A stretch of 64,000 nucleotides of DNA, taken from Escherichia phage vB_EcoM_G2133. The stretch lies in the sequence record MK327928.1; one strand, written 5' to 3'. How positions within the stretch are numbered: the first letter of the stretch is position 1; each line of letters opens with the position of its first letter. This document shows, in pieces, positions 1-64,000 of this stretch. Made by a program: the position numbers and the translations under genes. Under the pieces are notes generated by a model. It saw only the letters and a list, made by a program, of their open reading frames with translations, was not told the origin of the DNA and did not search any database.

Positions 1-11
1 AATTTTCCTTA

Positions 12-2244
12 TTAGGCCGCAAGGGCCTTCATAGTTTTAGCGATTTGGGAAACTTCATCATCGCTTAAAGAATTACGATAACCGATGAAGTCGGAAACAA
101 TACGGAATTTCTTGGTAAACTCAGCAACCATTTTATCACTATTTTTTGAAGCATTACGTGATAATTCATCAAAGAGATTAGTTACTGTCCAGATATCATG
201 ACCGATGGTATCTTTTCCACCATTGAAATACACACCGCGTAATGAACTAACCATATTACCAAGTCGTGTATATTCTTCAGAAACTTCATCTGTACTGAAG
301 TACTTCATCATAAAATCTAGTTCAGGATACTTGATAATTTTATCAATATATCGTTGAGCTGAACTTGAATAACCTACATACTTATCATAATCTACATCAT
401 CAAAAGCATCTACATATAAATCACGCAAAGCTTCAAAAATACATTGGCACTGACCGAGTTCTTTTACCTTTTTCTGTAAAAGCGGACGAATAACATAAAA
501 TTCATTAATGCCAATAAGATTAGCCATACGAATCAAAATATTCATAGATGGATGACAAAGTGATGTAGTACCATCCAGCCATACGAATCAAAATATTCAT
601 AGATGGATGACAAAGTGATGTAGTACCATCCATAGAGAAAATATCAGAACGATGCATATACGCTACATAACCAGTAATTTCATCTGCTTCTGACGTAAGT
701 GTAAATAGTTCCTCTTTTTCCCAGCGCCCGTCTTTAATTTCAAACTTAAATGCTGTAGCAGCTTTAGGACGAGGAGCTTTACTTTTAACTACCTTTGGAA
801 TATAGCTTTTAACTAAAGCTTCAATTTCTGACAAATAATGAATGTTAACTTCATCACTTTCAAACATCGCTATAATATCAGGAAGCAAATCAATCTGCGA
901 TTCTACTTCTGGATTAATAAACAGAAGGCGTTCGTTGTGATGAATATTCAAAGCGTTATTAAATTCACTATCATCTAACGCACGTGCTAATCCACGGACA
1001 ATATTAACACGATTTTTAATATTATCAATAACAATATTAATTTTTGTTGTATTAATACCAAACAGACGATAGCTTGATGCAACGGCTGAAGTTTCATGAC
1101 TTTGCTTAATGCGTTTCAGTCGAGGGTCAAGATTTACTTCATACACAACTCCTGCATTGCATAACTTACTATCAGGTTCAAACATACTCTGCATCTTTTT
1201 ATATGACAGATTTTTAGTCGTGAATTTGACTGAATTACTAATCATATAATCTCGAGCAGAATACCCCATCTTCATCAATTCACGATATGTGTGACGAGGA
1301 GATGTAGATTCTTTAAATCGTTTTACATCTTCATTAAATGCTTTCTCACTGAGTTCTTTAACACGCTCAATAATATTTTTACGAGTACGATCATCCAGCG
1401 AAAGAGCCTCGCGAGATGGAGCAATATCAAGTGAACCCATTGGAAACTTAATGTAATTCACTTCATTGCGAATGCTTAGCCAGTTACGGTCTCTAATAAC
1501 ACCATCGATAGGATAAACAATACCGCCATAGATAGCATATAATCCACCACGATCAGGCCAGTATCTTTCTGGATTTACACCGTAATAGTCATCAAAATCC
1601 GGAAAATAATCAATTTCGCGGTCAAGACCGTTAATGATAGCCAAATCTTTGAACGGTCGCATGATATAAGAAACTTCATAAGCAAAGTTTCTAAAGTCTT
1701 TTTCTTCAACTGGAACTACGATTTCAATACCAGTTTTATCATCTGGACCCATTTCTTTTACGAATGTAGGTTTAATCTGTGGGCCATCGCCATCCATGTA
1801 AGCTACATAACCACGAATTTCACCTTTATGGTATGAAGTAATACTAAACGTATCAGTATAACTAAACGGAGATTTAGAACCTAAACCAAATCCGCCAATG
1901 AAATCGTTAGATTCAGCCTTAGATGAACTGAAGTATGAATTATACAGACCAGGAGAATTATCATCACCCTGAATATCAAAATCACTCATACCCGGACCAA
2001 AATCTCGGCAAACAAATCGTGGATCTAAACGTCCAGGAACTTGAATGATAAATTTTTCAGGATTTCCATTGAGAGCATGGGCATCAATCATGTTGGTAAT
2101 CAATTCACGGACTACTGCGCGAATTTTGTTTGTATACAAATCAGATGACAGAATTTTAAATACTTTAGGAGATGCTGTGATGCTAAATGCTTTTGATTTA
2201 GAACCATTACCAAGAATTGTTTCTTTTTCAGTGGTGATAATCAT
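12..2244 (-). pseudogene. rIIA: rIIA rapid-lysis gene, frame broken by a 55-bp tandem duplication (574-codon ORF 520..2244 plus stranded 3' part 12..545)
   Basis: N-terminus [20 protein letters not shown]; both ORFs encode MNILIRMA at the junction; removing one 55-bp copy gives a single 725-codon ORF. Confidence 0.85.
522..631. repeat. perfect 55-bp direct tandem duplication (2 copies) inside rIIA
   Basis: 522-576 and 577-631 are identical: agccatacgaatcaaaatattcatagatggatgacaaagtgatgtagtaccatcc. Confidence 0.95.
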
Positions 2245-2254
2245 AATTTCCTCA

Positions 2255-2458
2255 TTAATTCATATTACGCTTAATAACTTCAGCAACTTCTAGTAGTTCA
2301 TCTTTAGTTGCGGTGTCGGATTGAATTTTATCTCTAATATCTTTAAAGCGGTTTTTAAATTCTTCGGCTTCTCCCATATCGAAAAAGCGTTGAATGATTC
2401 TATATTCTCGATGAACTGCTTTATCAAAAAGTTCTAAATTTACTTTATATGATTTCAT
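2255..2458 (-). CDS. hypothetical small protein (rIIA.1-like)
   Basis: 67-aa ORF between early promoter 2484..2513 and rIIA. Confidence 0.5.
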
Positions 2459-2483
2459 TTCAATATCCTCATTTGCCCAATTA

Positions 2484-2513
2484 ATTATACCACATCCTTG
2501 TGGTAAAGTAAAC
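2484..2513 (-). promoter_or_regulatory. T4-type early promoter (GTTTAC, 18-bp spacer, TATAAT)
   Basis: minus strand GTTTAC (2513..2508) and TATAAT (2489..2484) preceded by tgg. Confidence 0.6.
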
Positions 2514-4333
2514 TACTGGCTCATCCATTCTTTACGAAGGTCAGCATTATCTCCCATAAGCATTTCAAAAAGCTCTTTCCAATTCTCAGGAAGTTTAACA
2601 ACATCATATACTGGGTTTTGAATCATCTCACGATATTCAGATTTTTCCAAAGAGCCAAGTCCTTTAATATAACGGATGCTATGTTTAGGTAGAGCATCTT
2701 TGGCACTCTCATATTCAGCGACTGTATAAAACCATTCTTGTTTTTTACCGACCTGAGCGATGATTACAGGAGTTTTGACAAAGCGAATTCGTCCTTGTTC
2801 AAATAGTTCTGGCCAATTACTAAAAAATCCGAGCAGAGAAGGATAAATGCTTCCTAGACCATCATGGTCAGCATCAGTCATAATAGCAATATTGCGATAA
2901 TTCAAGTTTTCAGCTTTTTCACCAAGAACTAGACCAGTGATTGCGCAAATATCAAATAGTTCTTTGTTTTTAAGCATATCAGCATATGACATACCCCAAC
3001 TGTTGAGAACTTTACCACGTAATGGATAACCACCATGAAGTTCTTTATCACGAACATCAATAAGATAGCCGATAGCAGAATCACCCTCAGTCAAGAAAAG
3101 AGTAGTATCAGCATCTTTACCGCAAAGATTCGCTTTAATATGTTTATGAACCTTAGCTTTAGAAGCCTTTTTAGCTGCTTTAGTTTCTGCTGCTTTTTCT
3201 GCCGCCAATTTACGAGCCAAAGCAGCTTCAATAATCGGCATTAGAATTGCTTCATTATTTAGAATAGCGCGTGAAATCTTTTTAGCATCAAGCTGAATAT
3301 GACTACGAATTTCGCCAAATGGAGAAGTCAAACACTCTTTAGTTTGAGAATCAAATCGCATGTTTTTCATATCACGAACAAACATAACGATAATCAAACA
3401 TTCTTTGACACGCGCTTTAGTTACATCAATTTTGAACTTACGTTTGATTTGTGGAATAAGGTCTTCACAAATATCATCCATAACACAATCAATGTGATGG
3501 CCACCATTCTTAGTGTGAATGTTATTCACATAAGTTAATTGACGAAAACCATCCGGTGAACGACCAACCGCAATAGAACAATTTTCTTGCTCTTGGACGA
3601 TAGCATGCTCATCATATTGGCGTGCATATTTCTTAAAATTGCCCTGAACCTTTTTACCATTAAAGGTAAATTGAATATCAGGATAAACAACAGCAAGTGT
3701 CTGGAGACGATCCAGTGTAATGTCAAGATAAACTTGGGACAGCTCATTAGTTTCAAATGACATAAAATCAGGAATGAAAGTAACACGAGTTCCTTTCCAT
3801 TTTCCAGGAATATCTTCCCATGATTTATTTTCCATGCCATTTGAACAACGAACTACAATATTATTTTGACCATCACCAGTTTCACCGACAAACATCACAG
3901 AAAAAATGTTTGTCAAACTAGAACCAACACCGTTCATACCACCAGTGACGCGTTCTTTATCATCACCAAAGTTACCACCTGCTTTTGGAATAGTCCAGGC
4001 AGCAACTGGACCAGGAATTTCTTCACCGGTAGGTGTTTTAACCATCGCCTGTGGAATACCACGACCGTTATCTTCAACTGTTACTTGATTGTTTTTAATA
4101 GTAACATTAATTTTATTTGCGAATTTAAACTTAGTACGAATACCTTCATCTACTGAGTTATCGATAATTTCATCAATAAGCTTAACAAGACCAGGTACAT
4201 ACTGAACACTTTCCCATTTACCAAACAGAAAGCGCTCATGCATTTCATTAGCAGAAGAGCCAATGTACATGCCACTACGCTTTTTGATATGTTCAATATC
4301 GCTCAGAATTTTAATTTCATTCTTAATCATCAC
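2513..4333 (-). CDS. 39: DNA topoisomerase II large subunit gp39 (ATPase plus Toprim), uninterrupted
   Basis: 606-aa ORF; N-terminus MIKNEIKILSDIEHIKKRSGMYIGS; Toprim LTEGDSA; DNGRGIP ATPase motif. Confidence 0.85.
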   Translation of the reverse strand: MMIKNEIKILSDIEHIKKRSGMYIGSSANEMHERFLFGKWESVQYVPGLVKLIDEIIDNSVDEGIRTKFKFANKINVTIKNNQVTVEDNGRGIPQAMVKTPTGEEIPGPVAAWTIPKAGGNFGDDKERVTGGMNGVGSSLTNIFSVMFVGETGDGQNNIVVRCSNGMENKSWEDIPGKWKGTRVTFIPDFMSFETNELSQVYLDITLDRLQTLAVVYPDIQFTFNGKKVQGNFKKYARQYDEHAIVQEQENCSIAVGRSPDGFRQLTYVNNIHTKNGGHHIDCVMDDICEDLIPQIKRKFKIDVTKARVKECLIIVMFVRDMKNMRFDSQTKECLTSPFGEIRSHIQLDAKKISRAILNNEAILMPIIEAALARKLAAEKAAETKAAKKASKAKVHKHIKANLCGKDADTTLFLTEGDSAIGYLIDVRDKELHGGYPLRGKVLNSWGMSYADMLKNKELFDICAITGLVLGEKAENLNYRNIAIMTDADHDGLGSIYPSLLGFFSNWPELFEQGRIRFVKTPVIIAQVGKKQEWFYTVAEYESAKDALPKHSIRYIKGLGSLEKSEYREMIQNPVYDVVKLPENWKELFEMLMGDNADLRKEWMSQ

Positions 4334-4357
4334 TTATCCTCGTTTGGTTTCGGGAAT

Positions 4358-4382
4358 ATTATACTCCAATATTCATAAAGCT
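4358..4382 (-). promoter_or_regulatory. MotA-dependent middle promoter for gene 39 (aGCTTTA box, 12-bp spacer, TATAAT)
   Basis: minus strand aGCTTTA-tgaatattggag-TATAAT, about 25 nt upstream of the gp39 ATG with GAGGA ribosome-binding site. Confidence 0.5.
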
Positions 4383-4400
4383 AAAGGCCCGAAGGCCTTT
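4383..4400 (-). terminator. stem-loop with UUCG tetraloop (aaaggcc-uucg-ggccuuu)
   Basis: 7-bp stem and 4-nt loop at the 3' end of ORF 4400..4669. Confidence 0.5.
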
Positions 4401-4669
4401 TATTTAAAACGGATAGTCGAATCCTTAAAGAACAGCCCAGAACATACTGTTCCTTCTACTTTCTGCCCGGTAGGTCCAATAGCACGAAATCCAGTATGTT
4501 GGAAATCATTTTCAGAGCAACCGAACCAGTTATATCCAGTGATTTCAATATTAGTAAAACCGCTTGAAGATAAAACTTTGGTTGCATTATCAGCATCAGT
4601 ACATCCTACTAAAGATACTGCTAATACTAATGCTGCGATAGAACGATTAATATATTTCATAATTTTCAC
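4400..4669 (-). CDS. predicted lipoprotein
   Basis: 89 aa; signal peptide with lipobox LVGC. Confidence 0.5.
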   Translation of the reverse strand: MKIMKYINRSIAALVLAVSLVGCTDADNATKVLSSSGFTNIEITGYNWFGCSENDFQHTGFRAIGPTGQKVEGTVCSGLFFKDSTIRFK

Positions 4670-5037
4670 TTAAATTTAATGGCTTGAAGAAGACTAATAA
4701 CTCTCAAGCGACTTCTTTCATCTTTAACTGTAAAGGAAAGAGGGTCACCAGATTTCATAGTGATAGTACATGCAAAATCAAAATCTTCTGTGATTTCTTC
4801 GAAGAAGTCAAATTCTTCATCATAAATTAGAACACTACTTTGCAGACTGTGAAGAGTTTTTCCAGCATTTCCAGATGCTGTACCAATCATTGTAACATTA
4901 TGACCTTTCATATCTTCAACGATAAATTCACTAGTCAATATTACAGCATTAATAGAACTATTCCTATTACTAGCAGAAAGTAGAAATTTCTGTTCTTCAC
5001 CTTCGCGAATACGATATTTCTTACCCATTTTAAACAT
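4666..5037 (-). CDS. hypothetical protein
   Basis: 123-aa ORF in the operon, stop abuts next start. Confidence 0.45.
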   Translation of the reverse strand: MFKMGKKYRIREGEEQKFLLSASNRNSSINAVILTSEFIVEDMKGHNVTMIGTASGNAGKTLHSLQSSVLIYDEEFDFFEEITEDFDFACTITMKSGDPLSFTVKDERSRLRVISLLQAIKFK

Positions 5038-5039
5038 AA

Positions 5040-5216
5040 TTATCCCTTAAGTAAGTCGTAAAATCCGCCATTCACATGCTTAGGAGCAGAAGGCCGACGA
5101 GTAGACAAACGATGACATTTAGGGCAAACATCATTTTCTCGTTCAGAAATCTTTTTAATTTTTTCATATTCATGCCCACAATCTTCGGATTGGCATTTAT
5201 AATCATACATTGGCAT
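5040..5216 (-). CDS. small zinc-ribbon protein (FmdB-like CxxC...CxxC), 58 aa, not in ORF track
   Basis: translation MPMYDYKCQSEDCGHEYEKIKKISERENDVCPKCHRLSTRRPSAPKHVNGGFYDLLKG; stop overlaps next ATG. Confidence 0.5.
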   Translation of the reverse strand: MPMYDYKCQSEDCGHEYEKIKKISERENDVCPKCHRLSTRRPSAPKHVNGGFYDLLKG

Positions 5217-5218
5217 AA

Positions 5219-5644
5219 TTATTCCTTAAAGTGTGCTTTCAGCATCTGATACAAAGACCATGCCTGTTCATTATTTTCAATAGTAACTTTCATGACCGGG
5301 AATTCTGTGAAATCTTCTATTTGTTCTTGCTCTTTCTCTTCCTGCTCTTGCTCTCCAGATGCCTGATATGGATTTTCCACTTCATCAAAGAACCCAGCTT
5401 CGTTAGTAGAAAGCCAGATAAAGTTTTCGTCAAGGATATCACCATGTGTTGCGTATCCAACCATGCCAGTAGATGTCACAATTTTAGTAGGACGCCCAAG
5501 ATAATCAGCATCTAAAATTTTAAAAGGTTCCATACCTAAACGCCGTGCGTAGATTCCGTTATCAGTATGGTCTTTAATAAAATTTTCTTGAGCTTGTTTA
5601 TTTTTAAATTGATACCATTTATTAACTTCAAATTTAATAGCCAT
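5219..5644 (-). CDS. hypothetical protein (goF-like by size and position)
   Basis: 141-aa ORF, acidic [11 protein letters not shown] stretch. Confidence 0.4.
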
Positions 5645-5859
5645 TAATAAATTTCCTTCCAGTAAGTTGTGCCATCTTCAGTAATTTCACGAAATACACC
5701 GTAAATTGGCTGTTTATCACCGACTTTCTCATACACATAAACCGAAGTCAAGTGAGTAAACTTAACAGTATGTTCCTTTTTAACCACTACCAAATCTGGA
5801 TCAAATAATACATCTTCAAATTCGTCATTAGTGCAATTCTGAACAATTTTACGTTTCAT
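5644..5859 (-). CDS. hypothetical protein (cef-like by size and position)
   Basis: 71-aa ORF. Confidence 0.4.
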
Positions 5860-5872
5860 TACAATTTCCTCA

Positions 5873-6142
5873 TTAATTAAACAGTGGAGCGATACGTTTC
5901 AGAAGAGTAGCAGCACCTTTAGCGAATTTTACATCATGAAAAACAGTTTCTTCTTCTGTAACAACTCGAACTTTAATATTTTCACAATCCCAATTTTTAC
6001 GAACAATCTTCAAAAGCTGCAGTAAATCTTTACATTCAGCAATATCGATAACACATCCACGAGAATCTTCCATTATCGCACGATAACCGTAAGCCATACC
6101 ATAATCGTTGAAAGATTGCTCGATGATAATTAAGTTTTCCAT
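5873..6142 (-). CDS. hypothetical protein (likely start at ATG 6142; track start 6154 is TTG)
   Basis: GGAG 8 nt upstream of ATG; leader shared with ORF 51169..52137. Confidence 0.45.
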   Translation of the reverse strand: MENLIIIEQSFNDYGMAYGYRAIMEDSRGCVIDIAECKDLLQLLKIVRKNWDCENIKVRVVTEEETVFHDVKFAKGAATLLKRIAPLFN

Positions 6143-6166
6143 TTTATTCTCCAAGTTGTTTTCTGT

Positions 6167-6209
6167 ATCAGTAGTTGATATTGATATAGTACCATAATCA
6201 ACTACTGAT
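6167..6209. repeat. perfect 13-bp inverted repeat (atcagtagttgat / atcaactactgat) around a promoter -10-like box
   Basis: arms 6167-6179 and 6197-6209, 17-bp spacer containing tatagtacc. Confidence 0.8.
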
Positions 6210-6239
6210 GTATATAGTTTTATGAAAAAATTTTAAACT

Positions 6240-6728
6240 TTATGCATAGAGAGCATTGCTATAGTGTTTAATCCAACTTTCAGGAATGACTTTGTATGTT
6301 CCTAAAAATACCACGTTGTACAACTTAACGCCATCTTCTACCCATTGATCGGTAATGTATGCACACATAGCGCGAGTATAAACAGCCTTTCCATCATCTT
6401 TGATAAATTTAAATTCGCAAGGAGCAACGAACTTAATAGCTTGACCGAGTTTCCACTTAAAGTCTACACCTACATGCGAAGTATCAATCGTTTCAATTCC
6501 TTTAGCAGGAACAGCTTTCAAAAACGCAGACTCAAGAAATTTCGCACGAACATAGCCAAACTGAGGTTTAGACTTTCCATCTTTAGGAATGATACGCACT
6601 TTTACTTCAGAATCTTCATCTTTAACACCGTGTTTAAGCTGAATGCTTACAATTTCGACCAATTTTCCTGCTGCTTTAGAACGGGATTTATCAGATACAC
6701 GAGCTAATTCACCAATATTAATAATCAT
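6240..6728 (-). CDS. motB: MotB-like protein
   Basis: 162-aa ORF at the T4 motB position; C-terminus paralogous to ORF 6805..7338. Confidence 0.55.
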   Translation of the reverse strand: MIINIGELARVSDKSRSKAAGKLVEIVSIQLKHGVKDEDSEVKVRIIPKDGKSKPQFGYVRAKFLESAFLKAVPAKGIETIDTSHVGVDFKWKLGQAIKFVAPCEFKFIKDDGKAVYTRAMCAYITDQWVEDGVKLYNVVFLGTYKVIPESWIKHYSNALYA

Positions 6729-6772
6729 AGTTATCTCTCACTTGTTAAAAAGATTTTATACTCCGCGGGACC

Positions 6773-6802
6773 ATTATACTCTGGTCCCAAGAGTTTGTAA
6801 AC
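6773..6802 (-). promoter_or_regulatory. T4-type early promoter
   Basis: GTTTAC (6802..6797), 18-bp spacer, TATAAT (6778..6773). Confidence 0.6.
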
Positions 6803-6804
6803 TA

Positions 6805-7338
6805 TTAATTTAAAATAGCTACCACCGCACTACGAGGTACTACGCTAAAATCACCTGCATGAACAACATTCAGAAGTTCAACGCCATCTTCAATCCATTG
6901 GTCTGTTACCCAACCACAGACCGAAATAAATGGAGTCTTGATAGCTACCGCACGAGTCAGAAGGTCAGTAGGATCGCATTCTTGGAAGAGGATGAATTCA
7001 TCTTCATAAACCAGATTTTTCTCTATTTTGTTATTATCTAAACGACGACCGTGGACAATATAAGATTTAGTAAACCATTTACTTTTTTCAAAGTCTTCAA
7101 CAATAAATTCGCCTTCGCCAAAAACATCAGTCAGAATTTTATGGCCGGAAATCAAGGCATTAGTTTTAATTTTAGGTTCAACTAGTTTGTAGGTTTTGCC
7201 GATTTCAATAGCGGTAGTCATAATAGGTTCCTTAATTTCCAGTGGTTTAACAGGGCATACATAAGTACTTACAACATCAAAATCAACCAGTTTAGCTGCA
7301 GGATTTGGTGTGTATTCAGGATTATAATTAAATTTCAT
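6805..7338 (-). CDS. hypothetical protein, MotB paralog
   Basis: 177 aa; C-terminal TDQWIEDGVELLNVV matches motB TDQWVEDGVKLYNVV. Confidence 0.5.
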   Translation of the reverse strand: MKFNYNPEYTPNPAAKLVDFDVVSTYVCPVKPLEIKEPIMTTAIEIGKTYKLVEPKIKTNALISGHKILTDVFGEGEFIVEDFEKSKWFTKSYIVHGRRLDNNKIEKNLVYEDEFILFQECDPTDLLTRAVAIKTPFISVCGWVTDQWIEDGVELLNVVHAGDFSVVPRSAVVAILN

Positions 7339-7340
7339 AA

Positions 7341-7841
7341 TTATCTCATTTCAATAAAATCTACAAGTTCAGCATGGGATTTACGGAACATTACTTGATG
7401 CCCACCAATGATAACTTCATCTTCAGGAACTTCATATATAGCGAGATAAAATCCTTTAGAAGCTAATTCTTCACGCTCTTCTCGTGTGAACCATCTCATC
7501 ATATCATATTCGCTAGCAAAAGCAAAATGATAAAGAGCTATAAACCATCCTGGAATATGATATTCTACTCCAACATAATCTTTCTTGAACTTAGTATTAA
7601 TTACTATATTAGCGTTTTTAACTAATAGTTTATCTTCGTGCGGTAAAGGAATTCTTTTATTATTATCGCTATGATGCATAAAATTAGGTCTGTCATAACC
7701 TACGTGTAATAGCCACTCTTCGCTCCATGAATCTATTATACTCCTGTACGGCGTTATTTGAACACAAAGATTTCGACGTATTGTTATAGCATCTTCATAA
7801 TCAAGAATACTAAACGATGATTCAACACGATAAATTTTCAT
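7341..7841 (-). CDS. hypothetical protein
   Basis: 166-aa ORF. Confidence 0.45.
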   Translation of the reverse strand: MKIYRVESSFSILDYEDAITIRRNLCVQITPYRSIIDSWSEEWLLHVGYDRPNFMHHSDNNKRIPLPHEDKLLVKNANIVINTKFKKDYVGVEYHIPGWFIALYHFAFASEYDMMRWFTREEREELASKGFYLAIYEVPEDEVIIGGHQVMFRKSHAELVDFIEMR

Positions 7842-7869
7842 TTTTATTATCCTCAGTAGCTATGGTGTT

Positions 7870-7899
7870 ATAATACCATAACTAACCGAGGAAGTAAAC
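7870..7899 (-). promoter_or_regulatory. T4-type early promoter (-10 TATTAT)
   Basis: GTTTAC (7899..7894), 18-bp spacer, tggTATTAT. Confidence 0.45.
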
Positions 7900-7905
7900 A
7901 ACTTT

Positions 7906-8589
7906 TTATCGTTTAGTTGGAAGAGACAGAGGATCGCAATCTTCCTCTGACGGAGCATCTTCAAGACCCATAGCGTATCGCAAAGCATACTTCATCATCA
8001 GGATGTCTTTCGCACAGTCATGAATAGAATCATGCGCAACGAATCCATCTAAAGTTCCTTTTGGAAGAGGACACGTGGTCATATCACGAACAAGCAGAAG
8101 TGCTTCAATTCTGGTACGAATATCACGCTGATTCCAGAATTTACATGGTTCTAACTTAAATGTGTCAAGTTCATTCTCAGAAACACCATTAAGACGTTGA
8201 ATATCACGAATTAGATCGACTAAAATTGGAAAATCAAACGACATTCCACGGCACCAGCCTTGAGATTTCCAAGGATCGATATTATGCGCATTGATGTAAT
8301 CATTAAATTTTACAATACCATCGATAGTGCTTACATCTTCATCTGATGGTGCAATATTTTTTCGAGCTTCAGGAGACTGATTTTTCCACCATTCGATAGT
8401 GCTTTTAGTAAAAAGACGATGTCCTTTTTGGCTTTTTAAATCAAATTTGATTTTAATGCCACGTGAAACTAGTTCATCGAATGTTTCAACCACTTCTGGA
8501 TTAGGGTCAAAAGCAATTACAGCTAAATCAATAACCGCTGCTTTTTCACCGCTTCCCATTGTTTCAAAATCTATAATAAAATCAAACAT
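7906..8589 (-). CDS. dexA: exonuclease A (DEDDh 3'-5' exonuclease)
   Basis: 227 aa; N-terminal FDFIIDFETMG exonuclease motif. Confidence 0.7.
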   Translation of the reverse strand: MFDFIIDFETMGSGEKAAVIDLAVIAFDPNPEVVETFDELVSRGIKIKFDLKSQKGHRLFTKSTIEWWKNQSPEARKNIAPSDEDVSTIDGIVKFNDYINAHNIDPWKSQGWCRGMSFDFPILVDLIRDIQRLNGVSENELDTFKLEPCKFWNQRDIRTRIEALLLVRDMTTCPLPKGTLDGFVAHDSIHDCAKDILMMKYALRYAMGLEDAPSEEDCDPLSLPTKR

Positions 8590-8846
8590 TAAATTTTCCT
8601 CGCTAAATCACGAATTTGACCTACAGTATAGTCTTGAATATAAACTTTATTGATAGGCTCATCAATAAATTTTGCCATAGATTCAATGTCTTTTTGTATT
8701 TCTTCAAGACTGTATACTATCTTTAAAGCTTTTTCGCGAATAGTAATATTTTCAGGACCCTGATTTTCTTCAATGACAGCTTTAACATTTGTCATAAGAG
8801 ATTTAAATTGGTACCAACTTAATTCAATCATTAATAATCGCCTCAT
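8589..8846 (-). CDS. hypothetical small protein (paralog family 1 of 3)
   Basis: 85-aa ORF; similar to the next ORF (LEEIQKDIESM vs LEEIERDLIAL). Confidence 0.45.
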   Translation of the reverse strand: MRRLLMIELSWYQFKSLMTNVKAVIEENQGPENITIREKALKIVYSLEEIQKDIESMAKFIDEPINKVYIQDYTVGQIRDLARKI

Positions 8847-9084
8847 AAAGATAGCTAATTTCGCCTAAAACATAATCATTAATTGTAACAGTTTTCACTT
8901 CACCGCAAAAGAATTCTAACGCAATTAAATCTCGTTCAATTTCTTCTAATTGAAGCATCAACTTACTAGATTCAATTTTTACAGTTTCACGATTTTTACC
9001 ATGAGCAATTTCATAAATTTCGCTAACTTTATCCTGAAGAAGATAAAACTGATCTTTAGTTATTTCCACGAATAGCTTCCTCAA
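8824..9084 (-). CDS. hypothetical small protein (paralog family 2 of 3)
   Basis: 86-aa ORF. Confidence 0.45.
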   Translation of the reverse strand: MRKLFVEITKDQFYLLQDKVSEIYEIAHGKNRETVKIESSKLMLQLEEIERDLIALEFFCGEVKTVTINDYVLGEISYLYEAIIND

Positions 9085-9316
9085 ATTTAATTAGTAATTT
9101 ACAGACACTTTCATCTAGTGTAATTACCGTATCTGTATTACTGTGATATGATTGTTTTTCAATTCGTTTAATTGCTAATATAGTATCACTTATAAGATAA
9201 AGCTTATGAAGGAGCTCAGCTCCTGTTACCATAACATTAAGATTATCTTGCTTATTAGTATGCTTCCTTATACCATCTATTAGACGATTTAAATATTTTG
9301 AATTGATGTTAATCAT
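9056..9316 (-). CDS. hypothetical small protein (paralog family 3 of 3)
   Basis: 86-aa ORF. Confidence 0.4.
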   Translation of the reverse strand: MININSKYLNRLIDGIRKHTNKQDNLNVMVTGAELLHKLYLISDTILAIKRIEKQSYHSNTDTVITLDESVCKLLIKFEEAIRGNN

Positions 9317-9322
9317 ATATCC

Positions 9323-10642
9323 TCACACATAAAACACATCATAACGACCACGAGTGACACCAACATAAAGAAGCTGCTGAGCTAATTCAGCATCTGCATA
9401 ATGAATACAAGGCGTATAAATGAAAGCACGGTCTACAGACATACCCTGCGCTTTATGGAATGTTGATGCAGGAAGTGCTTTCACTTTACTGAACTGTGAT
9501 TTAGCATCCCAAAAATCACTCCACGGAGCTTTTCCGCCTTTGTTCCAATTTTTATAAGTTTCTGCCGTTTTACCTAAAAATAGGTTAAACTTATACAATT
9601 CTTCATCGGATGAAATTATTTTAATCTTTTCACGATAATATTCATCATCGCCGTAAGTTTCTACTGTTAAATCCCAATGACGAATTAGATATTCTCCAGG
9701 AACACCACGAGCTTTAACAAACGTCGATGTATACTCTGCTTCTATAATACGAACTAATTGTCCGTTATTAAAAATAATTTCTGACACAGGCTTTCCATCA
9801 ATTTTATATGTTTTAATTAATGGTTCCTGCATTACAATAATTTCACCGACAATAAAATCTTTATCAGTTTCAAAAATCTTTTTACGAATAATGCTATTTA
9901 ACTTATCAACAGATTTATTCGTAAATGCCATTACACGATTTTCAAACAAATCATCTAGAGATTTGACGATTGAAAAATAATTTACCATAAAATCGCGTAA
10001 AGCGGTATCACCTGTAAATCCACGTACTCCATGCCCGTCAACAACTTTATCATAAATCCACTTACCGTTACGAACATCAGTAGCTACATCAATAATAGGA
10101 GCATTACTGCGTTTAACTTCAGTAAGTTCACACTGATAAAAATCTTTGTGTGTAAAGAACGGACTGATATAAGCAGTGTTTTCTCCTGGGTCAACAGGTC
10201 TAATTTGCTTATTATCACCTATTCCAATTATAGTACACCACGGCGGGATAGTTGAAAGCAGAATTTTAAATAGCTTTCTATCATACATTGACACTTCGTC
10301 GCAGATTAATACCCTGCATTTAGCTAAATCTGGTACTTCCTTCTGCTCGAAGAGGACATTTTCTTCATATGTTACTGGGTTAATTTTAAGAATACTATGA
10401 ATAGTACTTGCTTCTTTCCCTGATAGTTTTGAAAAAATCTTTTTAGCTGCATGAGTAGGAGCTGCTAAAATAATACCAGTTTCACCCGTAGATATTAAAG
10501 CTTCAATGATGAACTTAGTAAGAGTAGTCTTACCGGTACCGGCAGGTCCATTAATAGTTACATGGTGTTTCTTTTCTTTAATAGCCTTCATAACAATGTT
10601 AAAGGCATTTTTCTGGCCTTCGGTCAAATCATCAAATGTCAT
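9323..10642 (-). CDS. dda: Dda DNA helicase (SF1B)
   Basis: 439 aa; Walker A GPAGTGKTT; Walker B LICDEVSM. Confidence 0.8.
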   Translation of the reverse strand: MTFDDLTEGQKNAFNIVMKAIKEKKHHVTINGPAGTGKTTLTKFIIEALISTGETGIILAAPTHAAKKIFSKLSGKEASTIHSILKINPVTYEENVLFEQKEVPDLAKCRVLICDEVSMYDRKLFKILLSTIPPWCTIIGIGDNKQIRPVDPGENTAYISPFFTHKDFYQCELTEVKRSNAPIIDVATDVRNGKWIYDKVVDGHGVRGFTGDTALRDFMVNYFSIVKSLDDLFENRVMAFTNKSVDKLNSIIRKKIFETDKDFIVGEIIVMQEPLIKTYKIDGKPVSEIIFNNGQLVRIIEAEYTSTFVKARGVPGEYLIRHWDLTVETYGDDEYYREKIKIISSDEELYKFNLFLGKTAETYKNWNKGGKAPWSDFWDAKSQFSKVKALPASTFHKAQGMSVDRAFIYTPCIHYADAELAQQLLYVGVTRGRYDVFYV

Positions 10643-10950
10643 CGTAAATTCCCTGCAATTGGTATACTAACAATACGCCCAGTATCTAAAATTCGCTGAT
10701 ATAATCTTTGCGTGTCTACGTCAGGCTTAACATGTTTAACTTCTATTTTATTAAACCAAAATTTACGTGGAGTCTCAACTAATCTTGGAATTCCTTTACC
10801 TAAAGCTAGTCGATACTGCTCTTTAAGAGTGGTAAATACTTTATCAGCAATCTTCCATTCAAAAAATACAGCAGGACGATGTTCATCAAGCGGAACTGGC
10901 GCCGTAAATCCGTCTTTGTCTCGGTAAACTATCGCGTATACATAAACCAT
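10639..10950 (-). CDS. hypothetical protein (dda.1-like)
   Basis: 103-aa ORF overlapping dda start by 4 nt. Confidence 0.45.
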   Translation of the reverse strand: MVYVYAIVYRDKDGFTAPVPLDEHRPAVFFEWKIADKVFTTLKEQYRLALGKGIPRLVETPRKFWFNKIEVKHVKPDVDTQRLYQRILDTGRIVSIPIAGNLR

Positions 10951-10951
10951 A

Positions 10952-11698
10952 TTATCCTCGGATAAGTTTAAAAATTGAACAATTTAGCGGGTATCCTCTT
11001 TTCAGTTTAAGTTTATCAATAAAAGACAAATTTTGATACCGCTCTACACCTTGAATAATTTTATCACACATATCATATTGCATTTCTGCTTCTGACAGCT
11101 TTTTCACAATTTTCCAATCCGAGCCTTTAAGAAGAACGTTCAATTTAACAACTTCAGCGCCTTCTGCTATGCGAGAACCATCAATACGAGCTTTAAGCGC
11201 TATAATCCTTAGCTTAATGTCAGAGGTCTGTTTTGATTTAGAAAGCTGAGAAATGTGTTCAATTCGGTTTTCACGTTTTTTCTGTATAGCTTTAATTTGA
11301 TTATAAGTCTTTTTGATTTTAGCCCATTTCTTTTCATCTAAATTTAGTTTATGAACTTTTTTCGCAGATGAACGACCAATTCGCAAAGCAAATAAATCAC
11401 GCTTTTCAATCAACTCTTCTAAAGTATAATCAGAACGAAATGTATTATACTTTTTCTTTACTGCAATAACATTCCCTTTAATGTATCCAACGTTATTATC
11501 AAAACGTTCTAATGATAATTTCTCTCCTTCAACACGATTATCAAAAGGTTCTCCTGAGTAAGCACAAACTTTCTGATCTAAAATGTTCTTAATGTAATTG
11601 AAGTCTAAGTTAAAATCTTTAGAACGTCTTTTTGCAGATGCCTGGGTATGCTCTAGACGACGTTTAATTTTACGAATTTGGTTATTAGACAGCTTCAT
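10952..11698 (-). CDS. hypothetical basic protein (Srd-like by position)
   Basis: 248-aa lysine/arginine-rich ORF. Confidence 0.4.
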   Translation of the reverse strand: MKLSNNQIRKIKRRLEHTQASAKRRSKDFNLDFNYIKNILDQKVCAYSGEPFDNRVEGEKLSLERFDNNVGYIKGNVIAVKKKYNTFRSDYTLEELIEKRDLFALRIGRSSAKKVHKLNLDEKKWAKIKKTYNQIKAIQKKRENRIEHISQLSKSKQTSDIKLRIIALKARIDGSRIAEGAEVVKLNVLLKGSDWKIVKKLSEAEMQYDMCDKIIQGVERYQNLSFIDKLKLKRGYPLNCSIFKLIRG

Positions 11699-11734
11699 AT
11701 TTTTCTCACATCTTACGGACGGTTAACTACTTAT

Positions 11735-11764
11735 ACTATAACATTTTTACTTTAACTTGTAAAC
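11735..11764 (-). promoter_or_regulatory. T4-type early promoter (-10 TATAGT)
   Basis: GTTTAC (11764..11759), 18-bp spacer, TATAGT. Confidence 0.5.
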
Positions 11765-11820
11765 AACTTTATGAAAAATGCTTTAAAACTTTCATGGTAT
11801 AATGAATCTAAGTCCTTCCA

Positions 11821-12423
11821 TTATAGATTAAATCCTTCAAAATCAAGAGTATAGATAGTGTATGTTGAATACTTTTTGTACTCATATCTATCTGCAATTC
11901 TAAATACACTTCCAGCTGGTATCATTACTTCTTGTTCATCTGAAACTAATTCCATATTACGATAACGATGGCTATCTGGAAACTTAAAGTTTGGATTGTA
12001 TTCTTTACAGCGTAGAGCTTTTATAGCATACTCCTGGAAATTGAATACCATAGGAGCTTTGAATTCAAAAATAACTTGTGTGTTATATTCTAAACCAGAA
12101 GCAAAATGTAGAGCTATATTTTTATCATATGAAGCTGATACTACTTTATCAAATGTAATAATATCAATTCCTTGATTTAACACCTGCTTAGTCTCAGCTG
12201 GAACACCTCTCCAAAGAGGTTTATCGTTTGGAACCAAACGAGATTTGATTATTTCATTTAACCAAGTATGGTCATCTGGTTTATTAGTAATACAATGAAT
12301 TAAAAGTTCAATTTCAGATAAATTAAACCCTTCAGAAAGTAATTCTTCACGAATAGAAGCACGCACCGATGCATCCATTGATTTTATTTTAAAATCTTTT
12401 AGTTGCATTACCGAGTATTTCAT
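11821..12423 (-). CDS. modA: ModA-like ADP-ribosyltransferase
   Basis: 200 aa, size and position match T4 modA; paralog of the next ORF. Confidence 0.55.
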   Translation of the reverse strand: MKYSVMQLKDFKIKSMDASVRASIREELLSEGFNLSEIELLIHCITNKPDDHTWLNEIIKSRLVPNDKPLWRGVPAETKQVLNQGIDIITFDKVVSASYDKNIALHFASGLEYNTQVIFEFKAPMVFNFQEYAIKALRCKEYNPNFKFPDSHRYRNMELVSDEQEVMIPAGSVFRIADRYEYKKYSTYTIYTLDFEGFNL

Positions 12424-13043
12424 TCAACTACCTCAATATCATAAACTTTAAATGTTCCAAATGAATCGTGTAATTTTTCTTTTGAAATAGAAGTTATTCT
12501 ATACTTTCCAATTGGAATCATCCATTCCTGTTCACGCACAATCATCATTAAGTTATCAGTACGCTCTGAATCTAATCCATCAGTATCTTCATACGTGTAC
12601 TTAAACTCAGTATTAGGAGAAGAAAGTATAATATCGCTGATATGGTCAGAATAATTAAAAGCTTTATTAGTTTTTAAGCGAAGTATTATTTTAGTAAAAT
12701 ATTCAGCGTAAGAAAAAGAACATGCTGTGAGCAAACTAGTAGTAAATGAATCTACTCTATTCGTTGAAAACACTTCTCCAACTTGTAAATCTTTAATAAG
12801 TTCTTCTGTTGATTTTGATATACCACGATATAACTGATATGGTGATTTAGTTAAATGCTTTTTAATGATTTTATTCAATTGCCGATGAAGAGCTTCATTC
12901 TTTTTGGCTTCCATACATTGCCAAAGAACTGACTGCTCAAAGTCAGTAAATTTTTCACAGACCTTTTTATACATATCATATTGAAAATCGACGCTTTCAG
13001 CTTTTATAGATAACTGTTCAACATCTGCAAGATTAATAATCAT
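12420..13043 (-). CDS. modB: ModB-like ADP-ribosyltransferase
   Basis: 207 aa, 4-nt overlap with modA. Confidence 0.55.
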   Translation of the reverse strand: MIINLADVEQLSIKAESVDFQYDMYKKVCEKFTDFEQSVLWQCMEAKKNEALHRQLNKIIKKHLTKSPYQLYRGISKSTEELIKDLQVGEVFSTNRVDSFTTSLLTACSFSYAEYFTKIILRLKTNKAFNYSDHISDIILSSPNTEFKYTYEDTDGLDSERTDNLMMIVREQEWMIPIGKYRITSISKEKLHDSFGTFKVYDIEVVE

Positions 13044-13110
13044 GATAGCCTCCGTATACTTCAGAAGCTATCATATCATCGTTAGAAAGGAAAGTAAACA
13101 ACTTTTTGAA

Positions 13111-13293
13111 TTATTTTGCCCAGGGAGCCCAAGGCGGAGGGTCAAGATGGTATGAAGCTAGTTCTTCTAGAAGAGCATCTGGGGCTTCAATTCCATAATT
13201 CTGTAATACTATACGGTACTCTTTCTTATAATCACTAGAATCATTCTGGATATTCGTAGAATGATTATCTTCTAACATCTCAAATAAATCCAT
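13111..13293 (-). CDS. hypothetical small protein
   Basis: 60-aa ORF. Confidence 0.4.
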   Translation of the reverse strand: MDLFEMLEDNHSTNIQNDSSDYKKEYRIVLQNYGIEAPDALLEELASYHLDPPPWAPWAK

Positions 13294-13301
13294 ATTAATT
13301 C

Positions 13302-13772
13302 CTAGCGATAAAAACCAAATTGACGATTAGCTTCAATAATCTTTCTTTCTTCTTCGGACATTCTCCATCGTAGTCCAACATCAAAATGAGCCCAGACCAT
13401 CCTAACAAATGCATTTATATCTTTAATATCTTCAATAATGAATGTTTTACTTTTAGAAGGTTGACTCGCTAATTTAACTTTATCGTCTTCAAACATGTCA
13501 AAAAGACCATATTCATGAGCTCTTTTATAGCCTTTAATAGTTAAAGCTTCAGAAGAAGAAAATGGTGAATCTGTATTCTGCAAAATATCTTCAGTATGCT
13601 TTATAATTAGAATAATATTTTCTGGATATTTTCTTTCTTTTATATCTTTAATTAAAATATCCGGATTTTCTGCTAAAGGAATAATTAATGAGCATTTTTT
13701 ATCAAGTGTATTTACTGATTTACCTTCTTTAGACATAAATTCTATTGAATAATGTTTTGCTACTTCAATCAT
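13302..13772 (-). CDS. hypothetical protein
   Basis: 156-aa ORF. Confidence 0.45.
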
Positions 13773-13917
13773 GGGATTTCCTTTTGCCTACTAATGGACC
13801 ATCGGGAATTTTGTTTTCCTGGATATATTTCTCATTTTCTTCCATCATTTTACTGCCAATTTTAAGAAGCAAATCCAGTGCTTCATTTGCTTTAGCTTTA
13901 GCCTCTTCCAGCGTCAT
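13765..13917 (-). CDS. hypothetical small protein, 50 aa, not in ORF track
   Basis: [50 protein letters not shown]; stop overlaps next start (ATGATTGA). Confidence 0.45.
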
Positions 13918-13925
13918 ATCTTTGT

Positions 13926-14129
13926 TCACGATTTATCCCCATAGATGTCTCTCATCAATTTAAGCGCTGAGCGTTCTAATTTCTTTTCTTTCTCAGCACT
14001 AATCATTGATTTCATCCATTCTTCTGATTCGTTCTGCATTTCTTTATTTGCTTGTTCAACCCAACCATCATCAATGTACATTGAGTTTGGTCTATTGAAC
14101 CATTCAAGAATCTTCTTGAGAGCTTTCAT
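13926..14129 (-). CDS. hypothetical small protein
   Basis: 67-aa ORF. Confidence 0.4.
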
Positions 14130-14601
14130 TTATTTTACCTAAAACAATAGTAGGAGCATTGTCAAATTTATGAATTTTTAGCAAATTTGGATTTAAATTA
14201 TTCCATAAAGAGGTAATAAAATATGATAGCGCACTTTCGTCCGTAATTATAAATTTATTTCCTTTATCTATTTTCCAATCATATATTGAATCATATGAAT
14301 AGAAGGATAACGGTTTATTATTATAATATGCTTCAGCAACATCAATATAGTTAGATTTAGTAAATGCTTGAATTGCCATAAATGGAGAATTTTGTACAGT
14401 TTCAATAATTCCGATCTTTTTAAGTTTTATTTCAACATCTTCTGGAATTGGCATTGAAATAAAATCTTCTACTAGATACATGTTATTGTCATATCTTTTA
14501 TCAATCATTACTGCTACGGTAATTGGAACATCCTTGACAAACGCCATACTAATGCTATTGATAGACATTTCAAACAAAATTGCTTCCATAATTTTCCTCA
14601 A
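14104..14601 (-). CDS. hypothetical protein
   Basis: 165-aa ORF. Confidence 0.45.
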
Positions 14602-14939
14602 TCACAAGATGTAGATGAACAACTAGAATCACAAGAACTTCCACATGAATCGCCCGTCCATACATAAACAGGAACATTTGTATCATATGAATCAGAACTA
14701 GACTGTGTTTTCTGTGCATTAGATGATGTAGTAGGTGTTGACCAGCGCCAAGGATTTTTATAATATTCTTGGGCTTCTTCATAAGTCATAGTAACTGCTT
14801 CTACTGTTCCATCTCCCATATAAACATACTCAACTACAGTTAAAGGAAGGTAGTCATTTGAAATAGGAACTACACCTTCTCCGGGAGTTGTAGAGAAAAA
14901 ATCTGTAAAGAAACTTTTAAACCAATTAAAGATAAACAT
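14598..14939 (-). CDS. hypothetical protein with Cys/Ser-rich C-terminus
   Basis: 113-aa ORF ending [18 protein letters not shown]. Confidence 0.45.
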
Positions 14940-15145
14940 TACAAAAAGCCTCTCTTGAATTCGACTTGCTTTTCGCCATAATCATATCGAATCTCTGCAT
15001 TAAATTCGACAGAACCATCTGCGTACATCATAAATGAATGAACAACAACTTCTGTAGACCATGGTTGCAGTTCATATTTCTTCATTACATGCCGTGAAAT
15101 GATAATATCTAAATCTTCATTTGGTTTAATCCAACGATTTAACAT
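14939..15145 (-). CDS. hypothetical small protein
   Basis: 68-aa ORF. Confidence 0.4.
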   Translation of the reverse strand: MLNRWIKPNEDLDIIISRHVMKKYELQPWSTEVVVHSFMMYADGSVEFNAEIRYDYGEKQVEFKRGFL

Positions 15146-15171
15146 AGTGCTCTCCTCTATAAGATAATTCT

Positions 15172-15201
15172 ATTATACCATACTCATTTTGGAAAGTAAA
15201 C
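15172..15201 (-). promoter_or_regulatory. T4-type early promoter
   Basis: GTTTAC (15201..15196), 18-bp spacer, tatggTATAAT. Confidence 0.55.
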
Positions 15202-15215
15202 CGTTTAAATGAAAA

Positions 15216-15237
15216 AAGGACTCCCGAAGGAGTCCTT
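15216..15237 (-). terminator. stem-loop with UUCG tetraloop downstream of soc
   Basis: aaggactcc-cgaa-ggagtcctt, 9-bp stem. Confidence 0.55.
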
Positions 15238-15241
15238 GAAT

Positions 15242-15487
15242 TTATTCACCAGTTACTTTCCACAAATCTTCATTTGCAGCAATCCATTCAGTACGTTGAT
15301 TTTCTTCATATACTGTAGAATATGCTGCTTTTTCTGAAGGGAATGTCTGGTAATGAGCGCCAGAAATTTTGTGAACGTCAGAATAAAGAGGGAAAGCTAC
15401 GGAAATTTCCTTTCCTTCAATTTTCTTATTTCCATCTAATTTCTGCTCAAATGTTTTGATATTAACATAACCGCGAGTACTAGCCAT
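15242..15487 (-). CDS. soc: small outer capsid protein Soc
   Basis: 81 aa, MASTRGYVNIKTFEQKLDGNKKIEGKEISVAF; own late promoter. Confidence 0.8.
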   Translation of the reverse strand: MASTRGYVNIKTFEQKLDGNKKIEGKEISVAFPLYSDVHKISGAHYQTFPSEKAAYSTVYEENQRTEWIAANEDLWKVTGE

Positions 15488-15503
15488 GTAATTCTCCTTT
15501 TAT

Positions 15504-15713
15504 TTAAATTACATGATTATTTATAATAAATTCTCGCGGAACGGTAAAATATCCAATTTTAGTTAATATAACAACATCGCCGTTAATAATTACCGGAGAA
15601 TAATCGTCTGGAGCATTAAATTTCCAATGGGCTCTAATATTATATCCATCAGAACCAAATGCTCGACTAGCCGGTCTCCCGGCTTTTTGCCATGCATAAA
15701 AATCAAATTTCAT
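15504..15713 (-). CDS. hypothetical small protein
   Basis: 69-aa ORF. Confidence 0.4.
   Translation of the reverse strand: MKFDFYAWQKAGRPASRAFGSDGYNIRAHWKFNAPDDYSPVIINGDVVILTKIGYFTVPREFIINNHVI
15518..15525 (-). promoter_or_regulatory. late promoter TATAAATA for soc
   Basis: exact TATAAATA on minus strand about 30 nt upstream of the soc ATG. Confidence 0.55.
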
Positions 15714-15916
15714 TTTGAATGCTCTATAATTAATTTTAAGGCTTCTTCACGCACCAACTTGCCTAATGGTATATGACCAGTTTTAATTGTGTAAGCTTTG
15801 TGGAGCTGATTAGATAAGAGCTCGTATGTGAGCTCTTTGTCATAATTTTTAAATAGCTGGTCAATACGTTTCTTGCGGGCTTTCTTAAGCTGGCGTTTAT
15901 TTAAACGAGCCATCAA
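15710..15916 (-). CDS. hypothetical basic small protein
   Basis: 68-aa ORF. Confidence 0.4.
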   Translation of the reverse strand: MMARLNKRQLKKARKKRIDQLFKNYDKELTYELLSNQLHKAYTIKTGHIPLGKLVREEALKLIIEHSK

Positions 15917-16431
15917 TAACCTCGGTCTTGACGAGCGAAGTTTTCAGCATTTTTCAGATAATAAAGTTTAAAGATTTCTTCAGCTGACATTCCAAGAGCA
16001 ATGAATTTATTCATGAAAAAGTGAAATTGGTCAATCAGTTCAAATTTAATTTCAAGCTGATCTTCAGGAGATAAGTCTTGAATTTTCTTGGATTGCATTT
16101 CAGAATAACGTTTCTTCCAAGGTTTCCATACGGCAGAAGCTTCTTTTTCACCATTACTCATACCACCAAGAGAAGTATATAGCTCGCGAGTTTCGTCTGC
16201 GATATAATCGTCTTGGTTTCGCAGCCAAGCAAGAACTTCTCCTGCGGTTTCAAGTGAATCAGGATGACGATTTGTTTCTGGTTTATCATTAGCCAAACGA
16301 ATCTGTAAATGCCGCTGCATATCAAGCATAACCTGCAGTGGGTCAATATTGTGCATAATATTCTCAGCATATGCACGATTTGCTTTATCAACACCTTCGA
16401 TCAAATGAGCACATTCATTAAAGTGAGCCAT
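15913..16431 (-). CDS. 56: dCTPase/dUTPase gp56 (MazG-like); start at ATG 16431
   Basis: 172 aa from MAHFNECAHLIEG with AAGGA ribosome-binding site; track ORF extends upstream through the promoter. Confidence 0.7.
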   Translation of the reverse strand: MAHFNECAHLIEGVDKANRAYAENIMHNIDPLQVMLDMQRHLQIRLANDKPETNRHPDSLETAGEVLAWLRNQDDYIADETRELYTSLGGMSNGEKEASAVWKPWKKRYSEMQSKKIQDLSPEDQLEIKFELIDQFHFFMNKFIALGMSAEEIFKLYYLKNAENFARQDRGY

Positions 16432-16465
16432 TATTTTTCCTTTCAATTCATGGGTTAGTAGATTA

Positions 16466-16490
16466 ATTATACAATAAATATATAAAGCAA
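16466..16490 (-). promoter_or_regulatory. MotA-dependent middle promoter for gene 56
   Basis: minus strand TTGCTTTA, 11-bp spacer, TATAAT. Confidence 0.45.
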
Positions 16491-16502
16491 TAAGGAGGAC
16501 AT

Positions 16503-16703
16503 ATGGTACAAAAATTAATGGCACTTGTTAATGCCATCAAAGGTAATAAAAAGCGTATAGCTTTTACTATTTCTGCTATGGTAGGAATTTTACTCTGGAA
16601 CTTTATTTTATCACCTGTTGCAATTGCGCATGGTATTAATATTCCAGTAGTTACTCTTGATACATTCGTAGATTTAGCATTTGCTTTAGTTGGGTTAATT
16701 TAA
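16503..16703 (+). CDS. small hydrophobic protein (two predicted transmembrane segments) on the plus strand
   Basis: 66-aa ORF in the gp56/gp61 intergenic gap; AAGGAGG 5 nt upstream of ATG. Confidence 0.45.
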   Translation: MVQKLMALVNAIKGNKKRIAFTISAMVGILLWNFILSPVAIAHGINIPVVTLDTFVDLAFALVGLI

Positions 16704-17728
16704 ATCTTAGCATATTTAGATAGCCGCATTTTAGCCATCAACCCCTGAGCAATATTATTTTTCATATATTCCATAATTTGTTCAGGGGTTGCACCTTCCT
16801 TTCTAATCATATCATTAACATCTTTTGATTTCCAGGGAGATTTATCCCAAAACATAACCCTTTCTCCTGCATCAACTAATTTAGTCATTCGCTTAATAGT
16901 GTCAGGATGACGAGGTTCATTATCTAAAACCCACACGCGTCTATCTTTAAATGGAACAACTTCTAGGTCTAATTGACCACCAGTAATAGCTATACCATTT
17001 TCAATAAAAAGTGAATCTATAGGTCCTTCTAGAACATATACATCACCATCTTTAACTCGTTCAACTCCATAGATTTTTGTTGCTTCAGGATAAGCTTTGA
17101 TGGTGATATATTTTTGAGGAGCATCTTTCTTTAATGCACGTCCTTGAAACGACTCAGCTTTTCCGTTAGCATTATAAATTGGAATAATAAGACGAGGCTC
17201 AGAAATTTCCTTTTTGTATGTTCCTGGTGCTATGCTATTAACTAATTTAGGCCATTCGGTTGTAAACCAAAGATATTTCCATTTATCTTTTGGAATACAA
17301 CGAGCTTTTACGTATTTTATAATTGGATGGTCTTCCGCCAGTTTATCTAATCTAACACATGACGGAAGAGATTTAATTATTTTCTTCTCAGGTTGTTTAG
17401 GAAGTTCTTTAGGTTTTTCTACTGGACGACTTTTACCTTTTTCTTTTCTTATTTCAAAGATATACTCACGATATAAATCAGGTTCAAACTCCTTTAAATA
17501 TATTCCGATTGGTGCATGATAGTTACAGTTATAACAATGAATATTTCCTTCATTATTATCACCATAATACCATCCACGAGCTTTATTCTGGTCGGTTTTT
17601 GAATCTCCACAAACAGGGCATCTAAACCGTAATTTAAAAGTTGAACTATTATTTACTTGTGTGAATTTAGGTAAATGAGCTAATGCACGGTATGCAAACT
17701 CATTATCAATCCAAGGTATTGATGACAT
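16700..17728 (-). CDS. 61: DNA primase gp61
   Basis: 342 aa; N-terminal zinc ribbon CPVCGDS...CYNC; Toprim-like core. Confidence 0.85.
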   Translation of the reverse strand: MSSIPWIDNEFAYRALAHLPKFTQVNNSSTFKLRFRCPVCGDSKTDQNKARGWYYGDNNEGNIHCYNCNYHAPIGIYLKEFEPDLYREYIFEIRKEKGKSRPVEKPKELPKQPEKKIIKSLPSCVRLDKLAEDHPIIKYVKARCIPKDKWKYLWFTTEWPKLVNSIAPGTYKKEISEPRLIIPIYNANGKAESFQGRALKKDAPQKYITIKAYPEATKIYGVERVKDGDVYVLEGPIDSLFIENGIAITGGQLDLEVVPFKDRRVWVLDNEPRHPDTIKRMTKLVDAGERVMFWDKSPWKSKDVNDMIRKEGATPEQIMEYMKNNIAQGLMAKMRLSKYAKI

Positions 17729-17730
17729 TT

Positions 17731-17895
17731 TTACTCTTCTTTTTCTTTAGATTCCTCTTTTTTCTTTTTAGGAATCTGTTCAGGACCTTTATTTACTACA
17801 GCGCCTGATGTTGTTCCAGTAGAGATATTTTCAGGACTACCACCTGAATCTCCAGCAAGCATATCTTCTTTGATAAATTCTTTATATGTTTTCAT
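17731..17895 (-). CDS. small protein with internal-protein-like capsid-targeting N-terminus, 54 aa, not in ORF track
   Basis: MKTYKEFIKEDMLAGDSGGSPENISTGTTSGAVVNKGPEQIPKKKKEESKEKEE; N-terminus matches MKTYQEFI of ipII/ipIII. Confidence 0.5.
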   Translation of the reverse strand: MKTYKEFIKEDMLAGDSGGSPENISTGTTSGAVVNKGPEQIPKKKKEESKEKEE

Positions 17896-17896
17896 A

Positions 17897-18523
17897 TTAA
17901 CCTCTATTCATAAAAGCATTAAAAATTTGGTCATCAATAGAAACATTTACTTTAGACTGTTTTTCAGATGGCAATTCATATCCACATATTACAATTTTAT
18001 GATCAATATCAAAATACACAGAAGCAATATGATTAATGATGTTTTCAGTAAAGTCTAAATCAACATCAATATCTTTTTGACCACAGCCCAAAGGATAAAT
18101 AATGCGAGTAATTCGATTATCTTTAACAAAGATTCCACCGACATACTCTGTGCTGCGTTTAAAGTCTACACGCCGACGAAATGAAAAATATTCAGGCTCT
18201 TTATGAGCTCGGCTCATAGGGCACAACGAATAACTAGAATAAGAGATGTCAAATCCTACGCCTTCAATATGAACTAAATTGTCATGATTAAACCAATTAT
18301 AATCATATGCCAAGTCCATTAGACTGTCATATGTGAAAGACACCGGATTAACATCATTGGTCATAAGCATATAATTAGCAACTGCTATAATTTCATTATT
18401 TTTAACGAATACAAACCGTGATTGATGCGAATGACCTGGACCTGCGTTTTCACGATTAATGATATAACACTGGGCACCTTTATATTTGTACGTGTCTTTA
18501 CACTTGTGCATTTGATAAAGCAT
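17897..18523 (-). CDS. hypothetical protein
   Basis: 208-aa ORF. Confidence 0.5.
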   Translation of the reverse strand: MLYQMHKCKDTYKYKGAQCYIINRENAGPGHSHQSRFVFVKNNEIIAVANYMLMTNDVNPVSFTYDSLMDLAYDYNWFNHDNLVHIEGVGFDISYSSYSLCPMSRAHKEPEYFSFRRRVDFKRSTEYVGGIFVKDNRITRIIYPLGCGQKDIDVDLDFTENIINHIASVYFDIDHKIVICGYELPSEKQSKVNVSIDDQIFNAFMNRG

Positions 18524-18816
18524 TATTCACCTACTACTTCAGCGATGATATTTTTATTATTAAAGTTTTTATCGCAATACAGAACATAATTATACTGCAT
18601 TACACCACCAGACTTAAGCTGTTTTTGCACTTCAGCTTTCATTTCAGGGCGATCGCGCTCAACGATATTCATAATATCTGCTTCAATTTGAGTTTCAACC
18701 TCAGTCTGATCTGCCGTCATAGACCATTCGCACAAATCTTTATCATAACCTGCCATAGCAGGCTGAGCAGCACAAGAAGCTAAAGCAAAAATTGTGGCAA
18801 AGATAAATTTTTTCAT
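18523..18816 (-). CDS. sp: Spackle-like periplasmic protein
   Basis: 97 aa with cleavable signal peptide MKKFIFATIFALASCAAQPAMA. Confidence 0.65.
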   Translation of the reverse strand: MKKFIFATIFALASCAAQPAMAGYDKDLCEWSMTADQTEVETQIEADIMNIVERDRPEMKAEVQKQLKSGGVMQYNYVLYCDKNFNNKNIIAEVVGE

Positions 18817-18844
18817 GATAATCTCCTCAGTAGTTTATGTTTAT

Positions 18845-18874
18845 ATAGTATCTCAATTTCCAACAAAAGTAAAC
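18845..18874 (-). promoter_or_regulatory. early promoter variant (-10 TACTAT)
   Basis: GTTTAC (18874..18869), 18-bp spacer, TACTAT. Confidence 0.4.
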
Positions 18875-18876
18875 AG

Positions 18877-19134
18877 TTATTTTAAAACTTCTGCGTAATC
18901 ACATGTTACAAACTGTTTCTCTAACTTGACGATTTTACGAAAGTATCTTTTGCATTGGCGAATCTGCCGCTTCGTAGGGCGAACAGCAAACTTAATAAAT
19001 TCCACTCGACCAAATGGAGGGATTTCTTCTGCTGGAATATCTAACACCAATTCCCACGTATCTGCAATAAGTGCTTTGAATTGCGTATTTTTCCTGACGT
19101 TATACGGAGTAGGTTTAAATAAAACAATATGCAT
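18877..19134 (-). CDS. hypothetical protein (likely start ATG 19134, TAATATG junction with dmd)
   Basis: 85 aa from MHIVLF; track ORF 18877..19176 overlaps dmd. Confidence 0.45.
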   Translation of the reverse strand: MHIVLFKPTPYNVRKNTQFKALIADTWELVLDIPAEEIPPFGRVEFIKFAVRPTKRQIRQCKRYFRKIVKLEKQFVTCDYAEVLK

Positions 19135-19135
19135 A

Positions 19136-19318
19136 TTATCCTCGGCAATCCACTTCACATACTTTCTTGTCATCAATGAAAGCTTTAACTACTGCTTTAT
19201 TAACTTCAGCATATTGAGTAGTAGCCCATTGAACGTCATCTTTCATCATTGTGATTTCTTTAGTAAACATGCTTTCATTCTTAAACCACCCCATAAAAAC
19301 TACCTTTACCAATTCCAT
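19136..19318 (-). CDS. dmd: Dmd antitoxin
   Basis: 60-aa ORF MELVKVVFMGWFKNESMFTKEITMMKDDVQWATTQYAEVNK, immediately downstream of gp41. Confidence 0.65.
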   Translation of the reverse strand: MELVKVVFMGWFKNESMFTKEITMMKDDVQWATTQYAEVNKAVVKAFIDDKKVCEVDCRG

Positions 19319-19347
19319 AACAATCTCCTCATTTAACCAACAAGACT

Positions 19348-19377
19348 ACTATACCATAGTCTTGTCAGCTTGTAAAC
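19348..19377 (-). promoter_or_regulatory. T4-type early promoter (-10 TATAGT)
   Basis: GTTTAC (19377..19372), 18-bp spacer, tatggTATAGT. Confidence 0.5.
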
Positions 19378-20804
19378 TAAAATTTTAATTCATTCGCCAA
19401 AGCATCTAACTGAGCTCGAGTGGATTCATTTCTTTGATAGCGATTCTGCTCAGTCTGAATCTGTTGTGAACCTGCTACTTCGTTCACTTCAGTTGGAGTA
19501 GAATCTTGTTCAATTTCTACCCATTTTTGATTTCCTTTTTGAACACCCATCAAAAACTTATTCCACTTATTCTTATCACCGTATCGTGATTTGATTTGCT
19601 TAATGAGTTGTTGTTCAGCAGCTGCTAGCTCCTCGGTTTCAATGACCGCAAGCATAAAATCAGCTGTTGCTGGAAGACCGGCAGATTCTGCAATATCGCT
19701 CATGTTAACATCGGAAGAGTCCCAAGCTTGTTTACCAACCTGTGCTGCAGTCCAAAGAACAGTTTCGGTTTCAACAGCCAAAGCACGCAATTCCTCTGCA
19801 ATAGCTTTAACAGTTGTGTAACTATTTTCTGAATAAACTCTAATGCGGCAAGATTTACAAATACCCAGATAGTCGACAATAATGATTGTTGGAACAAAAT
19901 TCTTTTTGAGCTTCAATTCGTTTAAAAGTGATCGAAATGTATTAGCGTCTGCTCCACCAGTTGGATACTGTTTAACGATTAAACGACCGAGAGTAGATTT
20001 CTCACGCCATTTTTCCATTTTTCCTTTATACTCAGCGTAAGAAATATGCCCATCATCAATGTCATCAAGAGAAACATCAAGCATATTAGCATCAATACGT
20101 TTCGCACAGACTTCTTCTGCCATTTCCATGGAAATGTAAAGAACATTATGTCCGAGCTGCAAATAATCTGCTGCCAATGAACACAATCCTAATGACTTAC
20201 CAACGTTAACGCCAGCCATTAAAACGTTCAGTGTTCCAGTCTCAGCTCCGCCTTTAGTAATTTTGTTCAGAATTCTGAGTTTAAATGGAACCTTACGAGC
20301 TTTATTCATATAAGATAGCCAACGTGCTTCGTAGTCATCCATCCAATCATGACCAACGTAACTATCAAATGAAATTGATAATGCTTGGCGCATGATGTCA
20401 GGAATAGCACCAACATCCGGCATTTTCTTATTTCGTTTTTCCGGAGGAAGTTCAGCATTAGTTTGAATTTCGATTATTTTAGACGTAGCATTAAACATCG
20501 CCCTTTGCTGAACATATTTTTCTGTTTCTTTTATTAACCAACTGTGGTCTTCCGGAGAATCAGCCAGTTTTGAAATAAGTGTTTTTACACCAGAATATTC
20601 TGTTTCAGTAAATGAACTATTTTCTAATGCAACATTTAACGCATTAATAGATGGAACGCTATGATACTCATTGACATGAGATTTAATTAATTTGAATGTA
20701 TTTTTAGCTGGACCACTTTCAAAATATTCTGAATCCATATATGGCCAAACTTTTGAAAAATAAGCTTGATCAAATATAAGATGAGAAAGAATAATTTCTA
20801 CCAC
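19377..20804 (-). CDS. 41: replicative DNA helicase gp41 (DnaB-like)
   Basis: 475 aa; Walker A GVNVGKS. Confidence 0.85.
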   Translation of the reverse strand: MVEIILSHLIFDQAYFSKVWPYMDSEYFESGPAKNTFKLIKSHVNEYHSVPSINALNVALENSSFTETEYSGVKTLISKLADSPEDHSWLIKETEKYVQQRAMFNATSKIIEIQTNAELPPEKRNKKMPDVGAIPDIMRQALSISFDSYVGHDWMDDYEARWLSYMNKARKVPFKLRILNKITKGGAETGTLNVLMAGVNVGKSLGLCSLAADYLQLGHNVLYISMEMAEEVCAKRIDANMLDVSLDDIDDGHISYAEYKGKMEKWREKSTLGRLIVKQYPTGGADANTFRSLLNELKLKKNFVPTIIIVDYLGICKSCRIRVYSENSYTTVKAIAEELRALAVETETVLWTAAQVGKQAWDSSDVNMSDIAESAGLPATADFMLAVIETEELAAAEQQLIKQIKSRYGDKNKWNKFLMGVQKGNQKWVEIEQDSTPTEVNEVAGSQQIQTEQNRYQRNESTRAQLDALANELKF

Positions 20805-20813
20805 ACTTACTCC

Positions 20814-21176
20814 TTAAAAGAATTTAAACTTTTTCTTTGACCTTTTATTAAATGCATCTTGTAGTTGCATTGTAATACATTTTTCTACATGAGGAGCTAA
20901 CTCAGCTTTTCTTTCTTGGTCAAGAACAGCAAAGTCCATTACAACCTTTCCATCAACCCAATCCAGTTTAGTTACATACACTATATGTGTAGAACCATCT
21001 TCTAGTTTAATGACAATCTCCTGGATAACATTTTCCATGGCAGATTTAATTATCTTAAGAGACTCATTAAAAAGATGTTCTTTTCTTTCTTCTTCCCCCT
21101 CCGAAGAGGGGGATTCATCGATAATTTCTAGATCTAAATCTAAATCATCTTTATTCATTAAATTCTTCCATATCAC
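20814..21176 (-). CDS. 40: gp40-like protein
   Basis: 120-aa ORF between gp41 and uvsX; acidic N-terminus. Confidence 0.55.
   Translation of the reverse strand: MIWKNLMNKDDLDLDLEIIDESPSSEGEEERKEHLFNESLKIIKSAMENVIQEIVIKLEDGSTHIVYVTKLDWVDGKVVMDFAVLDQERKAELAPHVEKCITMQLQDAFNKRSKKKFKFF
21095..21112 (-). other. GC-rich perfect hairpin with UUCG loop inside the gp40 coding region
   Basis: ccccctc-cgaa-gaggggg; 7-bp G/C stem in codons 22-28 of gp40, about 40 nt 3' of the uvsX stop. Confidence 0.5.
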
Positions 21177-22332
21177 TTAACTGCTCGAGGTCAGTTTCTA
21201 AATCAGCTGCTGATTTACTTTTGCTTTCTGGAGATTTAAATTTTTCAACCTTTGAGTTAATCAATTCATCAACTTCAGCTTCAACAATTTCATTACTATC
21301 AATAGCACCTAACTGATAAGCACGTTTAATAGCATCTCGGAATGGTTGATGCTTAAATAAAGGACCCCAGAATGTAGTGCAGTTAGTATCTTTTGCACGC
21401 CAAGATTTTTCTTCGCGAATCATCTCGCCGGTTTCTTCATCAAGAAATTCACGAGCATACCAACCATTTTTAGGTTTTACTACAAATCCTAATTCTAGAG
21501 CCATATCTAACAATCCAGAATAAGGATCGATACCACCGTCAAATTTAACATCAATAAAGAATTTACTTTTTTCTTTAACGGTACGAGATTTTTCTACATT
21601 TAGAACAAATTGATACCCCTGAAGATCAGAACCATCTTTAATCTGACGTTTACCGATAATGAATACGGTATCAGCCGAATACATTACGCCTGTACCACCT
21701 GTCATCACGGTTTTACTAAACATTTCAATGGTTTCAATTGTATGGTTAACCGCAACACATGGAATATTTTTAATGCTAAAATAAGGAGTAACAATACGGA
21801 ATAATGACTTCAGTGATTTAGCACGAGTCATATCTGCCACAGATTTTTCATTCAAGGCATCTTCCGTTTCTTTCTTGGAAGCCATATTACCAATTGAGTC
21901 GATGAATACAATAACCTTTTCACCACGCTCAATAGCTTCAAGCTGGTTCACCATATCAATTTTCAGCTGTTCAACTGACTGAATTGGCGTATGAATTACT
22001 CGTTCCGGGTCAACTCCCATGGATCGCAAATAAGCTGGAGTAATACCAAATTCACTATCATAGAATAGACAAACTGCATCAGGATATTTGTTCAAATATG
22101 CCGCAACCATAGTCAAAGACATATTTGATTTAAAGTGTTTAGAAGGTCCTGCGAAAATAGTTAAACCAGACTGCATACCACCATCAATTGCACCAGAAAT
22201 AGCAATATTAAGCATTGGGATTTTTGTACGGATTACATCCTTTTCATTAAAGAATTTAGATGTAGTCAGTTCAGCAGTCATTTTAGAAGTGGAAGCTTTA
22301 ATCAAACGGGATTTTAAATCTGCAATAGACAT
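21151..22332 (-). CDS. uvsX: UvsX recombinase (RecA/Rad51 family)
   Basis: 393 aa; MSIADLKSRLIKAS; Walker A GPSKHFKS. Confidence 0.85.
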   Translation of the reverse strand: MSIADLKSRLIKASTSKMTAELTTSKFFNEKDVIRTKIPMLNIAISGAIDGGMQSGLTIFAGPSKHFKSNMSLTMVAAYLNKYPDAVCLFYDSEFGITPAYLRSMGVDPERVIHTPIQSVEQLKIDMVNQLEAIERGEKVIVFIDSIGNMASKKETEDALNEKSVADMTRAKSLKSLFRIVTPYFSIKNIPCVAVNHTIETIEMFSKTVMTGGTGVMYSADTVFIIGKRQIKDGSDLQGYQFVLNVEKSRTVKEKSKFFIDVKFDGGIDPYSGLLDMALELGFVVKPKNGWYAREFLDEETGEMIREEKSWRAKDTNCTTFWGPLFKHQPFRDAIKRAYQLGAIDSNEIVEAEVDELINSKVEKFKSPESKSKSAADLETDLEQLSDMEEFNE

Positions 22333-22409
22333 TCATTTTTTCCATAGGCATCATTATATTTTCCTCACTGGTTAAAGATAGAGTAATTATAACACAATAA
22401 ATTTAGGCA

Positions 22410-23252
22410 TTAATCAACTGCTATTGGATGAATAGCATTAAACTTATGAAATGCTTCTGATTTTTCTTTACGCGAAACACACATGCGAAGAACCTTTAAT
22501 GGCTCGTCTTCTTCACCCAACGATTTTCGTTTTTCAATATTTGATGTTTTCCAACGAGCTTGCTCTGGAAACTCTCTATTGATTTGCTCAAGCGCTCTAT
22601 TATGTTTAGAATTACTACGAATTGAACTACACCCACCGGGAGCGTGTGATTTTCCAGATACAACTAGATATTTGAACAAGGCCAAATGCGGATAACCTTG
22701 ATTAATTAAATTGAGAAATGCATACATATCTTCGCATAAATCAATTTTTCCATACCCAATTTGTTCTGTCGTAAGTTTTCCGAGGTCATACCATGTATTC
22801 GTGAATCCATATGAGTTTTCACGATAATTACCCCAAGATGAAGTAATTTTAAAAATTGGTAGACGAGCATGACCGTGATAATACCCGCAATCCATGGCAT
22901 CTTCAACGTATTGAATCAATTCATAGAACTGTTCACGAGTTAATTGATTAATTTTATCTACACGCCGTTTATCGTCTCTCTTTCGTATTGAACTCATACG
23001 AATAGTAGTATCATCATCAATCATCCAGATTCGTTGACCTGCATACATATCAGTAATTGCTTTACGAGTACCGGCAATTCCATTAACATCATCAGGAATA
23101 GTTATAATTTTAGCTCTAGACCCATAAGCATCATAATAAGCTTTTTCTTCGTGTTCACGCACTACAATATGGGGTTCATAATCAGTCGGAAACATATTAA
23201 GGGCAGAAACTGCCCCTGCACGTTGATAGCTCGGAATTACGAATTGAATCAT
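22410..23252 (-). CDS. GT-A fold glycosyltransferase at the beta-gt locus (possibly beta-glucosyl-HMC-alpha-glucosyltransferase)
   Basis: 280 aa; DxD motif in IWMIDDDTTI; much shorter than the 351-aa T4 beta-gt. Confidence 0.45.
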   Translation of the reverse strand: MIQFVIPSYQRAGAVSALNMFPTDYEPHIVVREHEEKAYYDAYGSRAKIITIPDDVNGIAGTRKAITDMYAGQRIWMIDDDTTIRMSSIRKRDDKRRVDKINQLTREQFYELIQYVEDAMDCGYYHGHARLPIFKITSSWGNYRENSYGFTNTWYDLGKLTTEQIGYGKIDLCEDMYAFLNLINQGYPHLALFKYLVVSGKSHAPGGCSSIRSNSKHNRALEQINREFPEQARWKTSNIEKRKSLGEEDEPLKVLRMCVSRKEKSEAFHKFNAIHPIAVD

Positions 23253-23890
23253 TTAAGTGCCTTGCATTTGTCAAAATGGTATCTTGTCATATTTGGCCCA
23301 CGTCCTTTTAGTCCGCAATGCGGACATATTTTTTCTATCAAATTATGAGGTTTTCCTTTACGATTTTTAGACATCGTTTCTTTAATTATTTTAGCTTTTT
23401 CTGCGCCAAAAATTTCTTCATAAGTTTTACCAGAATTTTCCTTTGCTCGATTTATAATTCCATATGCCTGCTCATTTTTACCATACATTGGATTACCTTC
23501 GCCTTTCATTCTTTTAGAATGATCAGGACGCTTGATTCCACGAAAGGCATTTCCGCACTTATATCTTTCTTCTGGAGATAGTTTTTTACCGTACATTCCA
23601 TTTAATTTGCCTGGAAAACTTCCTCCCCATGCTTCATTCTTTAAATTATATGAATCCGGACAATTAGCAGCATCTAAACAAGTTAAAATAATTTCTTCAA
23701 CCTGTCTAAACATTGGTCCTTCATATAATATTTCTTTATTAAAGGATTTTATTCCATATTTCTTTTTAGCATGTTGCCAAACTACACCCGAACCATCATA
23801 ATTCGGGTTGTGACCATCATGACTTCCTATATACCACTTTTTAGTTTTAGGATGTTTATACTTATAAACATGTGGCACATTTACTTCCAT
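23249..23890 (-). CDS. GIY-YIG homing endonuclease (Seg-like)
   Basis: 213 aa; HVYKYKH...KWYIGS motif; C-terminal zinc finger CPHCG. Confidence 0.6.
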   Translation of the reverse strand: MEVNVPHVYKYKHPKTKKWYIGSHDGHNPNYDGSGVVWQHAKKKYGIKSFNKEILYEGPMFRQVEEIILTCLDAANCPDSYNLKNEAWGGSFPGKLNGMYGKKLSPEERYKCGNAFRGIKRPDHSKRMKGEGNPMYGKNEQAYGIINRAKENSGKTYEEIFGAEKAKIIKETMSKNRKGKPHNLIEKICPHCGLKGRGPNMTRYHFDKCKALK

Positions 23891-24621
23891 TTTCCAGTAT
23901 AATCCTTTTTAGCAATATGAGTTTCACCAGTGTTCCACCAATGGTCAACTAAATAAAACTGATTTTCGTACACATGAAGACTTCCAACGTTCCATATAAT
24001 AGAACCTGCTTTATATTGCCGCGATGGGTCGCCTGCATTCAAATCAGATACTAATTTATCTAATACGTATTTTTGCCATGCATAGTCATTACGATAGCCT
24101 GCCCAGCAATCATTGCTTCTCATGTTAACAACCGCATTAATTTTCTTGTCACGAATCAGATACTGCACGGTATTCGTACACATGAAATCTGACATACCAT
24201 CTTTATTGTAGTCAAACTGCATAGATGGACGAGTATAAATCATGATACCGCGCCGAGAATCAGGATTTTGACCAAGTTCAGCTAAACACATATCATACTG
24301 GGCATAGTTATCTTCTGACCAGATAGCCCAACCATAATTTGAGTTAATTTCACCTTTAGAAGATGCTACTTGTTGCCAAATCTTCGGTGTTTCACCCGGA
24401 ATATCTTTAACGAACAAGCTTTTAGATTTATACCATTCAAGTTCACGCTGAATGTATTCATCATTAAGAGCGCCAAAAATAAACGGTTCATCTGCTACAA
24501 ATGATGCGCCAATAATTTCAATAGTTTTAACACCTGTTTTATCAACTACGAAATCTTTTTCCTTTAATGCAAGCCCCAAATGAAGACGGATTTCTTCAAC
24601 TGTCATAGAGTCACTAATCAT
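23881..24621 (-). CDS. 42: dCMP hydroxymethylase gp42
   Basis: 246 aa, thymidylate-synthase-like fold, T4 gene position. Confidence 0.8.
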   Translation of the reverse strand: MISDSMTVEEIRLHLGLALKEKDFVVDKTGVKTIEIIGASFVADEPFIFGALNDEYIQRELEWYKSKSLFVKDIPGETPKIWQQVASSKGEINSNYGWAIWSEDNYAQYDMCLAELGQNPDSRRGIMIYTRPSMQFDYNKDGMSDFMCTNTVQYLIRDKKINAVVNMRSNDCWAGYRNDYAWQKYVLDKLVSDLNAGDPSRQYKAGSIIWNVGSLHVYENQFYLVDHWWNTGETHIAKKDYTGKWK

Positions 24622-24628
24622 TTAAACC

Positions 24629-24778
24629 TCAATTGATGCATTCATATTTAACTTGTAACAGTAATAAGCTCCAACCTAAAATAACAGTTGGAATCATAAG
24701 AGGAACCGTTACACTATAGTATATACTTATTATAATCATCAAGATTAAAAGCAATGCTGCTATAATTTTGCTTTTCAT
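24629..24778 (-). CDS. small hydrophobic membrane protein, 49 aa, not in ORF track
   Basis: MKSKIIAALLLILMIIISIYYSVTVPLMIPTVILGWSLLLLQVKYECIN; ATG overlaps imm stop (ATGA). Confidence 0.4.
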   Translation of the reverse strand: MKSKIIAALLLILMIIISIYYSVTVPLMIPTVILGWSLLLLQVKYECIN

Positions 24779-25026
24779 TCCTTCTCTCTGATGATAATTA
24801 CTTGATTTGGTTGTGCAGACTTTTTAGTTTCACCAGCAATTGACCAAATAAATGTAATAAACCAACCAATAATTGACCAGTTAAACAGTAAAGACGTGAA
24901 AAAGATTCCTACTGTCGATTTTGACCCACGCATCAAGGCGATAAACCATGGAAGCATGTATATAATAATAGCCAACACACCTGAAACTAAAACCATAAAA
25001 ATTGAACCTGCTACTAAAGTTTCCAT
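24775..25026 (-). CDS. imm: immunity (superinfection exclusion) membrane protein Imm
   Basis: 83-aa ORF with two hydrophobic helices. Confidence 0.7.
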   Translation of the reverse strand: METLVAGSIFMVLVSGVLAIIIYMLPWFIALMRGSKSTVGIFFTSLLFNWSIIGWFITFIWSIAGETKKSAQPNQVIIIREKE

Positions 25027-25033
25027 GTTTTCC

Positions 25034-25414
25034 TCACTTAGTCAAATTTTTTACACATGAATTATAAGAATTTACTACATACTCCATCGGAGCATTTTTA
25101 CCAGTACGCCATTGGTAATTATTAGCCCAATTAGCCCAAAGTTCGGCGCAGTAGTTTTCAATTTTTTCTTCGCGTGTAATTACATCCGAATTACGATATG
25201 CTTGAACAGATTCATCTGGACGAATAGCTTCGTCAAAATTCGCCTGCATTTGTTCTACTGTTTGCTTTGGAGCTTCTTTATAACACTTGACATTAGGATT
25301 ATAAAATTTGCTTGAACAGTTTACAATTTTTCCTACATCAGACTGATTTACTACCGGTCCTTGAGCTACACAACCAGTAAGACCTAATGCAATAACCAAA
25401 ATAGCGATTTTCAT
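25034..25414 (-). CDS. predicted lipoprotein (imm.1-like)
   Basis: 126 aa; signal peptide with lipobox LTGC. Confidence 0.5.
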   Translation of the reverse strand: MKIAILVIALGLTGCVAQGPVVNQSDVGKIVNCSSKFYNPNVKCYKEAPKQTVEQMQANFDEAIRPDESVQAYRNSDVITREEKIENYCAELWANWANNYQWRTGKNAPMEYVVNSYNSCVKNLTK

Positions 25415-25448
25415 TTCATTCTCTAAATCCGTATCAGTTGATAGTTGT

Positions 25449-25478
25449 ATAGTACCACAGAAGAACAGTCTTGTAAAC
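25449..25478 (-). promoter_or_regulatory. early promoter variant (-10 TACTAT), member of a repeated promoter-leader family
   Basis: GTTTAC (25478..25473), 18-bp spacer, gtggTACTATAC. Confidence 0.45.
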
Positions 25479-25566
25479 AGTTTTGTGAAAAATTTTTTAG
25501 GGAATTCTAAAGGTCCAGAATCATCTGTTTTTCATAAGTATAGATTTATATTACTTGTATGAAAAA

Positions 25567-25582
25567 GGGACCCGGAGGTCCC
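25567..25582 (-). terminator. stem-loop gggacc-cgga-ggtccc downstream of gene 43
   Basis: 6-bp G/C stem, 4-nt loop, 14 nt after the gp43 stop. Confidence 0.5.
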
Positions 25583-25595
25583 TAGATTTATTCTA

Positions 25596-28292
25596 TCAGC
25601 CAAACAGGAAGTCTAACGAAGCTTTTTCTTCATAGTCCATACCAGCCGATTCACACATACCTGCAAGCGGTTTAACAAACGATTTTTGGAACAAAGTTGA
25701 GTAGTCAATCCAAGATAGTACATCAGAACGAATTTCTTTTGGAAGTTCTGTACCTGATGGCCAAGCAATGCACTTGTCACCAAATGGATTTCCTTCACGT
25801 AATGGAAGAACCATTACTTTATTTCCATCCAAAATTGGAGCTACACCTAAACCGTTAACAGCTCGACGATAAGTTAGCACACCACGAATATGGAACGGGC
25901 ATTTAAATCCTGGCCAACCTTTATCATCATATTTCGCTATATCGTTCGCAGTTTTTACTTCAGCAATAACTTTATAGTCAAGTTGACGATATTCTTTCTC
26001 GAAGTTCTTGTAATATTCTTGGACAGACTCTTCACCTTCCTGAAGAATACGACGAATACTTTCTTCGAGAGCTTCTTGTACTGCTTTTGGTGTTGAACTC
26101 TGTTGAGTTTCCATACCCATGATTTTTAGATGCGGTTCAGCAAATCGCTTATCTTCCATATCATAAACGTTCAGAGCATAACGTTTTTTCGCTTTCCAAA
26201 ATCCGCCAACGCCCTTTGAACCAAGTGGAGGACAAGAAATAGCTTCACGGTCCATATGCATCAGATGCTCGCGGTTATTCATATAATCACATAACTCACG
26301 ATATGCAACATCAATCATAGGTTCCATCTTTTTCTTACCGAACTGATTCATGAATTCAACTAAATCGTTCTGCTCTTTAAAACGGTCAAGACCAACTTTT
26401 TCAATAACTTTATCTACGCAAACATATACCGAATCAGTATCACCTGCTGCGATGAAATCTTCACCGTTAGTTCCGCATACTTTATTCAGATATTCATTAA
26501 TTTTACGAGCAATCCACTGAATACCGACTTGACCAAAAATTGTGATAGCAGTAGCATTTCGCAAATCATAGTAACGGAAATGAATATTACCAAGAGCACC
26601 ATAAAGACTGTTAATAAGAATTTTACGGTTCAGCTGATTTGTATTAGCAAGTGTAGCCGCTTTTTCACATTCCTCAATCAGACTATTGAGAACAGATTCG
26701 GTGTAATTCGACAGTTCATTTAAAAAATCATCAGTGAACTTAACATATCGTTCAACTTCTGGTTTAGTTGAACAAGACCCTGCGCCTTTCATAATAATCT
26801 TTTTAATAGCTTCGGCATTCATTTCTTCAGCGAACATTTTCTTTTTCCAATCTTTACGCTGGAAAAATACTTTAGCGATTTCCTTTGGAATGATACCTTC
26901 TTGGTGCTTATCATACATCCATCCATTCGGAGAGCAAGAATATTCATCACTTGGCTTAGGAGCCGTTCCTGCGATATATTCATGAATTGGATGAACTTTA
27001 AACTGCCCACGAATAGTCTCAGGACTAATGTTAACCTGACGAATAATGCTAGGATACAGAGACGTCAAGTCAAAACTCATAATGTATCGACGAGCAATCG
27101 GTTTAGGTTCAAATACAAATGCACCTGGAAAACTCTGTTTAACGTGCGAACCTTGTTGAGGAATAACCTTATGTTCACCTTTCAGTGAGTTAAAAATAAT
27201 AGCATCCCAAGTTTTAATAGGACTCATTACACCAGAAAAAGGCATTTTAGCGTAATAAGACATACTTAAAACTAGATCGATAAACCCGCGAATTTTATCA
27301 ATTGCTTGAACTGATTCTACGTCAATGATGTTATAACTAATGTATCGTTGATGATTAGTCTCACGAAGTTTATTAATAGGACCGTCGTATGGTAATTTAC
27401 CTTTTTTGGTTTCATGTTGAGCAACTGATTCCAAAGAGAATGACGGCAAATTAGTAAAAGCAAATTTCTTGTACAAATCTAAATAATCAAGAATAGATAC
27501 GCCATCAATAGAATAAATTTCTTTGCTACCGTACATATTTTGAATTAGTTTAGATTTTACCCGACCGATTGGAGAGAAACGTTTCATACTGCGTTCACCT
27601 AGAATCATTTTAACACGATTCATGATATATGGAACGTCAAACCCCTCAATATTCCAACCAGTAAAAATAGCAGGTCGTTTCTGTTCCCAGAGATTGATAT
27701 ATTCCATGAGCATATCACGCTCATTATCGAATGGCATATAAATTACTCGGTCAAGAATTTCTTGAGGAACTTCATCACCACCTTCACAGTCAAGCTTAGC
27801 AGCTAACTTTGCATCCCATTTTGATACTGAACCATACATTGAATTCAAAAGGTCGAAAACATAAAAACGATCATCAATTGAATCATAATGAGTGATAGCA
27901 TCAATTTCATATTCAGCTTTCATTGGGTCAGGAAATTTATCACCAGTAACCTCAATGTCACAGTTAGCTACACGAACAAATTTTCGGTCATAAACAATTT
28001 CTGAACCATACGTATCACTGATATAAGCGAGTTTAAAATCGTTCATACCGAGAGCTTCGAGACCGATGTCTTCCATTCGCTTCATCCAATCTCGAGCATC
28101 TTTCATTGATGGAAATTTTTGAGGAGCGCAGTTTTTACCGTAGATGTCTTTGTATTTTGACTCTTCCTTACAATGCCTAAACATAGTCGGAAGATATTCT
28201 ACTTCACGAGTACGTTCCTTTCCGTTTTCATCAATATAACGTTCAACAATGTTATTTCCGACTGTTTCAATAGAGATATAAAATTCTTTCAT
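25596..28292 (-). CDS. 43: DNA polymerase gp43 (family B)
   Basis: 898 aa; MKEFYISIETVGNNI; 3'-5' exo motifs and polymerase motif AAGDTDSVYV. Confidence 0.9.
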   Translation of the reverse strand: MKEFYISIETVGNNIVERYIDENGKERTREVEYLPTMFRHCKEESKYKDIYGKNCAPQKFPSMKDARDWMKRMEDIGLEALGMNDFKLAYISDTYGSEIVYDRKFVRVANCDIEVTGDKFPDPMKAEYEIDAITHYDSIDDRFYVFDLLNSMYGSVSKWDAKLAAKLDCEGGDEVPQEILDRVIYMPFDNERDMLMEYINLWEQKRPAIFTGWNIEGFDVPYIMNRVKMILGERSMKRFSPIGRVKSKLIQNMYGSKEIYSIDGVSILDYLDLYKKFAFTNLPSFSLESVAQHETKKGKLPYDGPINKLRETNHQRYISYNIIDVESVQAIDKIRGFIDLVLSMSYYAKMPFSGVMSPIKTWDAIIFNSLKGEHKVIPQQGSHVKQSFPGAFVFEPKPIARRYIMSFDLTSLYPSIIRQVNISPETIRGQFKVHPIHEYIAGTAPKPSDEYSCSPNGWMYDKHQEGIIPKEIAKVFFQRKDWKKKMFAEEMNAEAIKKIIMKGAGSCSTKPEVERYVKFTDDFLNELSNYTESVLNSLIEECEKAATLANTNQLNRKILINSLYGALGNIHFRYYDLRNATAITIFGQVGIQWIARKINEYLNKVCGTNGEDFIAAGDTDSVYVCVDKVIEKVGLDRFKEQNDLVEFMNQFGKKKMEPMIDVAYRELCDYMNNREHLMHMDREAISCPPLGSKGVGGFWKAKKRYALNVYDMEDKRFAEPHLKIMGMETQQSSTPKAVQEALEESIRRILQEGEESVQEYYKNFEKEYRQLDYKVIAEVKTANDIAKYDDKGWPGFKCPFHIRGVLTYRRAVNGLGVAPILDGNKVMVLPLREGNPFGDKCIAWPSGTELPKEIRSDVLSWIDYSTLFQKSFVKPLAGMCESAGMDYEEKASLDFLFG

Positions 28293-28350
28293 AGATATTC
28301 CTTAGTTTATAGCCCGAGTTATTAGGCTCTTGATATATTATACTCCAAAT

Positions 28351-28368
28351 AAGGGGCCGAAGCCCCTT
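28351..28368 (-). terminator. stem-loop aaggggc-cgaa-gcccctt downstream of regA
   Basis: 7-bp stem, 4-nt loop, followed on the minus strand by ggagTATAAT. Confidence 0.5.
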
Positions 28369-28370
28369 GC

Positions 28371-28739
28371 TTAATTACCAATCGTATATTTAGGAACGAG
28401 ATTCCATTCATGTTTTTGTTTAAAAGAAATAACTCGGAAGTTATTAGTTAAATCTTTCATAAAAGTTCTTTGACCAGGAACGATTTCAATCAGTCCCCAA
28501 TCTTCTAATAGCCATGCAATCGAATCACGACGAACTTCATCTTCTTCTGTCATTTCAACTTGGCGACCATCCATACGAAGCATTTCTTTAAAATGAACGA
28601 TATAGTATAGTCCTTTTTTCTGAAGAATATGACAGGACTGATACAGAACTTTATCTTTATTATTAGCAATTCCCATACGAGTCAAAGTTTCTTTTACTTT
28701 CAGAAAATCTTCAGGTTTTTTAAGAGTAATTTCAATCAT
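28371..28739 (-). CDS. regA: translational repressor RegA
   Basis: 122-aa ORF at the T4 regA position. Confidence 0.75.
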   Translation of the reverse strand: MIEITLKKPEDFLKVKETLTRMGIANNKDKVLYQSCHILQKKGLYYIVHFKEMLRMDGRQVEMTEEDEVRRDSIAWLLEDWGLIEIVPGQRTFMKDLTNNFRVISFKQKHEWNLVPKYTIGN

Positions 28740-28740
28740 T

Positions 28741-29325
28741 TTACCATTCCAATGCTAGTTTTTTGAGTTGTTTCTGTTCTTTTACGTTCTTAGTCACTTC
28801 TTTCAAAAAATCATCCGTGACTAATCCTTTAAGTTCTTTTAATACTAAAGGTAGTTTTCCATTTTTAGTAAGAATTGATTTATAGTTAATTGCATCATTT
28901 GTATTAACTTGATACCGCTTAGCAAGTAACTTAATAATCAATACTTCGGTGGAATCTTCAACTAGTTTTGCCCATTTACCATATCTTTTACCACGAGGAA
29001 CTGCAGCCATTAGATAATTAAAATGAGCTTCATCACTTAAGCCTGATCCAATTAAATTCATAGCATATACAGCTGGCATGCACTCCGGAAATTGCGATAA
29101 TGCATTCTCAACCATGTATTTTGAATAATCTTTTTGAGCAATAGAGCATTTAGTTTTATTATTAATAGCTCCAATTATTTCAAAAAACTCATTTTCAGCT
29201 TTTTCTTTAAAAGAATCGGCAGCGGATTGGACAGCTGTCCAATCTTTAGAATACCAAGCAACTTGATGCTCGTTTAATTGAATATCATCTTCAAATAAGC
29301 TCATATCACTTCCACTGCATTTCAC
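28741..29325 (-). CDS. 62: clamp loader small subunit gp62
   Basis: 194-aa ORF between gp44 and regA. Confidence 0.7.
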
Positions 29326-30280
29326 ATGCTAATTGAATGAAAAGATAAGCTAAATGTAATTCAGTGTTAGCTGCAATTCCATGATACTGATTATTTTCAC
29401 CAACAATTTCGTACATACGAATAATACTTTGCGGAGTTACACGTGAATAGATTTCTTCGGCAAGTTTACCCACGAACCACGAATAATCAGCCGCATATTT
29501 TGGTGCTAAAGCTCTGAGTTGTTTAACATCTTTATTTTTGAGAGACTCAAGAACATCATCAATAGCACCACGATCGTTAGTAACCAGTGATAAAATACCA
29601 GCATCCAAAACACCTTTAGATGAATAACTATCGAGCTCGCCAATAGTTTTACGAAAATCAGGAAAATTCTTTTTAACCAAAGCTGCTACAACTTTCATAT
29701 CAGCTATAGCAATTCCTTCATGCTTACAGATTTCAGTCAATCGACGAATCATCTGCTTCATCATTTCAATTTTATCTTCATCGGTCGGTTGACCGAACGT
29801 AATAACTCGGCAGCGTGACTGAAGCGGTTTAATAATACCATCAATATTATTAGCAGTAATAATAATACTGCAGTTTGAACTATAAGCTTCCATAAAGGAA
29901 CGAAGATGTCGCTGAGACTCTGCTAACCCTGAGCGGTCAAATTCATCAATAACGATTACTTTTTGACGACCATCAAATGAAGCAGCGCTGGCAAAATTAG
30001 TCAAAGGACCACGAACGAAATCAATTTTACAGTCTGATCCATTCACAAACATCATATCAGCATTTACATCATGACACAATGCTTTTGCTACAGTTGTTTT
30101 ACCTGTTCCTGGAGAAGGAGAATGAAGAATAATATGTGGAATCTTACCTTTACTTGTAATAGATTTAAAGGTTTCTTTATCAAAGGCGGGAAGAATACAT
30201 TCATCGATAGTAGATGGACGATATTTCTGTTCAAGAATGTGTTCTTTTTCATTTACGGTAATCATAATTTCCTCATTCAA
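29306..30280 (-). CDS. 44: clamp loader ATPase gp44 (AAA+)
   Basis: 324 aa; Walker A GTGKTT; Walker B VIVIDEFD; SRC motif. Confidence 0.85.
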
Positions 30281-30297
30281 GTTTTAGTGTAAATTAT

Positions 30298-30315
30298 AAA
30301 GGGCCGAAGCCCTTT
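30298..30315 (-). terminator. stem-loop aaagggc-cgaa-gcccttt downstream of gene 45
   Basis: 7-bp stem; identical hairpin sequence at 35885..35902. Confidence 0.5.
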
Positions 30316-30316
30316 A

Positions 30317-31003
30317 TTAAAAATCGTGGGTAGAATCAGCTTCAAGAGCTACTACATAATTCGCATGTTCACCTTCAAATTTAGCAGCACCTTGTTTACC
30401 TTTTGCCCAGAGCAGAAGTTTATAATTTCCTGGTTGCATTTTCATATTTGCCATATTGATAATGAAATTAAATGTATTTTCACCATCATAATCACCAAGA
30501 GTCAAAGAATATTTAACACGGGTCAAAGCAGAATCTTCTACTTTATTAAAACCGTTAATTACGATTTTACCTTCTTTTACTGTGATAGCAATTGTATCAA
30601 TTTGCAGACCACGAGATACACGCAATAGTTGTTGAAGGTCTTCAGCTTTAATTTCAGTAACAACAGATGCTACCGGGAATGGAATTGGTTTATTAGGAGC
30701 AACTACTGTACTCGGATCGGCTGCTGGCCAAAAAATTGTTGAACGAGCATCAGCAATTTTAATATTTCCATCTTCTGACTGGGAAATTTCTGCATCATCA
30801 TTAACTAGAGACAGAATACCGAGAAAACCGTTCAAATCGTAAATTGCTACATCAAAATCAATAACGTCAGAAATATTTGCTTCCGCATAAGTTGTACCAT
30901 TAACTGCGCGAGTCATAATAAATTGACCTGATTTAAGCATAATACCGGAGTTAATAGTAGCAAAATTTTTAAGCAGAGCAGTAGTATCTTTAGACAGTTT
31001 CAT
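30317..31003 (-). CDS. 45: sliding clamp gp45
   Basis: 228 aa; MKLSKDTTALLKNFATINSGIML. Confidence 0.85.
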   Translation of the reverse strand: MKLSKDTTALLKNFATINSGIMLKSGQFIMTRAVNGTTYAEANISDVIDFDVAIYDLNGFLGILSLVNDDAEISQSEDGNIKIADARSTIFWPAADPSTVVAPNKPIPFPVASVVTEIKAEDLQQLLRVSRGLQIDTIAITVKEGKIVINGFNKVEDSALTRVKYSLTLGDYDGENTFNFIINMANMKMQPGNYKLLLWAKGKQGAAKFEGEHANYVVALEADSTHDF

Positions 31004-31058
31004 GTAATTTCCTTCAATTCAAATGAGATTTAATTTTATAACTAATTTAATAAAGCAA

Positions 31059-31448
31059 TTAACGATTAAAATCAGCCGCAATTGTTTCCGCAACAATTTG
31101 AGCAGCAACAATTAGACGTTCATCTGCATTGCCGCAATAATCATCTTCAAGGCGTTCACCACATGAAGTCATAATAAATTTAGCACCGGCGTTTAGGGAT
31201 TCTGTAGTATGTTTGCGCATTAGTTCAATCCATTTATTACTTACTTCACGATCGATAGCTTCATAATATGCATGACGAGCAGGTGCAGATTTAATTTTGT
31301 TCTGAATAACTTCCATTGCGTTATCAGAAAGAGACAAAACCCATGCTCGACGAATTTTATTTTGGTTTTGTGGATTTGATTCAGAACGCACGTGTTTTGG
31401 CTGAATATCTTTTACGTCAACAGTATAATTCACAGTAATTTTAGTCAT
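31059..31448 (-). CDS. rpbA: RNA polymerase binding protein RpbA
   Basis: 129-aa ORF directly upstream of gene 45. Confidence 0.6.
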
Positions 31449-31457
31449 AATACACCT

Positions 31458-31646
31458 TTAGTCATAATAATCAGTAACAGTCCAAGATTCATTTCTATTG
31501 GACATTATTTTTGTATATTCTGCTTTAAATGCATTCCTAAGCATAGATTCAGTAACTATATGCTCTTCATTAGAAAAATTATTTCTCAGAATATATCGTT
31601 TTATTTCAGGAATAGTTAATAGATGCTGTCCAGTTGAATATTCCAT
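31458..31646 (-). CDS. hypothetical small protein (45.2-like)
   Basis: 62-aa ORF. Confidence 0.45.
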   Translation of the reverse strand: MEYSTGQHLLTIPEIKRYILRNNFSNEEHIVTESMLRNAFKAEYTKIMSNRNESWTVTDYYD

Positions 31647-31663
31647 GTTTTTCCTCCATAGAG

Positions 31664-31687
31664 ATTATACTCTAATAAATTAAAGCA
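31664..31687 (-). promoter_or_regulatory. MotA-dependent middle promoter (TGCTTTA, 11-bp spacer, TATAAT)
   Basis: minus strand tatGCTTTAatttattagagTATAAT upstream of the 45.2/rpbA/45 block. Confidence 0.45.
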
Positions 31688-31701
31688 TAATCTCTTATAA
31701 A

Positions 31702-33384
31702 TTAAACCATTACAGTAAATCGACCAACTTTCTTCATTTGAAGATGCTGACCGTATGCTTGCGGGTCATGGTCTCTATGTGAAATAACAAAAACGTTAGT
31801 ATTTTTTAAACTATCTAAAATAGTTGAAATAGCTTTTACACCTTCAACGTCGGTCGCTGAATCAAAAACTTCATCAAGAATTAGTGTGTTTATTTTAACA
31901 CCTGAAACTTTTTCAGCAATATCACGCCAAGTAAATAAAAGAGCAATATCAATTCGTGCTTTTTCACCTTGACTGAATGAAGCATAACTAAAATCTTCAC
32001 GACCACGGGATTTAATTGTCTCATTAAATTCTTCATCTAATGTAAACACATAATCCGCTTCCATTATTTTAAGATAATGGTTAATCTGCTTATTAAATAA
32101 TGGAATGTACTTTTTAATAATAGCACCTTTAATACCAGAATCTTTGAGCATATCAGTCAAAATTCCTCGGTGGTATTTTTCCATTACTAAATTAGTTTTT
32201 GTCTTAACAATTTTATCAAGTTCTTCTTGAAGCAGTGCTATTTCATCAGCATGGTCAATAAACTCAGAAGATGCTTTTTCTATAGCCGCTTTAACCTTTT
32301 TAGCTTTATCTACCGTCGTGATTAGAGATTGCTTTTTATTGCGAATATCATTTGCCAACGACTGTTGGGTTTTAATATTATCTCGGTATTCATCAACAAG
32401 AACTCTTAAATTATCACGATGTGTTGAAAGCTGTTCAAACGAATGCGTACATTCAGAAACTTTATCTTTAATTTTAGAAACAACTTTATCACCGGAACTT
32501 AATTGTGACAAACAGGTTGGACATAATCCACCTTCGTGATACATATTAATGACTTTATTATACGAGTCAATTTTTGATTTAATTAAAAATGCTTCTTGAC
32601 CGATTTTATTAAATGCATCAGTCGGGTCTTCATCCAAAACAATATTAACTAATCTTTCATTAGCTTCTTCTATTTCCGATTTTAGCGTTCTAGCTTCTTT
32701 TGCCAAATCATCATACATATTTTGAAGACGAGTAAGGTTGTCACCCGTTAATTTTTTCTGGCGTTCAACGTTATCATTATATATTTTAATTTGTTGGATA
32801 ATACTATCTTTTTTAACATCAAGCACTTGGTTTTGTGAGTTTAATTCACGTATTAGTGCTTTATTAAGCTTATCCATTTCAGCTAATGTTCCTACCTCGA
32901 GCAGGTCTTCCACAAGCTTTCTTCGCGCAGGGGTCGACAAACCCATGAAAGGGGTATACCCTGCTGTACCAAGGACAACAATCTGCTTGAAACTGGCATA
33001 TGACATTCCGATAAGCTGTTCAAATTCTGCTTGGAAATCTTTACTGCTGGCAGATTCATTAAGACGTGTATCGTTAACGGTGATTTCGAAAACGTTTGGT
33101 TTTTGTCCTCTTTTGATATAGTACTTTTTCTCATCATATTCCATCCACAGTTCAACTAAAAGTTCTTTCTTATTTGTGCTGTTTATTAATTGACCTTTCT
33201 TTACATCGCGAAATGGCTTACCAAAAAGCCCAAATGTGATGGCTTCTAACATAGTAGACTTACCACCGCCATTTCGGCCAGTAATAAGAGTTTTTTGAAC
33301 CTTATCTAATTGAATGTCAACTCCATTTTGACCAACTGACATTATATTTTTATATTTTACTCTATTAAGTTTAAATGATTTCAT
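31702..33384 (-). CDS. 46: recombination nuclease subunit gp46 (Rad50/SbcC-like ATPase)
   Basis: 560 aa; Walker A GRNGGGKST; coiled-coil middle; C-terminal LILDEVFD. Confidence 0.85.
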   Translation of the reverse strand: MKSFKLNRVKYKNIMSVGQNGVDIQLDKVQKTLITGRNGGGKSTMLEAITFGLFGKPFRDVKKGQLINSTNKKELLVELWMEYDEKKYYIKRGQKPNVFEITVNDTRLNESASSKDFQAEFEQLIGMSYASFKQIVVLGTAGYTPFMGLSTPARRKLVEDLLEVGTLAEMDKLNKALIRELNSQNQVLDVKKDSIIQQIKIYNDNVERQKKLTGDNLTRLQNMYDDLAKEARTLKSEIEEANERLVNIVLDEDPTDAFNKIGQEAFLIKSKIDSYNKVINMYHEGGLCPTCLSQLSSGDKVVSKIKDKVSECTHSFEQLSTHRDNLRVLVDEYRDNIKTQQSLANDIRNKKQSLITTVDKAKKVKAAIEKASSEFIDHADEIALLQEELDKIVKTKTNLVMEKYHRGILTDMLKDSGIKGAIIKKYIPLFNKQINHYLKIMEADYVFTLDEEFNETIKSRGREDFSYASFSQGEKARIDIALLFTWRDIAEKVSGVKINTLILDEVFDSATDVEGVKAISTILDSLKNTNVFVISHRDHDPQAYGQHLQMKKVGRFTVMV

Positions 33385-33399
33385 TTTGTATCCAATTGT

Positions 33400-34261
33400 T
33401 CACAATGAAGAAAATTCTTTAACTAAAGCCTGTAATGAAGCCTCTATTGGATATCCATTCTTAACTAACATTTTCCTAAACATCACATGTTTAGGACGAT
33501 TATATGATATCCACAATTCATACAATTTATCTTTATTATCCCAATGATAACCTTTTCGTCGAGATGCTATATGAGCTTTTCTAATCTCCGGATTTTTCCA
33601 ACTAGCAGCTACTGAATTTGATATAGCTATTTTATATTCAGGTTTTGATAAAGCAGCACGAACAGCCTTTTGGTGTTTAATTTTATTTTCTTCGTTATTA
33701 AACCATTCCCTTGAAGCCATTGAAATTTTTTGTTTTGTTTTAAAATTATTTAATCTTTCTTTGTTATCTTTCCTATTTTTTGCTACTGAAAAATATTTTA
33801 ATGCCCTTTCTCTAGCAGCATTTCTATTTTGCGGATTTGAATAATACTGTTGAAGCCTTTTTGATATTGTGTCACTTACATCTTGTTTTATAAAACTATA
33901 CTCAGCAGCTATTAAATCAACTTCGGCTAAAGATAAATTTTTATATGTTTTTCCTGACATCATTCTATTTAAAGCATTTAGCATTTAGCATTTTTCCATT
34001 TTTACCTTTTGCTAATAAGAAATGTGCTTTAAAATGATTAAAATGACTTAAATTAACTAAATTCCATGTAGATTTTAAATATTCAGGAAATATTGATTTA
34101 GGAAGCACGTGGTGTGCTTCCGTTTTACCTGGAGTTTTAACAGTTGAATTCATAGAAATAAAATTAATGTAAGACTTGGCGTCTTCTTCACTCAACGCTA
34201 ATTTTTCAACTAATTCCTTTATTAAAAATTCATCATTAATGTCAAGTTTAAAATTCTTCAC
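33400..34261 (-). pseudogene. HNH homing endonuclease (Mob-like) split into two ORFs by an extra copy of a 7-bp repeat
   Basis: ORF 33965..34261 carries HNH motif EAHHVLPKS...NLVNLS...HFKAHF; ORF 33400..33984 matches the C-terminal half of the intact HNH ORF 53868..54647. Confidence 0.65.
33973..33993. repeat. heptamer agcattt x3 (minus strand aaatgct) at the HNH frameshift point
   Basis: three exact tandem copies; two copies would give a continuous reading frame. Confidence 0.9.
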
Positions 34262-34473
34262 AAAAGATTCCTTTTAATGTATCTTTTAGACCATTCTATC
34301 ATATCATCATAATCTAAAAAGTATTCATCAAATTCAGCCATGCAAACAACACCTTGTGCTGTTTTTGATGTAATATAAATTATTCCAACATATCTAGAAT
34401 CTTCTTCGGTATAATCAATGTTTGCTATGAATTCATCATTAATGTCAAATGTCGAAAACTTCACAGTATGCAT
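34258..34473 (-). CDS. hypothetical small protein (likely start ATG 34473)
   Basis: 71 aa from MHTVKFSTFDINDEF; N-terminal coding sequence repeated at the HNH start. Confidence 0.4.
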   Translation of the reverse strand: MHTVKFSTFDINDEFIANIDYTEEDSRYVGIIYITSKTAQGVVCMAEFDEYFLDYDDMIEWSKRYIKRNLL

Positions 34474-34708
34474 CCTTAATACAAGATACAGCCATATCTC
34501 GTAATGATTTAGGCGTGTCATTATCTAAAATGTTGAAGTTAAAAGATACAGCCCAATCAGTGCAGACTGTAACCTTTTTAATATAATTATCTTCAACCTC
34601 TAGTGGTTCAAACCAGTATTCAATAATTTCTTTATGACCAATATCATCTTTTACTTCGCATTCAAAATGCTGACTCATCATAACATTTTTAAATTCATCA
34701 AAAGTCAT
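34445..34708 (-). CDS. hypothetical protein
   Basis: 87-aa ORF immediately downstream of gene 47. Confidence 0.45.
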   Translation of the reverse strand: MTFDEFKNVMMSQHFECEVKDDIGHKEIIEYWFEPLEVEDNYIKKVTVCTDWAVSFNFNILDNDTPKSLRDMAVSCIKDAYCEVFDI

Positions 34709-35724
34709 TGTGTTGCCTCTACATATAACTGATTTGCATATTGAATAAGTGCTTCACGGTCAGAATCAGTGATGTCTGGAATTGCATTAATGTATTCTTC
34801 CATCAATGTCTGAAGCGATTGAACTTCAACTTCTTCACTGTTATCTGACTCGACAGAGTTATCAATCTTTGACACAACTCGTAATGAATGCACAACTTTT
34901 TCTAGTTCAGATTCGAACTTCGTCAGATTTTTGTCTACTTCAGTTACTATAACACGTACTGATAGATTTGTAAAATCTTTATAGTCAATTTTTCCTTTAA
35001 ATGGATAATGAATTCTACGATGCCAGGTAGTATTGTTTGGAATAAATTCCATTCGTTCTGTTTCTGTATCAAACATCCAGAACCCGCGAGGGTCATTCTC
35101 GTCACCTGCTGTTAGTGTCCATGGTGTCCCAATATATCTGACGTTAGCAGCCTCAGAAATAGTATGGAAGTGACCAGACCACACTTCTTTATAAGTCTTA
35201 AGGAAATCAGGTTCAAGACCATGAGATTTCATTCCTTTATAAAAATAAAATCCATTCAGTTCCCAGTGACCAACACAAAAAGAAGCAGATGAAGTTTTGA
35301 TGTGCTCAAGAATTTCACCAGTATTTTCTTCGCACATCCAAGGAATCAAATCAATCAAACACCCGTCAAAATCTACTGTAGTAGGCTTATCATATACTTT
35401 AACATTAGGATATTTAGCCAAAAGCTCAGTAGAAGCATTTGGAGTTAAAGTATTTTTAAAGTGCATATCATGGTTTCCTACAACAGTATGTAGGGTAATA
35501 CCAGCATCATCAAGCATTTGAACTATTTCACGAGCGAACTCCATAGTTTTATGCGTGATTGCTTTTCGCACATCAAAAATATCGCCGTATTGAATCCATG
35601 TAGTAATTTCATTTTTCTTAGAATATTCTATGGCTTGTTTAATTCCATCCAACTGAATGGATTGAACCCACTCATCATCGGCTTTAACGCCTAAATGCCA
35701 ATCACCTAAATTTAAAATTTTCAT
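34705..35724 (-). CDS. 47: recombination nuclease subunit gp47 (Mre11/SbcD-like)
   Basis: 339 aa; phosphoesterase motifs LGDWHLG, GDIFD, GNHD. Confidence 0.85.
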   Translation of the reverse strand: MKILNLGDWHLGVKADDEWVQSIQLDGIKQAIEYSKKNEITTWIQYGDIFDVRKAITHKTMEFAREIVQMLDDAGITLHTVVGNHDMHFKNTLTPNASTELLAKYPNVKVYDKPTTVDFDGCLIDLIPWMCEENTGEILEHIKTSSASFCVGHWELNGFYFYKGMKSHGLEPDFLKTYKEVWSGHFHTISEAANVRYIGTPWTLTAGDENDPRGFWMFDTETERMEFIPNNTTWHRRIHYPFKGKIDYKDFTNLSVRVIVTEVDKNLTKFESELEKVVHSLRVVSKIDNSVESDNSEEVEVQSLQTLMEEYINAIPDITDSDREALIQYANQLYVEATQ

Positions 35725-35859
35725 ATATCAAGAACCGTCATTGAAATGCAAAATAAAATTATTGAAATAAATCCATCTGGAGTGCTAAAGAACCCAATCC
35801 AACATGCTCTAGTGAATAGATAAAATGCAAGAAAAAGTATCACATATCCAAGAAATATC

Positions 35860-35883
35860 ATTATATCAAACTCCGTATAAAGC
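35860..35883 (-). promoter_or_regulatory. MotA-dependent middle promoter for gene 47 (aGCTTTA, 12-bp spacer, TATAAT)
   Basis: minus strand aGCTTTAtacggagtttgaTATAAT immediately 3' of hairpin 35885..35902. Confidence 0.45.
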
Positions 35884-35884
35884 T

Positions 35885-35902
35885 AAAGGGCCGAAGCCCT
35901 TT
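35885..35902 (-). terminator. stem-loop aaagggc-cgaa-gcccttt at the alpha-gt stop
   Basis: 7-bp stem, UUCG loop on the minus-strand RNA. Confidence 0.5.
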
Positions 35903-37103
35903 ATTTTGTAATAATGTCAAACTGTTCTTTAAAGCAGAAGCTTGAATCTTGATGTTGATACAAAAATTCATACGCTTTTTCACGTTCGCGGTCATAAAGA
36001 GCTCGGTCAGATGACAGTTCTTTAATACGCTCAAACGTTGATTCCATATCATTTTCATCAAACCAAATGATACCGCTATCATGCGAGGTCAAAGGAGTAT
36101 TATCAACACGGAATTTTAAATTTTCGCCAGTAGATTTCCAAAATACCGGAATTGTTCCACATGCACCAAGCTCGAGATGAGTATATTCTAAAGAACGCTG
36201 TAGATATTTTTTATCCAACTTACTCAGCTGATAACCAAATCCGGATTTACTCATGCGTTCAAGCATTTCGCTATTTACATAACGGTCAAGAATTTGCGTT
36301 GGCAAATTAGGAGCAATTTTAATTTGGTCTACTTGATGAAGACGATAATACTCGTATGGAATTCCTTTTTCTTTAATAGGAATGAACGCTGGAGAACGTT
36401 CCAGACCTTCCATAATAGTACTTAGTCCTGCAGGTTTAAGATGTTTTTCATGAAAATCAAACATCTGATAAAAACCTTTCCATGTAGTCGTACGACCAAT
36501 CCAACGGTTGATATTCATGTTAATTTCAGAAACATCTTTCCAGTAGGTTGATCGAACCTTCGCAATATCCATAGGAGGCTGAAAGTTATATACTGTCGGC
36601 GCTTCTTCAATATCATCAAACAGAGAAACTGTTTCCGGATACCATTCTTTCATCAGAACTTTATTAAAATCGCCATTATCAGAATGGCTAAAAATAACAT
36701 CAGCTCGACGAACAGTTTCTTCTAATCCCAAATTTCGACGCAAAGAAAGAGAAGAATGGTCATGCTGATAAACTACAACACGAACAGAAGGTTTAATGTT
36801 ATCAATAATTTTTTTATAGTTATTAATAGTGTCTTCTTCAACCGAAGTAGCAGGAACTGAATTGATAATTAGAATATCACAATCATTTACCAGCTTAAGT
36901 GTTTTATCGTATTCTTTTGCCAATAAAACCGGAATTGAAAATGATTTATAATCATGCGCGCAATTACGAGTAAATGATTTATCTTTAGCATAAACCAAAG
37001 TCACTTCATGACCATTTTTAATAAACCAATCACGTTGCTCGAGTGAGAATTTAGTTACACCACAACCTTCAAGACCTCGAGCCATAAAAATACATACTTT
37101 CAT
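35901..37103 (-). CDS. agt: DNA alpha-glucosyltransferase
   Basis: 400-aa ORF, MKVCIFMARGLEGCGVTKFSLEQRDWF. Confidence 0.75.
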   Translation of the reverse strand: MKVCIFMARGLEGCGVTKFSLEQRDWFIKNGHEVTLVYAKDKSFTRNCAHDYKSFSIPVLLAKEYDKTLKLVNDCDILIINSVPATSVEEDTINNYKKIIDNIKPSVRVVVYQHDHSSLSLRRNLGLEETVRRADVIFSHSDNGDFNKVLMKEWYPETVSLFDDIEEAPTVYNFQPPMDIAKVRSTYWKDVSEINMNINRWIGRTTTWKGFYQMFDFHEKHLKPAGLSTIMEGLERSPAFIPIKEKGIPYEYYRLHQVDQIKIAPNLPTQILDRYVNSEMLERMSKSGFGYQLSKLDKKYLQRSLEYTHLELGACGTIPVFWKSTGENLKFRVDNTPLTSHDSGIIWFDENDMESTFERIKELSSDRALYDREREKAYEFLYQHQDSSFCFKEQFDIITK

Positions 37104-37153
37104 TTAATATCCTCTTTGTTTTGGTTTATTTTACCAAAAATTTATAAAGCAAT

Positions 37154-37173
37154 ATAGGAGCCGAAGCTCCTAT
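37154..37173 (-). terminator. stem-loop ataggagc-cgaa-gctcctat
   Basis: 8-bp stem, overlaps stop of small ORF 37170..37286. Confidence 0.5.
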
Positions 37174-37286
37174 CCACATAATACGCCATACAGAGGCTCG
37201 TTAGAACTTTTAAATTTTATGCGCTTATATTTTATAGTTCCTTCTGCTTTAGCTTTATCATGAGACTCTTTAAAGCGTCTCATCAT
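37170..37286 (-). CDS. hypothetical basic small protein, 38 aa, not in ORF track
   Basis: MMRRFKESHDKAKAEGTIKYKRIKFKSSNEPLYGVLCG; AAGAGGA ribosome-binding site. Confidence 0.35.
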   Translation of the reverse strand: MMRRFKESHDKAKAEGTIKYKRIKFKSSNEPLYGVLCG

Positions 37287-37346
37287 TTCCTCTTTAGAGG
37301 AACGAATTTTATTATAATCTATTTCAGAAGTCTGGGTGTTCATCTT

Positions 37347-37553
37347 TCATAACTGCCACCATTTTTTGACTTGATAAGAATCAACCCACACTTTCATATT
37401 AGGGTCTGCTCTTACAATAGGAGAATTAACTTCTTTAATTGAACTATCATGGTATTCTTTTTCAGAAATTTTCACACAAAGATGACCATTCAAAGATTCA
37501 GTAAATCCTGCATTAATTTTAAGACGCTTGAATTTTACGTGTGTAAGCATCAA
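37347..37553 (-). CDS. hypothetical small protein
   Basis: 68-aa ORF. Confidence 0.4.
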   Translation of the reverse strand: MMLTHVKFKRLKINAGFTESLNGHLCVKISEKEYHDSSIKEVNSPIVRADPNMKVWVDSYQVKKWWQL

Positions 37554-37836
37554 TCATATCCTCAATCTGCGATCTAGTAGTCTTCCAAAGAATACTGATG
37601 AGTTCATCGTTATATGGCTGTTTTAGAATATCCCGACTTTTCTTGATAGCATATTCGTATTGAGCAAAATTATTATTTTCAGCTGCAATCTGAGCGTGCT
37701 TATAAAGACGATTCAGTTCGCGTTTGTTTTTAGACAATAACTTATTTGCTTTTCTTTCTGCTTCAAGACGGTTCTTTTCTTCAATAGAAGAAATAAGCTT
37801 TTCCACTTCATCATTAATTTCGGGTTTATCAGTCAT
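37519..37836 (-). CDS. hypothetical protein
   Basis: 105-aa ORF. Confidence 0.45.
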   Translation of the reverse strand: MTDKPEINDEVEKLISSIEEKNRLEAERKANKLLSKNKRELNRLYKHAQIAAENNNFAQYEYAIKKSRDILKQPYNDELISILWKTTRSQIEDMIDAYTRKIQAS

Positions 37837-37837
37837 A

Positions 37838-38056
37838 TTATTTCTCTAATATAAAATAAAAATCATCATCTGTTAAATGATACCGATAGTTTAATTCTAC
37901 ACCATTAGATTTAAAAGCGGTATCATACGGATTTTCTGGATCAATATCAATGTCAAGAGCTAAAACTTCCCTGAGATACATTTTAAGTAAATAGGGAATA
38001 GCTTCAACTTCAGGTATTTCTTCCAAGAATCCGGAGAGGTTAATCGTTAGCCTCAT
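37838..38056 (-). CDS. hypothetical small protein
   Basis: 72-aa ORF. Confidence 0.4.
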
Positions 38057-38603
38057 ATAAAAAATCCAAACTAGGAGAATCGTCTACAACACTTTTCTTT
38101 TCAGCCCCCGGTGTTCTATAGGTTGATTCTTCGTAATGCGTCATTTTATCGTAGATGTCTTGAATAAAAGTTTCATCTACTAACGCAACCATATCGTCGT
38201 CACGGCTGTCATAGACATTGTGAACGAAGTAACTATATTTCTTTGCAACTTCCTTACGTTCTTTTTTAATACGTTGGACGAATGCATTAAAACAAGCTTG
38301 AGTTATATACGCATGTGGGTTTTTATATTTCGTTTCATCAAAATTGTGAAGCCCCTTAATAGAAGCTTCTATACCATCTGCAATCATTTCTTGTTTCCAA
38401 GACTGGGTGTATCCTGAAAAGTTGAAACGTTTAGATAAGCCTTCTGCAATAAGCATAATGGCTAATCCGATAGTATCATTCTGACGAACTACTTTATTTG
38501 GGTCTTTATTATTTGCTAATTCTGTTTTCCAATCAATAATAGCTTGTAAAAGCTCTTTATTGTTTACGTAATTATATTTAGGCTTAGTTTCTGACATTTT
38601 CAC
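38040..38603 (-). CDS. 55: late transcription sigma factor gp55
   Basis: 187 aa; [26 protein letters not shown]. Confidence 0.8.
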
Positions 38604-38675
38604 CTCTTAGCTCAATTCATAGATCTATTATATCATAATATTTGAAGATCTATCTTAAAGCATAGAGGATATCAG

Positions 38676-38945
38676 TTATCTAAGTAAGCAGTATGCTTGG
38701 AACACTTTCTCCATCATCTTTTTAAATTCATGAATATCTATGTAATGATCATTAATATCAGCGCGATATAAAAAGTCTAAAAACTTTTTATGGGTATTAG
38801 AATATTTACTTCCAGTTAATTCAGAAACATGGCTTTCCCAATATCCAACACCAGTTTTATTTGGGAAAAATGAAATTTTCATGTATTGGTCAACATAGAA
38901 AATACCAAAATTTTCAATAGCAATAGAAATATTAATTAATTTCAT
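38676..38945 (-). CDS. hypothetical protein
   Basis: 89-aa ORF. Confidence 0.4.
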   Translation of the reverse strand: MKLINISIAIENFGIFYVDQYMKISFFPNKTGVGYWESHVSELTGSKYSNTHKKFLDFLYRADINDHYIDIHEFKKMMEKVFQAYCLLR

Positions 38946-39157
38946 ACATTCATCAACTTAGCCGCTTCGAGAGCTGCATCTAGTGAATCAAATTGGTCAA
39001 CATATTCAATCAATTCGCCGTAATTAGCATATAACCACCATTGGCTAAATTCATACTCAAGGATGAATCCGTTTCCTTCAATTTGAGTTAAACCAATGCC
39101 ATTTGTATTTACTTCATATCCAGCAAGACGCAAATCGTTAATAAGAGCTTCGTTCAT
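38942..39157 (-). CDS. hypothetical small protein
   Basis: 71-aa ORF. Confidence 0.4.
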   Translation of the reverse strand: MNEALINDLRLAGYEVNTNGIGLTQIEGNGFILEYEFSQWWLYANYGELIEYVDQFDSLDAALEAAKLMNV

Positions 39158-39159
39158 AA

Positions 39160-39486
39160 TTATACCTTAGTAATTTTCAGGTCTGCAAATTTTTTCTTGC
39201 GTTGATTTTTCATACGACGAATAGTCTTATCGGAAATTTCATGCTTTTGATAAGCTTTAGATTCTACACCAAAAGCTTTAACATCAAATTCTGACAAGAT
39301 ATATTGAACCAACAATTCACGGACAGTATTGCGTCCAATCTTCTGATCATTCTGTTTCATCGTCTGATGAAGCTCTTTTTCCCATTTATCCAAAATTTGA
39401 GGAGTTACAATATCGCCTTTTTCTAGCAAAGAAACTACTTTATCATATGCGTAAGAATTGATGGCGTTTTTAATTTGAATAGTCAT
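39160..39486 (-). CDS. hypothetical protein
   Basis: 108-aa ORF. Confidence 0.45.
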   Translation of the reverse strand: MTIQIKNAINSYAYDKVVSLLEKGDIVTPQILDKWEKELHQTMKQNDQKIGRNTVRELLVQYILSEFDVKAFGVESKAYQKHEISDKTIRRMKNQRKKKFADLKITKV

Positions 39487-39525
39487 ACATTATCCTCAAT
39501 TACGTTAAAATTTTATTATCCAAAA

Positions 39526-39541
39526 AAGGGCCGAAGCCCTT
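39526..39541 (-). terminator. stem-loop aagggc-cgaa-gccctt
   Basis: 6-bp stem, UUCG loop. Confidence 0.5.
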
Positions 39542-39740
39542 AGCTAAACTTTTTGGCACCCTTCCAGCCTTCATACATCATTGCGGCTGATATTAATATT
39601 GCTCCTGAGCAACTTGAATATTTGTGATTCCAAAACCAGTTCAGAAAAACTTCGTCATCAATACCTTGTGCTATCATATTTTCAAAGAACTGACGACGAG
39701 CTTCGGCAATTCGCTGCGATAATTTAGATTCAGGATTCAT
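39540..39740 (-). CDS. hypothetical small protein
   Basis: 66-aa ORF. Confidence 0.4.
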   Translation of the reverse strand: MNPESKLSQRIAEARRQFFENMIAQGIDDEVFLNWFWNHKYSSCSGAILISAAMMYEGWKGAKKFS

Positions 39741-39872
39741 TTAAATTTCCCAATTACCGTTTTCATCAATAAATTTAATCCAGTCATTTACTGACCACTT
39801 AGTTGTATCACCCTTTGGAGTAACATTTAAAGTGTATAGCCCTTGCTTAAAAAGCATGCGTTTGATATTCAT
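39741..39872 (-). CDS. hypothetical small protein (start ATG 39872, GAGGA site)
   Basis: 43 aa MNIKRMLFKQGLYTLNVTPKGDTTKWSVNDWIKFIDENGNWEI. Confidence 0.35.
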   Translation of the reverse strand: MNIKRMLFKQGLYTLNVTPKGDTTKWSVNDWIKFIDENGNWEI

Positions 39873-39879
39873 ATTTTCC

Positions 39880-40173
39880 TCAGCTGTAACGATAACACTC
39901 GTTTGATTTACGTTTAGCGACTCGTTGAGAAGTATTATAATCAAAATCATCGTCAATGTAAACTGATTTTTTCAACTTTCTTACTTCACCGCGTAATTGA
40001 CGATTTAACTCATCTTTAACTTCTGAATCAATACCTTTCATTCTACGCCATTTATCTGAGCGAAAAATGTTTTCAACCATATCTTTATGACTTACACCGT
40101 CAGGAGCTTTACGCTTTCCGAAATAGTCATAATCACGCACTTTCAAGTCTTTACGACGATACGTTTTACCCAT
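39880..40173 (-). CDS. hypothetical basic protein (start ATG 40173)
   Basis: 97 aa from MGKTYRRKDLK. Confidence 0.45.
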   Translation of the reverse strand: MGKTYRRKDLKVRDYDYFGKRKAPDGVSHKDMVENIFRSDKWRRMKGIDSEVKDELNRQLRGEVRKLKKSVYIDDDFDYNTSQRVAKRKSNECYRYS

Positions 40174-40348
40174 GGAGTTTAATTTCCTTAGCAACTGAAC
40201 TAAATGCAGCACGATCACAAATCATGCGTTTATGTAACTTGAGTATAATATAGCAAACTTCAAAACTATTTACATGAGTAACACGAACAGCATTACCATT
40301 AATGAGATAATACTGTCCCTTTTTAATTTCTTTATCAACCATAACCAT
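40166..40348 (-). CDS. hypothetical small protein
   Basis: 60-aa ORF directly downstream of early promoter 40378..40407. Confidence 0.4.
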   Translation of the reverse strand: MVMVDKEIKKGQYYLINGNAVRVTHVNSFEVCYIILKLHKRMICDRAAFSSVAKEIKLHG

Positions 40349-40377
40349 ATCAATTCCTCAAAGGTAATTCATATGTT

Positions 40378-40407
40378 AATAATACCACGGTTTGAACTTG
40401 TTGTAAA
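40378..40407 (-). promoter_or_regulatory. early promoter (-10 TATATT)
   Basis: GTTTAC (40407..40402), 18-bp spacer, gtggTATATT. Confidence 0.4.
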
Positions 40408-40489
40408 CAACTTTGTGAAAAATATTTTAGGGAATGACAAGAAGGGAACGATAGCTTAGAATGGTAATATACAGAATGTAAGAAAGAAA

Positions 40490-40502
40490 GGCCCAGAGGG
40501 CC
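40490..40502 (-). terminator. short G/C stem-loop downstream of nrdH
   Basis: ggccc-aga-gggcc. Confidence 0.3.
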
Positions 40503-40506
40503 CGCC

Positions 40507-40815
40507 TTAGTCTTCTATGATATCTCTATCATATCCAAGTGAAATGAGAGTTTCTTTGAAGTGTTTAATGTTCTTTTGTCTAGAATCATTGATGAAAATG
40601 ACTGGATAACGAATGTTAAGAGATGTGAATCCAGCGCGTTTAGCAAGAGATACAATCAGTGGACGATCATACTCAATCTTACCATTATTTGTAAGAACTT
40701 TATAGAAAGTAAAAGGAGCATTGAGCTCCTTTAGAAGTTTTGTAACTGATTGACATCCAGGACAACGACCTACTTCATCTGGAATTCCATAGACTTCAAT
40801 CTTATTTTGTTTCAC
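40507..40815 (-). CDS. nrdH: glutaredoxin-like protein NrdH
   Basis: 102 aa; redox motif CPGC. Confidence 0.6.
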   Translation of the reverse strand: MKQNKIEVYGIPDEVGRCPGCQSVTKLLKELNAPFTFYKVLTNNGKIEYDRPLIVSLAKRAGFTSLNIRYPVIFINDSRQKNIKHFKETLISLGYDRDIIED

Positions 40816-40817
40816 AA

Positions 40818-41030
40818 CTATTCCTTACTAAGAGCAGCATTCAGCTTGTTAGTAATTTTATCCAGACGCTCATTGAACTCACTAGAAGATAAGCCCTTTT
40901 CTGGAGAAATCAAACTAATCACGAAAAATATAGCAATAAAAGGAATAAGGAAAATAGCTCCAACTGCCATAAACAGAAAGAATGTTACAGTTGTAAGAAA
41001 ATCAGCTAAACCTTTACGAAATTTATACAT
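40818..41030 (-). CDS. small membrane protein
   Basis: 70 aa with central hydrophobic helix. Confidence 0.4.
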   Translation of the reverse strand: MYKFRKGLADFLTTVTFFLFMAVGAIFLIPFIAIFFVISLISPEKGLSSSEFNERLDKITNKLNAALSKE

Positions 41031-41145
41031 ATTTTACCCTTAATTGATTAACCAAGCATTGATAAGCACTAAACTATACTGTGAATAAAATTCTGGACCA
41101 AAATGAAAAATCATATCATTTATAGTATCCATAATATAATTCAAT

Positions 41146-41616
41146 TTAATCATGTTTCCACACCCCATCGGTATTTGACCAAAGCCGCTGATTATCTGAT
41201 CCTCGCCACAGCTTTTTAGTCGGAAGATTTTTCTCATACTTCCCATCAATAATAACATCAACATATTTAAGCATTTCTAGTTGTTTAATATCTTCAAACT
41301 TATATCCTGTCCACAACCAAATGCTTTTATTGGGATAAAGATTTTTTACTGTTTGAACAATACAATGAATAACATCTCGATTGTCAGGATAGAGAGGGTC
41401 TCCTCCAGTTATAGTCAATCCTTCTATATAATCATTATTCAAACATTCAATTAATTGTTCTAGTGTTTCACCAGTGAATGGAATACCATTTCTAGCATTC
41501 CATGTTGATTTATTATAACACCCTTCACATTTATGCAAACAACCTGTAACGAAAAGAACGACCCTGCAACCAGGGCCATTCACAAAATCGCAAGGATAAA
41601 ATCTATCATAATTCAT
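41146..41616 (-). CDS. nrdG: anaerobic ribonucleotide reductase activating protein NrdG (radical SAM)
   Basis: 156 aa; CLHKCEGCYN cluster motif. Confidence 0.8.
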   Translation of the reverse strand: MNYDRFYPCDFVNGPGCRVVLFVTGCLHKCEGCYNKSTWNARNGIPFTGETLEQLIECLNNDYIEGLTITGGDPLYPDNRDVIHCIVQTVKNLYPNKSIWLWTGYKFEDIKQLEMLKYVDVIIDGKYEKNLPTKKLWRGSDNQRLWSNTDGVWKHD

Positions 41617-43430
41617 TGGTGTTTAACCCTATGCATGATTTCTTTATTTTTGCCGAGATTAAATCCGCGTTCGTTCGGATTTCCCAAATAACCACATGTT
41701 CTTCTTATGGTATTCATCTTTTTAGGATCAGTTTCTCCACAAATAGAACAAACAAATCCGTTTTCAGTAGGAGTCATTTCATGGGTACTTCCACATGTAA
41801 AACATTTATCTACCGGCATGTTAACACCAAAATAATCTAAATGTTGTGCAGCATAATCCCATACAGCCTCAAGACCTTTTAGATTATTTTTCATATCAGG
41901 AAGTTCAACATAAGAAATGTGACCACCTGTCGCAATGAAATGATATGGCGCTTCACGAGAAATCTTTTCAAACGGAGTAATATTTTCTTCTACTGAAACA
42001 TGGAAACTGTTAGTGTACCAGCCTTTATCAGTAACATCTTTTACACTTCCATATTTTTCTGTATCGAGTTTACAGAAGCGATAACAAAGGTTTTCAGCAG
42101 GAGTAGAATATAAACTAAAAGCAAATCCGGTTCTTTCAGTCCACTGTTTAAGATGGGCATTCATTTTAGTTAAAATTTCCTGTCCAATATCACGACCGAC
42201 AAGAATATTCAATTCGTGAATACCAATGTATCCTAGGGACACTGAACTTCTACCGTTTTTAAATAACTCAATTATGTCGTCATCAGGTTTAAGACGAACC
42301 CCGAATGCACCTTCTTGGTAAAGAATAGGAGCAACAGTAGCTTTAACTCCTTTTAAGGAACTAATTCTACACATCAAAGCTTCAAAACATAAATCCATTC
42401 GTTCATTGAATAATTCAACAAATTTCTGTTCATTGAACTGTGTTCCAATATAAGAATCTAACGCTATGCGAGGAAGATTCAATGTTACAACACCAAGATT
42501 ATTACGTCCATCAAGAATTTCATTACCAGTCGAATCTTTCCATACGCTCAAGAAACTACGGCAACCCATTGGAGAAACAGGAACAGATGAACCAGTGATA
42601 GCTTTATTGTTCTTAGCTGAAATAATATCAGGATACATTCTTTTGCTTGCGCACTCTAAAGCAAGCTGTTTAATATCATAGTTCGGATCGTCTTTATAAA
42701 GATTAACACCTTCTTCAACGAACATAACAAGCTTAGGAAAAATAGGAGTTATCCCATCACGACCGAGACCTTTAATACGATTTTTCAGAATTGCTTTCTG
42801 AATCATTCGTTCAGTCCAGTCAGTTCCCGTACCAAATGTAATTGTTACAAAAGGTGTTTGTCCGTTTGAACTAAAGAGAGTATTTACTTCATATTCATAA
42901 GCTTGGAATGCATCGTATACGTCTTTTTCTGTTTTAGATTGAGCATAATTCAGTGCATCGGCGATTTGCCATTTTTCTGCATCCTCAATATGTTTTGCAT
43001 AGGTACGTTTAACATAAGGAGAAAGTACTTTATCTACATTCGCAAAAGTCGTTCCGCCGTACTGGTGTGAAGCAACCTGTGCAGTAATTTGTGCCATAAT
43101 TGCAGTAGCAACACCGATTAATTTAGGAGTTTCAATCTGCGCATTACCAAGCTTAAATCCGTTCTCAAGCATTCCTTTTAAATCTACTAAACAACAATTA
43201 GTAAATGGAAGAGCAGGGGAATAATCAATATCATGGAAATGGATAATTCCGCTTTCATGCGCTTTCATAATAAAAGACGGGACCATATTTTTGGCAATGT
43301 GTTTAGACACAATACCAGCCATAAGGTCCCGTTGAGTTGGAAAAACACGAGAATCTTTATTAGCATTCTCGTTTAAAAGGTCTTTATTAGTTTTATGAAT
43401 CAATCCTTCAATTTCTTTTTCAATTGTCAT
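41613..43430 (-). CDS. nrdD: anaerobic ribonucleotide reductase NrdD, uninterrupted
   Basis: 605 aa; C-terminal glycyl radical motif RRTCGYLG; zinc ribbon CFTCGS...CSICG. Confidence 0.85.
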   Translation of the reverse strand: MTIEKEIEGLIHKTNKDLLNENANKDSRVFPTQRDLMAGIVSKHIAKNMVPSFIMKAHESGIIHFHDIDYSPALPFTNCCLVDLKGMLENGFKLGNAQIETPKLIGVATAIMAQITAQVASHQYGGTTFANVDKVLSPYVKRTYAKHIEDAEKWQIADALNYAQSKTEKDVYDAFQAYEYEVNTLFSSNGQTPFVTITFGTGTDWTERMIQKAILKNRIKGLGRDGITPIFPKLVMFVEEGVNLYKDDPNYDIKQLALECASKRMYPDIISAKNNKAITGSSVPVSPMGCRSFLSVWKDSTGNEILDGRNNLGVVTLNLPRIALDSYIGTQFNEQKFVELFNERMDLCFEALMCRISSLKGVKATVAPILYQEGAFGVRLKPDDDIIELFKNGRSSVSLGYIGIHELNILVGRDIGQEILTKMNAHLKQWTERTGFAFSLYSTPAENLCYRFCKLDTEKYGSVKDVTDKGWYTNSFHVSVEENITPFEKISREAPYHFIATGGHISYVELPDMKNNLKGLEAVWDYAAQHLDYFGVNMPVDKCFTCGSTHEMTPTENGFVCSICGETDPKKMNTIRRTCGYLGNPNERGFNLGKNKEIMHRVKHQ

Positions 43431-43900
43431 TTTAAACTCTTTCTAAGCTGCTTCTTAAATGAAGCTATTAACTGTGTTTTGGTGTCAGATTCATTATATT
43501 CAAATCCTCTTTGAAGCATCTCAGCCATCATTTCCTCTTTTCCTAAACGAGAAAATTCCTTTGATTTATCTCCAACAAAGTTAGGGTGAATATTATTTTG
43601 GGTGTAATCGGATTTTAAATAAGTAAGTAAATTTTCTAACCATTCAAGATAATCAACACCTTGTCCCTTTAAGCCAGAACGATTAAATTTATGCTTCATT
43701 TGACCTTCTGCGGCATTGCAGAGATTACAAAGCAATCCACGTACCTTTCCTGCTTTTGGTCCATTTAATTCATGGTCATGGTCGAGGTGATTAGCTTGAA
43801 CATCAGGATTTAGTTCTCGTTGGCAAATTAAGCATTTACCGTTTTGTGCATCATAAAATTTCTGTTTTTCTTCTTTGTATAATTTGCCAGTCAATAACAT
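43427..43900 (-). CDS. 49: endonuclease VII (Holliday junction resolvase) gp49
   Basis: 157 aa; CLICQ...HLDHDHELNG...CNLCN. Confidence 0.8.
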   Translation of the reverse strand: MLLTGKLYKEEKQKFYDAQNGKCLICQRELNPDVQANHLDHDHELNGPKAGKVRGLLCNLCNAAEGQMKHKFNRSGLKGQGVDYLEWLENLLTYLKSDYTQNNIHPNFVGDKSKEFSRLGKEEMMAEMLQRGFEYNESDTKTQLIASFKKQLRKSLK

Positions 43901-43941
43901 AATAAACCCTTACCTTAAATAGATAAGGGTATTTATTATTT

Positions 43942-44427
43942 TCAAGTATTGTAAAACATTTGATTCAATCGCTTATATTGCCGAATCTTTTGGTCAGAAA
44001 AAGAAATTTGGGTTTCAAGCCATTCAATATATTCTGCCGCAGCTTGCATCAAATTTCCTTCATAGCCATCGTTATTTTCTTGTGCAGCTAATTTAGCTAA
44101 TGCGTATGAAATACGTTCACCTTGAAAATCAGCTTTAGGCTTCTGAACAACTTGATTAGTTCTCTCTACAACTTCTTCAATTTCGCCATTTTCTACTGAT
44201 TCAGTATTCCACAAGCACCAATACGTAATTGGCTTATCGTAGATGTTAATAATCTTTCCATCAGAAAGTTCAATTTCAATAATTCCAGTATCAGGCTCTA
44301 TATCATCTTCACATTCTTTTGCAAGTTCACGAACTTTAAAGACAGTACCTGCACTAAGTTCCGGCCAGTAATTACACAGTCCTGTATCAGCACGATTAAT
44401 TCTAAACCACTTATCTACTGTAATCAT
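43942..44427 (-). CDS. pin: protease inhibitor Pin-like (start ATG 44427)
   Basis: 161 aa from MITVDKWF; track start 44445 is TTG inside the promoter leader. Confidence 0.55.
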   Translation of the reverse strand: MITVDKWFRINRADTGLCNYWPELSAGTVFKVRELAKECEDDIEPDTGIIEIELSDGKIINIYDKPITYWCLWNTESVENGEIEEVVERTNQVVQKPKADFQGERISYALAKLAAQENNDGYEGNLMQAAAEYIEWLETQISFSDQKIRQYKRLNQMFYNT

Positions 44428-44467
44428 GTCCCATCTCCATATCAATTAAGTCATTTATCGTTGGTTC

Positions 44468-44497
44468 ATTATATATTGTTTCTTCATCAGTGTAAAC
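44468..44497 (-). promoter_or_regulatory. T4-type early promoter
   Basis: GTTTAC (44497..44492), 18-bp spacer, TATAAT (44473..44468). Confidence 0.6.
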
Positions 44498-44517
44498 CGG
44501 TTCTTCCTGCTCTGGCT

Positions 44518-44760
44518 CTACAGTTTCCCATCTAGCCGCCCACCAGGGTTTAACCCCCGAAGCTTATTAAGTTCTTCATAATCAATCCAGGATTCTAATC
44601 CTGATGGCAAATCAGATTCAATTTCCCAAAGAAGCTCTTCAATTTTCTGAAGACGATCTAGTTCTTCAGCTGGAATAGTAACCATTGATGGAGTTCTTGA
44701 TACACTAATATCGTAAATCATATTTACCCCAGTTTGACCATGCAATCGCCGTATTTCCAC
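44518..44760 (-). CDS. hypothetical protein
   Basis: 80-aa ORF; C-terminus encoded by an unusually GC-rich patch. Confidence 0.4.
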   Translation of the reverse strand: MEIRRLHGQTGVNMIYDISVSRTPSMVTIPAEELDRLQKIEELLWEIESDLPSGLESWIDYEELNKLRGLNPGGRLDGKL

Positions 44761-44939
44761 TTAGAAATAGACTTTTCGCCATTAGAATAATAAACTTCGA
44801 GTTTAGCACGGTTATTTTTAATTTGAATAATCTTTGCTGTCATCAAAGTTCCATACCCATAATAAACTGCAACTTCATCACCTACATATACCGCGCTTCC
44901 GCGGTAATCATGGATATAGTCAGTTCCTTCGAGCATCAT
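44724..44939 (-). CDS. hypothetical small protein
   Basis: 71-aa ORF. Confidence 0.4.
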   Translation of the reverse strand: MMLEGTDYIHDYRGSAVYVGDEVAVYYGYGTLMTAKIIQIKNNRAKLEVYYSNGEKSISKWKYGDCMVKLG

Positions 44940-45199
44940 TTAAAGTATTCCCGCAATTGGTCAAATCCACCAATATGACTTCCATCAGGAGCAAATACCT
45001 GAGGCATTGTCAATCCAATTTGAGTATCACGACCTAGTTTAGTCAGAAGCTCAGCGATTTTCTCATCATCAAAAACACTTTTTTCCGGCATAATGTTGAT
45101 AAATTCAAACGTCTGTTTCTTCACGGTCAAAAGACGTTTTGCATTATCACAATACACACATTTGTGGATGTTGCTATCATAACCATATACTTTAAACAT
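44936..45199 (-). CDS. nrdC: thioredoxin/glutaredoxin NrdC
   Basis: 87 aa; MFKVYGYDSNIHKCVYCDNAKRLL with CVYC active site. Confidence 0.8.
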   Translation of the reverse strand: MFKVYGYDSNIHKCVYCDNAKRLLTVKKQTFEFINIMPEKSVFDDEKIAELLTKLGRDTQIGLTMPQVFAPDGSHIGGFDQLREYFK

Positions 45200-45200
45200 A

Positions 45201-45443
45201 TTATTCCTTAATTCCTAGTACTTGTTTAAAAGTCTCGTCGTAATCAAGACTTTGGCCCGTTTGTTCTTTATGTTTGTATATAATATCACTTACTTCTGAT
45301 AGCATATTTTTATATGAACGAGTTAAAGCTGATTTAAGCACGCTGTATCTATCAGGAAATTTACCATGTTCATTATAATAAGCTATTGCTAATTCACGGA
45401 CTGCCTTTTCAGCAGTCTCCATATATTCTTTACGCTTTGTCAT
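45201..45443 (-). CDS. hypothetical protein (start ATG 45443)
   Basis: 80 aa from [13 protein letters not shown]. Confidence 0.4.
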
Positions 45444-45744
45444 TTTCTTCTCGGTCAAATCGGTGTTTACAATGGCGACATTTATAACGAAGATTACTAG
45501 TCTGCCAATGGACCAATTGCACCTGTTCAGTTCCACATTCAGGGCAATTAGGAACGTTTTTAGAAGCACGTTCGCGGCGTTCAACCATGACCATTACAGA
45601 ATCCCAATTAATAGGGCTGCTATAATCATCACAACCATGAATCTTTCCACGCATTTCCAAATCGTCTTCTTCACCGGCCATAATAATTTTAATTAAACTG
45701 GAATTACTTGAAGCTGCAATGTCTTCTAATAGACGCTTTTTCAT
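45430..45744 (-). CDS. zinc-ribbon protein
   Basis: 104 aa; CPECG...CRHCKH. Confidence 0.45.
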
Positions 45745-46673
45745 TTCAATATCTCAATAGCATTACGTAAACCATTTGCTTTTGCATTAAGAGCTTTTAA
45801 CAATTTGGTGTGTTCTGCAATTTGGGCTTCAACTTCAATCAAACGAGCATTGAGATATTCGCGTTCTTCACTCAGATTATCAGCCTTTTCTGCTTTAGGT
45901 TCTTTTACAACTTGCTTATATGTATTAGGGTTCTTCAGTTTAATTAGAATGCGTGAACTGTACAGCATTGAACCATTATCTTCGGTTTCGTCATACATTT
46001 CCACTACGTCCATCATCTCCACCATCGTGCAGAGTTTATAAGACAACGAACGAATAATTTTGTTGTGCTTATTAATTTCTCTAGCTGTCATGGTGCCGAG
46101 ATTACGTGAGTAATAATAAGGAACCTGGATATTAATTAATACTGATGAACCACCTGGCTTGTGTGTTACTTCATCAGCAATAACCCAATCCTTAACATGA
46201 ACTGTATTTGTACGGTCATCTCCCGCGGTAAATAGTTTACGAGCATGCTTAAAAAGCATATTCACTTGGTCATTGAATTGACAAGCGAATTTATCAGCAA
46301 ATTTAGTTTCGGGAATGGTAGATAACCAATCAGCCAAATGGGTCTTTTTAACATCGTTAACAATAGTAAATTCAACCAAATCGGTTATAGATGTCTCAGA
46401 TTTAATGAAGCTCGGCTTCATAAAGTTTTTAATGTTATCACTAGCTACAGTAGAAGATAACAGACGAGAACGTTTAAACCATTGAAGCAAATTGCCTAAC
46501 GAATGAGAATAAGCGTTTTGAGTATCTTTACAGATATGATTTTCCTGGCCAACATATTGAAGGAAATCACGAAGAATATTATTATTGATTACTGCCCTGT
46601 GTCCTATCTGATAATTACGATGTTTAGTAATAAGACTGTCAAAATAATCAATATAATGTTTACGAGTTTTCAT
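45741..46673 (-). CDS. coiled-coil C-terminus protein, paralog 1 of 4
   Basis: 310 aa; shared FRxxLKxIL/ASxL motif and C-terminal heptad-repeat helix. Confidence 0.5.
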   Translation of the reverse strand: MKTRKHYIDYFDSLITKHRNYQIGHRAVINNNILRDFLQYVGQENHICKDTQNAYSHSLGNLLQWFKRSRLLSSTVASDNIKNFMKPSFIKSETSITDLVEFTIVNDVKKTHLADWLSTIPETKFADKFACQFNDQVNMLFKHARKLFTAGDDRTNTVHVKDWVIADEVTHKPGGSSVLINIQVPYYYSRNLGTMTAREINKHNKIIRSLSYKLCTMVEMMDVVEMYDETEDNGSMLYSSRILIKLKNPNTYKQVVKEPKAEKADNLSEEREYLNARLIEVEAQIAEHTKLLKALNAKANGLRNAIEILK

Positions 46674-46725
46674 GTTCTTCTCACTTTGTTAATGATTTGT
46701 ACTCCGAGCCATCCTTGGCTTTAAA

Positions 46726-47727
46726 TTACTTAATTAACTGTAAAGCTTGTTCAAGACGATCAAGACGATTAACAGATTCTTCCCAAATCCTTTTAGCCTG
46801 CTCATATTCTTTCTGCGCTTTATTAGAAATTTCTAGAACTTCTTTATAAGCTTTTTCTAGTGCAATAACTTCTGGACGAATTTCTACCGATTCAGGTGAA
46901 TCATCAAGATTATCCATTAGTTCCTCAAGGGTAGTTTCTTCTTTAGGAGTATTCACAATTTCATCACATTTTTGCTGGTAAATTTCTTTATCAGTCGGTG
47001 AGTACGCACACTTTACTTCACGAAGACTAATTACAATTTTATATCCTTCCCAACCACCCATATTTTTGAAAGGATATGTATGAATACTTTTTACAGTTTC
47101 CATACAATCCAAAGCCGTCTCTAATTGATGAGTTATAGTGCTAGCAATTGAGAAAAATTTATTAATATTCTTTTGGTTAGCTTCTGGTGTAAAAAATTCG
47201 TAATTCACAAAAATAGCTACTTTATTTTTATCAAGCTCATATTCTTTTACGATAATCATATCAGAAGCCAAAGGATGAATTTGACGATAATCGCCATAAC
47301 ATAATTTAGAAGCTGATTTTAGAATTTGTCCTTTAAAAAGTCTGAAATTACTAATCCAACGACGAGTAAAAATATTCTTAGGGTCTTCTTTGATATTAAG
47401 ATGATAAGAATTAACATCACCGAACCAATTGTATCCTATTACACCTTTAGTTCGTTTAATTTCTTTCCCAAAATTACCAAGAATATCCCGATTAACTAAA
47501 TATGAAAGAAGACGAGACCCTTTAAAGATTATCTTAATATCATCTTTATCTACACGGCTAGAAATTTCACGAACTTCATGAATAAATTTACTGGAAGAAA
47601 CAATACTTGCATCAATACTACTGAGCCATTGATTGATAATAGAAAGAACAGCGTTCTGACTAGACATGGGTTTAACTTTATCATCAATAACGCTATTGAA
47701 TGATTTGATATATTCGTTACGAGTCAT
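46726..47727 (-). CDS. coiled-coil C-terminus protein, paralog 2 of 4 (start ATG 47727)
   Basis: 333 aa from MTRNEYIKSF; GAGGAG ribosome-binding site. Confidence 0.5.
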   Translation of the reverse strand: MTRNEYIKSFNSVIDDKVKPMSSQNAVLSIINQWLSSIDASIVSSSKFIHEVREISSRVDKDDIKIIFKGSRLLSYLVNRDILGNFGKEIKRTKGVIGYNWFGDVNSYHLNIKEDPKNIFTRRWISNFRLFKGQILKSASKLCYGDYRQIHPLASDMIIVKEYELDKNKVAIFVNYEFFTPEANQKNINKFFSIASTITHQLETALDCMETVKSIHTYPFKNMGGWEGYKIVISLREVKCAYSPTDKEIYQQKCDEIVNTPKEETTLEELMDNLDDSPESVEIRPEVIALEKAYKEVLEISNKAQKEYEQAKRIWEESVNRLDRLEQALQLIK

Positions 47728-47755
47728 ATTAATCTCCTCAGTAGAAAGTAAGAAC

Positions 47756-47785
47756 ATTATACCACATCCTTGTGGCAAAGTAAAC
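47756..47785 (-). promoter_or_regulatory. T4-type early promoter, near-identical to 2484..2513
   Basis: GTTTAC-tttgccacaaggatgtgg-TATAAT. Confidence 0.6.
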
Positions 47786-48807
47786 TAGTTCAGTGCATTT
47801 AGTGCATTGTTCAGTTTAGAACGTTGCTTTGTCAGATTTTGAACCCTTGACTGAGCTTGTTCTAACGCCTTTTCAGCTTCTAGCACTTCATTGGTCGCTT
47901 TAACGAGTTCATCATCTACTGCCTTAAGAGACTTCTCAATCGCGTCAGCGTGCCATTTTTCTACAGGTTTAAAATTTGAATTTTCAGTAGGAAGAAAACT
48001 CACTTTATTAAGTTTACATGCATCTTTATTACCTGAACTATACATCCAAAATTTAGGATCGTTTGATAAGTAATTAGATAAATTTAAGTTATCTTGCACT
48101 TCCTGCTTTTTCTCTTGTGTAACTTCGTCCTTTCTCAAAAAATCATATTTAAATGAAACGATCATATCAAGTTCATATGTTGTCGTATCTAATTTAAATC
48201 GTTCGAAATGCTGCGAAATCTTAGACTGAACAGCAGAAACAACATCCATATACTTAAATGCTTCTGTCAACTGTGATTTAAGGCATTCACAAATTGAAAG
48301 AGAATTTTTTGTATTAGGTTTAAAGCTAATTCGTGCAGTTCTATTATTTTCTTTTAATGGTCTTACTTCCATCTGAAGAGTATAACCATCAAATTTCAGG
48401 TTCTTTAAGTTAATATCAGAACCTTTTAATCGACTCGCAGTTGATAAAATTTGCTTTAATTGTCTACGGAACAGAGCAATAAATCTCCATTCAATACGAT
48501 AATGATTTGGATTGAAAAATCCAGATGATAAATCGACCTTACTTTGACCAACGCCTTGAACAAATAGAGGATTTTTATAATCAATAGTTTTACAGAAATC
48601 GGTGAGCTGCTCACGAGCAGTCATTTGTGTAATATACCCTGCTTCATTAAAATTACGCACCCATTCACTGCTGTTCAGATGTTTAAAGGCGTGAATGGAA
48701 CAATTAACTTTATTAAGGTCTAAATTATTTTCACACAAAAATGTCATAGCATCACGAGTATAGCTTGCATTACGAACCATATCTTCAATTTGAGAACGAG
48801 TTTTCAT
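47785..48807 (-). CDS. coiled-coil C-terminus protein, paralog 3 of 4
   Basis: 340-aa ORF. Confidence 0.5.
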   Translation of the reverse strand: MKTRSQIEDMVRNASYTRDAMTFLCENNLDLNKVNCSIHAFKHLNSSEWVRNFNEAGYITQMTAREQLTDFCKTIDYKNPLFVQGVGQSKVDLSSGFFNPNHYRIEWRFIALFRRQLKQILSTASRLKGSDINLKNLKFDGYTLQMEVRPLKENNRTARISFKPNTKNSLSICECLKSQLTEAFKYMDVVSAVQSKISQHFERFKLDTTTYELDMIVSFKYDFLRKDEVTQEKKQEVQDNLNLSNYLSNDPKFWMYSSGNKDACKLNKVSFLPTENSNFKPVEKWHADAIEKSLKAVDDELVKATNEVLEAEKALEQAQSRVQNLTKQRSKLNNALNALN

Positions 48808-48815
48808 AGTGTTCC

Positions 48816-49727
48816 TTAAGATTTAAGTAAATCAACAATTTTAATTAATTTTTCACGTTCAGATTTAGCTTTACTACTCAATCCAGATAGTCTAAAGATT
48901 TCATCGTCATATTGTTGAATAGAAATATTCAGCTCTTCAATCTGTTTATTAAAATAATCAATTTGTTCAGAATGTTTTTCATTACTACGAACTGATACAG
49001 GTTTTGTAGGCAATTTAGTTGAACTAGATTCATCCGGGCGATAAATTAAAATACAACTTGAACCAATTGGACATTTTGCACCAGATGAATATTCTAATGT
49101 TCCGGCTTCTTTTAAAACTTCAAAAGCTAAACAGAGATGATGCCCCATATTAACATAATCAGTAGAGCGAGCTCTGATGTAATAATCATCTCCGCGAATA
49201 CTAAATTTAAAGCATTTAAGGTCTTCTGTATTATTGGTCTTAAAAATCATTTGTTTATTTAGACCTTTAGCTAATCGAGCGCCTAATGCTAATAATCGTC
49301 GTTGATTTTCCCACAAATCTGCGATCATTTGGTCAAATGATAATTTCGGCATTAGTCGACCATAAAGGTCGTATCCTTTATTATAATTGCGAAGGATTTC
49401 ACTCGCGTTAATACGGGACAATGCTCCAATTTTATTAAGGGCTTTCATAATGCGATTAGATAAACTCATTCCAGACCCGTTTGTTCGCTGTAAATGTTTT
49501 TCTAATCCAAATCCAATATCAACTTTAAATTTATCTAAAATTTCAGCATGAACATCTCTGTCAATAACATTCAAATCCAGAGTTGGGTTAAATCTATGAA
49601 AAAATTTATCTGGCTCTCCACGACGAAGTACAGTCCATTCATTCATCATTTTTTTATTAACTAAAGATTTAATTACTGCATTGACATTATTAATTACGAC
49701 TGACATATTTTCCTCACTCAATTTCAA
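48816..49727 (-). CDS. coiled-coil C-terminus protein, paralog 4 of 4
   Basis: 303-aa ORF. Confidence 0.5.
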   Translation of the reverse strand: MKLSEENMSVVINNVNAVIKSLVNKKMMNEWTVLRRGEPDKFFHRFNPTLDLNVIDRDVHAEILDKFKVDIGFGLEKHLQRTNGSGMSLSNRIMKALNKIGALSRINASEILRNYNKGYDLYGRLMPKLSFDQMIADLWENQRRLLALGARLAKGLNKQMIFKTNNTEDLKCFKFSIRGDDYYIRARSTDYVNMGHHLCLAFEVLKEAGTLEYSSGAKCPIGSSCILIYRPDESSSTKLPTKPVSVRSNEKHSEQIDYFNKQIEELNISIQQYDDEIFRLSGLSSKAKSEREKLIKIVDLLKS

Positions 49728-50121
49728 TTTTACTAAATATACAGAATAAGATGGAACAGACTATATAAGCACCACACACAGATTGAACTAATACCATTCC
49801 AAAGAACCAAACAATATTATCAAACAATGTCTGTTTTACGTCGAAAGGACGTAAACTTACAGTAATATTATCGCCTTTTTCTATTGATGAATACATCTCT
49901 GGTGAAATATATTCGCTAAATCTATAACCGTCTTTGAGTTCATATACAGCAATAAACGATAAACTAGACCCCTTTCCTTGAGTTCCTGTAAGGGTATTAA
50001 CTACAGTAACATCATAATCTTTATAATGCATATAATCATTAATTGCGTAATAACCATATGCAATTGCTATACATAAACAACATATCAATAAATTCAATCT
50101 TTTAATTATCAACTGTTTCAT
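49714..50121 (-). CDS. membrane protein (two predicted transmembrane segments)
   Basis: 135-aa ORF. Confidence 0.45.
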   Translation of the reverse strand: MKQLIIKRLNLLICCLCIAIAYGYYAINDYMHYKDYDVTVVNTLTGTQGKGSSLSFIAVYELKDGYRFSEYISPEMYSSIEKGDNITVSLRPFDVKQTLFDNIVWFFGMVLVQSVCGAYIVCSILFCIFSKIEIE

Positions 50122-50176
50122 AATAATCTCAATTAAAAGGGCTTAGAACCATTATACCATCCTTGGTATAAAGCGG

Positions 50177-50704
50177 TTATGCGAGTACCGTCTTTAACCG
50201 TTCTTCAAACTTCCGAAGAGTATTCTGGCGTTCAGCTCTTTGCTTTTTGTAAGTTTCAATACGCTCTGAAATGAGAGTGTATCGTTCATTTACTGATTCT
50301 TTCATAAAATCAGGAATTTCACGAGAAGCTTTAATCTCGTCAAATTTATCAATAACAGCTTGCTCTTCAGCAATTAAGTTATCATACATCAAAATATCTT
50401 TCTTGATGAACTCAATATCTTCTTGAGTTACACGAGATAATTTAGATGCTTTATCCTTTTTGTACTGTTCGTTAGTATCACGAGACCAGTGTAATGTACG
50501 ATTTTTATTCGTATTCTTGTAAATTTCTACAATACCAATCTCATCGATAATAACGATCCAATTCCAACGGGATTTGTAAATTTGTCCTCCATCAACAGTG
50601 ATTTCACCTCCAATTGAGATGTCATTAAAGAACTTGCTTTGTGCTTCAGATTTAAATTTACCATCGTTGTAATTTACCAGGTTGAAAATATCTTTAGCGT
50701 TCAT
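50177..50704 (-). CDS. hypothetical protein (start ATG 50704)
   Basis: 175 aa from MNAKDIFNL; GGAGG ribosome-binding site. Confidence 0.45.
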   Translation of the reverse strand: MNAKDIFNLVNYNDGKFKSEAQSKFFNDISIGGEITVDGGQIYKSRWNWIVIIDEIGIVEIYKNTNKNRTLHWSRDTNEQYKKDKASKLSRVTQEDIEFIKKDILMYDNLIAEEQAVIDKFDEIKASREIPDFMKESVNERYTLISERIETYKKQRAERQNTLRKFEERLKTVLA

Positions 50705-50732
50705 TTTGTGTTCCTCCGTAGTTGATAGTTGT

Positions 50733-50762
50733 ATAGTACCACAGAGGAACAGTCTTGTAAAC
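50733..50762 (-). promoter_or_regulatory. early promoter variant (-10 TACTAT), repeated promoter-leader family
   Basis: GTTTAC (50762..50757), 18-bp spacer, gtggTACTATAC. Confidence 0.45.
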
Positions 50763-50764
50763 AA

Positions 50765-51067
50765 CTAAAAGAAACTTCTTTCACAATTTTTTCCACTGAA
50801 CCAAGCGCTCACTGCTTTCTTAGTCTCAGGAGCAGTGTTATCCATAAACCATTCAAAGGCAGCCTTTTTATGATTCTGGAGGGCTTCTCGGGCTTTAATC
50901 TGCTCACGGTCTATTAACACTAACATATGAGCCTTTCTTGTCACCAGGGGCTTCTTATGATTTTTTGAATACTCCCAATCATTTGTCCATCGCATCGTTG
51001 TTGCGAACTGAAATACTGCTTCTTTAATTTTAGTTTCGTAAATTTCACGAGCCTTTGAGTATAACAT
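50765..51067 (-). CDS. hypothetical protein (start ATG 51067)
   Basis: 100 aa from MLYSKAREIYE; GGAGG ribosome-binding site. Confidence 0.4.
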   Translation of the reverse strand: MLYSKAREIYETKIKEAVFQFATTMRWTNDWEYSKNHKKPLVTRKAHMLVLIDREQIKAREALQNHKKAAFEWFMDNTAPETKKAVSAWFSGKNCERSFF

Positions 51068-51168
51068 CACTACCTCCATTTACCAGTTTAATTCTAATCA
51101 TCTTTTTGATGGCAGTCCATATAATCTATTTCTGAACTGCCTTTTTGTCATAGAAGGCCTCTTATGAA

Positions 51169-52137
51169 TTATTTCAGAAGAGTAACCTCAGCAATTTCTT
51201 CCCAACCGTTTTTGTCGGTCATAATAAAGTCAGCAAGATAAAGTGCAGTACGCAGTGAAACATTGCGTAAACGGTTAACATTGACTTTCATCCATGATAA
51301 TGCTTTATAAGTTTCTTCATCAGAAAGACCGCGCTTTTGCATCATGTCGGTTGAAAGAATAACATCTTCAACCCTGACCATAATTTCTTCATTAGTGTGA
51401 ACACCCAAATCTAAATAAACTGAGCGGGACACTAATGCTTGTAAATGTGGAGCAAGTTTAGTACCACGGTCTAATTCGCGGTCAATATCAACGTTTGTGA
51501 TAAAAACAATCGTTCCTTTAAATTCAAACTCACGCTCAATGCCTTTTTCTTCTAAGTAAGAAGATGCAGTGCTCCAGCAGACTTTACGGGTCTCTCCAGT
51601 GTCCAGAGCAGCTTTCAGAAGATTAAGAATGTCCATATCAGAGAAAACATCCACATCATCAATCAAAAGGACAGAATTCTCTTCACGATTATTCCAGAGC
51701 TGTTCATAAAGACCGATACCAGAGATTTTACCGTTAATGCTTTTATATTCAATGTATCCAATATCATTTGCTTTATTTAAAGCTTTATCTAAAGAATACG
51801 TTTTACCAATACCTGCTGCTCCCGAGATAATTAATGAACGAATGTTTCCGTTAATAATACCATTCGTCATCATTCCCATAACATTAAATCTTTTATTAAT
51901 GCGGGTTTTCATATCTTCATATGATTCTTTAACTTCTTCAACTTTTACACCATCATATGAAATGTCTGATTTGTAAACCCAAACACCGCGACGTTTACCG
52001 TCAATTTCAACAAAAACTTTACCATCTCCTTGTGCATCTACTGGAGCATTATCTGGGAACCATTCGCCTAAGAGCTCAAAAGTTCCAGAGATTTCTTTAC
52101 CGAAGTAGATACCCTTATTGATAGTTACAGTTTTCAT
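51169..52137 (-). CDS. P-loop ATPase (AAA-like)
   Basis: 322 aa from MKTVTINKG; Walker A GAAGIGKT; Walker B LLIDDVD. Confidence 0.55.
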   Translation of the reverse strand: MKTVTINKGIYFGKEISGTFELLGEWFPDNAPVDAQGDGKVFVEIDGKRRGVWVYKSDISYDGVKVEEVKESYEDMKTRINKRFNVMGMMTNGIINGNIRSLIISGAAGIGKTYSLDKALNKANDIGYIEYKSINGKISGIGLYEQLWNNREENSVLLIDDVDVFSDMDILNLLKAALDTGETRKVCWSTASSYLEEKGIEREFEFKGTIVFITNVDIDRELDRGTKLAPHLQALVSRSVYLDLGVHTNEEIMVRVEDVILSTDMMQKRGLSDEETYKALSWMKVNVNRLRNVSLRTALYLADFIMTDKNGWEEIAEVTLLK

Positions 52138-52174
52138 TTTATTCTCCAAATCTGTATCAGTAGTTGATAGTTGT

Positions 52175-52204
52175 ATAGTACCATAAAGCTTTATGCTTGT
52201 AAAC
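52175..52204 (-). promoter_or_regulatory. early promoter variant (-10 TACTAT), repeated promoter-leader family
   Basis: GTTTAC (52204..52199), 18-bp spacer, TACTATAC. Confidence 0.45.
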
Positions 52205-52235
52205 CGTTTTGTGAAAAAATTTTTGAAATAAAAAA

Positions 52236-52253
52236 GGGGACCTCTAAGGCCCC
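52236..52253 (-). terminator. G/C stem-loop with one bulge
   Basis: ggggacc-tctaa-ggcccc after the stop of ORF 52263..52748. Confidence 0.4.
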
Positions 52254-52262
52254 TTTATGCTT

Positions 52263-52748
52263 TTATTCCATTTCTATTATATGCATGTTCTTTTTGCTAT
52301 CAAAATATATGTTTTTAACTGTTAACTCCGAATTAATTGGCAATAAAAACTCTCTTTCATAATCTACCATACAAAGGTTATCATAAAGCTTGTTAAGCTT
52401 ATCATCGTCAGTTTGGCCAGATTCTTCAATTGCGATTAAATTTTCTAAAATGTCAATCATAGCAGTCGAATAGTCAAAAACGTTTGCATTTTTTAACACT
52501 ACTAAAACATTAGTCATATAGCGTTCTGCAGCAAACGTTTCAGCTATATGAGACTCACTGCTAAAGGAAGTTATTCTTTTAAATTTGATTCTCCTATTAA
52601 CTTCAAACTTATAAGATAGCACTTCCTCTATTGTAAGTCCTCTAAAAAGTGTGTCTTTAATCTCAAGTTTGTCTTTAATGTAATCATTAACACGCTTATG
52701 ATTAAAATTATTAATTTTGTTGCCAAGGCATTGCATTAAAATATGCAT
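52263..52748 (-). CDS. hypothetical protein
   Basis: 161-aa ORF. Confidence 0.45.
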   Translation of the reverse strand: MHILMQCLGNKINNFNHKRVNDYIKDKLEIKDTLFRGLTIEEVLSYKFEVNRRIKFKRITSFSSESHIAETFAAERYMTNVLVVLKNANVFDYSTAMIDILENLIAIEESGQTDDDKLNKLYDNLCMVDYEREFLLPINSELTVKNIYFDSKKNMHIIEME

Positions 52749-52794
52749 TGTATTCTCCTCAATTTTTAAAGAGCAATTAATTAACTACACGTAT

Positions 52795-52824
52795 ATTATA
52801 ATATGCTTTGCGGCAGAAGTAAAC
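52795..52824 (-). promoter_or_regulatory. T4-type early promoter
   Basis: GTTTAC (52824..52819), 18-bp spacer, TATAAT (52800..52795). Confidence 0.55.
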
Positions 52825-52854
52825 AACTTTGTGACGTCATTTTAAACAAAAAAA

Positions 52855-52870
52855 GGAGCCCGAAGGCTCC
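52855..52870 (-). terminator. stem-loop ggagcc-cgaa-ggctcc
   Basis: 6-bp stem, UUCG loop, after the stop of ORF 52874..53884. Confidence 0.5.
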
Positions 52871-52873
52871 CTA

Positions 52874-53884
52874 TCATTTATAATAACTTCGATGGTTTTC
52901 AAGATAGACTTTCTCAAGGAAGTCATCCCAAAAACCCATGTCCACTTTTTGCTGCATACCGTTCTTAGAAGCTTCAGTAGATGCTGCTTCTACTTGATCG
53001 ACCACATCTTCCAAAAACTCTTGAACGGTTTTAAATGGATGTTTACCCAACTTCACGTCGAGAATAAATGGAGCGTCTTGAAGTGGATAAACCAAGTCGC
53101 CAGTTTTGTAAATTTCCAATAGTTGAAGTCCACCACGACAGGCATGGCTCAGAGCTTTCCAGTCAATACCTTCATTGGCTTCGGCCTTACGAGCACGTTC
53201 ACCATATTCAGCATCTAATTTGTTCAGTGACTGCTTAAGCTCAATAAGAGAAAGAGTTGTCTGATATTTACGACCCAACACTGTGTAAAACGTTTGTGGG
53301 CCTGTTTTCTCATGATTATGGAACACCCATTCACAGAATTCGTTTTCTGGAAGACGATGCTTAATATCTTCAACTTTAGTACGACGCTGCTTAATGGAAC
53401 CGTCTTCTTGGTAATCAACCCATTGCTCAGGGATTTGATTAACTACTTTCAATACATCACGTAATGCAGCCAAACGAGAACCCTTGACACCGTATTTAGA
53501 AGCTTGCTTGCGGACATATCCTAAATAGGATTTCATGTTAGTCGTATAAAAACGAGAACGGTTGTCTTGAATAAACTTCCATACATCAGGCAAATCGGAT
53601 TTAACCACTAGTTCAGGTGGAGTGTGAAGCATATCCAACGCTACAGTTTCACCATCTGCCGCTAATTTAAAGAAATATTTAAGACTGTATAGTTCATGGT
53701 CAATATCATCTTTAGTGTTTTTAGATGATGTGTTGTTAGTGTTTTTACTCATGTGCTCTTTGACATTTCCGATAAGAATATCACGAGCAGGAGGAACAAA
53801 AATTTCTTTAAAATCTACATCAGATTCTGGGGTAGAAGTTCCATAAAGATGACTACCAAAATAAGACTTAACTACAGTTTTCAT
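52874..53884 (-). CDS. predicted nucleotidyltransferase (pol-beta superfamily fold)
   Basis: 336 aa from MKTVVKSYFGSHLYGTSTPESDVDF (GS-x10-DxD signature). Confidence 0.45.
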   Translation of the reverse strand: MKTVVKSYFGSHLYGTSTPESDVDFKEIFVPPARDILIGNVKEHMSKNTNNTSSKNTKDDIDHELYSLKYFFKLAADGETVALDMLHTPPELVVKSDLPDVWKFIQDNRSRFYTTNMKSYLGYVRKQASKYGVKGSRLAALRDVLKVVNQIPEQWVDYQEDGSIKQRRTKVEDIKHRLPENEFCEWVFHNHEKTGPQTFYTVLGRKYQTTLSLIELKQSLNKLDAEYGERARKAEANEGIDWKALSHACRGGLQLLEIYKTGDLVYPLQDAPFILDVKLGKHPFKTVQEFLEDVVDQVEAASTEASKNGMQQKVDMGFWDDFLEKVYLENHRSYYK

Positions 53885-54647
53885 TATTAGACCTTTCATA
53901 ATCTTCATTAAATTGTACAATCAATCGATGATAATTAGATTTTGGATATCCTAATTTACTTATATAAGTTCCGAATGACCCACGTTTAGGTCTATTTAAT
54001 TTAATCCATAACTTATAAAGTAAGTCATAGTCTTGCCAATGTTTACCAGTTCTTTGTCTAATTTTAGATGAATTTGATTGTTTCTTTTTAGTTTCAAAAT
54101 TATTCAAAGATTTTTTGACTGCAGCAGAGTGTTTTTCTTTAACTCCCGGTCGTTTAAAAGCAGCTTTCACCCCTTTAGATATTTTTTCTTTAACTTCCGG
54201 TTTGTTTTGTGCTTCTAACTGGGATTCTGAAATTTTAGCCCTTATTTCAGGAAGACTTAATGTTATCGAACGTTTTTCTCTGTATTCATTAGACTTCCAC
54301 ATTTCTTTCATTGTATTAGAATGTATTTTTGAAAATTTTTCTCTAACTAACTGATATCCTCTTGAAGTTAATTTGAGATTTCTTCCTAAAGAATCTTCTC
54401 CAAAATTATAAAATGACCACCATGCATAAATTAATCCAGGCGAATTATAATGAATTTTAGCTAAAAGCCAATGGGCTATAAAATGCTCTCTAGCTGTTAA
54501 TAAAACTAGATTATCAGAATCATCATTACCACCAATACAAGATGGAATAATATGATGCTTTTCCGTATAAAAATTTAATTTAGATTTATCTAATTTTCTG
54601 AGTTTTCCTTTCTTAATTAAATTATTATATACTTTAGTATAATTCAT
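53868..54647 (-). CDS. HNH homing endonuclease (Mob-like), intact
   Basis: 259 aa; EKHHIIPSCIGGNDDSDNLVLLTAREHFIAHW. Confidence 0.65.
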   Translation of the reverse strand: MNYTKVYNNLIKKGKLRKLDKSKLNFYTEKHHIIPSCIGGNDDSDNLVLLTAREHFIAHWLLAKIHYNSPGLIYAWWSFYNFGEDSLGRNLKLTSRGYQLVREKFSKIHSNTMKEMWKSNEYREKRSITLSLPEIRAKISESQLEAQNKPEVKEKISKGVKAAFKRPGVKEKHSAAVKKSLNNFETKKKQSNSSKIRQRTGKHWQDYDLLYKLWIKLNRPKRGSFGTYISKLGYPKSNYHRLIVQFNEDYERSNNENCS

Positions 54648-54721
54648 TGGTTCTTCGTCTCATTTAATTTTGCTTTGCATTTATAACACATGTCTGTTCC
54701 ACTTGAAATAAACATATTTCC

Positions 54722-55255
54722 TCACTTCGAAATCATAGTTGGAATGACAGAATCAAGATAAGTCTTTAGCGCAATAGCTTCGTCTTTGGTAAATGTGACA
54801 ATATGTGATCGAAAATCGTCAATTTGGCGAATAGTTAAGACATCTCCCTCTTCATAACATTTTGATACATTTAAAAGAGTTTCATCATTCTGATTGCAAG
54901 CGTTAGTAATAATAGCATTGCAATTTTTGAGCCATTTTAAACTATGTTTTCTTTCATTAGAATAATAAAAATATTTAATCTTAGCTATAAAACTATCCCA
55001 ATGGATAACTGATAAACACATTGACTCACTTTTAATATTAAATCCTGGGCATGAAGAATAAAAATGAATTTTGTGCTCATCATTGATGCTTACAATTTTA
55101 TCAGTATAAGGATATTCAATTTGGGTTAAATGAATAATTTCACTAGATGTAAAATACAGCATATCGTCTTCTTGCGTCAAACGATACATATTATTTACTT
55201 TTTCTATAGCCAATTCACCAAAAAGTGGACTAACTTCTAATACTAATCGTTTCAT
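54722..55255 (-). CDS. hypothetical protein
   Basis: 177-aa ORF. Confidence 0.45.
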   Translation of the reverse strand: MKRLVLEVSPLFGELAIEKVNNMYRLTQEDDMLYFTSSEIIHLTQIEYPYTDKIVSINDEHKIHFYSSCPGFNIKSESMCLSVIHWDSFIAKIKYFYYSNERKHSLKWLKNCNAIITNACNQNDETLLNVSKCYEEGDVLTIRQIDDFRSHIVTFTKDEAIALKTYLDSVIPTMISK

Positions 55256-55256
55256 A

Positions 55257-55535
55257 TTAATCCTTTTTATTTGCGCTGATTTGTTCTAAAATTTTAGAGT
55301 ATTCCTTTGTATCAGATTTACGTACAATCGATACGCTATACGGCATACTATCGGTGTCTTTTATAAAGCGTTCCAAATGACACTCTAATAAAATTTCTGG
55401 ATTATAAATCGTGTACATCAAATTACCTGTTGCTCCACGATATTGACAGATTTCTACTGATTGAACATCATTCCATAATTTTGTTAAGACCAAATCACCT
55501 ACTTCTAATTTAGGAAAGCCCATGTTATTCACCAA
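55257..55535 (-). CDS. hypothetical protein
   Basis: 92-aa ORF. Confidence 0.45.
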   Translation of the reverse strand: MVNNMGFPKLEVGDLVLTKLWNDVQSVEICQYRGATGNLMYTIYNPEILLECHLERFIKDTDSMPYSVSIVRKSDTKEYSKILEQISANKKD

Positions 55536-55710
55536 TTAAAGTTTCAATATAAGAATCAAGATTTACTTTAGCTTCTTCCATAAGAGTTTTGTATTTAATC
55601 TTGTTGGCATGTCCGGAGAAAGCTGATTCATCAATAATTGTTGATGTATGAACAGCTTTACTATACGTCTCAATTAATTCTCTTAATTTAAAAGCCTGCT
55701 CACTTGTCAT
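55525..55710 (-). CDS. hypothetical small protein
   Basis: 61-aa ORF. Confidence 0.4.
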   Translation of the reverse strand: MTSEQAFKLRELIETYSKAVHTSTIIDESAFSGHANKIKYKTLMEEAKVNLDSYIETLIGE

Positions 55711-55842
55711 TACATACTCCTTTGAATAATATCAATAATGTTGTTCACTAGATTATAAGTAAACATTGGGTAATTATATTGAATCATCACATACACAACA
55801 AACAAAACTTTCATTCTCTTCTCCTTGACAGTTGACAAGATT

Positions 55843-55872
55843 ACTATACCATAACCTTGCCAACTTGTAAAC
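55843..55872 (-). promoter_or_regulatory. T4-type early promoter (-10 TATAGT)
   Basis: GTTTAC (55872..55867), 18-bp spacer, tatggTATAGT. Confidence 0.5.
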
Positions 55873-55874
55873 CG

Positions 55875-56030
55875 TTAAATGTTGTTTTCAATAAAATTTT
55901 GAAGCTTTGTGTGAGCATCAACCATGATTTTCATTTCTTCTTTGGCGAAAGCTGTGCCTCTTTCACGAGAAGAACATTCATAGTCAGAAACTGCATTAGC
56001 ATATTCTTCAATTAGTTTCATTAAAAACAT
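55875..56030 (-). CDS. hypothetical small protein, 51 aa, not in ORF track
   Basis: MFLMKLIEEYANAVSDYECSSRERGTAFAKEEMKIMVDAHTKLQNFIENNI. Confidence 0.35.
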   Translation of the reverse strand: MFLMKLIEEYANAVSDYECSSRERGTAFAKEEMKIMVDAHTKLQNFIENNI

Positions 56031-56037
56031 CTGCTTT

Positions 56038-56232
56038 TCAGTTTTCATTATTCCACCTAATCATTTCAAGATATTGAACTAACTTAGCTTTGGATTTATC
56101 CAAATCCTTTTTAGCTGCTTCTATACCGTCGTATGAATATCCTTCACAATGCTCAACTGCTAATTGATATGAATCTATTTCAATATCACGTGCTAATTTA
56201 ATGATTTTTTCAAACTGTTCGCGTGTTAGCAT
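56038..56232 (-). CDS. hypothetical small protein
   Basis: 64-aa ORF. Confidence 0.4.
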   Translation of the reverse strand: MLTREQFEKIIKLARDIEIDSYQLAVEHCEGYSYDGIEAAKKDLDKSKAKLVQYLEMIRWNNEN

Positions 56233-56234
56233 AA

Positions 56235-56438
56235 TTAAACTCTCGTATTATGATCGATAATTTCATCAAGAAACATATCTAACGCTTCTAAAGCATTATC
56301 AACTTTAGCTTCAAGTTCATCAGCACCTTTATTTGCAATGCCTGACGAAAACCAAGCAAAGTCACTAAGTTCCTCGTCTGCCTTGCGAATTGAAGCCACT
56401 AATTCCTTGATTTTATCCGCTTGCTCTACACTAATCAT
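56235..56438 (-). CDS. hypothetical small protein (start ATG 56438, TAATG junction)
   Basis: 67 aa from [14 protein letters not shown]. Confidence 0.4.
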   Translation of the reverse strand: MISVEQADKIKELVASIRKADEELSDFAWFSSGIANKGADELEAKVDNALEALDMFLDEIIDHNTRV

Positions 56439-56626
56439 TATTCCACCACATATGAAAGAGAGAATATTGCACACGCCATGTGAGTTGCAACTTCATCACA
56501 CATATTATAACGTTTCTTAAGAAGTTCTACAAGTTTTTCACTGGTAACTTCATCCATGTTGACGAAAAAATCACCATTAATGATGACGTAGATATTTCCT
56601 TCTTGATTAAGTGCTTCAATTTTCAT
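56438..56626 (-). CDS. hypothetical small protein (start ATG 56626)
   Basis: 62 aa from [11 protein letters not shown]; GAGGAG ribosome-binding site. Confidence 0.4.
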
Positions 56627-56654
56627 GATGTTCTCCTCTTTATCCGATGGTTGT

Positions 56655-56684
56655 ATAGTACCACGGCTCAAACGAAAAGTAAAC
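56655..56684 (-). promoter_or_regulatory. early promoter variant (-10 TACTAT), repeated promoter-leader family
   Basis: GTTTAC (56684..56679), 18-bp spacer, gtggTACTATAC. Confidence 0.45.
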
Positions 56685-56699
56685 AGGTAAAATGAAAAA

Positions 56700-56717
56700 A
56701 GTCTCCCGAAGGAGACT
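56700..56717 (-). terminator. stem-loop agtctcc-cgaa-ggagact
   Basis: 7-bp stem, UUCG loop, 5 nt after the stop of ORF 56722..57108. Confidence 0.5.
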
Positions 56718-56721
56718 AATG

Positions 56722-57108
56722 TTATTCGAGGGAAAGAAGATATTTACTCTGGTAAAACATTCCAGTAATATCATCTATAGTGCTTTGGATGGCTGGAGGC
56801 ATTTCTTTATAAATGCTGTTAGATTGGTCTAATATGCGATCAATCATTTTAATTGTGTCGGTAGGAAGTTTACTGGCATCTGGAATTGAAGGTGTGTATT
56901 TTCTACCAGAATACCCCAAATACTGCTCACCAAATTTGTCAATCAAATCTGGTAACTCGGAGAAAATAAAATCGTATGCTTTATGTCTAGCATAACTTTT
57001 AGTTTCAAAATGTGCAGAATGAAAATAAGCTTGTGCAGCCATTAATAAACCTAAGTATTCATCTGCCTTTGAAGGTTTTCCACTTTGTGAAAAGTCGCTG
57101 AATTTCAT
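56722..57108 (-). CDS. hypothetical protein
   Basis: 128-aa ORF. Confidence 0.45.
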
Positions 57109-57398
57109 TCAGTCTCCAATTTAATGTTCATAATTCTAGCGTATGATTGTGCCATCTCCGCGCCTCGTTCTATACATTCAAAATCAGAAGAGCACGGGTC
57201 ATTTTTATAGGTCGTTCTCATAAAACTATAGAATTGTTCAGACGATTCTACGCTTTTATTTTCAAAAAGCATATAAACATGTCTAATACCAGATTCCATA
57301 AATTTATCAAAATGAGGATCGACATTCGCTTCAATTGGTGGAGATAAAGCAAATGACAATCCTAGCATGGCAAATAGTGCCGTTGCTTTTAAGGCCAT
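57105..57398 (-). CDS. rI: lysis inhibition regulator RI
   Basis: 97 aa; MALKATALFAMLGLSFALSPPIEANVDPHFDKF with N-terminal signal-anchor. Confidence 0.7.
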   Translation of the reverse strand: MALKATALFAMLGLSFALSPPIEANVDPHFDKFMESGIRHVYMLFENKSVESSEQFYSFMRTTYKNDPCSSDFECIERGAEMAQSYARIMNIKLETE

Positions 57399-57410
57399 AA
57401 AGGCCTCCTA

Positions 57411-57623
57411 TCATTTTTGTCCTGTATTTACTTTATGCCGGTGCACGGCCTTAACTTTATCAAGGTATTTTTCAAAATTTCGCAATCTAGTATAGTCTGC
57501 CGGAGATTGGTTGAGTGATACTTCTCGACGCAAAGCTGAAATGATATTTCCAACTTCCCTACGAATTTCATCTAATTGAAGCACAGTAAGATTGCGAAGT
57601 TGCTTTTCAGTTAATTGTAGCAT
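57411..57623 (-). CDS. hypothetical small protein
   Basis: 70-aa ORF preceded by a late promoter. Confidence 0.4.
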
Positions 57624-57648
57624 ATATACCCCTTTAGTTAGATAAACC

Positions 57649-57656
57649 TATTTATA
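57649..57656 (-). promoter_or_regulatory. late promoter TATAAATA
   Basis: exact TATAAATA on minus strand about 30 nt upstream of ATG 57623. Confidence 0.4.
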
Positions 57657-57665
57657 ACTTTTGCA

Positions 57666-58247
57666 CTAACCGAGCTTTTTAGTTAATTCATTCCAATGTT
57701 TTCTACACAAAGAAACATAAATTTCATCACCAATACAGATTTGATTACCTTCTTTAACTGGTGTTCCATCTTCCATTAATCGAGCTGTCATAATCGCTTT
57801 TTTGCCGCAATGACAAACTGCCTTTAGTTCAATAAGTTTATCTGCAATCGCCAAAAGTTCTTTAGAACCTTCAAACAATTTTCCAGCGAAATCAGTCCTT
57901 AGACCATAAGCCATAACAGGAACATTATATGTATCAACAATTCGACTTAATTGATGCACCTGTTCAGTTTTTAAAAACTGAGCTTCATCTACAAATACGC
58001 AATGAATATCTTTTTGTGCTTCAGCCCATTTATAGAACTCAAAAATATCCATATCATCTGTAATAATATTCGCTTCCTGTTTAATTCCAATGCGAGAAAC
58101 GACTTCGCAGACAGAATCGCGAGTATCAATAGCAGGCTTAAGAACTAATACACTCATTCCACGCTCTTTATAATTATGCGCAGCAGTCAAAAGAGAAGCA
58201 GATTTTCCAGCATTCATTGCTGCATAAGTAAAAATTAAACTCGCCAT
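57666..58247 (-). CDS. tk: thymidine kinase
   Basis: 193 aa; P-loop AAMNAGKS; zinc motif CHCGKKA. Confidence 0.8.
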   Translation of the reverse strand: MASLIFTYAAMNAGKSASLLTAAHNYKERGMSVLVLKPAIDTRDSVCEVVSRIGIKQEANIITDDMDIFEFYKWAEAQKDIHCVFVDEAQFLKTEQVHQLSRIVDTYNVPVMAYGLRTDFAGKLFEGSKELLAIADKLIELKAVCHCGKKAIMTARLMEDGTPVKEGNQICIGDEIYVSLCRKHWNELTKKLG

Positions 58248-58256
58248 ATCACCTTC

Positions 58257-58442
58257 TTAAAGCGTATTCACATAAGCTATTAATTCGTTTTCTTTCTTAT
58301 CAAACCGATCAGCAAATTCTTCCTGCTGTTCGGGAGATAACGGGCCGTATTCATCATAAAAGGTGTTTGCTTCTGTATGCTCATCTAGAAGTTCATGGAT
58401 AAGCTCAAACAATTTATCTTTTTGTTCTTTTCTTAGACTCAC
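58257..58442 (-). CDS. hypothetical acidic small protein, GTG start
   Basis: 61-aa ORF with no internal Met; GTG overlaps upstream stop (GTGA). Confidence 0.4.
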   Translation of the reverse strand: MSLRKEQKDKLFELIHELLDEHTEANTFYDEYGPLSPEQQEEFADRFDKKENELIAYVNTL

Positions 58443-58615
58443 AGTATGTCAATCCCCAAAAGTTTTAAAATGACTCGTTTCTGATTCATAACCGCTACGA
58501 TTGAATGACCGTTAGGGTCTTTTTGACCCGATCCAATTATAAATCCTTTTTGTGCAGAAAGTTCAATCAAAACATCAAGTTCACGTAATAATTGATATTT
58601 TAAATCATCATTCAT
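58439..58615 (-). CDS. hypothetical small protein, 58 aa, not in ORF track
   Basis: MNDDLKYQLLRELDVLIELSAQKGFIIGSGQKDPNGHSIVAVMNQKRVILKLLGIDIL; ATGA overlap upstream, GTGA overlap downstream. Confidence 0.4.
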   Translation of the reverse strand: MNDDLKYQLLRELDVLIELSAQKGFIIGSGQKDPNGHSIVAVMNQKRVILKLLGIDIL

Positions 58616-58839
58616 TTTGGTTTGCCTTCTTTAACGAAATCAGGATAAGGATAAAATCCCGAATAAAATCCTTCACCTTTATGATTGATGCATCCTTTAT
58701 TAGAACAATAGCACCAATAATCGAAATCACAAGCCATTTCATCATTACATAAAGCAAAAACAACAGGCCATTTACACTTTTCACAATGGGCATTTTTAAG
58801 AATACTAGTTTGGCTCATAACCATGTAACCTTTAAGCAA
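58612..58839 (-). CDS. Cys-rich small protein
   Basis: 75 aa; CEKCKW...CYCSNKGC. Confidence 0.4.
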   Translation of the reverse strand: MLKGYMVMSQTSILKNAHCEKCKWPVVFALCNDEMACDFDYWCYCSNKGCINHKGEGFYSGFYPYPDFVKEGKPK

Positions 58840-59042
58840 TATTCTTCTACGTGCTGTTTACGACCTTTCTTATCAATAAAGGTATATTCAACGAATGTTC
58901 CAATGTAGTCTTTATCTACATCATGTGGACTATTAATTGGACATTTAGTACGGCAAATGCGTTCCCATTGACGGATAATTACTGCCTTATTCTTTGGGTC
59001 ATACGGATGTGGATAATGTATATTCATAATAATGGTTCCCAA
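58815..59042 (-). CDS. hypothetical small protein
   Basis: 75-aa ORF. Confidence 0.4.
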   Translation of the reverse strand: MGTIIMNIHYPHPYDPKNKAVIIRQWERICRTKCPINSPHDVDKDYIGTFVEYTFIDKKGRKQHVEEYCLKVTWL

Positions 59043-59491
59043 TCAACAATCACAATTTCTAATTTAGAAGAATATGTATCTAAAATCCCCTCAATAATAT
59101 CCCAGTTCCCTTTACCTATGCCTGCACCAATCCTAGGCATATAGATTGTAGGTTTAATCAGTTTATTTTCACCAAACTCATTTAATTCTAACATACAATT
59201 CATTAAAGCGGAATACTCAAAATTTGGCCCTGGTTGAAATTGAGTATAAAGGTTGAAGCAATACGCTTTATGAGTCCTAAAGTATTTTTCATAGACTGAG
59301 TAAGAACCGAGTTTAGTTACATCACCCCATTCAGTCTGTAATTTATCAGCTTCCAAAATTTTAGGGAAAGCTTTGGTTAATTGACCTGCGACTCCAGCTT
59401 TCATCGTGTGAAAACAATTACATCCATGCGCAATATTTTTACCTTCAGCGAAAAGGGCGACAATATCGCCCTTAATATATTTTACAATCAT
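59024..59491 (-). CDS. macro-domain-like protein (tentative ADP-ribose binding or hydrolysis)
   Basis: 155 aa; IVALFAEGKNIAHGCNCFHTMKAGVAGQ resembles the macrodomain N-x-x-N / G-x-G core. Confidence 0.4.
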   Translation of the reverse strand: MIVKYIKGDIVALFAEGKNIAHGCNCFHTMKAGVAGQLTKAFPKILEADKLQTEWGDVTKLGSYSVYEKYFRTHKAYCFNLYTQFQPGPNFEYSALMNCMLELNEFGENKLIKPTIYMPRIGAGIGKGNWDIIEGILDTYSSKLEIVIVDWEPLL

Positions 59492-59835
59492 CTAGTACTC
59501 AATCCTCGATTATAAGAATCTACCAAACGGTCAACCATTGAATGACAAGCGGCTTTATCTTTCTCCTCCGCAACTGAGCATTCTAAGGTATTCCACTTTT
59601 TAGCATATCGTTTTAACAATGTATCGTTTTTGTATCTGCTTGATTTATCTCTTTCTCCGTCTTTATATGCATATATTAATTTCTGCGCAAATTCAGCTTG
59701 GCATGCTTTATTTTTCCCACAATAATCTGCCGCAGTGCGGTTTACATATTCTCTAATTTCAGTATATGATGTATCTGCTGACGCAGAAGCAGAAAATGAA
59801 ATTAATCCTATACATAAAACCAAAATTTTAGTCAT
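59488..59835 (-). CDS. secreted small protein (Vs-like by size and position)
   Basis: 115 aa with signal peptide MTKILVLCIGLISFSASASA. Confidence 0.4.
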   Translation of the reverse strand: MTKILVLCIGLISFSASASADTSYTEIREYVNRTAADYCGKNKACQAEFAQKLIYAYKDGERDKSSRYKNDTLLKRYAKKWNTLECSVAEEKDKAACHSMVDRLVDSYNRGLSTR

Positions 59836-60373
59836 TTACTATTTCCAAAAGTTTATTATTTTTAAGGTAGTTAGCCTTTTCTAGGACTTCAGAAGCATAT
59901 TTAGAACCTGCTTTAACATTCCATCCCGAATTATAAGAGGATATTGCTTTTCTTATATCACCCTTATGTATATTTAACCAATAAGAAAGTTCAATGTACG
60001 CCCAGGAAGCTGAATTGGATCGTTTATTCAACATTCTTTTTATTTCAGCATCGGTCATATTATAACCAAGTTCCTTAACTCTCGCTCGCATAGTAGGCAA
60101 ATAATTTTGGAACATTCCGTAGGCGTGATGCTTTGGTTTAGATTTTAAATTAACTCCGCCAGAGCTTTCTTGCCATAAAATAGCAGCCATTATATGACCT
60201 AATCCGCTCTTGTGGATATTTTTGTGTGTTTTATATTTTCCATCCTTAGAAAATTGTTCCCCGAATTGATACGCGTAACGCATGTTATCGAGTTGGACAT
60301 TACTGAAAGTATGCTCGGAGCTATGTGCCATCATTGAAATGGCCAATAGACCAGCGAGTAGTGCTTTTCTCAT
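59828..60373 (-). CDS. periplasmic lytic-transglycosylase-like protein
   Basis: 181 aa; signal peptide; LWQESSGG ... GMFQ ... SYNSGWN. Confidence 0.45.
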   Translation of the reverse strand: MRKALLAGLLAISMMAHSSEHTFSNVQLDNMRYAYQFGEQFSKDGKYKTHKNIHKSGLGHIMAAILWQESSGGVNLKSKPKHHAYGMFQNYLPTMRARVKELGYNMTDAEIKRMLNKRSNSASWAYIELSYWLNIHKGDIRKAISSYNSGWNVKAGSKYASEVLEKANYLKNNKLLEIVND

Positions 60374-60380
60374 GCTTACC

Positions 60381-60842
60381 TCATTGAGTTTTAATTACTG
60401 CTTTAGAAGCCTTTCCTGGTAAACGACGACTGTTGATAATTGCCATCCTACATTGAAGTGACGGGTCTTTGAACTTCGCGTTAGGTTTACAAACTGTAAA
60501 TCCAAGCCAAAGATTTCCATCTGTGATTTCTAAACGTCCAGGACGATATTCAACCCCATCAATAAAATCCTCGTCAATGTCAGGACGCGGAGGCATACTC
60601 AGGAATTCATTAACTTCTAAAACATGGTCTTTTATTTTATGGAATAATTCAAAAACGTATGTCTCATCAATCTCCCGTTGAATTGCGCGATCAAGAAGAT
60701 GCTGAGAATATTTTAGATGAAACGATGAGACTCCTGCTGCTTTTGATGCCTCACGAATCTCATTGTTAATTTGACGAAACTCCGACTCAAAGTGACGACG
60801 AAGCTTATTTCGACGGATAAAAACTTCTGTATTGATAGTCAT
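60381..60842 (-). CDS. regB: endoribonuclease RegB
   Basis: 153 aa; MTINTEVFIRRNKLRRHFESEF. Confidence 0.7.
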   Translation of the reverse strand: MTINTEVFIRRNKLRRHFESEFRQINNEIREASKAAGVSSFHLKYSQHLLDRAIQREIDETYVFELFHKIKDHVLEVNEFLSMPPRPDIDEDFIDGVEYRPGRLEITDGNLWLGFTVCKPNAKFKDPSLQCRMAIINSRRLPGKASKAVIKTQ

Positions 60843-60869
60843 GTTATTCTCCTCTTAACTGATAGAAAA

Positions 60870-60899
60870 ATTATACCACAGTCAAGAGGAAAAGTAAAC
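60870..60899 (-). promoter_or_regulatory. T4-type early promoter for regB
   Basis: GTTTAC (60899..60894), 18-bp spacer, gtggTATAAT. Confidence 0.6.
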
Positions 60900-60901
60900 A
60901 G

Positions 60902-61222
60902 TTATTCTTTAAATCTGATCAATTTATTCATAGACTTTGAAACTTCTGCACGAACCTCATGTAAGTTTTTAAGCTGTTCAAGACGCTGTTCATAGTAAGC
61001 AATTTCATCTTCTTCGAGACAGTCCTGTGAATCTTCTTTAAGATAGCGTGCATAGTCCTGGAAAGCTTTACGGACTACTTCCTGGAAGTCATCAAGACTT
61101 TGAATTTTCTTAGGAGCAACAGATACACGACGAGGGGCAGTATAATACTCATAACCAAACCCTGCGCTTAATTGAGCCATTAGTATTTTTCCTCTGGTTG
61201 GAACACTGCGCGACAAGCCCAC
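60902..61222 (-). CDS. hypothetical protein
   Basis: 106-aa ORF. Confidence 0.45.
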
Positions 61223-61482
61223 ATACTGGCTTCTTTGAGTTTCGTTTTAGCAATAGTTAACTGATCGAGGCTTTCGGCATAATTCTTCGCGAATTCACAG
61301 TCTTCACAATTATCTAGTGCTTCCCAAAATTCATCGTATAAAGCGTCAAAGATAAGTCCTAAACGAACTTCAGCATCTTTGATAGCATTCACTTTACCGA
61401 TTTTCTCTTCAGTATGTGGCTTATAACCTTTAATATCTTCAATCATATTTGACTTCCTCACCAGTACATAAATCATATTCAA
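61180..61482 (-). CDS. hypothetical protein
   Basis: 100-aa ORF. Confidence 0.45.
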
Positions 61483-61660
61483 CTAAACGAATAGGTTCAT
61501 GAATGCCATATCCTTGAACAGAAATTTCTGTCGTAGGATAAATTCCATCAATATCACCCATGGTCCACGCTTCATTAAATTGCTGTTCGCCTGAATTACT
61601 AAACCACTCGGCGAAAGCATTTAGCACATCTTTAGAACCTTCAATAATTATCTTTGCCAT
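61439..61660 (-). CDS. hypothetical small protein
   Basis: 73-aa ORF. Confidence 0.4.
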   Translation of the reverse strand: MAKIIIEGSKDVLNAFAEWFSNSGEQQFNEAWTMGDIDGIYPTTEISVQGYGIHEPIRLVEYDLCTGEEVKYD

Positions 61661-62022
61661 TACAAACTCTCAGTAAAGGTACGAGCGATAACGTCGCGCT
61701 GCTGTTCCGGAGTCAGAGAGTTAAAGCGAACTGCATAACCGGATACACGGATGGTCAGCTGCGGATATTTTTCCGGATGCTTAACTGCATCTTCCAGAGT
61801 TTCACGACGCAGAACGTTAACGTTCAGGTGTTGACCACCTTCAATTTTAACTGTAGGCTGTTGCTCAATTTCAATTTCACGGGCATGCAAACCGTAGAAA
61901 ATTTCTGGGTCTACAAAAGAGTCCTCTTTAAAGGTTTTAGAGACAATAATTCGTGCTTGAATACCATCTTCAAAATAAATAGTACCTTTATGTGTGCCTT
62001 CAAGAATTTGATATGCTTTCAT
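61660..62022 (-). CDS. autonomous glycyl-radical cofactor (GrcA/YfiD-like)
   Basis: 120 aa; C-terminal 60 aa [59 protein letters not shown] with RVSGY glycine-radical motif. Confidence 0.7.
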
Positions 62023-62029
62023 ATAAACC

Positions 62030-62361
62030 TCAATTAGAAAATAAATTTATCCAAGATTGTTCTTTAATTAAAAACGGCTCAGAATCATATGCCATTAAAC
62101 TCTGTGTGATTAGTCCTTTAAAAGGTCCATCAATAAATTCCATGGTAAAATATGGAATTTTATTCATTAGCCGTGCATTAGGAGCAGTACATAAAACTCT
62201 GCATCCTTTGAATACGCCTTTTTGTAATTTGTATTGCTTGGGATAAAATTCGCTCAAAATATTATTATTCGCTAAAATTTCAAAATGATTCACCAATTTA
62301 TTTTTAATAGTTTTTGGCGAAAAATAAAGATATTCGAAAAGCTGAGTGTCTGTCATCATTG
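62030..62361 (-). CDS. hypothetical protein (start ATG 62361, ATGA overlap)
   Basis: 110 aa from [10 protein letters not shown]. Confidence 0.4.
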
Positions 62362-62943
62362 CATTCCGATTACGAAAAACTGTGGACGAGTAATACCACC
62401 AATACAACAGTTAATATTACAGCAGCAGTGTACAGTGTCAATATGGACACTATAAATCTTATCCATATCAGGAGATTTGACAGGCTCATCAATTATATAC
62501 AAAATTCGCGAAAGCGATAAACCTCTGAACTTGCTTCCTTTATTACCTATAAAACTGCGCACAGAATCAGTAAATAAACGAAAACGTATATCATCATTAG
62601 AATAACGCGAAAATTCCTTTTTAATGTTATTTGCAGAAATTTTAGCGTAAGCTGAAGTATTAGAAAGAACAATAACTGTTCCGCCATCATACAGCCAATT
62701 AGCAGCAAAGTTAGTCACAGCAATTGATTTACCGGATTGACGTCCACCATCTAGTCGAAGTGTGCAATACTGTTTAAGTAAATCTTCAAATGGCGGAATA
62801 TATTCGTTTTTACAAATTTCTTCTACTCTAGCATCAGAATGGTGTGTAAAAGCATTCATCAGGGATAGATAAGGTCCAGTTAAAAATGTTCTCATTTTAT
62901 TCTCTCTAAATTTGGGCCATTCCATGGCGCATGAATTGTCCAT
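62356..62943 (-). CDS. P-loop NTPase with Cys-rich C-terminus (start ATG 62943)
   Basis: 195 aa from MDNSCAMEWPKF; Walker A GGRQSGKS; Walker B ILYIIDEP; tail HCCCNINCC. Confidence 0.45.
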   Translation of the reverse strand: MDNSCAMEWPKFRENKMRTFLTGPYLSLMNAFTHHSDARVEEICKNEYIPPFEDLLKQYCTLRLDGGRQSGKSIAVTNFAANWLYDGGTVIVLSNTSAYAKISANNIKKEFSRYSNDDIRFRLFTDSVRSFIGNKGSKFRGLSLSRILYIIDEPVKSPDMDKIYSVHIDTVHCCCNINCCIGGITRPQFFVIGMQ

Positions 62944-63008
62944 TTCTGTATTTACCCCCTCCAAGTAATTATGATTATACTATCACAATTCTAGGAGAAA
63001 GTAAACTG

Positions 63009-63311
63009 TTATTTACCTTTAATTACTTTAGCTGCTTCGATAGCCGCTTGCTGAAGGTCATCCATAGACATACCGAATTTAGAAGCAAAGTTATCAATTT
63101 TCTTTTCGACAGCATTCAAAGGCTTGGCCTGTTTACCTTCATTAGCGCCAGGAAGAGCGAGAATACGCTCTTTGTCAATATAAAGGCTTACAAGTTTCTT
63201 ACGGTCTTTATCGGACAAATCATGAAATGAATGGGCCTTTTTATTTATAGCGGCTTCTAATTTACCTGCACTCACTCGCGCTTCAGTAATAAATTCTTGA
63301 TATGTTTTCAT
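63009..63311 (-). CDS. ipII: internal protein II (packaged in capsid)
   Basis: 100 aa; N-terminal capsid targeting sequence MKTYQEFITEA. Confidence 0.75.
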   Translation of the reverse strand: MKTYQEFITEARVSAGKLEAAINKKAHSFHDLSDKDRKKLVSLYIDKERILALPGANEGKQAKPLNAVEKKIDNFASKFGMSMDDLQQAAIEAAKVIKGK

Positions 63312-63352
63312 ATGTTTCCTTTAAATGTAAATAGGTCTGAGTATTAGCTTTA

Positions 63353-63931
63353 TTAGGAATTACGGGCTGCATTAGCAACGGCGTAAGCGTACTGAACATT
63401 AGCGTCTTTAAACGTACCTTTAGAGGTATCTAGTTCTGCCTTAAAGCCGCCTTTAGTCATAACATCGGCAAATTCTTTACGGAAAGCCATTGCATCAAGA
63501 CTTCTCCATAATGATTTGTGCTTGGCGAATTCAAGACCAGCGTAGTTGACAGCCTTAGCTAATTTGTTATCAATAACCCATTTACCAGCTTTAGGCACAA
63601 ACACCGGGCCTTTCTGTTTAGAGAACAGTTTTAAATTCCAGCGACGAAGGTCACCGTCGGCTTTAACAAAAGCTGCGTCTAAGTTACTAGCAACAACATC
63701 CTGAATATGGCCAAATTTAAGCCCATCAACTTCAATATTTAGATCGGTACGCCAGCGAAGTCCTTCCCAAGCGAAAGCTTTAAAGTCGGAAGCCTTTGTA
63801 GCTAAGTACCGTTCAATAGGAGCTGTTTTAGGGTCAAAGCCGTTTCCCGATCGGTAGGTCCACTCATCTTTATTAATGCCTTTGGCCTTTACTACAGAAG
63901 CTTCGGCAATAAATTCTTGATATGTTTTCAT
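63353..63931 (-). CDS. ipIII: internal protein III (packaged in capsid)
   Basis: 192 aa; N-terminal capsid targeting sequence MKTYQEFIAEA. Confidence 0.75.
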   Translation of the reverse strand: MKTYQEFIAEASVVKAKGINKDEWTYRSGNGFDPKTAPIERYLATKASDFKAFAWEGLRWRTDLNIEVDGLKFGHIQDVVASNLDAAFVKADGDLRRWNLKLFSKQKGPVFVPKAGKWVIDNKLAKAVNYAGLEFAKHKSLWRSLDAMAFRKEFADVMTKGGFKAELDTSKGTFKDANVQYAYAVANAARNS

Positions 63932-63959
63932 GTGTTTCCTTGTTTGTTTTGATAGAGTA

Positions 63960-63989
63960 ATTATACCATATTAATACTTAAGCGTAAAC
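63960..63989 (-). promoter_or_regulatory. T4-type early promoter for ipIII
   Basis: GTTTAC (63989..63984), 18-bp spacer, tatggTATAAT. Confidence 0.6.
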
Positions 63990-64000
63990 CGTTTAAGCTT

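Follow-up and report, generated by a model that had tools for sequence, protein, structure and literature searches.

The window analyzed here (the whole stretch of DNA under study) comprises 64,000 nt of Escherichia phage vB_EcoM_G2133 (MK327928.1). T2 and T2-like Tequatrovirus genomes are 96.9-97.7% identical to it when compared over a 4-kb stretch around the nrdC.8 promoter. Gene order is that of T2 and T4 from rIIA to the e region, with nrdC, tk, and regB in between, and the region of regB is syntenic in T2. Every gene in the window lies on the minus strand, which is therefore the strand on which to read the promoter-leader blocks found upstream of imm.1, nrdC.8, nrdC.10, mobD.5, and an 89-aa open reading frame (ORF) located between cef and motB (Table 1). 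At the rIIA end, a perfect 55-bp tandem duplication was observed at 522-631 (two copies, 100% identical). The gene, which T2 and T4 have as one ORF of 2178 nt, is split by it into ORFs 520-2244 and 12-545. The duplication junction was present in 0 of 392 matching phage records; the duplication is either a frameshift mutant or an assembly artefact.

Table 1. Genes, promoter-leader elements, and neighboring features in the window (SD, Shine-Dalgarno sequence; +1, predicted transcription start).
Feature	Position (nt)	Strand	Remarks
89-aa ORF between cef and motB	5873-6142	-	downstream of the rearranged copy
Rearranged copy ahead of the cef-motB 89-aa ORF	6143..6242	-	inverted repeat around the -10
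Rearranged copy, parts	-35-like ATATAC 6210-6215; -10 TACTAT 6186-6191	-	leader ATCAACTACTGATACAG
Rearranged copy, RegB/S1 consensus	6152-6142	-	GGAGAATAAAA, perfect
sp (spackle) early promoter	18812..18899	-	weaker sixth member; GTTTAC 18869-18874; TACTAT 18845-18850; then ATAAACATAAACTACTGAGGAG
imm.1	25034-25414	-	gene downstream of family promoter
imm.1 promoter and leader	25415..25503	-	T4 ortholog at 27059
imm.1 promoter, parts	UP-like A/T tract 25479-25503; -35 GTTTAC 25473-25478; -10 TACTAT 25449-25454	-	18-nt spacer ends in TGG
imm.1 start region	block 25436-25448; predicted +1 25442; ATG 25414-25412	-	block ACAACTATCAACT
Terminator-type hairpin and T-run after gene 43	25560..25582	-	GGGACCtccgGGTCCC; ~80 nt upstream of imm.1 promoter
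nrdC.8	50177-50704	-	gene downstream of family promoter
nrdC.8 promoter and leader	50705..50787	-	orthologous site annotated 'promoter' in MT682714.1
nrdC.8 promoter, parts	-35 50757-50762; -10 TACTAT 50733-50738; block 50720-50732	-	
nrdC.8 start region	predicted +1 50726; ATG 50704-50702	-	SD GGAGG
nrdC.10	51169-52137	-	gene downstream of family promoter
nrdC.10 promoter and leader	52138..52229	-	'promoter' in MT682714.1; 100% identical in phage PST
nrdC.10 promoter, parts	-35 52199-52204; -10 TACTAT 52175-52180; block 52162-52174	-	UP tract TTTCAAAAATTTTTTCACAAAACG
nrdC.10 start region	predicted +1 52168; RegB/S1 consensus 52147-52137; ATG 52137-52135	-	RegB/S1 consensus GGAGAATAAAA, perfect
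Intrinsic-terminator hairpin and T-run	52228..52253	-	GGGGCCttagaGGTCCCC; abuts nrdC.10 promoter; 3' end of ModA-like cassette
Self-contained cassette (ModA-like)	52263..52872	-	absent from T4 and PST; present in window and T2
ModA-like cassette, parts	terminator hairpin 52853-52872; early promoter GTTTAC-N18-TATAAT 52795-52824; 161-aa ORF 52263-52748	-	
mobD.5	56438-56626	-	gene downstream of family promoter
mobD.5 promoter and leader	56627..56717	-	T4 ortholog at 58759
mobD.5 promoter, parts	terminator hairpin 56700-56717; -35 56679-56684; -10 TACTAT 56655-56660	-	
mobD.5 start region	diverged block 56642-56654; predicted +1 56648; ATG 56626-56624	-	block ACAACCATCGGAT; SD GAGGAG

On the minus strand, the family is laid out as GTTTAC, an 18-nt spacer, TACTAT, ACAACTATCAACT, and finally a Shine-Dalgarno (SD) sequence and ATG. 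The first-pass annotation had described a family of near-identical promoter-leader elements at five loci, and a sequence check found the reported blocks at all five of the positions it had given. A chance origin of the repeats is ruled out by shuffle controls: with one mismatch allowed, the 19-mer GATAGTTGTATAGTACCAC has four occurrences (at 25440, 50724, 52166, and 56646), where 0.02 are expected, and the minus-strand 22-mer TGGTACTATACAACTATCAACT occurs three times exactly and once more, at 6173-6194, with three mismatches, where 0.00 are expected. A weaker sixth member, at 18845-18874 upstream of sp, had been missing from the list. Almost verbatim recurrence had been reported for 25427-25478, 50711-50762, 52151-52204, and 56641-56684. 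Between the imm.1 and nrdC.8 copies, which have their spacer in common as well, identity reaches 98% across the 43 nt that begin with GTTTAC and end with ATCAACT. The mobD.5 copy (56641-56684) is clearly more diverged, at 58-67% identity over 43 nt and with an unrelated spacer. The copy at 6161-6215 is rearranged as had been noted, since its -35 reads ATATAC and its leader sequence ATCAACTACTGAT recurs in inverted orientation ahead of the -10.

The extent of the identity was judged from a MAFFT alignment of the six copies, as the annotation had proposed, together with a zone-by-zone comparison in the window. Identity is not limited to the -35 and -10 hexamers: the 13 nt that follow the -10 are 85% alike within the family versus 37% in other early-promoter pairs. 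With the +1 predicted at the A of ATCAACT (taking the -10 at -12 to -7), this shared 13-nt block consists of 6 nt of discriminator and the first seven transcribed bases. Transcription is predicted to include no more than ~7 of these 13 nucleotides, and a longer leader, ACTGATACRGA...GGAGAATAAAATG, is found in just three of the copies, those of imm.1, nrdC.10, and the cef-motB ORF. The family copies have an invariant 21-nt core in common, TGGTACTATACAACTATCAAC, which runs from TGG and the -10 through the discriminator into the initial transcribed bases. The five to six copies are shown here to be one lineage among the ~20 early promoters of the window.

T4 early promoters (Pe) have GTTTAC at -36 to -31 and T-12, A-11, and T-7 (PMC1524935), along with a GT-rich extended -10 and an A-rich UP-like tract (PMC1524935; PMC2988021). 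The reading of the repeats as minus-strand promoter-leaders with GTTTAC, an 18-nt spacer, and TACTAT fits this layout well (PMC1524935, PMC4122927). The pattern GTTTAC-N18-TAnnnT has 21 sites in the window versus 0.89 expected; all of them (21/21) are on the minus strand, and most lie 20-45 nt upstream of an SD-ATG. A generic sigma-70 scan of the window gave no signal (42 sites versus 40.7 expected), so that the T4-specific pattern is needed. TACTAT had been called an atypical -10, which it is not among T-even phages: it fits the TAYWAT of the PST/T4 consensus for PeSL (promoter-early stem-loop) elements, TTTACW-N17-TAYWAT (PMC4122927), and is the second commonest -10 in the window. The -35 is a perfect GTTTAC in the imm.1, nrdC.8, nrdC.10, mobD.5, and sp copies, and ATATAC (4/6) in the rearranged copy, which may depend on its extended -10 or be a weak promoter because this -35 is poor. 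The five copies listed initially all have TGG and TACTAT 18 nt past the -35, and the sp copy has AGA in place of TGG. At about -40 to -60, a UP tract of the AAAAATTTTTTCACAAAAC type precedes the imm.1, nrdC.10, and rearranged copies; the corresponding tracts of nrdC.8 and mobD.5 are A/T-rich but of other sequences.

The agreement with T4 Pe thus comprises GTTTAC at -36 to -31, the 18-nt gap, the TGn and TAnnnT of the -10, and the A/T-rich UP tract, as well as the orientation and the place ahead of early genes, with orthologous T4 copies before imm.1, nrdC.8, nrdC.10, and mobD.5. Nothing essential differs, G2133 having a T2-like version with TACTAT versus TATAAT and a degenerate -35 in the rearranged copy. 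The orthologous 30-nt elements before nrdC.10 and nrdC.8 are annotated 'promoter' in MT682714.1, with a 'terminator' just upstream. Indirect support for a start directly upon infection, ahead of phage protein synthesis, comes from T4, where a reverse-transcriptase stop obtained with RNA from infected cells was assigned to the mobD.5 promoter (PMC1702504) and RNA-seq expression counts at 5 min exist for the orthologs (DksA paper data). From the consensus and the orthology to T4, we infer promoter activity and the +1 positions in G2133.

Part of the leader identity corresponds to the RegB/S1 cleavage consensus GGAGAAUAAAA, the optimal RegB/S1 target in T4 (Durand et al. 2006, PMC1702504); the longer leader of three copies has GGAGAATAAAATG as its end. 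In the whole window, GGAGRAYARAA (consensus from PMC1702504) is matched perfectly at two places only, the leaders of nrdC.10 and the cef-motB ORF, where the exact T4 optimum lies over the SD and ATG; nrdC.8 has GGAGG. Counted by position, these two candidate sites agree with the 11-mer at 11/11 nucleotides and the nrdC.8 leader at 8/11. The feature is not family-wide, however. The SD region of imm.1 in the window reads AGAGAAT, and the GGA of the T4 version has therefore been lost; the mobD.5 SD site, GGAGAACATCA, departs from the consensus. For T4 itself, moderate RegB cleavage at the nrdC.8 site and insensitivity of the mobD.5 transcript to RegB have been reported (PMC1702504). The suggested co-regulation through a shared leader consequently stands at the level of the promoter class only, because the copies differ in RegB-site features: the leaders are different, and so is the RegB sensitivity of their T4 counterparts (PMC1702504). 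The imm.1 and nrdC.10 leaders differ by a 3-nt ACT unit (CAACTACTGATAC versus CAACTGATAC), which is swapped between the two genes when the window is compared with T4 (window 25415-25435 versus T4 27014-27040; window 52138-52161 versus T4 55321-55342). Slippage in ACTACT or conversion between copies could account for this swap.

Several of the promoters are accompanied by stem-loops. Terminator-type hairpins followed by T-runs lie upstream of three copies, abutting the nrdC.10 and mobD.5 promoters and standing ~80 nt off at imm.1. In the rearranged copy, an inverted repeat of 13-20 bp (6167-6186 with 6190-6209) encloses the -10 (-20.2 kcal/mol, z -5.7). At nrdC.8, the spacer (50738-50751) pairs with the leader and SD (50709-50722), again enclosing the -10 (-10.4 kcal/mol, z -4.3), and the arms of this stem are invariant among the copies collected. 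The nrdC.8-type spacer and leader travel together in three gene contexts, namely nrdC.8, T2_046, and an ORF of an IMG/VR contig (L114). The nrdC.8 SD (GGAGG) would then be masked in read-through transcripts and free in transcripts from its own promoter. Translation starts that are masked in read-through transcripts are known for the T4 genes e, soc, and 49. As in those genes, the SD of nrdC.8 pairs with sequence upstream of the proximal start site, and the consequence would be alike in that only transcripts from the proximal promoter would have a free SD. The difference is that e, soc, and 49 have late or middle promoters inside early units, whereas the proximal promoter predicted at nrdC.8 is an early one.

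Two further promoter pairs were observed in the window. The first, 19340-19365 and 55835-55860, is of the form GTTTAC-N18-TATAGT, is 79% identical, and is separate from the TACTAT family. In each of its members a ~15-bp hairpin surrounds the -10 (-18.2 kcal/mol in either case; z -4.9 and -6.1), with changes on both sides preserving the stem from one copy to the other; the pair is a PeSL subclass with a stem overlapping the -10. The second, 2484-2513 and 47756-47785, has a near-identical spacer, tttRccacaaggatgtgg, with a small palindrome, CCACAaggaTGTGG. This third group of related promoters shows early-promoter sub-families to be a general feature of the G2133 genome.

A PeSL is a composite of a promoter, an adjacent or overlapping stem-loop, and the SD-ATG of a small non-essential ORF (PMC2839356). 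The elements described here resemble PeSLs (Arbiol et al. 2010, PMC2839356; Comeau et al. 2014, PMC4122927) in combining an early promoter, a stem-loop, and an SD-ATG, in clustering in hyperplastic regions, and in that indel and replacement junctions between close relatives fall within the elements. In addition, the PST/T4 consensus covers TACTAT, and the nrdC.10 element is 100% identical in PST. They differ in their stems, which are AT-richer or ordinary terminators compared with the G4...C4 stems of RB49 and phi1, and in the hairpin of imm.1, which is ~80 nt away from the promoter. Mini-circle formation is reported to have been shown for RB49 and phi1 only. A second precedent is provided by the repeats of the T-even internal-protein (IP) loci (Repoila et al. 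1994, as described in PMC2839356), where conserved T4-type early promoter/leader repeats likewise flank interchangeable small genes and AT-rich stem-loops are present, although other loci are concerned. Taken with the promoter layout, it is very probable that the repeats are early promoters with short 5' leaders, several of them with an upstream terminator hairpin, that is, PeSL-type cassettes. The repeat family is in this sense already known, having been described as T-even early promoters and PeSL cassettes.

The family is not confined to G2133. T4 has copies at the orthologous sites 6609, 27059, 53922, 55363, and 58759, plus one at 70675 before e.8, and T2 also carries family elements at orthologous sites. 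The 88-nt nrdC.10 element was found in 543 phage records at 3359 places, or ~6-7 per genome, essentially all of them in T-even phages. Because T4 and T2 have elements at orthologous sites, the family is old within Tequatrovirus. Of the earlier suggestion that it had spread recently by recombination, the recombination is supported by exchange seen in cross-phage comparisons, but the spread is not recent in this genome.

Such exchange is seen at two places in particular. In T2, the gene 43/imm.1 locus includes an additional ORF of 83 aa, T2_046, preceded by a promoter-leader that is identical to the nrdC.8 type; on its left side this insertion joins within the shared block, and a search of the window and of T4 1-76 kb gave no homolog of T2_046. 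The window and T2, but not T4 and PST, have a complete terminator/promoter/ORF/terminator unit between nrdC.11 and nrdC.10; its 161-aa ORF is annotated in T2 records as (putative) ModA/RNA polymerase ADP-ribosylase, and the indel junction of this cassette lies in the repeated terminator T-tract/UP sequence CCTTTTTTATTTCAAAA. On a broader scale, 43 family members were gathered by matching the invariant block in the window, T4, T2, and 30 IMG/VR contigs, the IMG/VR 15-mer scan having given 119 matches, most of them fortuitous, of which 89 without promoter context were discarded. The 21 spacer/leader/gene combinations of these members draw on six types of spacer, seven types of leader, and 13 or more downstream genes; the invariance of the block within this set is circular because the set was collected by that block. 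Similarity among family members typically ends right after ACAACTATCAA. This distribution, compared across sequences, shows spacers, leaders, and genes shuffled around an invariant block, which is the PeSL-mediated modular shuffling of Arbiol et al. and Comeau et al. An early promoter adjoins only 3-4 of the 19 indels that distinguish the window from T4, and homing-endonuclease genes make up many of the rest. Cassette recombination therefore accounts for part of the plasticity, not for most of it.

The invariance of the block could also come from selection on promoter function alone. In a stronger form of this argument, which we regard as rather unlikely, the block (TACTAT, the ACAACT discriminator, and the ATCAAC start) would define a distinct early-promoter subclass that is held by selection instead of by descent and recombination. 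Candidate properties under selection are the lifetime of the open complex, promoter escape, the response to polymerase ADP-ribosylated by Alt or ModA, and the binding of an unnamed factor. It is consistent with such a subclass that the block is identical at non-orthologous loci and in T4, T2, PST, and metagenomic contigs while both flanks vary. The Hinton review further reports that T4 early promoters with identical -35, TGn, and -10 elements respond differently to Alt and that extra consensus regions exist in T4 early promoters (PMC2988021). However, the discriminators and start regions of ~15 further early promoters in the window are unrelated, and early promoter function therefore does not require the block. 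Arbitrary spacer sequence is also common to other pairs of promoters (2513/47785 and 19377/55872), which looks like homology and not like convergence, and no discriminator motif tracked DksA sensitivity (Patterson-West and Hinton). Selection for a subclass and the Pe/PeSL lineage explanation are not mutually exclusive. That the 21-nt core TGGTACTATACAACTATCAAC marks a distinct regulatory or recombinational subclass beyond the shared promoter lineage seems improbable to us. If it did, its discriminator/start region could give a specific response to ADP-ribosylated RNA polymerase or some early factor, or the core could be a preferred crossover site that targets gene cassettes. On the same improbable reading, the pairing of spacer and SD in the nrdC.8-type version might confine translation to transcripts from the proximal early promoter.

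It is highly improbable that the five genes are co-regulated after transcription by the conserved leader acting as a structured cis-regulatory RNA, be it a riboswitch, an attenuator, or a small-RNA target. The identity does run into the transcribed region, and the stems of the nrdC.8 and rearranged copies are significant, but these stems can form only in read-through RNA or DNA because their 5' arm lies upstream of the predicted +1. The predicted leaders themselves (+1 to just past ATG) are unstructured, folding no better than shuffles (minimum free energy 0 to -3.3 kcal/mol, z -0.5 to +1.1), and an Rfam scan of the whole window matched no family; on these two grounds the structured leader was rejected. 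The leaders also diverge among copies past ~7 nt, and the T4 members differ in RegB sensitivity (PMC1702504). MotA/AsiA-dependent middle promoters, which share the sigma-70-type -10 with TGn in many cases and whose MotA box ((a/t)(a/t)(a/t)TGCTTtA) is centred at -30, 11-13 nt from the -10, and replaces the -35 (PMC2988021, PMC1524935), are extremely improbable and were rejected on position, since no copy has a MotA box at -30, a perfect GTTTAC fills -36 to -31 in four copies, and the MotA-box-like AAGCTTTA in the nrdC.10 spacer ends its GCTT-like string 3 nt short of the -10 and does not occur in the other copies.

Under the reading as PeSL-type early promoters, and following the published T4 model, host sigma-70 RNA polymerase would bind the UP tract, GTTTAC, the TGn extended -10, and TACTAT immediately after infection, and transcription would begin ~7 nt past the -10, at the A of ATCAACT. 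The resulting leader would be ~20-35 nt long and unstructured, with a strong GGAG-type SD that in some copies would double as a RegB/S1 cleavage site, later inactivating the early mRNA. The upstream hairpin would insulate each unit from read-through transcription. The block would persist as the working promoter core, and the 20-90-bp patches of identity would act as crossover sites for phage homologous recombination, by which promoter-gene cassettes would be moved.

The promoter pattern places ~20 early-region transcription units of a T2-like phage. The family furthermore illustrates how a single promoter core has come to precede 13 or more different genes in T-even phages, and PeSL-type cassettes of this kind are regarded as drivers of the gene shuffling that takes place in hyperplastic regions of T4-like genomes.

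Follow-up and report, generated by a model that had tools for sequence, protein, structure and literature searches.

Gene content and composition of the locus

The 64,000-nucleotide stretch analysed here (the window) comes from a T-even phage, and the segment of interest lies in the variable nrdC-tk region. It holds four consecutive minus-strand open reading frames of 100, 322, 161 and 336 aa, placed and sized as in the preliminary description, the last of which overlaps the stop codon of the intact 259-aa HNH gene mobD by 17 nt (Table 1). The four genes had been described as upstream of the HNH gene; in the direction of transcription they are downstream of mobD. The earlier domain calls, a P-loop ATPase, here of the AAA+ class, and a pol-beta-superfamily nucleotidyltransferase, were both correct, and the motifs behind them (GAAGIGKT and LLIDDVD for the former, FGSHLYGTSTPESDVDF for the latter) are present as quoted.

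Gene set, order and strand are the same as in the nrdC.9-nrdC.10-nrdC.11-mobD region of T4 (HM137666 and the T4 genome). The three nrdC genes are ~97% identical to T4 at the nucleotide level and their products 99-100% identical, NrdC.9 and MobD matching their T4 counterparts at 100% and NrdC.11 matching those of T4 and T2 at 99%. Unlike T4 and RB3, the window carries an insertion of ~610 bp between nrdC.11 and nrdC.10, a cassette that contains the 161-aa gene; T2 has the cassette as well, and its copy of the gene (T2_097) is annotated in the T2 RefSeq record. Because this cassette is present as in T2, while mobD is present and T2 lacks it, the window is a T2/T4-type mosaic. In T4, nrdC.9 gives early RNA and early protein, the genes of the region are expressed early or middle with their proteins detected, and the block from nrdC.11 to mobD.3 can be deleted.

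The G+C content of sampled stretches had been offered as a weak hint that these genes are set apart. By formal analysis there is no compositional anomaly: G+C is 0.359 in the region, where the window as a whole has 0.343 (z = 1.16; 88th percentile among 3120-bp segments), and codon-usage z-scores lie inside +/-1.8 for each gene. Sixty-bp stretches with at least 40% G+C make up 35% of the region as against 20% window-wide, and the sole two outliers, both mild, are GC3 in nrdC.9 (z = 2.25) and G+C in mobD (z = -2.1). The preliminary description had itself named ordinary conserved T-even genes and a lack of formal compositional deviation as grounds for refutation, and the analysis essentially finds both.

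Table 1. Genes, expression signals and the exchange unit at the locus (window coordinates)
Feature	Coordinates	Strand	Basis
T4-type early promoter before nrdC.8, TTTACA-N17-TACTAT	50733..50761	-	motif scan
nrdC.9, 100 aa, DUF7203	50765..51067	-	Pfam PF23833 2.2e-15; PHROG 1931 1.6e-36
nrdC.10, 322-aa AAA+ ATPase	51169..52137	-	
nrdC.10 early promoter, TTTACA-N17-TACTAT, in T4 too	52175..52203	-	motif scan
Horizontally exchanged unit (PeSL-type): promoter, ART gene, terminator	52231..52824	-	identity steps
Intrinsic terminator hairpin closing the ART cassette, GGGGCCTTAGAGGTCCC + T-run	52237..52253	-	
161-aa Mod-family (R-S-ExE) ADP-ribosyltransferase	52263..52748	-	PHROG 832 6e-24
ART-cassette early promoter, TTTACT-N17-TATAAT, then RBS GAGGAG	52795..52823	-	motif scan
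Intrinsic terminator hairpin directly after nrdC.11 stop codon	52853..52872	-	
nrdC.11, 336-aa RlaP-family pol-beta nucleotidyltransferase	52874..53884	-	Pfam PF10127; PHROG 388 2e-136
mobD, intact free-standing gene for a 259-aa HNH homing endonuclease	53868..54647	-	PHROG 655 1.3e-56

Transcription signals

Where 0.45 matches would be expected, a motif scan for early promoters returned 15, every one of them on the minus strand. Between nrdC.11 and nrdC.10 stand a terminator and a promoter, in T4 likewise, where nrdC.10 is preceded by the same terminator and early promoter as in the window; nrdC.10 and nrdC.11 are separate transcription units. Early transcripts of T4 can run through terminators. 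The promoters found here match exactly the consensus TTTACW-N17-TAYWAT (PMC4122927) of the promoter-early stem-loop (PeSL) elements, which in T4-type phages are mobile regulatory cassettes (PMC2839356, PMC4122927). The unit around the ADP-ribosyltransferase (ART) gene has the same build, with a stem-loop terminator and then a promoter of this consensus flanking a gene that some close relatives have and others lack, within a region that is hyperplastic. We see no essential difference from known PeSL cassettes; this unit adds a cargo with a recognisable enzymatic function, along with a step in sequence identity that makes transfer between genera visible.

The ATPase-nucleotidyltransferase pairing

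The pairing of an ATPase with a nucleotidyltransferase had been likened to nucleotide-signalling or counter-defence modules. Beyond close T-even relatives, this pairing is not conserved. Loci with NrdC.11 near NrdC.10 are confined to relatives of at least 73% identity, and not one occurs among 77 distant loci. Conversely, the neighbourhood of NrdC.11 lacks NrdC.10 in all of 44 distant loci as well as in seven T-even-like loci. In many T-even-like genera, with identities of 68-100%, nrdC.10 and nrdC.11 stay adjacent, and for this reason a lineage-specific functional link between the two is conceivable.

A single counter-defence or nucleotide-signalling module made up of the ATPase, the ART and the nucleotidyltransferase, the last for example making or destroying a signal with the ATPase as its partner, would accord with the adjacency, common strand and early character of all three genes, with the persistence of the nrdC.10-nrdC.11 neighbourhood down to ~68% identity, and with the occurrence of the ART cassette, in two genera, in exactly the slot between them. 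We nevertheless regard it as extremely improbable. The genes fail to co-occur in the 77 and 44 distant loci, seven T-even-like phages have nrdC.11 without nrdC.10, expression signals intervene between the genes, and the ART is found in only ~43 of ~846 related records. A recurrent ART-RlaP association was considered and rejected: distant RlaP loci contain a 197-aa neighbour, in multiple copies, that looks ART-like by eye, but it gave no ART signal. PADLOC and NCBIfam profile searches yielded nothing useful, with no match of the ATPase, ART or nucleotidyltransferase to any PADLOC defence model. All that the locus shares with CBASS CD-NTase and other signalling or anti-signalling modules is a pol-beta-superfamily nucleotidyltransferase near a P-loop ATPase, whereas the nucleotidyltransferase here is of the RlaP family and there are neither effector or sensor genes nor a conserved pairing.

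We put at roughly 80% the probability that the region instead comprises independently inherited, dispensable early genes lying side by side, with no functional module: an RlaP nucleotidyltransferase, an AAA+ ATPase, a mobile ART cassette and mobD. The genes are already catalogued as T4 or T2 ORFs and the region is ordinary overall; with known ORFs and a proposed ATPase-nucleotidyltransferase module that fails, its discovery value is small.

NrdC.11, an RlaP-family nucleotidyltransferase

NrdC.11 matches the Pfam RlaP family (PF10127) over residues 14-146 with 44.6 bits (cutoff 23; E = 1.9e-11). Its hG[GS] and DxD motifs (G10-S11, D22-x-D24) do not vary among 40 diverse relatives of 22-49% identity, and D59, D60, D62 or D84 are candidates for the third carboxylate; the invariance of a KNTKDD block in the relatives is partly an artefact, as the block served as the search seed. 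T4 NrdC.11 has been named as an RlaP member (PMC12776372, a 2025 preprint), and the assignment was also predicted elsewhere (PMC7824862). On these grounds we take NrdC.11 to be of the RlaP type, neither a CD-NTase nor a nucleotidyltransferase of another signalling type. RlaP enzymes add one or two nucleotides to RNA 3' ends, as documented for the Pseudomonas enzymes PfRlaP and PaRlaP, the two to which the biochemistry is limited, which transfer 1-2 NMP onto an RNA 3'-OH in a Mn2+-dependent manner (PMC12776372). NrdC.11 shares with them the two motifs and would also share an N-terminal nucleotidyltransferase region followed by a largely helical C-terminal region. It differs from them in falling into sequence-similarity cluster 5 rather than 1a (PMC12776372), in lacking an RtcB/RtcA operon and in having no adjacent ligase in T-even phages. 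The structural model is poor: the AF2 prediction, built with 21 close homologues, has a pLDDT of 54.6 (below 50 in the nucleotidyltransferase domain) and a helical C-terminal half, and searches of the PDB by sequence or profile returned no solved relative, only troponin coiled-coil noise.

A further resemblance to RlaP lies in the distant phage relatives of NrdC.11, which associate with RNA-repair genes. Distant relatives of 28-50% identity repeatedly adjoin genes for RNA ligase, end-healing kinase/phosphatase or CCA-adding enzymes. For example, the gene order in distant loci L109-L117 is HD+kinase, RNA_lig_T4_1 (an Rnl1-type ligase) and RlaP, another (L130) also joins the RlaP gene to a ligase, and in four more (L135, L145, L148 and L149) CCA-adding enzymes are directly adjacent to it. 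Neither the window nor the T-even relatives show an RNA ligase or other RNA-repair gene as a neighbour of nrdC.11. That isolation, the separate cluster, the poor structural model and a weak match to the NCBIfam MntA motif (E = 0.067) would suit a pol-beta nucleotidyltransferase with no part in RNA repair, be it an MntA-like antitoxin adenylyltransferase, an enzyme acting on proteins or small molecules, or one that tails phage or host mRNA. We consider such a role unlikely in view of the RlaP score well above threshold, the repeated company of Rnl1-type ligases, HD-kinases and CCA-adding enzymes, the possession by T4 of compatible 5'-P/3'-OH repair enzymes, and the restriction of characterised RlaPs to RNA, with neither DNA nor protein used (PMC12776372).

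As an RNA-repair enzyme, NrdC.11 would act on cleaved tRNAs that are short of a nucleotide, as after attack by RloC-type anticodon nucleases, and the phage Pnk and RNA ligase, encoded elsewhere, could then reseal these to functional tRNA. NrdC.11 would in that case be a counter-defence accessory of RNA repair. The counter-defence part of the preliminary description is accordingly plausible for the nucleotidyltransferase, and possibly for the ART, while its central idea of an ATPase-nucleotidyltransferase module is unsupported. NrdC.11 also offers a tractable T4 model for the RlaP hypothesis, according to which phages restore nucleotides cut away by "smart" anticodon nucleases (RloC) before religation.

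A mobile Mod-family ADP-ribosyltransferase

The 161-aa gene is absent from T4 and RB3. In BLASTP its product is 30% identical to the window's ModB (E = 1e-13) and 27% identical to its ModA (E = 7e-10), over ~145 residues, and relatives carry the precomputed Pfam tag PF26816. The 161-aa subfamily, ModA and ModB show no variation at the catalytic residues R36, S61, E131 and E133, so that the R-S-ExE motif is shared residue for residue with T4 ModA and ModB (Mod family, R-S-E clade), as are early expression signals; R36 aligns with R73 of ModB, which is essential there. Both homology to ModA/ModB and the catalytic R, S and ExE thus place the protein in the Mod family. The preliminary description had listed it by length alone, missing this identity. 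Compared with ModA and ModB (200 and 207 aa) it is shorter, lacking their N-terminal ~37 residues, and, unlike modA and modB, its gene is sporadic and sits in its own promoter-terminator cassette, ~40 kb from that pair. The subfamily comprises three clusters at 90% identity, and the whole Mod family 30 representatives.

The missing N terminus and the tiny size of the family might suggest an inactive, decaying truncated duplicate of modA or modB. This is very unlikely, given that the ORF is intact in four phages of two genera with dN/dS of 0.15-0.21 in five of six pairs, that all four catalytic residues are invariant, and that the gene has its own consensus early promoter, strong RBS and terminator. 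With only 27-30% identity to ModA and ModB, it is therefore no recent duplicate. The intact protein would rather be a third Mod-type arginine ADP-ribosyltransferase, most likely modifying host proteins with NAD early in infection. A literature search found no experimental report of NAD-dependent ADP-ribosylation or RNAylation by this protein. T2-type phages would thereby own a predicted third Mod-type enzyme that T4 is missing, one possible source of phenotypic differences between T2 and T4, and an extra enzyme of this type is timely now that RNAylation of host proteins by ModB is established.

The cassette is 89-97% identical at the nucleotide level to Citrobacter phage CF1, whereas the flanking nrdC.11 and nrdC.10 reach only 48-81%, and the identity steps sharply at both cassette edges. 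Judged by this pattern, the cassette has moved recently between phage genera. The ART gene arrived as a self-contained promoter-gene-terminator unit, probably by recombination between terminator/early-promoter units of the kind that set the early genes of T-even phages apart from one another. The cassette illustrates PeSL-mediated gene shuffling cleanly, since its enzymatic cargo can be identified and its inter-genus transfer is visible.

NrdC.10 and MobD

NrdC.10 is a phage-restricted AAA+ ATPase, whose relatives are uncharacterised phage proteins only and which gave three matches in 185,579 species genomes. Its confident structural model has an N-terminal beta-domain (residues 1-61) followed by the AAA+ core, of alpha/beta fold with Walker A (GAAGIGKT) and Walker B (LLIDDVD), and a helical lid; further motifs are FITN, VSRS and SLRTAL. 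No extra sensor or effector domain was found besides the 60-residue beta-domain. An assignment as a STAND NTPase was discarded, the nSTAND3 match, at 20.2 bits, falling short of the cutoff of 27.2 and covering the P-loop region only. Core and lid are shared with clamp-loader and initiator AAA+ proteins (T4 gp44, RFC, Hda/DnaA, Cdc6/ORC), as is a collinear series of Walker A, hhhhDDxD, sensor-1 N, SRS (cf. SRC) and sensor-2 R, and there are weak matches to the PHROG clamp-loader and NCBIfam Hda profiles. Since the motif series is clamp-loader/initiator-like, our best guess is a function in nucleic-acid-associated remodelling or loading; NrdC.10, expressed from its own early promoter, may remodel or load on nucleic acid.

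In one large environmental T4-like clade the NrdC.10 gene lies between uvsX/gene 32 and uvsW, usually less than 1 kb from the uvsW helicase gene. Of 60 evaluable loci, 42 show this linkage, but it holds in only one of seven clusters at 50% identity, and we have therefore downgraded it from independent evidence to clade-specific synteny. We consider unlikely a bolder interpretation of the locus, in which NrdC.10 would be an unrecognised phage-restricted AAA+ family serving the recombination and replication machinery and the 161-aa protein a fourth T-even ART with a target of its own, carried on a spreading mobile cassette. If true, NrdC.10 could fill the place of a loader or remodeller still missing from recombination-dependent replication.

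MobD, listed in PMC2988022, has the HNH motif and is encoded by a free-standing gene that occurs sporadically between conserved genes and that T2 and most NrdC.11 loci lack; against the Pfam HNH profile the protein scores 18.2 bits, below threshold. It is a selfish HNH homing endonuclease whose gene is inserted beside nrdC.11. The sole PADLOC match in the region is a weak one, between the HNH region of MobD and a type IV restriction model (E = 0.0023).

A run of T-even early accessory genes

The window is a T-even (Tequatrovirus-like) genome segment; 846 phage records match positions 50000-55300 by megablast, the best at ~97% identity. ORFs were identified by comparison with the annotated T4 and RB3 records and by tblastn of window proteins. 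The preliminary description gave the coordinates, sizes and motifs of the four genes correctly, and they do adjoin the HNH gene, mobD, although not upstream of it: transcription order puts mobD first and the four genes after. The compositional deviation it raised was not borne out by windowed G+C and codon usage. G+C in the region is 0.359, compared with 0.343 window-wide (z = 1.16 against the distribution of 3120-bp windows), and every gene lies inside the codon-usage spread of the window's reference ORFs (n=69), the only mild outliers being nrdC.9 (GC3 z = 2.25) and mobD (G+C z = -2.1). In T4, RNA and protein are both early for nrdC.8, nrdC.9, nrdC.10 and mobD, and for nrdC.11 the RNA is early and the protein middle (PMC9697503 supplement); the T4 nrdC.11-mobD.3 block can be deleted (PMC9825161).

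Genes and regulatory elements of the interval (window positions)
Feature	Position	Strand	Description
nrdC.9	50765-51067	minus	100 aa, DUF7203 protein
nrdC.10	51169-52137	minus	322 aa, AAA+ ATPase
nrdC.10 promoter	52175-52203	minus	one flank of ART cassette
ART terminator	52237-52253	minus	ends cassette
ART (extra ORF)	52263-52748	minus	161 aa, predicted ADP-ribosyltransferase; without counterpart between nrdC.10 and nrdC.11 of T4 and RB3
ART promoter	52795-52823	minus	TTTACT-N17-TATAAT, then GAGGAG ribosome-binding site
nrdC.11 terminator	52853-52872	minus	other flank of ART cassette
nrdC.11	52874-53884	minus	336 aa, predicted RlaP-type nucleotidyltransferase (NTase)
mobD	53868-54647	minus	259 aa, homing endonuclease, 100% identical to T4 MobD

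The data do not support the suggestion that the ATPase and NTase form a module for signalling or counter-defence. Of 80 viral loci encoding NrdC.10 relatives (30-78% identity), the three closest have an NrdC.11 relative no more than 6 kb away, and the 77 distant loci have none. Likewise, NrdC.10 was found near none of the distant NrdC.11 relatives (0 of 44 loci; 67 NrdC.11 loci in all) and was also missing from seven T-even-like NrdC.11 loci at 64-82% identity. Moreover, a terminator and a promoter lie between the two genes, and in T4 too an intrinsic terminator ends nrdC.11 and a separate early promoter precedes nrdC.10. The ATPase and NTase are therefore not a pair, and the region is a series of already known early accessory genes of T-even phages, inherited independently of one another, with predicted enzymatic roles.

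Among the GenBank and RefSeq records matched, nrdC.x genes (AAA+ ATPase, RlaP NTase and others) are widely misannotated as "thioredoxin", propagated from the nrdC name, and RefSeq records of T4-like phages carry an odd label around mobD, apparently a gene-name collision.

A mobile cassette for a predicted ADP-ribosyltransferase in an insertion hotspot

In RB3 a seg-like endonuclease gene separates nrdC.9 from nrdC.10, T4 has mobD, and T2, with neither endonuclease, has the ART; because all three differ here, the interval is an insertion hotspot. The window unites the T2-type ART cassette with the T4-type mobD, and since query coverage of 50000-55300 is at most 89% among the matches listed, this mosaic may be absent from the sequence collection. 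Downstream of mobD.1, two small ORFs of 92 and 61 aa (55257-55710; RB3_101 and RB3_102 in RB3, unannotated in T4) are another presence/absence difference within this hyperplastic region.

Directly adjacent in T4 and RB3, nrdC.10 and nrdC.11 are separated in the window by a ~610-bp insertion. The 161-aa gene noted there previously is real, and the protein, then left unidentified, appears to be a third, cassette-borne Mod-type ADP-ribosyltransferase. It matches PHROG 832 "RNA polymerase ADP-ribosylase" (6e-24) and the window's ModB (30% identity, E = 1e-13) and ModA (27% identity, E = 7e-10), although it lacks their first ~37 residues. It shares the R-S-ExE motif of ModA/ModB unchanged (R36, S61 and E131-x-E133), and R36 aligns with ModB R73, which is catalytically essential (PMC10468400); among viral ARTs, the Mod family within the R-S-E clade is an established one (PMC9503650). 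The ART family is tiny, forming three clusters at 90% identity among 5.8 billion proteins (the whole Mod family has 30 representative clusters in 1.84 billion). Four phages carry the ORF intact, and dN/dS is 0.15-0.21 in 5 of 6 pairs. T2 RefSeq already annotates it in the same slot as T2_097, "RNA polymerase ADP-ribosylase"; our literature search found no experimental paper on T2_097 or the 161-aa ART.

The ART gene is a self-contained promoter-gene-terminator mobile cassette, carried by ~43 of the ~846 related records. Such stem-loop and TTTACW-N17-TAYWAT units are the PeSL (promoter-early stem-loop) elements of Arbiol et al. 2010 and Comeau et al. 2014 (PMC2839356, PMC4122927). The window holds 15 copies of the promoter motif versus 0.45 expected, all on the coding (minus) strand, including those at 2484, 6773, 25449, 47756, 50733, 52175, 52795 and 56655. 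Against Citrobacter phage CF1 the cassette (52824-52231) has 89-97% DNA identity and its flanks only 48-80% (nrdC.11) and 54-81% (nrdC.10), with sharp steps at both edges, a pattern that indicates recent exchange between genera. Several promoter copies share extended identity (for example GGTACTAT, common to 25449, 50733 and 52175), which could serve as recombination substrates.

NrdC.10 is a phage-restricted AAA+ ATPase

The AAA match of nrdC.10 was already reported by Nolan et al. 2006 (PMC1524935). A confident AF2 model (pLDDT 88.6) has an N-terminal beta-domain (residues 1-61), then an AAA+ core and lid. The IDDVD, FITN, VSRS, SLRTAL series aligns with the window's clamp loader gp44, not significantly (hhalign E = 0.1), and the top PDB profile match, Cdc6, is weak (E = 0.07). 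BFVD relatives are all uncharacterised, one of them from Roseobacter siphophage RDJL Phi 1. The family is phage-restricted, with 3 confirmed matches in 185,579 species genomes, one being a 167-kb phage contig. Distant relatives are surrounded by uvsX, gene 32 and uvsW; in 42 of the 60 loci that could be evaluated, uvsW follows downstream within ~3 kb. After clustering at 50% identity this linkage is found in only 1 of 7 clusters; it is thus synteny inside one large clade and a weak functional hint.

In one large environmental T4-like clade (IMG/VR loci L006-L082), the gene has uvsX/gene 32 on one side and uvsW on the other; in 22 loci a ~374-aa protein that lacks annotation is encoded directly downstream, and conserved proteins of no assigned function (166, 161, 152 and 233 aa) occur nearby.

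NrdC.11 as a putative RNA-repair nucleotidyltransferase

NrdC.11, for which a COG3541 NTase match was already noted (Nolan et al. 2006, PMC1524935), matches Pfam PF10127 (RlaP; 44.6 bits, cutoff 23) and PHROG 388 "nucleotidyltransferase" (2e-136). Its G10-S11 and D22-x-D24 are unchanged in all of 40 relatives (22-49% identity); the KNTKDDxD block is just as invariant but was discounted because this peptide seeded the locus search. The AF2 model is poor (pLDDT 54.6), and sequence and profile searches returned no solved structural relative. A December 2025 preprint (PMC12776372) explicitly assigns T4 NrdC.11 to the RlaP family, with NrdC.11 in SSN cluster 5 and the characterised enzymes in cluster 1a. 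In that work, two RlaPs from Pseudomonas extend RNA 3'-OH ends by one or two NMPs, favouring Mn2+ and a cleaved-tRNA mimic and being inactive on DNA and protein, and RlaP treatment partly restores aminoacylation of a tRNA missing a nucleotide. Iyer et al. 2021 (PMC7824862) likewise predicted RNA repair for phage RlaPs, tied to RloC, a wobble-base remover. NrdC.11 is predicted to be an RlaP-type RNA-repair NTase, plausibly acting in counter-defence against anticodon nucleases.

Neighbours of distant relatives lend independent support to an RNA-repair role. The gene order in loci L109-L117 is HD-phosphatase/P-loop kinase, Rnl1-type RNA ligase (Pfam RNA_lig_T4_1, 9e-27) and RlaP; in L130 a ligase adjoins RlaP, and in L135, L145, L148 and L149 (also L134) a CCA-adding/poly(A)-polymerase-type tRNA nucleotidyltransferase is directly beside it.

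In the IMG/VR contigs L109-L117 and L130 the compact repair cassette, located some 1-3 kb upstream of RlaP, runs HD-phosphatase plus P-loop kinase (380 aa), small ORF, ligase (373 aa), RlaP, with a Zeta-toxin/AAA_33-like kinase further upstream. RlaPs beside the CCA-adding-type enzyme, a second recurrent RNA-end-repair context, include both short (~255 aa) and long forms. Several unrelated proteins flanking the cassette in L109-L117 start MKL(Y/N)(E/D)(I/L)(L/F), which we take to resemble the T4 internal-protein capsid-targeting sequence (MKTYQEFIAE); these proteins might be packaged and injected.

What the first reader, a model, noticed from the sequence alone, without database searches (positions are those of the whole stretch)
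59024..59491. Candidate macro-domain protein
The 155-aa ORF has an N-terminal IVALFAEGKNIAHGCNCFHTMKAGVAGQ segment resembling the ADP-ribose-binding core of macrodomains. In a genome that also encodes ADP-ribosyltransferase-like proteins, a macrodomain could reverse host or phage ADP-ribosylation. The assignment is from motif resemblance only.
Basis: inference. Interest (0 to 1): 0.45.

Follow-up and report, generated by a model that had tools for sequence, protein, structure and literature searches.

The report
T4 tk.4 macrodomain (AdfM) anti-DarT2 gene

Summary
The 155-aa ORF at 59024..59491 (-) exists exactly as described and is a macrodomain. It passes Pfam's Macro cutoff. Its AlphaFold2 model (pLDDT 93) matches TARG1, Poa1p, BT1257 and DarG macrodomain structures.

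The window is a Tequatrovirus. The ORF is the ortholog of T4 tk.4 (153/155 identical) and sits in the conserved order regB-vs.1-vs-tk.4-tk.3-tk. GenBank and RefSeq already call it "macro domain protein" or "phosphatase".

A 2025 preprint (HIDEN-SEQ) found tk.4 to be the only T4 gene conditionally needed on a DarTG2 host. A clean knockout sensitised T4, and the authors renamed the gene adfM. The likely mechanism, inferred and not assayed for Tk.4, is hydrolysis of ADP-ribose that DarT2 places on thymidines of phage DNA.

What this work adds: the family carries an invariant Gln (Q84, 120/120 homologs) where DarG and TARG1 have their catalytic Lys. SCO6735, a proven thymidine-ADPr DNA hydrolase, also has Gln there. 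So Tk.4 is not a DarG-type enzyme in detail. It is also only remotely related to the Lys-type PhiKZ protein that is likewise named AdfM.

Reversal of the phage's own Alt/ModA/ModB modifications is unlikely.

Verdict: correct call, already known, low interest.

The parts
59024..59491 (-). tk.4 / adfM coding sequence, 155 aa, a single macrodomain
   Evidence: ORF. Pfam Macro. AF2 model and Foldseek. 98.7% identical to T4 Tk.4, NP_049723.
59381..59464 (-). It holds the HGCNC strand end with the conserved Asn25 and the M-x-x-G33-V-A35 loop, which aligns with the GKG loop of DarG and SCO6735 and with the MGAG loop of TARG1.
   Evidence: Translation. N25 is conserved in 119/120 homologs, G33 and A35 in 120/120. 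N25 aligns with SCO6735 Asn27 and the DarG Asn. The N27S mutant of SCO6735 is nearly dead (PMC9411070).
59240..59254 (-). N80-L-Y-T-Q84 motif. Q84 occupies the position of the catalytic Lys80 of DarG, Lys84 of TARG1 and Gln85 of SCO6735.
   Evidence: hmmalign and HMM alignments. Q84 and Y82 are in 120/120 homologs, N80 in 119/120. SCO6735 Q85A and Q85E are inactive (PMC9411070).
59102..59137 (-). P119-R-I-G-A-G124-I-G-K-G-N-W130, the second conserved macrodomain loop. It aligns with PRIGCGLAGG(K/T)W of BT1257/SCO6735 and PRIGCGLDRLQW of TARG1.
   Evidence: G124 aligns with SCO6735 Gly128, whose G128E mutant has reduced activity. G126 sits where TARG1 has Asp125.
59488..59491 (-). ATGA overlap of the vs stop codon with the tk.4 start codon (translational coupling is inferred)
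   Evidence: Sequence read directly. The predicted mRNA stem pairs the SD/AUG region.
59024..59027 (-). ATGA overlap of the tk.4 stop codon with the tk.3 start codon
   Evidence: The same 4-nt overlap is annotated in phages ADUt and T4.
60870..60898 (-). Early-promoter-like site (GTTTACT, 17 nt, TGgTATAAT) upstream of regB. It is the nearest promoter-like site from which the regB-vs.1-vs-tk.4 block could be transcribed (inferred).
   Evidence: Scan, sequence. No terminator-like site lies on the minus strand between it and tk.4, and no MotA-box pattern lies on the minus strand between 59400 and 61000.

Best explanation
The ORF is the tk.4 gene (recently renamed adfM, 'anti-DarT factor macrodomain') of a T4-like Tequatrovirus. 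It encodes a stand-alone macrodomain of the ALC1/TARG1/DarG-like class, probably made early in infection as part of the tightly packed regB-vs.1-vs-tk.4-tk.3...tk gene block. Its most likely job is counter-defence. When a host DarTG2 toxin-antitoxin system is triggered, DarT2 ADP-ribosylates thymidines in TNTC motifs of single-stranded phage DNA and blocks replication. Tk.4 acts as an orphan antitoxin-like glycohydrolase: it binds the ADP-ribose and cleaves the N-glycosidic bond to thymine, restoring the DNA. Shown here: macrodomain identity, orthology to T4 Tk.4, and conservation of the active-site positions. Shown in the literature for T4: the genetic requirement on a DarTG2 host. Inferred: the enzymatic step and its chemistry. 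The chemistry is likely the SCO6735 type, in which Gln84 is positioned by Asn25 and orients the distal ribose for attack by water. It is unlikely to be the Lys-dependent chemistry of DarG and TARG1, because the family has an invariant Gln at that position.
For: Macrodomain: Pfam above its cutoff. PDB sequence hits are all macrodomains. The AF2 model has pLDDT 93, and its top Foldseek hits are TARG1, Poa1p, BT1257 and DarG. The PADLOC DarG model hits at 1.1e-7 over its macrodomain part. Orthology: 153/155 residues identical to T4 Tk.4 with the same neighbours; the window is 98% identical in DNA to Tequatroviruses. Function: tk.4 was the single significant hit of a T4 transposon library on a DarTG2 host, and a clean knockout was sensitised (bioRxiv 10.1101/2025.11.20.689424). 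Plausibility of the chemistry: N25, Q84 and G124 are 119-120/120 conserved and align with SCO6735 N27, Q85 and G128. Mutations at these SCO6735 positions abolish or reduce cleavage of thymidine-linked ADP-ribose on DNA (PMC9411070). A different phage macrodomain, PhiKZ gp104, removes DarT2 marks from DNA in vitro (PMC13309987). Targets are abundant: 2418 TNTC sites in the 64-kb window, both strands. The gene matches the window in GC content (0.344 vs 0.343), and homologs occur in 2733 phage records.
Against: No biochemical assay of T4 Tk.4 or of this protein was found in the searched library. The T4 evidence is genetic and comes from a preprint. The protein lacks the catalytic Lys of DarG/TARG1. 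It also lacks the longer 'mobile loop' of SCO6735/BT1257: 8 residues against 13-14. So the mechanism cannot simply be copied from either. The window's protein differs from T4's at G31K and S32A inside the loop after Asn25. Position 31 is Gly in 103/120 homologs, though Lys, Ala and others also occur. Early expression is inferred from a consensus promoter match only, and promoter-like sites in the region are no more frequent than in shuffles (19 vs 18.7).
Confidence: 0.8

Rival explanations
1. Tk.4 reverses the phage's own protein ADP-ribosylation by Alt, ModA or ModB, making those modifications dynamic.
For: ORFs matching ModA and ModB in size and position lie in the same window at 11821..13043 (-).
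Against: From my own knowledge, not tested or looked up here: Alt, ModA and ModB modify arginine, and Arg-ADP-ribose is removed by ARH/DraG-fold enzymes, not macrodomains. The activities described in the papers read here for relatives of this class are on thymine/uracil-linked and on protein-linked ADP-ribose, with Glu/Asp named for TARG1. In the T4 screen, tk.4 was conditionally needed only on the DarTG2 host. Homologs occur in many phage groups, including Felixounavirus-size, Ackermannviridae-size and Pseudomonas phages; I did not check whether these carry mod genes.
Confidence: 0.04
2. Tk.4 is a small-molecule enzyme: an ADP-ribose-1''-phosphate phosphatase like yeast Poa1p (the RefSeq name 'phosphatase') or an O-acetyl-ADP-ribose deacetylase. 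It would clear NAD-derived metabolites rather than repair DNA.
For: RefSeq and PHROG 335 call it 'phosphatase', and JGI calls homologs 'O-acetyl-ADP-ribose deacetylase'. Poa1p is among the best sequence and fold matches. It shares H-x-C-N-C, and Asp49 aligns with an Asp of Poa1p.
Against: These names are transferred from the generic macrodomain, not tested. Poa1p has Ser where the family has invariant Gln84, and Phe152 where the family has Gly/Ala126. Such an activity would not by itself explain the DarTG2-specific phenotype. Many macrodomains show these activities in vitro as side reactions (my own knowledge, not checked here).
Confidence: 0.08
3. Tk.4 has a broader substrate range than DNA. 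It would also remove uracil-linked ADP-ribose from RNA and/or Glu/Asp-linked ADP-ribose from proteins, countering further host ADP-ribosyltransferase defences in addition to DarT2. This extends the best explanation rather than excluding it.
For: The Gln-type relative SCO6735 acts on thymidine-ADPr DNA, on proteins and on uracil-ADPr RNA, and is more active than DarG on the RNA substrate (PMC9411070; PMC13036486). Tk.4 shares the N/Q/G triad.
Against: No bacterial U-ADPr RNA defence was described in the papers I read. CmdT modifies adenine, a mark described as irreversible, and CmdTAC still defends against T-even phages (abstract). Only DarTG2 gave a tk.4 signal among the defence systems tested.
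Confidence: 0.25
4. Tk.4 is a non-catalytic ADP-ribose binder (reader or sponge). It would shield modified DNA or sequester a signalling nucleotide, since it lacks the catalytic Lys.
For: The Lys80/Lys84 equivalent is Gln, and the TARG1 Asp125 equivalent is Gly.
Against: SCO6735 has the same Gln and is a fast hydrolase that depends on it. Invariance of Q84, N25, Y82 and D49 across 120 homologs looks like an active site. From my own knowledge, stoichiometric shielding of thousands of TNTC sites seems implausible.
Confidence: 0.04

Closest known systems
Bacteriophage T4 Tk.4 = AdfM (NP_049723; HIDEN-SEQ preprint, bioRxiv 10.1101/2025.11.20.689424)
   Same: Same length, 153/155 identical residues, and the same position between vs and tk.3 with the same 4-nt overlaps. 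This is the same gene in a sister phage.
   Different: Two substitutions, G31K and S32A, inside a small patch of clustered nucleotide differences at 59384..59407. The K31 form is common in nature: cluster P0001 has 122 member sequences.
Streptomyces coelicolor SCO6735 (PDB 5E3B) and Bacteroides BT1257 (2FG1/2AFC): Gln-type ALC1-like macrodomains
   Same: BT1257 is the best PDB sequence match (1.8e-17). Both have Gln at the catalytic-Lys position plus the Asn and Gly shown to matter in SCO6735. SCO6735 cleaves thymidine-linked ADP-ribose on DNA and rescues DarT toxicity.
   Different: Identity is only about 24% (BT1257). Tk.4 lacks their 5-6-residue-longer, Lys-bearing mobile loop (8 vs 13-14 residues). 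It has its own invariant residues C24, C26, D49, Y82 and T83. It is phage-borne rather than chromosomal.
DarG antitoxin macrodomain (M. tuberculosis 5M3I, T. aquaticus 5M31/5M3E; NCBIfam NF048014)
   Same: Same fold (Foldseek 3e-8 to 3e-7). It shares the Asn, the N-x-x-T motif before the catalytic position, and the short loop. It has the same biological opponent, DarT2.
   Different: There is no C-terminal DarT-binding domain: 155 aa covers positions 2-146 of a 338-position model and scores 25 bits against a cutoff of 250. Gln replaces the catalytic Lys80. There is no adjacent darT.
PhiKZ gp104, also named AdfM (Cell Rep 2026, PMC13309987)
   Same: A stand-alone phage macrodomain that counters DarTG2. 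The paper shows in vitro removal of DarT2 marks from DNA, and mutation of its conserved Asn (N23A) reduces activity.
   Different: The relationship is remote: hhalign probability 95.7%, E 8.9e-9. gp104 matches DarG directly (9e-25) and keeps the FPTK Lys. It is imported into the phage nucleus. The two 'AdfM' proteins were named independently and are likely separate acquisitions (inference).
Human TARG1/OARD1 (4J5R/4J5S)
   Same: It is the top structural match (E 2e-10, TM 0.75-0.83). According to the papers read here, it can remove thymine- and uracil-linked ADP-ribose.
   Different: The Lys84/Asp125 dyad is replaced by Gln84/Gly126. Identity is about 21%.

Membership tests
Macro domain (Pfam PF01661) | Score at or above the curated gathering cutoff of the family HMM | tested here: met
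   25 bits against a cutoff of 22, E=1.9e-5, profile positions 2-113 of 118. Many homologs carry the same precomputed Pfam hit.
Macro domain (Pfam PF01661) | Mixed alpha/beta macrodomain fold | tested here: met
   AF2 pLDDT 93.3 with seven strands and five helices. All 16 top Foldseek PDB hits are macrodomains, with TM 0.72-0.83.
Macro domain (Pfam PF01661) | Conserved Asn after strand 2, followed by a Gly-rich loop, plus a second P-x-I-G-x-G loop lining the ADP-ribose cleft | tested here: met
   N25, G33, A35, P119, I121, G122 and G124 are conserved in 119-120 of 120 homologs. They align to the corresponding residues of BT1257, SCO6735, TARG1 and DarG.
Macro domain (Pfam PF01661) | Binds ADP-ribose | not testable with these tools
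   This needs ITC, DSF or a co-crystal.
T4 Tk.4 / AdfM orthologous group | Near-identity to T4 Tk.4 and the conserved vs-tk.4-tk.3 gene order | tested here: met
   98.7% identity over 155 aa. The same order is seen in the window, T4 and ADUt.
T4 Tk.4 / AdfM orthologous group | Required for growth on a DarTG2-expressing host | not testable with these tools
   Published for T4 only: transposon screen plus clean knockout.
DarG antitoxin (NCBIfam NF048014 equivalog) | Full-length two-domain protein (macrodomain plus C-terminal DarT-binding domain) scoring above the cutoff | tested here: not met
   25.1 bits against a cutoff of 250; the match covers only profile positions 2-146 of 338. PADLOC DarG matches positions 2-145 of 329.
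DarG antitoxin (NCBIfam NF048014 equivalog) | Catalytic Lys (Lys80) in the F-P-T-K motif | tested here: not met
   Gln84 aligns with Lys80 and is Gln in 120/120 homologs.
DarG antitoxin (NCBIfam NF048014 equivalog) | Encoded next to a darT toxin gene | tested here: not met
   The neighbours are vs and tk.3. Two distant homologs also sit among T4-like phage genes with no DarT.
SCO6735/BT1257 subclass of ALC1-like macrodomains | Gln at the DarG/TARG1 catalytic-Lys position, supported by the conserved Asn and the loop Gly | tested here: met
   Q84, N25 and G124 align with SCO6735 Q85, N27 and G128. The functional importance of those residues is from PMC9411070.
SCO6735/BT1257 subclass of ALC1-like macrodomains | Mobile loop about five residues longer than in DarG/TARG1, stated as characteristic of the subclass in PMC9411070 | tested here: not met
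   There are 8 residues between Q84 and Y93 in Tk.4 and in 87/120 homologs (11 residues in 27/120). BT1257 has 14 and SCO6735 has 13; DarG and TARG1 have 8.
TARG1-type glycohydrolase | Lys84/Asp125 catalytic dyad | tested here: not met
   Gln84 and Gly126 occupy these positions. The TARG1 sequence used was verified against PDB chains.
Poa1p-type ADP-ribose-1''-phosphate phosphatase | Residues probed in the Poa1p structures (His23, Ser30, Phe152) | tested here: inconclusive
   By the HMM alignment, His23 aligns with H22 (conserved), Ser30 with T29, and Phe152 with G126 (Ala or Gly in the family). The mutant names come from the PDB titles. The Poa1p structure paper was not in the library, so the role of these residues is unknown to me.

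The most novel reading that the evidence does not exclude
The Tk.4 family may be a third, phage-specific active-site design within the ALC1/TARG1/DarG-like macrodomains. It has the Gln of SCO6735 at the catalytic position but the short loop of DarG/TARG1, plus its own invariant Cys24, Cys26, Asp49 and Tyr82. If so, T4-type AdfM was not simply copied from a DarG antitoxin. It would have arisen independently of the Lys-type PhiKZ AdfM, and it may have a wider substrate range, such as uracil-ADPr RNA or protein Glu/Asp-ADPr, and therefore counter more than DarT2.
Probability: 0.4. Interest if true: 0.35.

Novelty: already known. Interest (0 to 1): 0.15.

Why it matters
This gene adds a second orphan-antitoxin-like enzyme to the T-even phages. 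AdfN (gene 30.3, a NADAR protein) removes guanine-linked ADP-ribose placed by DarT1. Tk.4/AdfM is needed against thymidine-modifying DarT2. That point has already been published for T4. The only useful addition here is the active-site observation: an invariant Gln where DarG has Lys. It tells anyone designing catalytic-dead controls or inhibitors to mutate Q84 and N25, not a lysine. It also shows that the name 'AdfM' currently covers two distantly related proteins.

Tried and rejected
1. I asked whether Tk.4 is a true DarG. It is not: it has no C-terminal domain, no Lys and no darT neighbour.

2. I asked whether the 'bacterial' homologs (Bacilli and Culicoidibacterales MAGs) reveal a cellular origin or a DarT partner. 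Both contigs are T4-like phage DNA carrying Rnl1, a Dda-like helicase, Pnkp and dCMP deaminase, so they say nothing about a cellular source.

3. hhalign of the family against PhiKZ gp104 placed the motif two residues out of register in the low-confidence middle. I relied on hmmalign and the HMMER alignments to DarG, TARG1 and SCO6735 instead. hmmalign likewise misplaces gp104 itself; its FPTK motif is read from its direct alignment to DarG.

4. A MotA-box (middle promoter) pattern search found none upstream of tk.4 on the coding strand.

5. The Poa1p structure paper was not available, so the 'phosphatase' rival could not be judged residue by residue.

6. NCBIfam gave no hit for the ModA and ModB ORFs. 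Their identity rests on size and position relative to the annotation of the closest relative.

7. One row of the DNA alignment (ADUt) used wrong coordinates and should be ignored.

Full report
**1. The observation**

The ORF listing returns a 155-aa ATG-initiated ORF at 59024..59491 on the minus strand. The quoted motif is residues 10-37, window 59381..59464. The ORF is packed between two other minus-strand ORFs. Its ATG overlaps the stop codon of the upstream 115-aa ORF as ATGA (59488..59491). Its own stop overlaps the ATG of a downstream 70-aa ORF as ATGA (59024..59027).

**2. Is it a macrodomain?**

Yes, by every independent line of evidence:
- Pfam Macro (PF01661) matches at E=1.9e-5 and 25 bits, above the curated 22-bit cutoff, over almost the whole profile.
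- phmmer against PDB sequences returns only macrodomains: BT1257 (2e-8), Poa1p, TARG1/OARD1, SCO6735 and the DarG macrodomains.
- A profile built from 35 diverse homologs (alignment A1) raises these to 1.8e-17 (BT1257), 1e-14 (Poa1p), 1.1e-13 (SCO6735), 1.9e-13 (TARG1), and 5e-13 and 1.1e-10 (DarG of M. tuberculosis and T. aquaticus).
- An AlphaFold2 model from A1 is confident (pLDDT 93.3, pTM 0.89). Foldseek against the PDB ranks TARG1, Poa1p, BT1257 and DarG macrodomains first, at E of 2e-10 to 3e-7 and TM of 0.72-0.83.
- PADLOC's DarG model hits at 1.1e-7. NCBIfam's DarG equivalog hits at 9.7e-6. Both cover only the N-terminal macrodomain part of those two-domain models.

**3. What gene is it?**

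The window is a Tequatrovirus. Bases 58000-61000 are 98% identical to phages vB_EcoM_G4498 and AR1. The ORF is tk.4. In T4 (NC_000866) the order is regB, vs.1, vs, tk.4, tk.3, tk.2, tk.1, tk, and the window shows the same order.

The protein is 153/155 identical to T4 Tk.4; the differences are G31K and S32A. Public records already call it 'macro domain protein', 'macro domain-containing protein' or 'phosphatase'. The T4 RefSeq note says 'contains A1pp phosphatase motif'. PHROG 335, 'phosphatase', matches at 1.4e-64.

tblastn finds homologs in 2733 of 50,697 phage records, spanning many genera. The gene's GC content equals that of the window.

**4. What is already published**

The HIDEN-SEQ preprint (bioRxiv 10.1101/2025.11.20.689424, November 2025) infected a DarTG2-expressing E. 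coli with a T4 transposon library. tk.4 was the single significant hit. A clean knockout sensitised T4 to DarTG2. The gene was renamed adfM, on the basis of AlphaFold similarity to the M. tuberculosis DarG macrodomain. The authors state only that enzymatic removal of ADP-ribose from DNA 'seems likely'; there is no biochemistry.

Independently, a Cell Reports 2026 paper (PMC13309987) gave the same name, AdfM, to PhiKZ gp104. That paper shows in vitro removal of DarT2 marks on the second T of TNTC, and reduced activity of an N23A mutant. It does not mention Tk.4.

The companion T4 factor against DarTG1 is the NADAR protein AdfN, gene 30.3.

**5. Anatomy of the active site (the part I could add)**

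Across the 120 homologs listed by the database search, hmmalign to the A1 profile gives these conservation counts:

| Residue | Conserved in |
|---|---|
| Q84, Y82, G33, A35 | 120/120 |
| N25, N80, D49, G23, C26, P119, I121, G122, G124 | 119/120 |
| T83 | 117/120 |
| W130 | 116/120 |
| H22 | 115/120 |
| C24 | 114/120 |

The alignments place these residues against known active sites:
- The HMMER alignments to BT1257 and SCO6735, and an hmmalign that also includes DarG and TARG1 (the TARG1 sequence was verified), place Q84 at the position of DarG Lys80, TARG1 Lys84 and SCO6735 Gln85.
- N25 aligns with SCO6735 Asn27 and the DarG Asn.
- G124 aligns with SCO6735 Gly128.
- G126 aligns with TARG1 Asp125.

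SCO6735 is an efficient hydrolase of thymidine-linked ADP-ribose on DNA and rescues DarT toxicity. Its Q85A and Q85E mutants are dead, N27S is nearly dead, and G128E is impaired. The authors propose a water-mediated mechanism in which Gln85 positions the distal ribose (PMC9411070).

Tk.4 therefore has the Gln-type site, not the Lys-type site of DarG. However, it lacks the 5-6-residue-longer mobile loop that the same paper calls characteristic of the SCO6735/BT1257 subclass. Tk.4 has 8 residues there, against 13-14 in that subclass and 8 in DarG and TARG1.

PhiKZ gp104, by contrast, matches DarG directly (9e-25) and keeps F-P-T-K. It is only remotely similar to the Tk.4 family (hhalign 95.7%, E 8.9e-9). 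The two 'AdfM' proteins are therefore different members of the same broad class.

**6. Mechanism**

Shown:
- macrodomain identity;
- orthology to T4 Tk.4;
- conservation of the SCO6735-critical triad;
- absence of a DarT-binding domain and of a darT neighbour.

From the literature:
- T4 needs tk.4 only on a DarTG2 host;
- DarT2 modifies thymidine in TNTC motifs of ssDNA;
- relatives of both the Lys type and the Gln type cleave this mark.

Inferred:
- Tk.4 hydrolyses thymine-linked ADP-ribose on phage DNA. The window alone has 2418 TNTC sites on its two strands.
- It does so with Gln84/Asn25-assisted water attack.
- It is made early. The nearest good promoter-like site upstream on the coding strand is GTTTACT-17-TGgTATAAT in front of regB (60870..60898). 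No terminator-like site on that strand lies before tk.4, and no MotA-box pattern lies upstream of it.
- The ATGA overlaps, and a predicted stem that pairs the SD/AUG region (z = -2.6), suggest translational coupling to vs.

**7. Rivals**

- **Reversal of the phage's own Alt/ModA/ModB marks.** ORFs matching ModA and ModB lie at 11821..13043. This is unlikely. From my own knowledge, not checked here, those marks are Arg-linked and this enzyme class is not known to act on that linkage. The T4 screen also gave a phenotype only with DarTG2.
- **Small-molecule 'phosphatase' or deacetylase roles.** These are transferred names. Poa1p differs at the Gln84 and Gly126 positions.
- **A purely binding role.** This is contradicted by the SCO6735 precedent.
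- **A broader substrate range, such as uracil-ADPr RNA or proteins.** This is compatible with the SCO6735 data and remains open as an extension.

**8. Novelty and score**

I rate it 'already known' and of low interest. The residual open points are the lack of any enzymology for the Tk.4-type protein, its hybrid active-site design, and the naming collision with PhiKZ AdfM.

Noticed in passing
window 59384..59407 (-), tk.4 codons 29-36: Both amino-acid differences from T4 Tk.4 (G31K, S32A) lie in a short patch with several clustered nucleotide differences (ACG ATG AAA GCT GGA GTC GCA vs ACT ATG GGT TCA GGC GTA GCG), while the flanks are almost identical. This looks like a small mosaic or recombination patch in the loop after Asn25. 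Position 31 is Gly in 103/120 homologs but Lys in 5. The K31 form is common: cluster P0001 has 122 member sequences.
   Followed up: partly
window 59453..59473 (tk.4 codons 7-13) and 59489..59529: A perfect palindrome, AAGGGCGAUAUUGUCGCCCUU, forms a 9-bp hairpin 18 nt into the tk.4 mRNA and is conserved in T4. On the + strand the same sequence scores as a terminator-like site (stem plus T-run), which could stop antisense transcription. A second predicted stem pairs the tk.4 SD/AUG with the 3' end of vs (MFE -25.4 kcal/mol, z = -2.6).
   Followed up: partly
literature (PMC13309987 vs bioRxiv 10.1101/2025.11.20.689424): Two groups independently named different proteins AdfM: T4 Tk.4 (Gln at the catalytic position) and PhiKZ gp104 (DarG-like FPTK Lys, imported into the phage nucleus). 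They are only remotely related (hhalign E 8.9e-9), so annotation transfer between them should be done with care.
   Followed up: yes
L004 (GCA_051648945.1 contig) and L005 (GCA_051660865.1 contig): Homologs labelled as proteins of bacterial MAGs (Bacilli, Culicoidibacterales) sit on 41-44 kb contigs full of T4-like phage genes: Rnl1, a Dda-like helicase, Pnkp, dCMP deaminase, DNA ligase and a T4 spanin. These contigs are phage DNA binned into MAGs.
   Followed up: yes
window 11821..12423 (-) and 12420..13043 (-): Two adjacent ORFs of 200 and 207 aa have the sizes and order of the two genes annotated 'RNA polymerase ADP-ribosylase' (ModA/ModB) in the closest relative, vB_EcoM_G4498. There the genes lie about 275 bp lower, so part of this region of the window differs in length from that phage. 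NCBIfam has no model that hits either ORF.
   Followed up: partly
window 60842..60898 (-): A T4 early-promoter-like sequence (GTTTACT, 17 nt, TGgTATAAT) is followed by a GAGGAG Shine-Dalgarno and the regB start. The SD contains GGAG, the motif that the T4 RefSeq note gives as the RegB cleavage site. This fits RegB autoregulation, which I recall from my own knowledge and did not check.
   Followed up: no
whole window: The MotA-box-like pattern TGCTTNA-N11-13-TANNNT occurs 19 times against 4.9 +/- 2.1 expected, mostly on the minus strand between 30 and 44 kb near replication genes. This is as expected for T4 middle promoters.
   Followed up: no
L001 (phage ADUt, OQ466432.1) 5903..7360: Several small ORFs next to regB in this GenBank record carry implausible product names, such as 'tail tube protein' for a 73-aa ORF and 'endoribonuclease' for vs.3-like ORFs. 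These look like automated annotation errors.
   Followed up: no

Follow-up and report, generated by a model that had tools for sequence, protein, structure and literature searches.

The T4 protein Y06I, product of the gene vs.6, is described as an autonomous glycyl radical cofactor that reconstitutes oxygen-cleaved pyruvate formate-lyase (PFL) (Wagner et al. 2001, as cited in PMC8683613). In particular, both YfiD, the GrcA protein of E. coli, and Y06I are activated by PFL activase and rebuild the catalytic centre of the oxygen-fragmented enzyme (PMC8683613). The first-pass annotation of the locus discussed here, made from the DNA letters, had pointed to a GrcA-like protein reported for T4, and Y06I is indeed that protein. 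Moreover, vs.6 was listed as one of the few open reading frames conserved across all T4-like genomes then known, in a survey that also notes its Gly_radical domain and guesses at a role in nucleotide metabolism (Nolan 2006, PMC1524935).

The E. coli GrcA protein (PDB 6OWR) has the same architecture as the vs.6 product, that is, its N-terminal region is flexible and precedes a glycyl-radical domain bearing the motif RVSGY. The C-terminal glycyl-radical domain of PflB is the piece which this spare part replaces, and the vs.6 protein is devoid of the catalytic barrel. A further term of comparison is provided by T4-like cyanophages, in whose photosynthesis genes psbA and hli intragenic recombination between host and phage was reportedly described by Zeidner in 2005 and Sullivan in 2006. 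There, as in vs.6, host-type patches are found inside a phage-type version of a host-derived metabolic gene. Unlike psbA and hli, however, vs.6 carries a single, sharply bounded patch of perfect identity, in a lytic coliphage otherwise without host homology, and the donors appear to be different enterobacterial hosts for different phage genera. To our knowledge, the usual view of T4-type coliphages is that they have essentially no DNA in common with their host.

The vs.6 Gene and Its Product

The window, that is, the whole 64-kb stretch of DNA that was analysed, is a segment of a Tequatrovirus (T4-like) genome. A 701-nt probe around vs.6 is 98.6–98.9% identical in nucleotides to phages AR1, RB14, T4_ev240 and others, and in the matching Tequatrovirus records the open reading frame is named vs.6 or "autonomous glycyl radical cofactor GrcA". 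The features of the gene as a whole are the following:

61660..62022, minus strand: vs.6 (T4 Y06I) coding sequence, 120 aa plus stop, from the list of open reading frames
62028..62031, minus strand: GAGG ribosome-binding site of vs.6, 5 nt before the ATG, read from the sequence
61738..61740, minus strand: GGT codon of Gly95 (RVSGY), the expected radical carrier, from the sequence and the 6owr and 1cm5 alignments

The gene lies in the order tk.4, vs, vs.1, regB, vs.3, vs.4, vs.5, vs.6, vs.7, vs.8, all on the minus strand, and is tightly packed between its neighbours: its TAA stop overlaps the ATG of vs.5 (TAATG), and its ribosome-binding site shares bases with the stop codon of vs.7. A promoter and terminator scan around vs.6 gave counts at the level of shuffled sequence, with no excess specific to the gene, which fits co-transcription of vs.6 in the vs.8–vs.3 cluster. 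Further along, tk.4, vs.1 and regB were placed through the RB14 annotation at 59024..59491, 59828..60373 and 60381..60842 (minus strand), and none of the three contains an E. coli DNA match. A macro/A1pp-type domain in tk.4 and an SLT lytic-transglycosylase-like domain in vs.1 are mentioned in the above survey (Nolan 2006, PMC1524935).

The vs.6 product is an autonomous glycyl radical cofactor of the GrcA/YfiD type. Specifically, it is a stand-alone protein with a PFL-type domain at its end; the Pfam family Gly_radical (PF01228) is recognized at residues 60–101 (E 2.5e-18, above the gathering score), and the RVSGY motif occupies residues 92–96. The structure of E. coli GrcA (PDB 6owr) matches the protein with an E-value of 9e-42, phmmer aligns residues 22–120 to GrcA 28–127, and PflB 697–759 (PDB 1CM5, 1H16) aligns to residues 58–120 (E 5e-26). 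Gly95 is presumably the counterpart of Gly102 of E. coli GrcA and of Gly734 of PflB. The NCBIfam model of GrcA, TIGR04365, gives the vs.6 protein 154.9 bits over profile positions 25–126 only, short of the equivalog cut-off of 170 bits, because the N-terminus has diverged; E. coli GrcA scores 233.9. This sub-cut-off score may account for the label "hypothetical protein" in many phage records.

The T4 protein Y06I is the orthologue, encoded at the same locus (vs.7–vs.6–vs.5, near regB). It has the same length of 120 aa and is identical at 119 of them (99.2%), the sole difference being residue 54, which is Gln in the window and Pro in T4 (Q54P); codon 118 differs synonymously, being GAG in the window and GAA in T4. 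Function is assigned to the vs.6 gene of the window because it is near-identical to Y06I. In other words, the gene and its biochemical role have been known since 2001, and no new system is described here.

A Host-Identical Tract in the Glycyl-Radical Half

Within vs.6, three segments with distinct relationships to the host gene can be told apart:

61845..62022, minus strand: AT-rich 5' half, residues 1–59 plus the first base of codon 60 (alignment, hhalign; G+C 0.343)
61670..61844, minus strand: host-derived tract of 175 nt, equal to nt 200–374 of the E. coli grcA coding sequence (exact run, pairwise alignment)
61660..61669, minus strand: 3' end of vs.6 past the exact run, comprising the last base of Glu118, Ser119, Leu120 and the stop

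The tract encodes I60–E118, namely the entire glycyl-radical domain. As the first-pass annotation had stated, the C-terminal 60 residues are those of E. coli GrcA (60/60, in agreement with the 6owr alignment), and its limits of 61660–61850 for the host-like part were right to within 10 nt at each end. Over the N-terminal 60 residues, by contrast with this identity of the C-terminal 60 aa and 175 nt, the two proteins are about 29% identical (hhalign), the phage protein being 7 residues shorter. BLAST stretches the E. coli match to 61656..61844 at 97.9%, and this match is present in 5,426 of 5,426 complete E. coli genomes. A 176-nt probe matches at 99% or more in 5,156 of these genomes and at 95–99% in the remainder, while megablast of the whole window against the same 5,426 genomes gave no match beyond this tract. 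Most E. coli genomes have two or three places that match the tract (grcA, pflB, tdcE), and at least one has 21–22, pointing to a glycyl-radical locus that was amplified or assembled more than once. With pflB the tract shares only about 80% DNA identity, so the donor is grcA rather than pflB or tdcE.

Also the composition of the tract sets it apart from the AT-rich early-gene cluster of a lytic phage in which vs.6, unlike E. coli GrcA, is encoded. The tract has a G+C content of 0.494, against 0.343 for the 5' half (GC3, 0.43 versus 0.22) and 0.343 for the window (sd 0.041, 174-nt windows), so that a windowed G+C profile bears out the host-like 3' part and AT-rich 5' part that the first-pass annotation had described. 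Only 0.01% of the 174-nt windows reach the level of the tract, all of them within 61663..61844; the tract is thus the most G+C-rich stretch of the 64 kb.

At the 3' end the limit of the tract is less clear-cut. The segment 61660..61669 has three synonymous differences, GAG AGT TTG in the phage and GAA AGC CTG in E. coli, and represents either the 3' edge of the tract or its early decay. Considering the window alone, a tract that originally reached the stop codon and then acquired three mutations may be compatible with the data. At the same three sites, T4 has GAA-AGT-TTG, two further phage copies have GAG-AGC-TTG (L100) and GAG-AGT-CTG (L098), and Mosigvirus has GAG-AGT-CTA. Such mixed host-type and phage-type states fit variable endpoints or patch repair, the numbers being small. 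Among the variants of the gene, Escherichia phage vB_VIPECOOM02 (L263) carries a Tequatrovirus vs.6 extended by two codons (369 nt with its stop, locus 401–769), with 174 of 175 tract positions and 59 of 60 tail residues identical.

Protein Constraint and Direction of Transfer

Conservation of the encoded protein does not explain the tract, because phage copies with the same protein are only 83.4% identical in DNA. Specifically, two Pseudotevenvirus-like copies (L108, L110) share all 60 C-terminal residues with the vs.6 protein of the window, yet their longest stretch of identical DNA measures just 17 nt. The nucleotide search against E. coli grcA that the first-pass annotation had suggested thus returned an exact run of 175 nt where such controls reach 83.4% and 17 nt, and, as judged from sequence comparison, the 175/175 identity is far above the protein-constraint level. 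Lower identities to the E. coli tract are found in the Krischvirus phage FL04 (68.6%), whose isolation host was E. coli K-12, and in T5-like phages (about 73%).

Among bacteria, the identity of grcA to the tract declines from 98.9% in Escherichia sp. MOD1-EC7003 to 92% in Citrobacter, 87% in K. pneumoniae and 83% in Salmonella. This fall with host phylogeny places the phage tract inside E. coli diversity. The direction of transfer is from host to phage, because the composition of the tract is of host type and the bacterial genes lie in a conserved ung-grcA context. Two peculiarities of the databases emerged from these searches. The enterobacterial grcA of a contig labelled 'Vagococcus sp. WN89Y' (NZ_JBQPOM010000029.1; L046) has 91% amino acid identity to E. 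coli, and the contig is probably mislabelled or contaminated. Moreover, PLSDB lists among its plasmids several complete chromosomes, from K. pneumoniae, E. coli and Proteus (for example CP125156.1, 5.37 Mb, and NZ_OL790696.1, 4.8 Mb).

The 5' Half and the Unconverted Relatives

Upstream of 61844 an alignment with grcA can still be made, although the DNA has diverged, and megablast stops there. A comparison of phage and bacterial GrcA N-terminal profiles by hhalign gave a probability of 98.2% and an E-value of 3.4e-14 over 59 columns, end to end. On this sequence evidence, the 5' half is homologous to the GrcA N-terminal region, from which it diverged long ago. The tract of the window is consequently flanked on its 5' side by a clearly diverged homologue and on its 3' side by the 10 nt with three synonymous differences.

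Full-length vs.6 genes without the host tract occur at the same locus in Matisse (Slopekvirus), CC31 (Karamvirus) and HK6 (Pseudotevenvirus), and in these three genera the 3' half is 81–83% identical to E. coli grcA. Unconverted full-length homologues are also found elsewhere than at the vs.6 locus, in Krischvirus (69%) and in T5-like phages (73%). Taken together, the N-terminal homology and the unconverted full-length genes of relatives imply that the gene pre-existed and that the host tract is a later replacement. The sharp 5' edge would be accounted for because the tract region alone is similar enough (about 80–83%) for phage and host DNA to pair.

GrcA-like genes are present in 1,588 phage records, well beyond the T4-like phages, and their carriers include T5-like Demerecviridae (H66–H82), the jumbo Yersinia phage fHe-Yen9-04, Aeromonas phage Ah1 and Vibrio phage QD01. 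In Ah1 the match adjoins nrdG; in some T5-like phages and in Aeromonas phage 31 it adjoins tRNA genes. The labels given to these genes vary, including pyruvate formate-lyase, 2-ketobutyrate formate-lyase, ribonucleotide reductase subunit and glycerol dehydratase radical.

Age and Spread of the Tract in Tequatrovirus and Mosigvirus

Comparison of eight Tequatrovirus with four Mosigvirus sequences gives the following between-genus identities:

vs.7 (upstream gene): 71.8%
vs.6, 5' half: 89.4%
tract: 98.4%
last 9 nt of vs.6: 77.8%
vs.5 (downstream gene): 71.1%

In other words, the two genera differ by about 29% in the flanking genes and by 1.6% in the tract. The between-genus identity of the tract equals the values seen within each genus, and the tract is therefore much younger than the genus split. 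Either it was gained separately in Tequatrovirus and Mosigvirus, or it moved laterally between them from one event. In the INPHARED collection, 642 phage records match the E. coli-type tract with at least 95% identity, 2 fall at 90–95% and 107 at 80–90%, so that the distribution is bimodal. T4 Y06I itself possesses the same 175-nt tract as the window.

Across 12 Tequatrovirus and Mosigvirus copies, all 14 changes inside the E. coli-type tract are synonymous. A common E. coli allele near the tract start, GTA for GTT, is carried by 8 of 14 E. coli-like loci and probably by about half of the complete E. coli genomes, and is absent from all 12 phage copies examined. Its absence from the phages seems to indicate few or rare events followed by spread from phage to phage, rather than continuous re-conversion. 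Four of the 14 phage variants coincide with variants among the 14 E. coli-like loci, which is too few to decide; these shared alleles were considered as a sign of several conversions and set aside, as they give no separation from recurrent mutation. Similarly, a decay of the tract towards phage composition, apparent in five sequences where all changes ran from G/C to A/T, was lost when 12 sequences were compared (8 GC-to-AT, 5 AT-to-GC and 1 T-to-A, not significant).

Host-Matched Tracts in Klebsiella and Other Phages

The 80–90% group of INPHARED consists of Klebsiella phages, in which the tail of the gene has a G+C content of 0.54–0.56, against 0.36 upstream. With a host set without K. pneumoniae, these phages passed for unconverted relatives (88%), an assignment that was dropped once a K. 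pneumoniae donor was found. In particular, the Jiaodavirus KPV15 (L122) is identical at 157 of 158 nt, with a run of 140, to the metagenome contigs L177–L179, and L177 is in turn 99.9% identical over 1,381 nt to K. pneumoniae ung-grcA-srmB in a PLSDB search. KPV15 clearly has its tract inside the gene, since the last 25 nt are of phage type and equal those of its sibling KP179, including a Ser-to-Ala change. In the KPV15 record (KY000080/NC_055715, locus 1501–1859) the vs.6 match counts 359 nt instead of 360; the frame is broken in the 5' half, and the domain-bearing open reading frame begins no earlier than ...NFYGYKAREV. An error of 1 nt in the sequencing would account for this, as would a genuine frameshift, and it concerns the very phage whose K. 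pneumoniae tract is the freshest.

Six sibling Jiaodavirus phages are identical to K. pneumoniae at 147–155 of 158 positions. In most pairs of these phages the tract (92–100% identical) is more varied than the 5' half (95–99%), and 13 of 19 synonymous tract variants match alleles of Klebsiella-group grcA (P about 0.005 against random synonymous changes, transition bias being uncorrected); two non-synonymous singletons are also present. The pattern of these sequences points to several conversions from different Klebsiella alleles. The Jiaodavirus conversion is independent of that in Tequatrovirus and Mosigvirus, with K. pneumoniae grcA as its donor, and vs.6 is therefore a target on which conversion from host to phage recurs.

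A third host-to-phage conversion may be represented by a metagenome phage contig of about 91 kb (L117), although this is a weaker case. It has a run of 53–56 nt identical to Haemophilus and 83–84% identity over the 180-nt tail, and its siblings in the group L115–L120 do not have the run. The run is of the Haemophilus parainfluenzae grcA type (loci L077, L218, L219). The members of this group are IMG/VR contigs, several of about 130–154 kb, and they have a more GrcA-like N-terminus (ARCLVAK..YEYREV).

Alternative Explanations and Proposed Mechanism

The vs.6/Y06I gene of Tequatrovirus is, in our judgement very probably, an old grcA homologue whose conserved half was overwritten by host grcA through homologous recombination. 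The first-pass annotation had instead read the gene as a chimera formed by capture of the 3' end of a host glycyl-radical gene; in the fuller form considered here, illegitimate recombination would have joined that end of grcA to a phage-specific 5' segment unrelated to it. Its host-derived 3' half stands (175/175 nt), and the sharp step in composition and identity at 61844/61845, together with host identity extending almost to the stop codon, is what such a capture would leave. The capture onto a phage-specific 5' part does not stand: the 5' half is homologous to the GrcA N-terminus (hhalign E 3.4e-14), unconverted relatives in sister genera have a full-length vs.6 with a diverged 3' half at the same locus, and the host tract of KPV15 is internal, with homologous sequence of phage type on both sides. 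A chimeric origin is accordingly held to be improbable. We consider still less probable a single ancient acquisition in the ancestor of the Tevenvirinae, followed by slow change of the tract through protein constraint. The exclusively synonymous changes (14/14 in the 12 copies) and a domain protein that is almost invariant across enterobacteria would agree with it; synonymous sites are nevertheless free to vary, as seen from phages with the identical protein at only 83% DNA identity, and neither the contrast between 29% flank and 1.6% tract divergence in Tequatrovirus and Mosigvirus nor a Jiaodavirus tract of K. pneumoniae type rather than E. coli type would be expected.

Transfer in the reverse direction, whereby E. 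coli and Klebsiella would have taken the 3' half of grcA from phages, has nothing in its favour other than the identity itself. The tract has host-type and not phage-type composition, the identity of bacterial grcA falls gradually with host phylogeny in a conserved ung-grcA context, and each phage group matches its own host species, all of which makes this direction extremely unlikely. Equally hard to credit is an artefact by which host reads contaminated or chimerised the phage assembly: host DNA does occur in phage lysates, but the tract is found with the same junctions in 642 independently sequenced phage records, T4 assemblies included, and lies in frame within a conserved gene.

Replacement of one half of a resident gene by homologous recombination is, then, the preferred reading, and it can be set out as follows. 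A full-length, AT-rich grcA homologue has been present for long in T4-like phages, and in Tequatrovirus and Mosigvirus its glycyl-radical half was replaced with E. coli grcA DNA by gene conversion. The upstream edge of the tract marks the point where phage and host DNA are too diverged to pair. T4-type phages degrade host DNA, and T4 attacks cytosine-containing host DNA, which speaks against such recombination. A likely route is the recombination-dependent replication of T4, which could copy host DNA fragments, for example by strand invasion and a subsequent template switch back.

As to function, the 14-kDa vs.6 protein would dock on host PFL cleaved by oxygen at Gly734 and take the place of the C-terminal glycyl-radical domain that the enzyme has lost, once PflA, the radical-SAM activase of the host, has installed the radical on Gly95. 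Conversion of pyruvate into acetyl-CoA and formate could thereby continue while the phage infects micro-aerobic cells. The class III ribonucleotide reductase (NrdD), which T4-type phages encode, uses formate as its reductant; a benefit for the phage might thus be that formate from PFL supplies this enzyme. The conversion may be adaptive, or it may be a neutral consequence of the homology that remains between the two genes. An adaptive role could consist in matching two host-specific residues (E/L and K/E, in the E. coli and Klebsiella types) or in host-optimal codons.

Concluding Remarks

In the searchable literature, outside of which some key older papers lie, neither the DNA-level identity to grcA nor a recurrent, host-species-matched conversion is described, and the novelty of the latter is uncertain. 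Within the 64 kb, host-identical DNA is confined to one perfectly bounded patch of 175 nt, located in the phage homologue of a host gene, and the genera differ in that each has a patch from its own host species. Read in this way, the sequences are direct evidence of natural recombination between strictly lytic phages and homologous genes of their hosts. Moreover, the vs.6 tract offers a natural, sequence-marked system for the experimental measurement of conversion. It also calls for caution in annotation and host prediction, as a short host-identical segment in a phage is not necessarily contamination.

A more speculative possibility, which we regard as somewhat unlikely, is that vs.6 is a standing hotspot of adaptive host-to-phage conversion that tracks the PflA activase and PflB of the current host. 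The grcA allele of that host would replace the glycyl-radical domain time and again, so that the spare part stays fitted to both enzymes in its residues as well as its codons. If true, the E. coli-type tract of Tequatrovirus and Mosigvirus, the K. pneumoniae-type tract of Jiaodavirus and the possible Haemophilus-type patch of oral metagenome phages would be instances of it, and host-tracking by conversion would represent a general form of upkeep of host-interacting metabolic genes in lytic phages.
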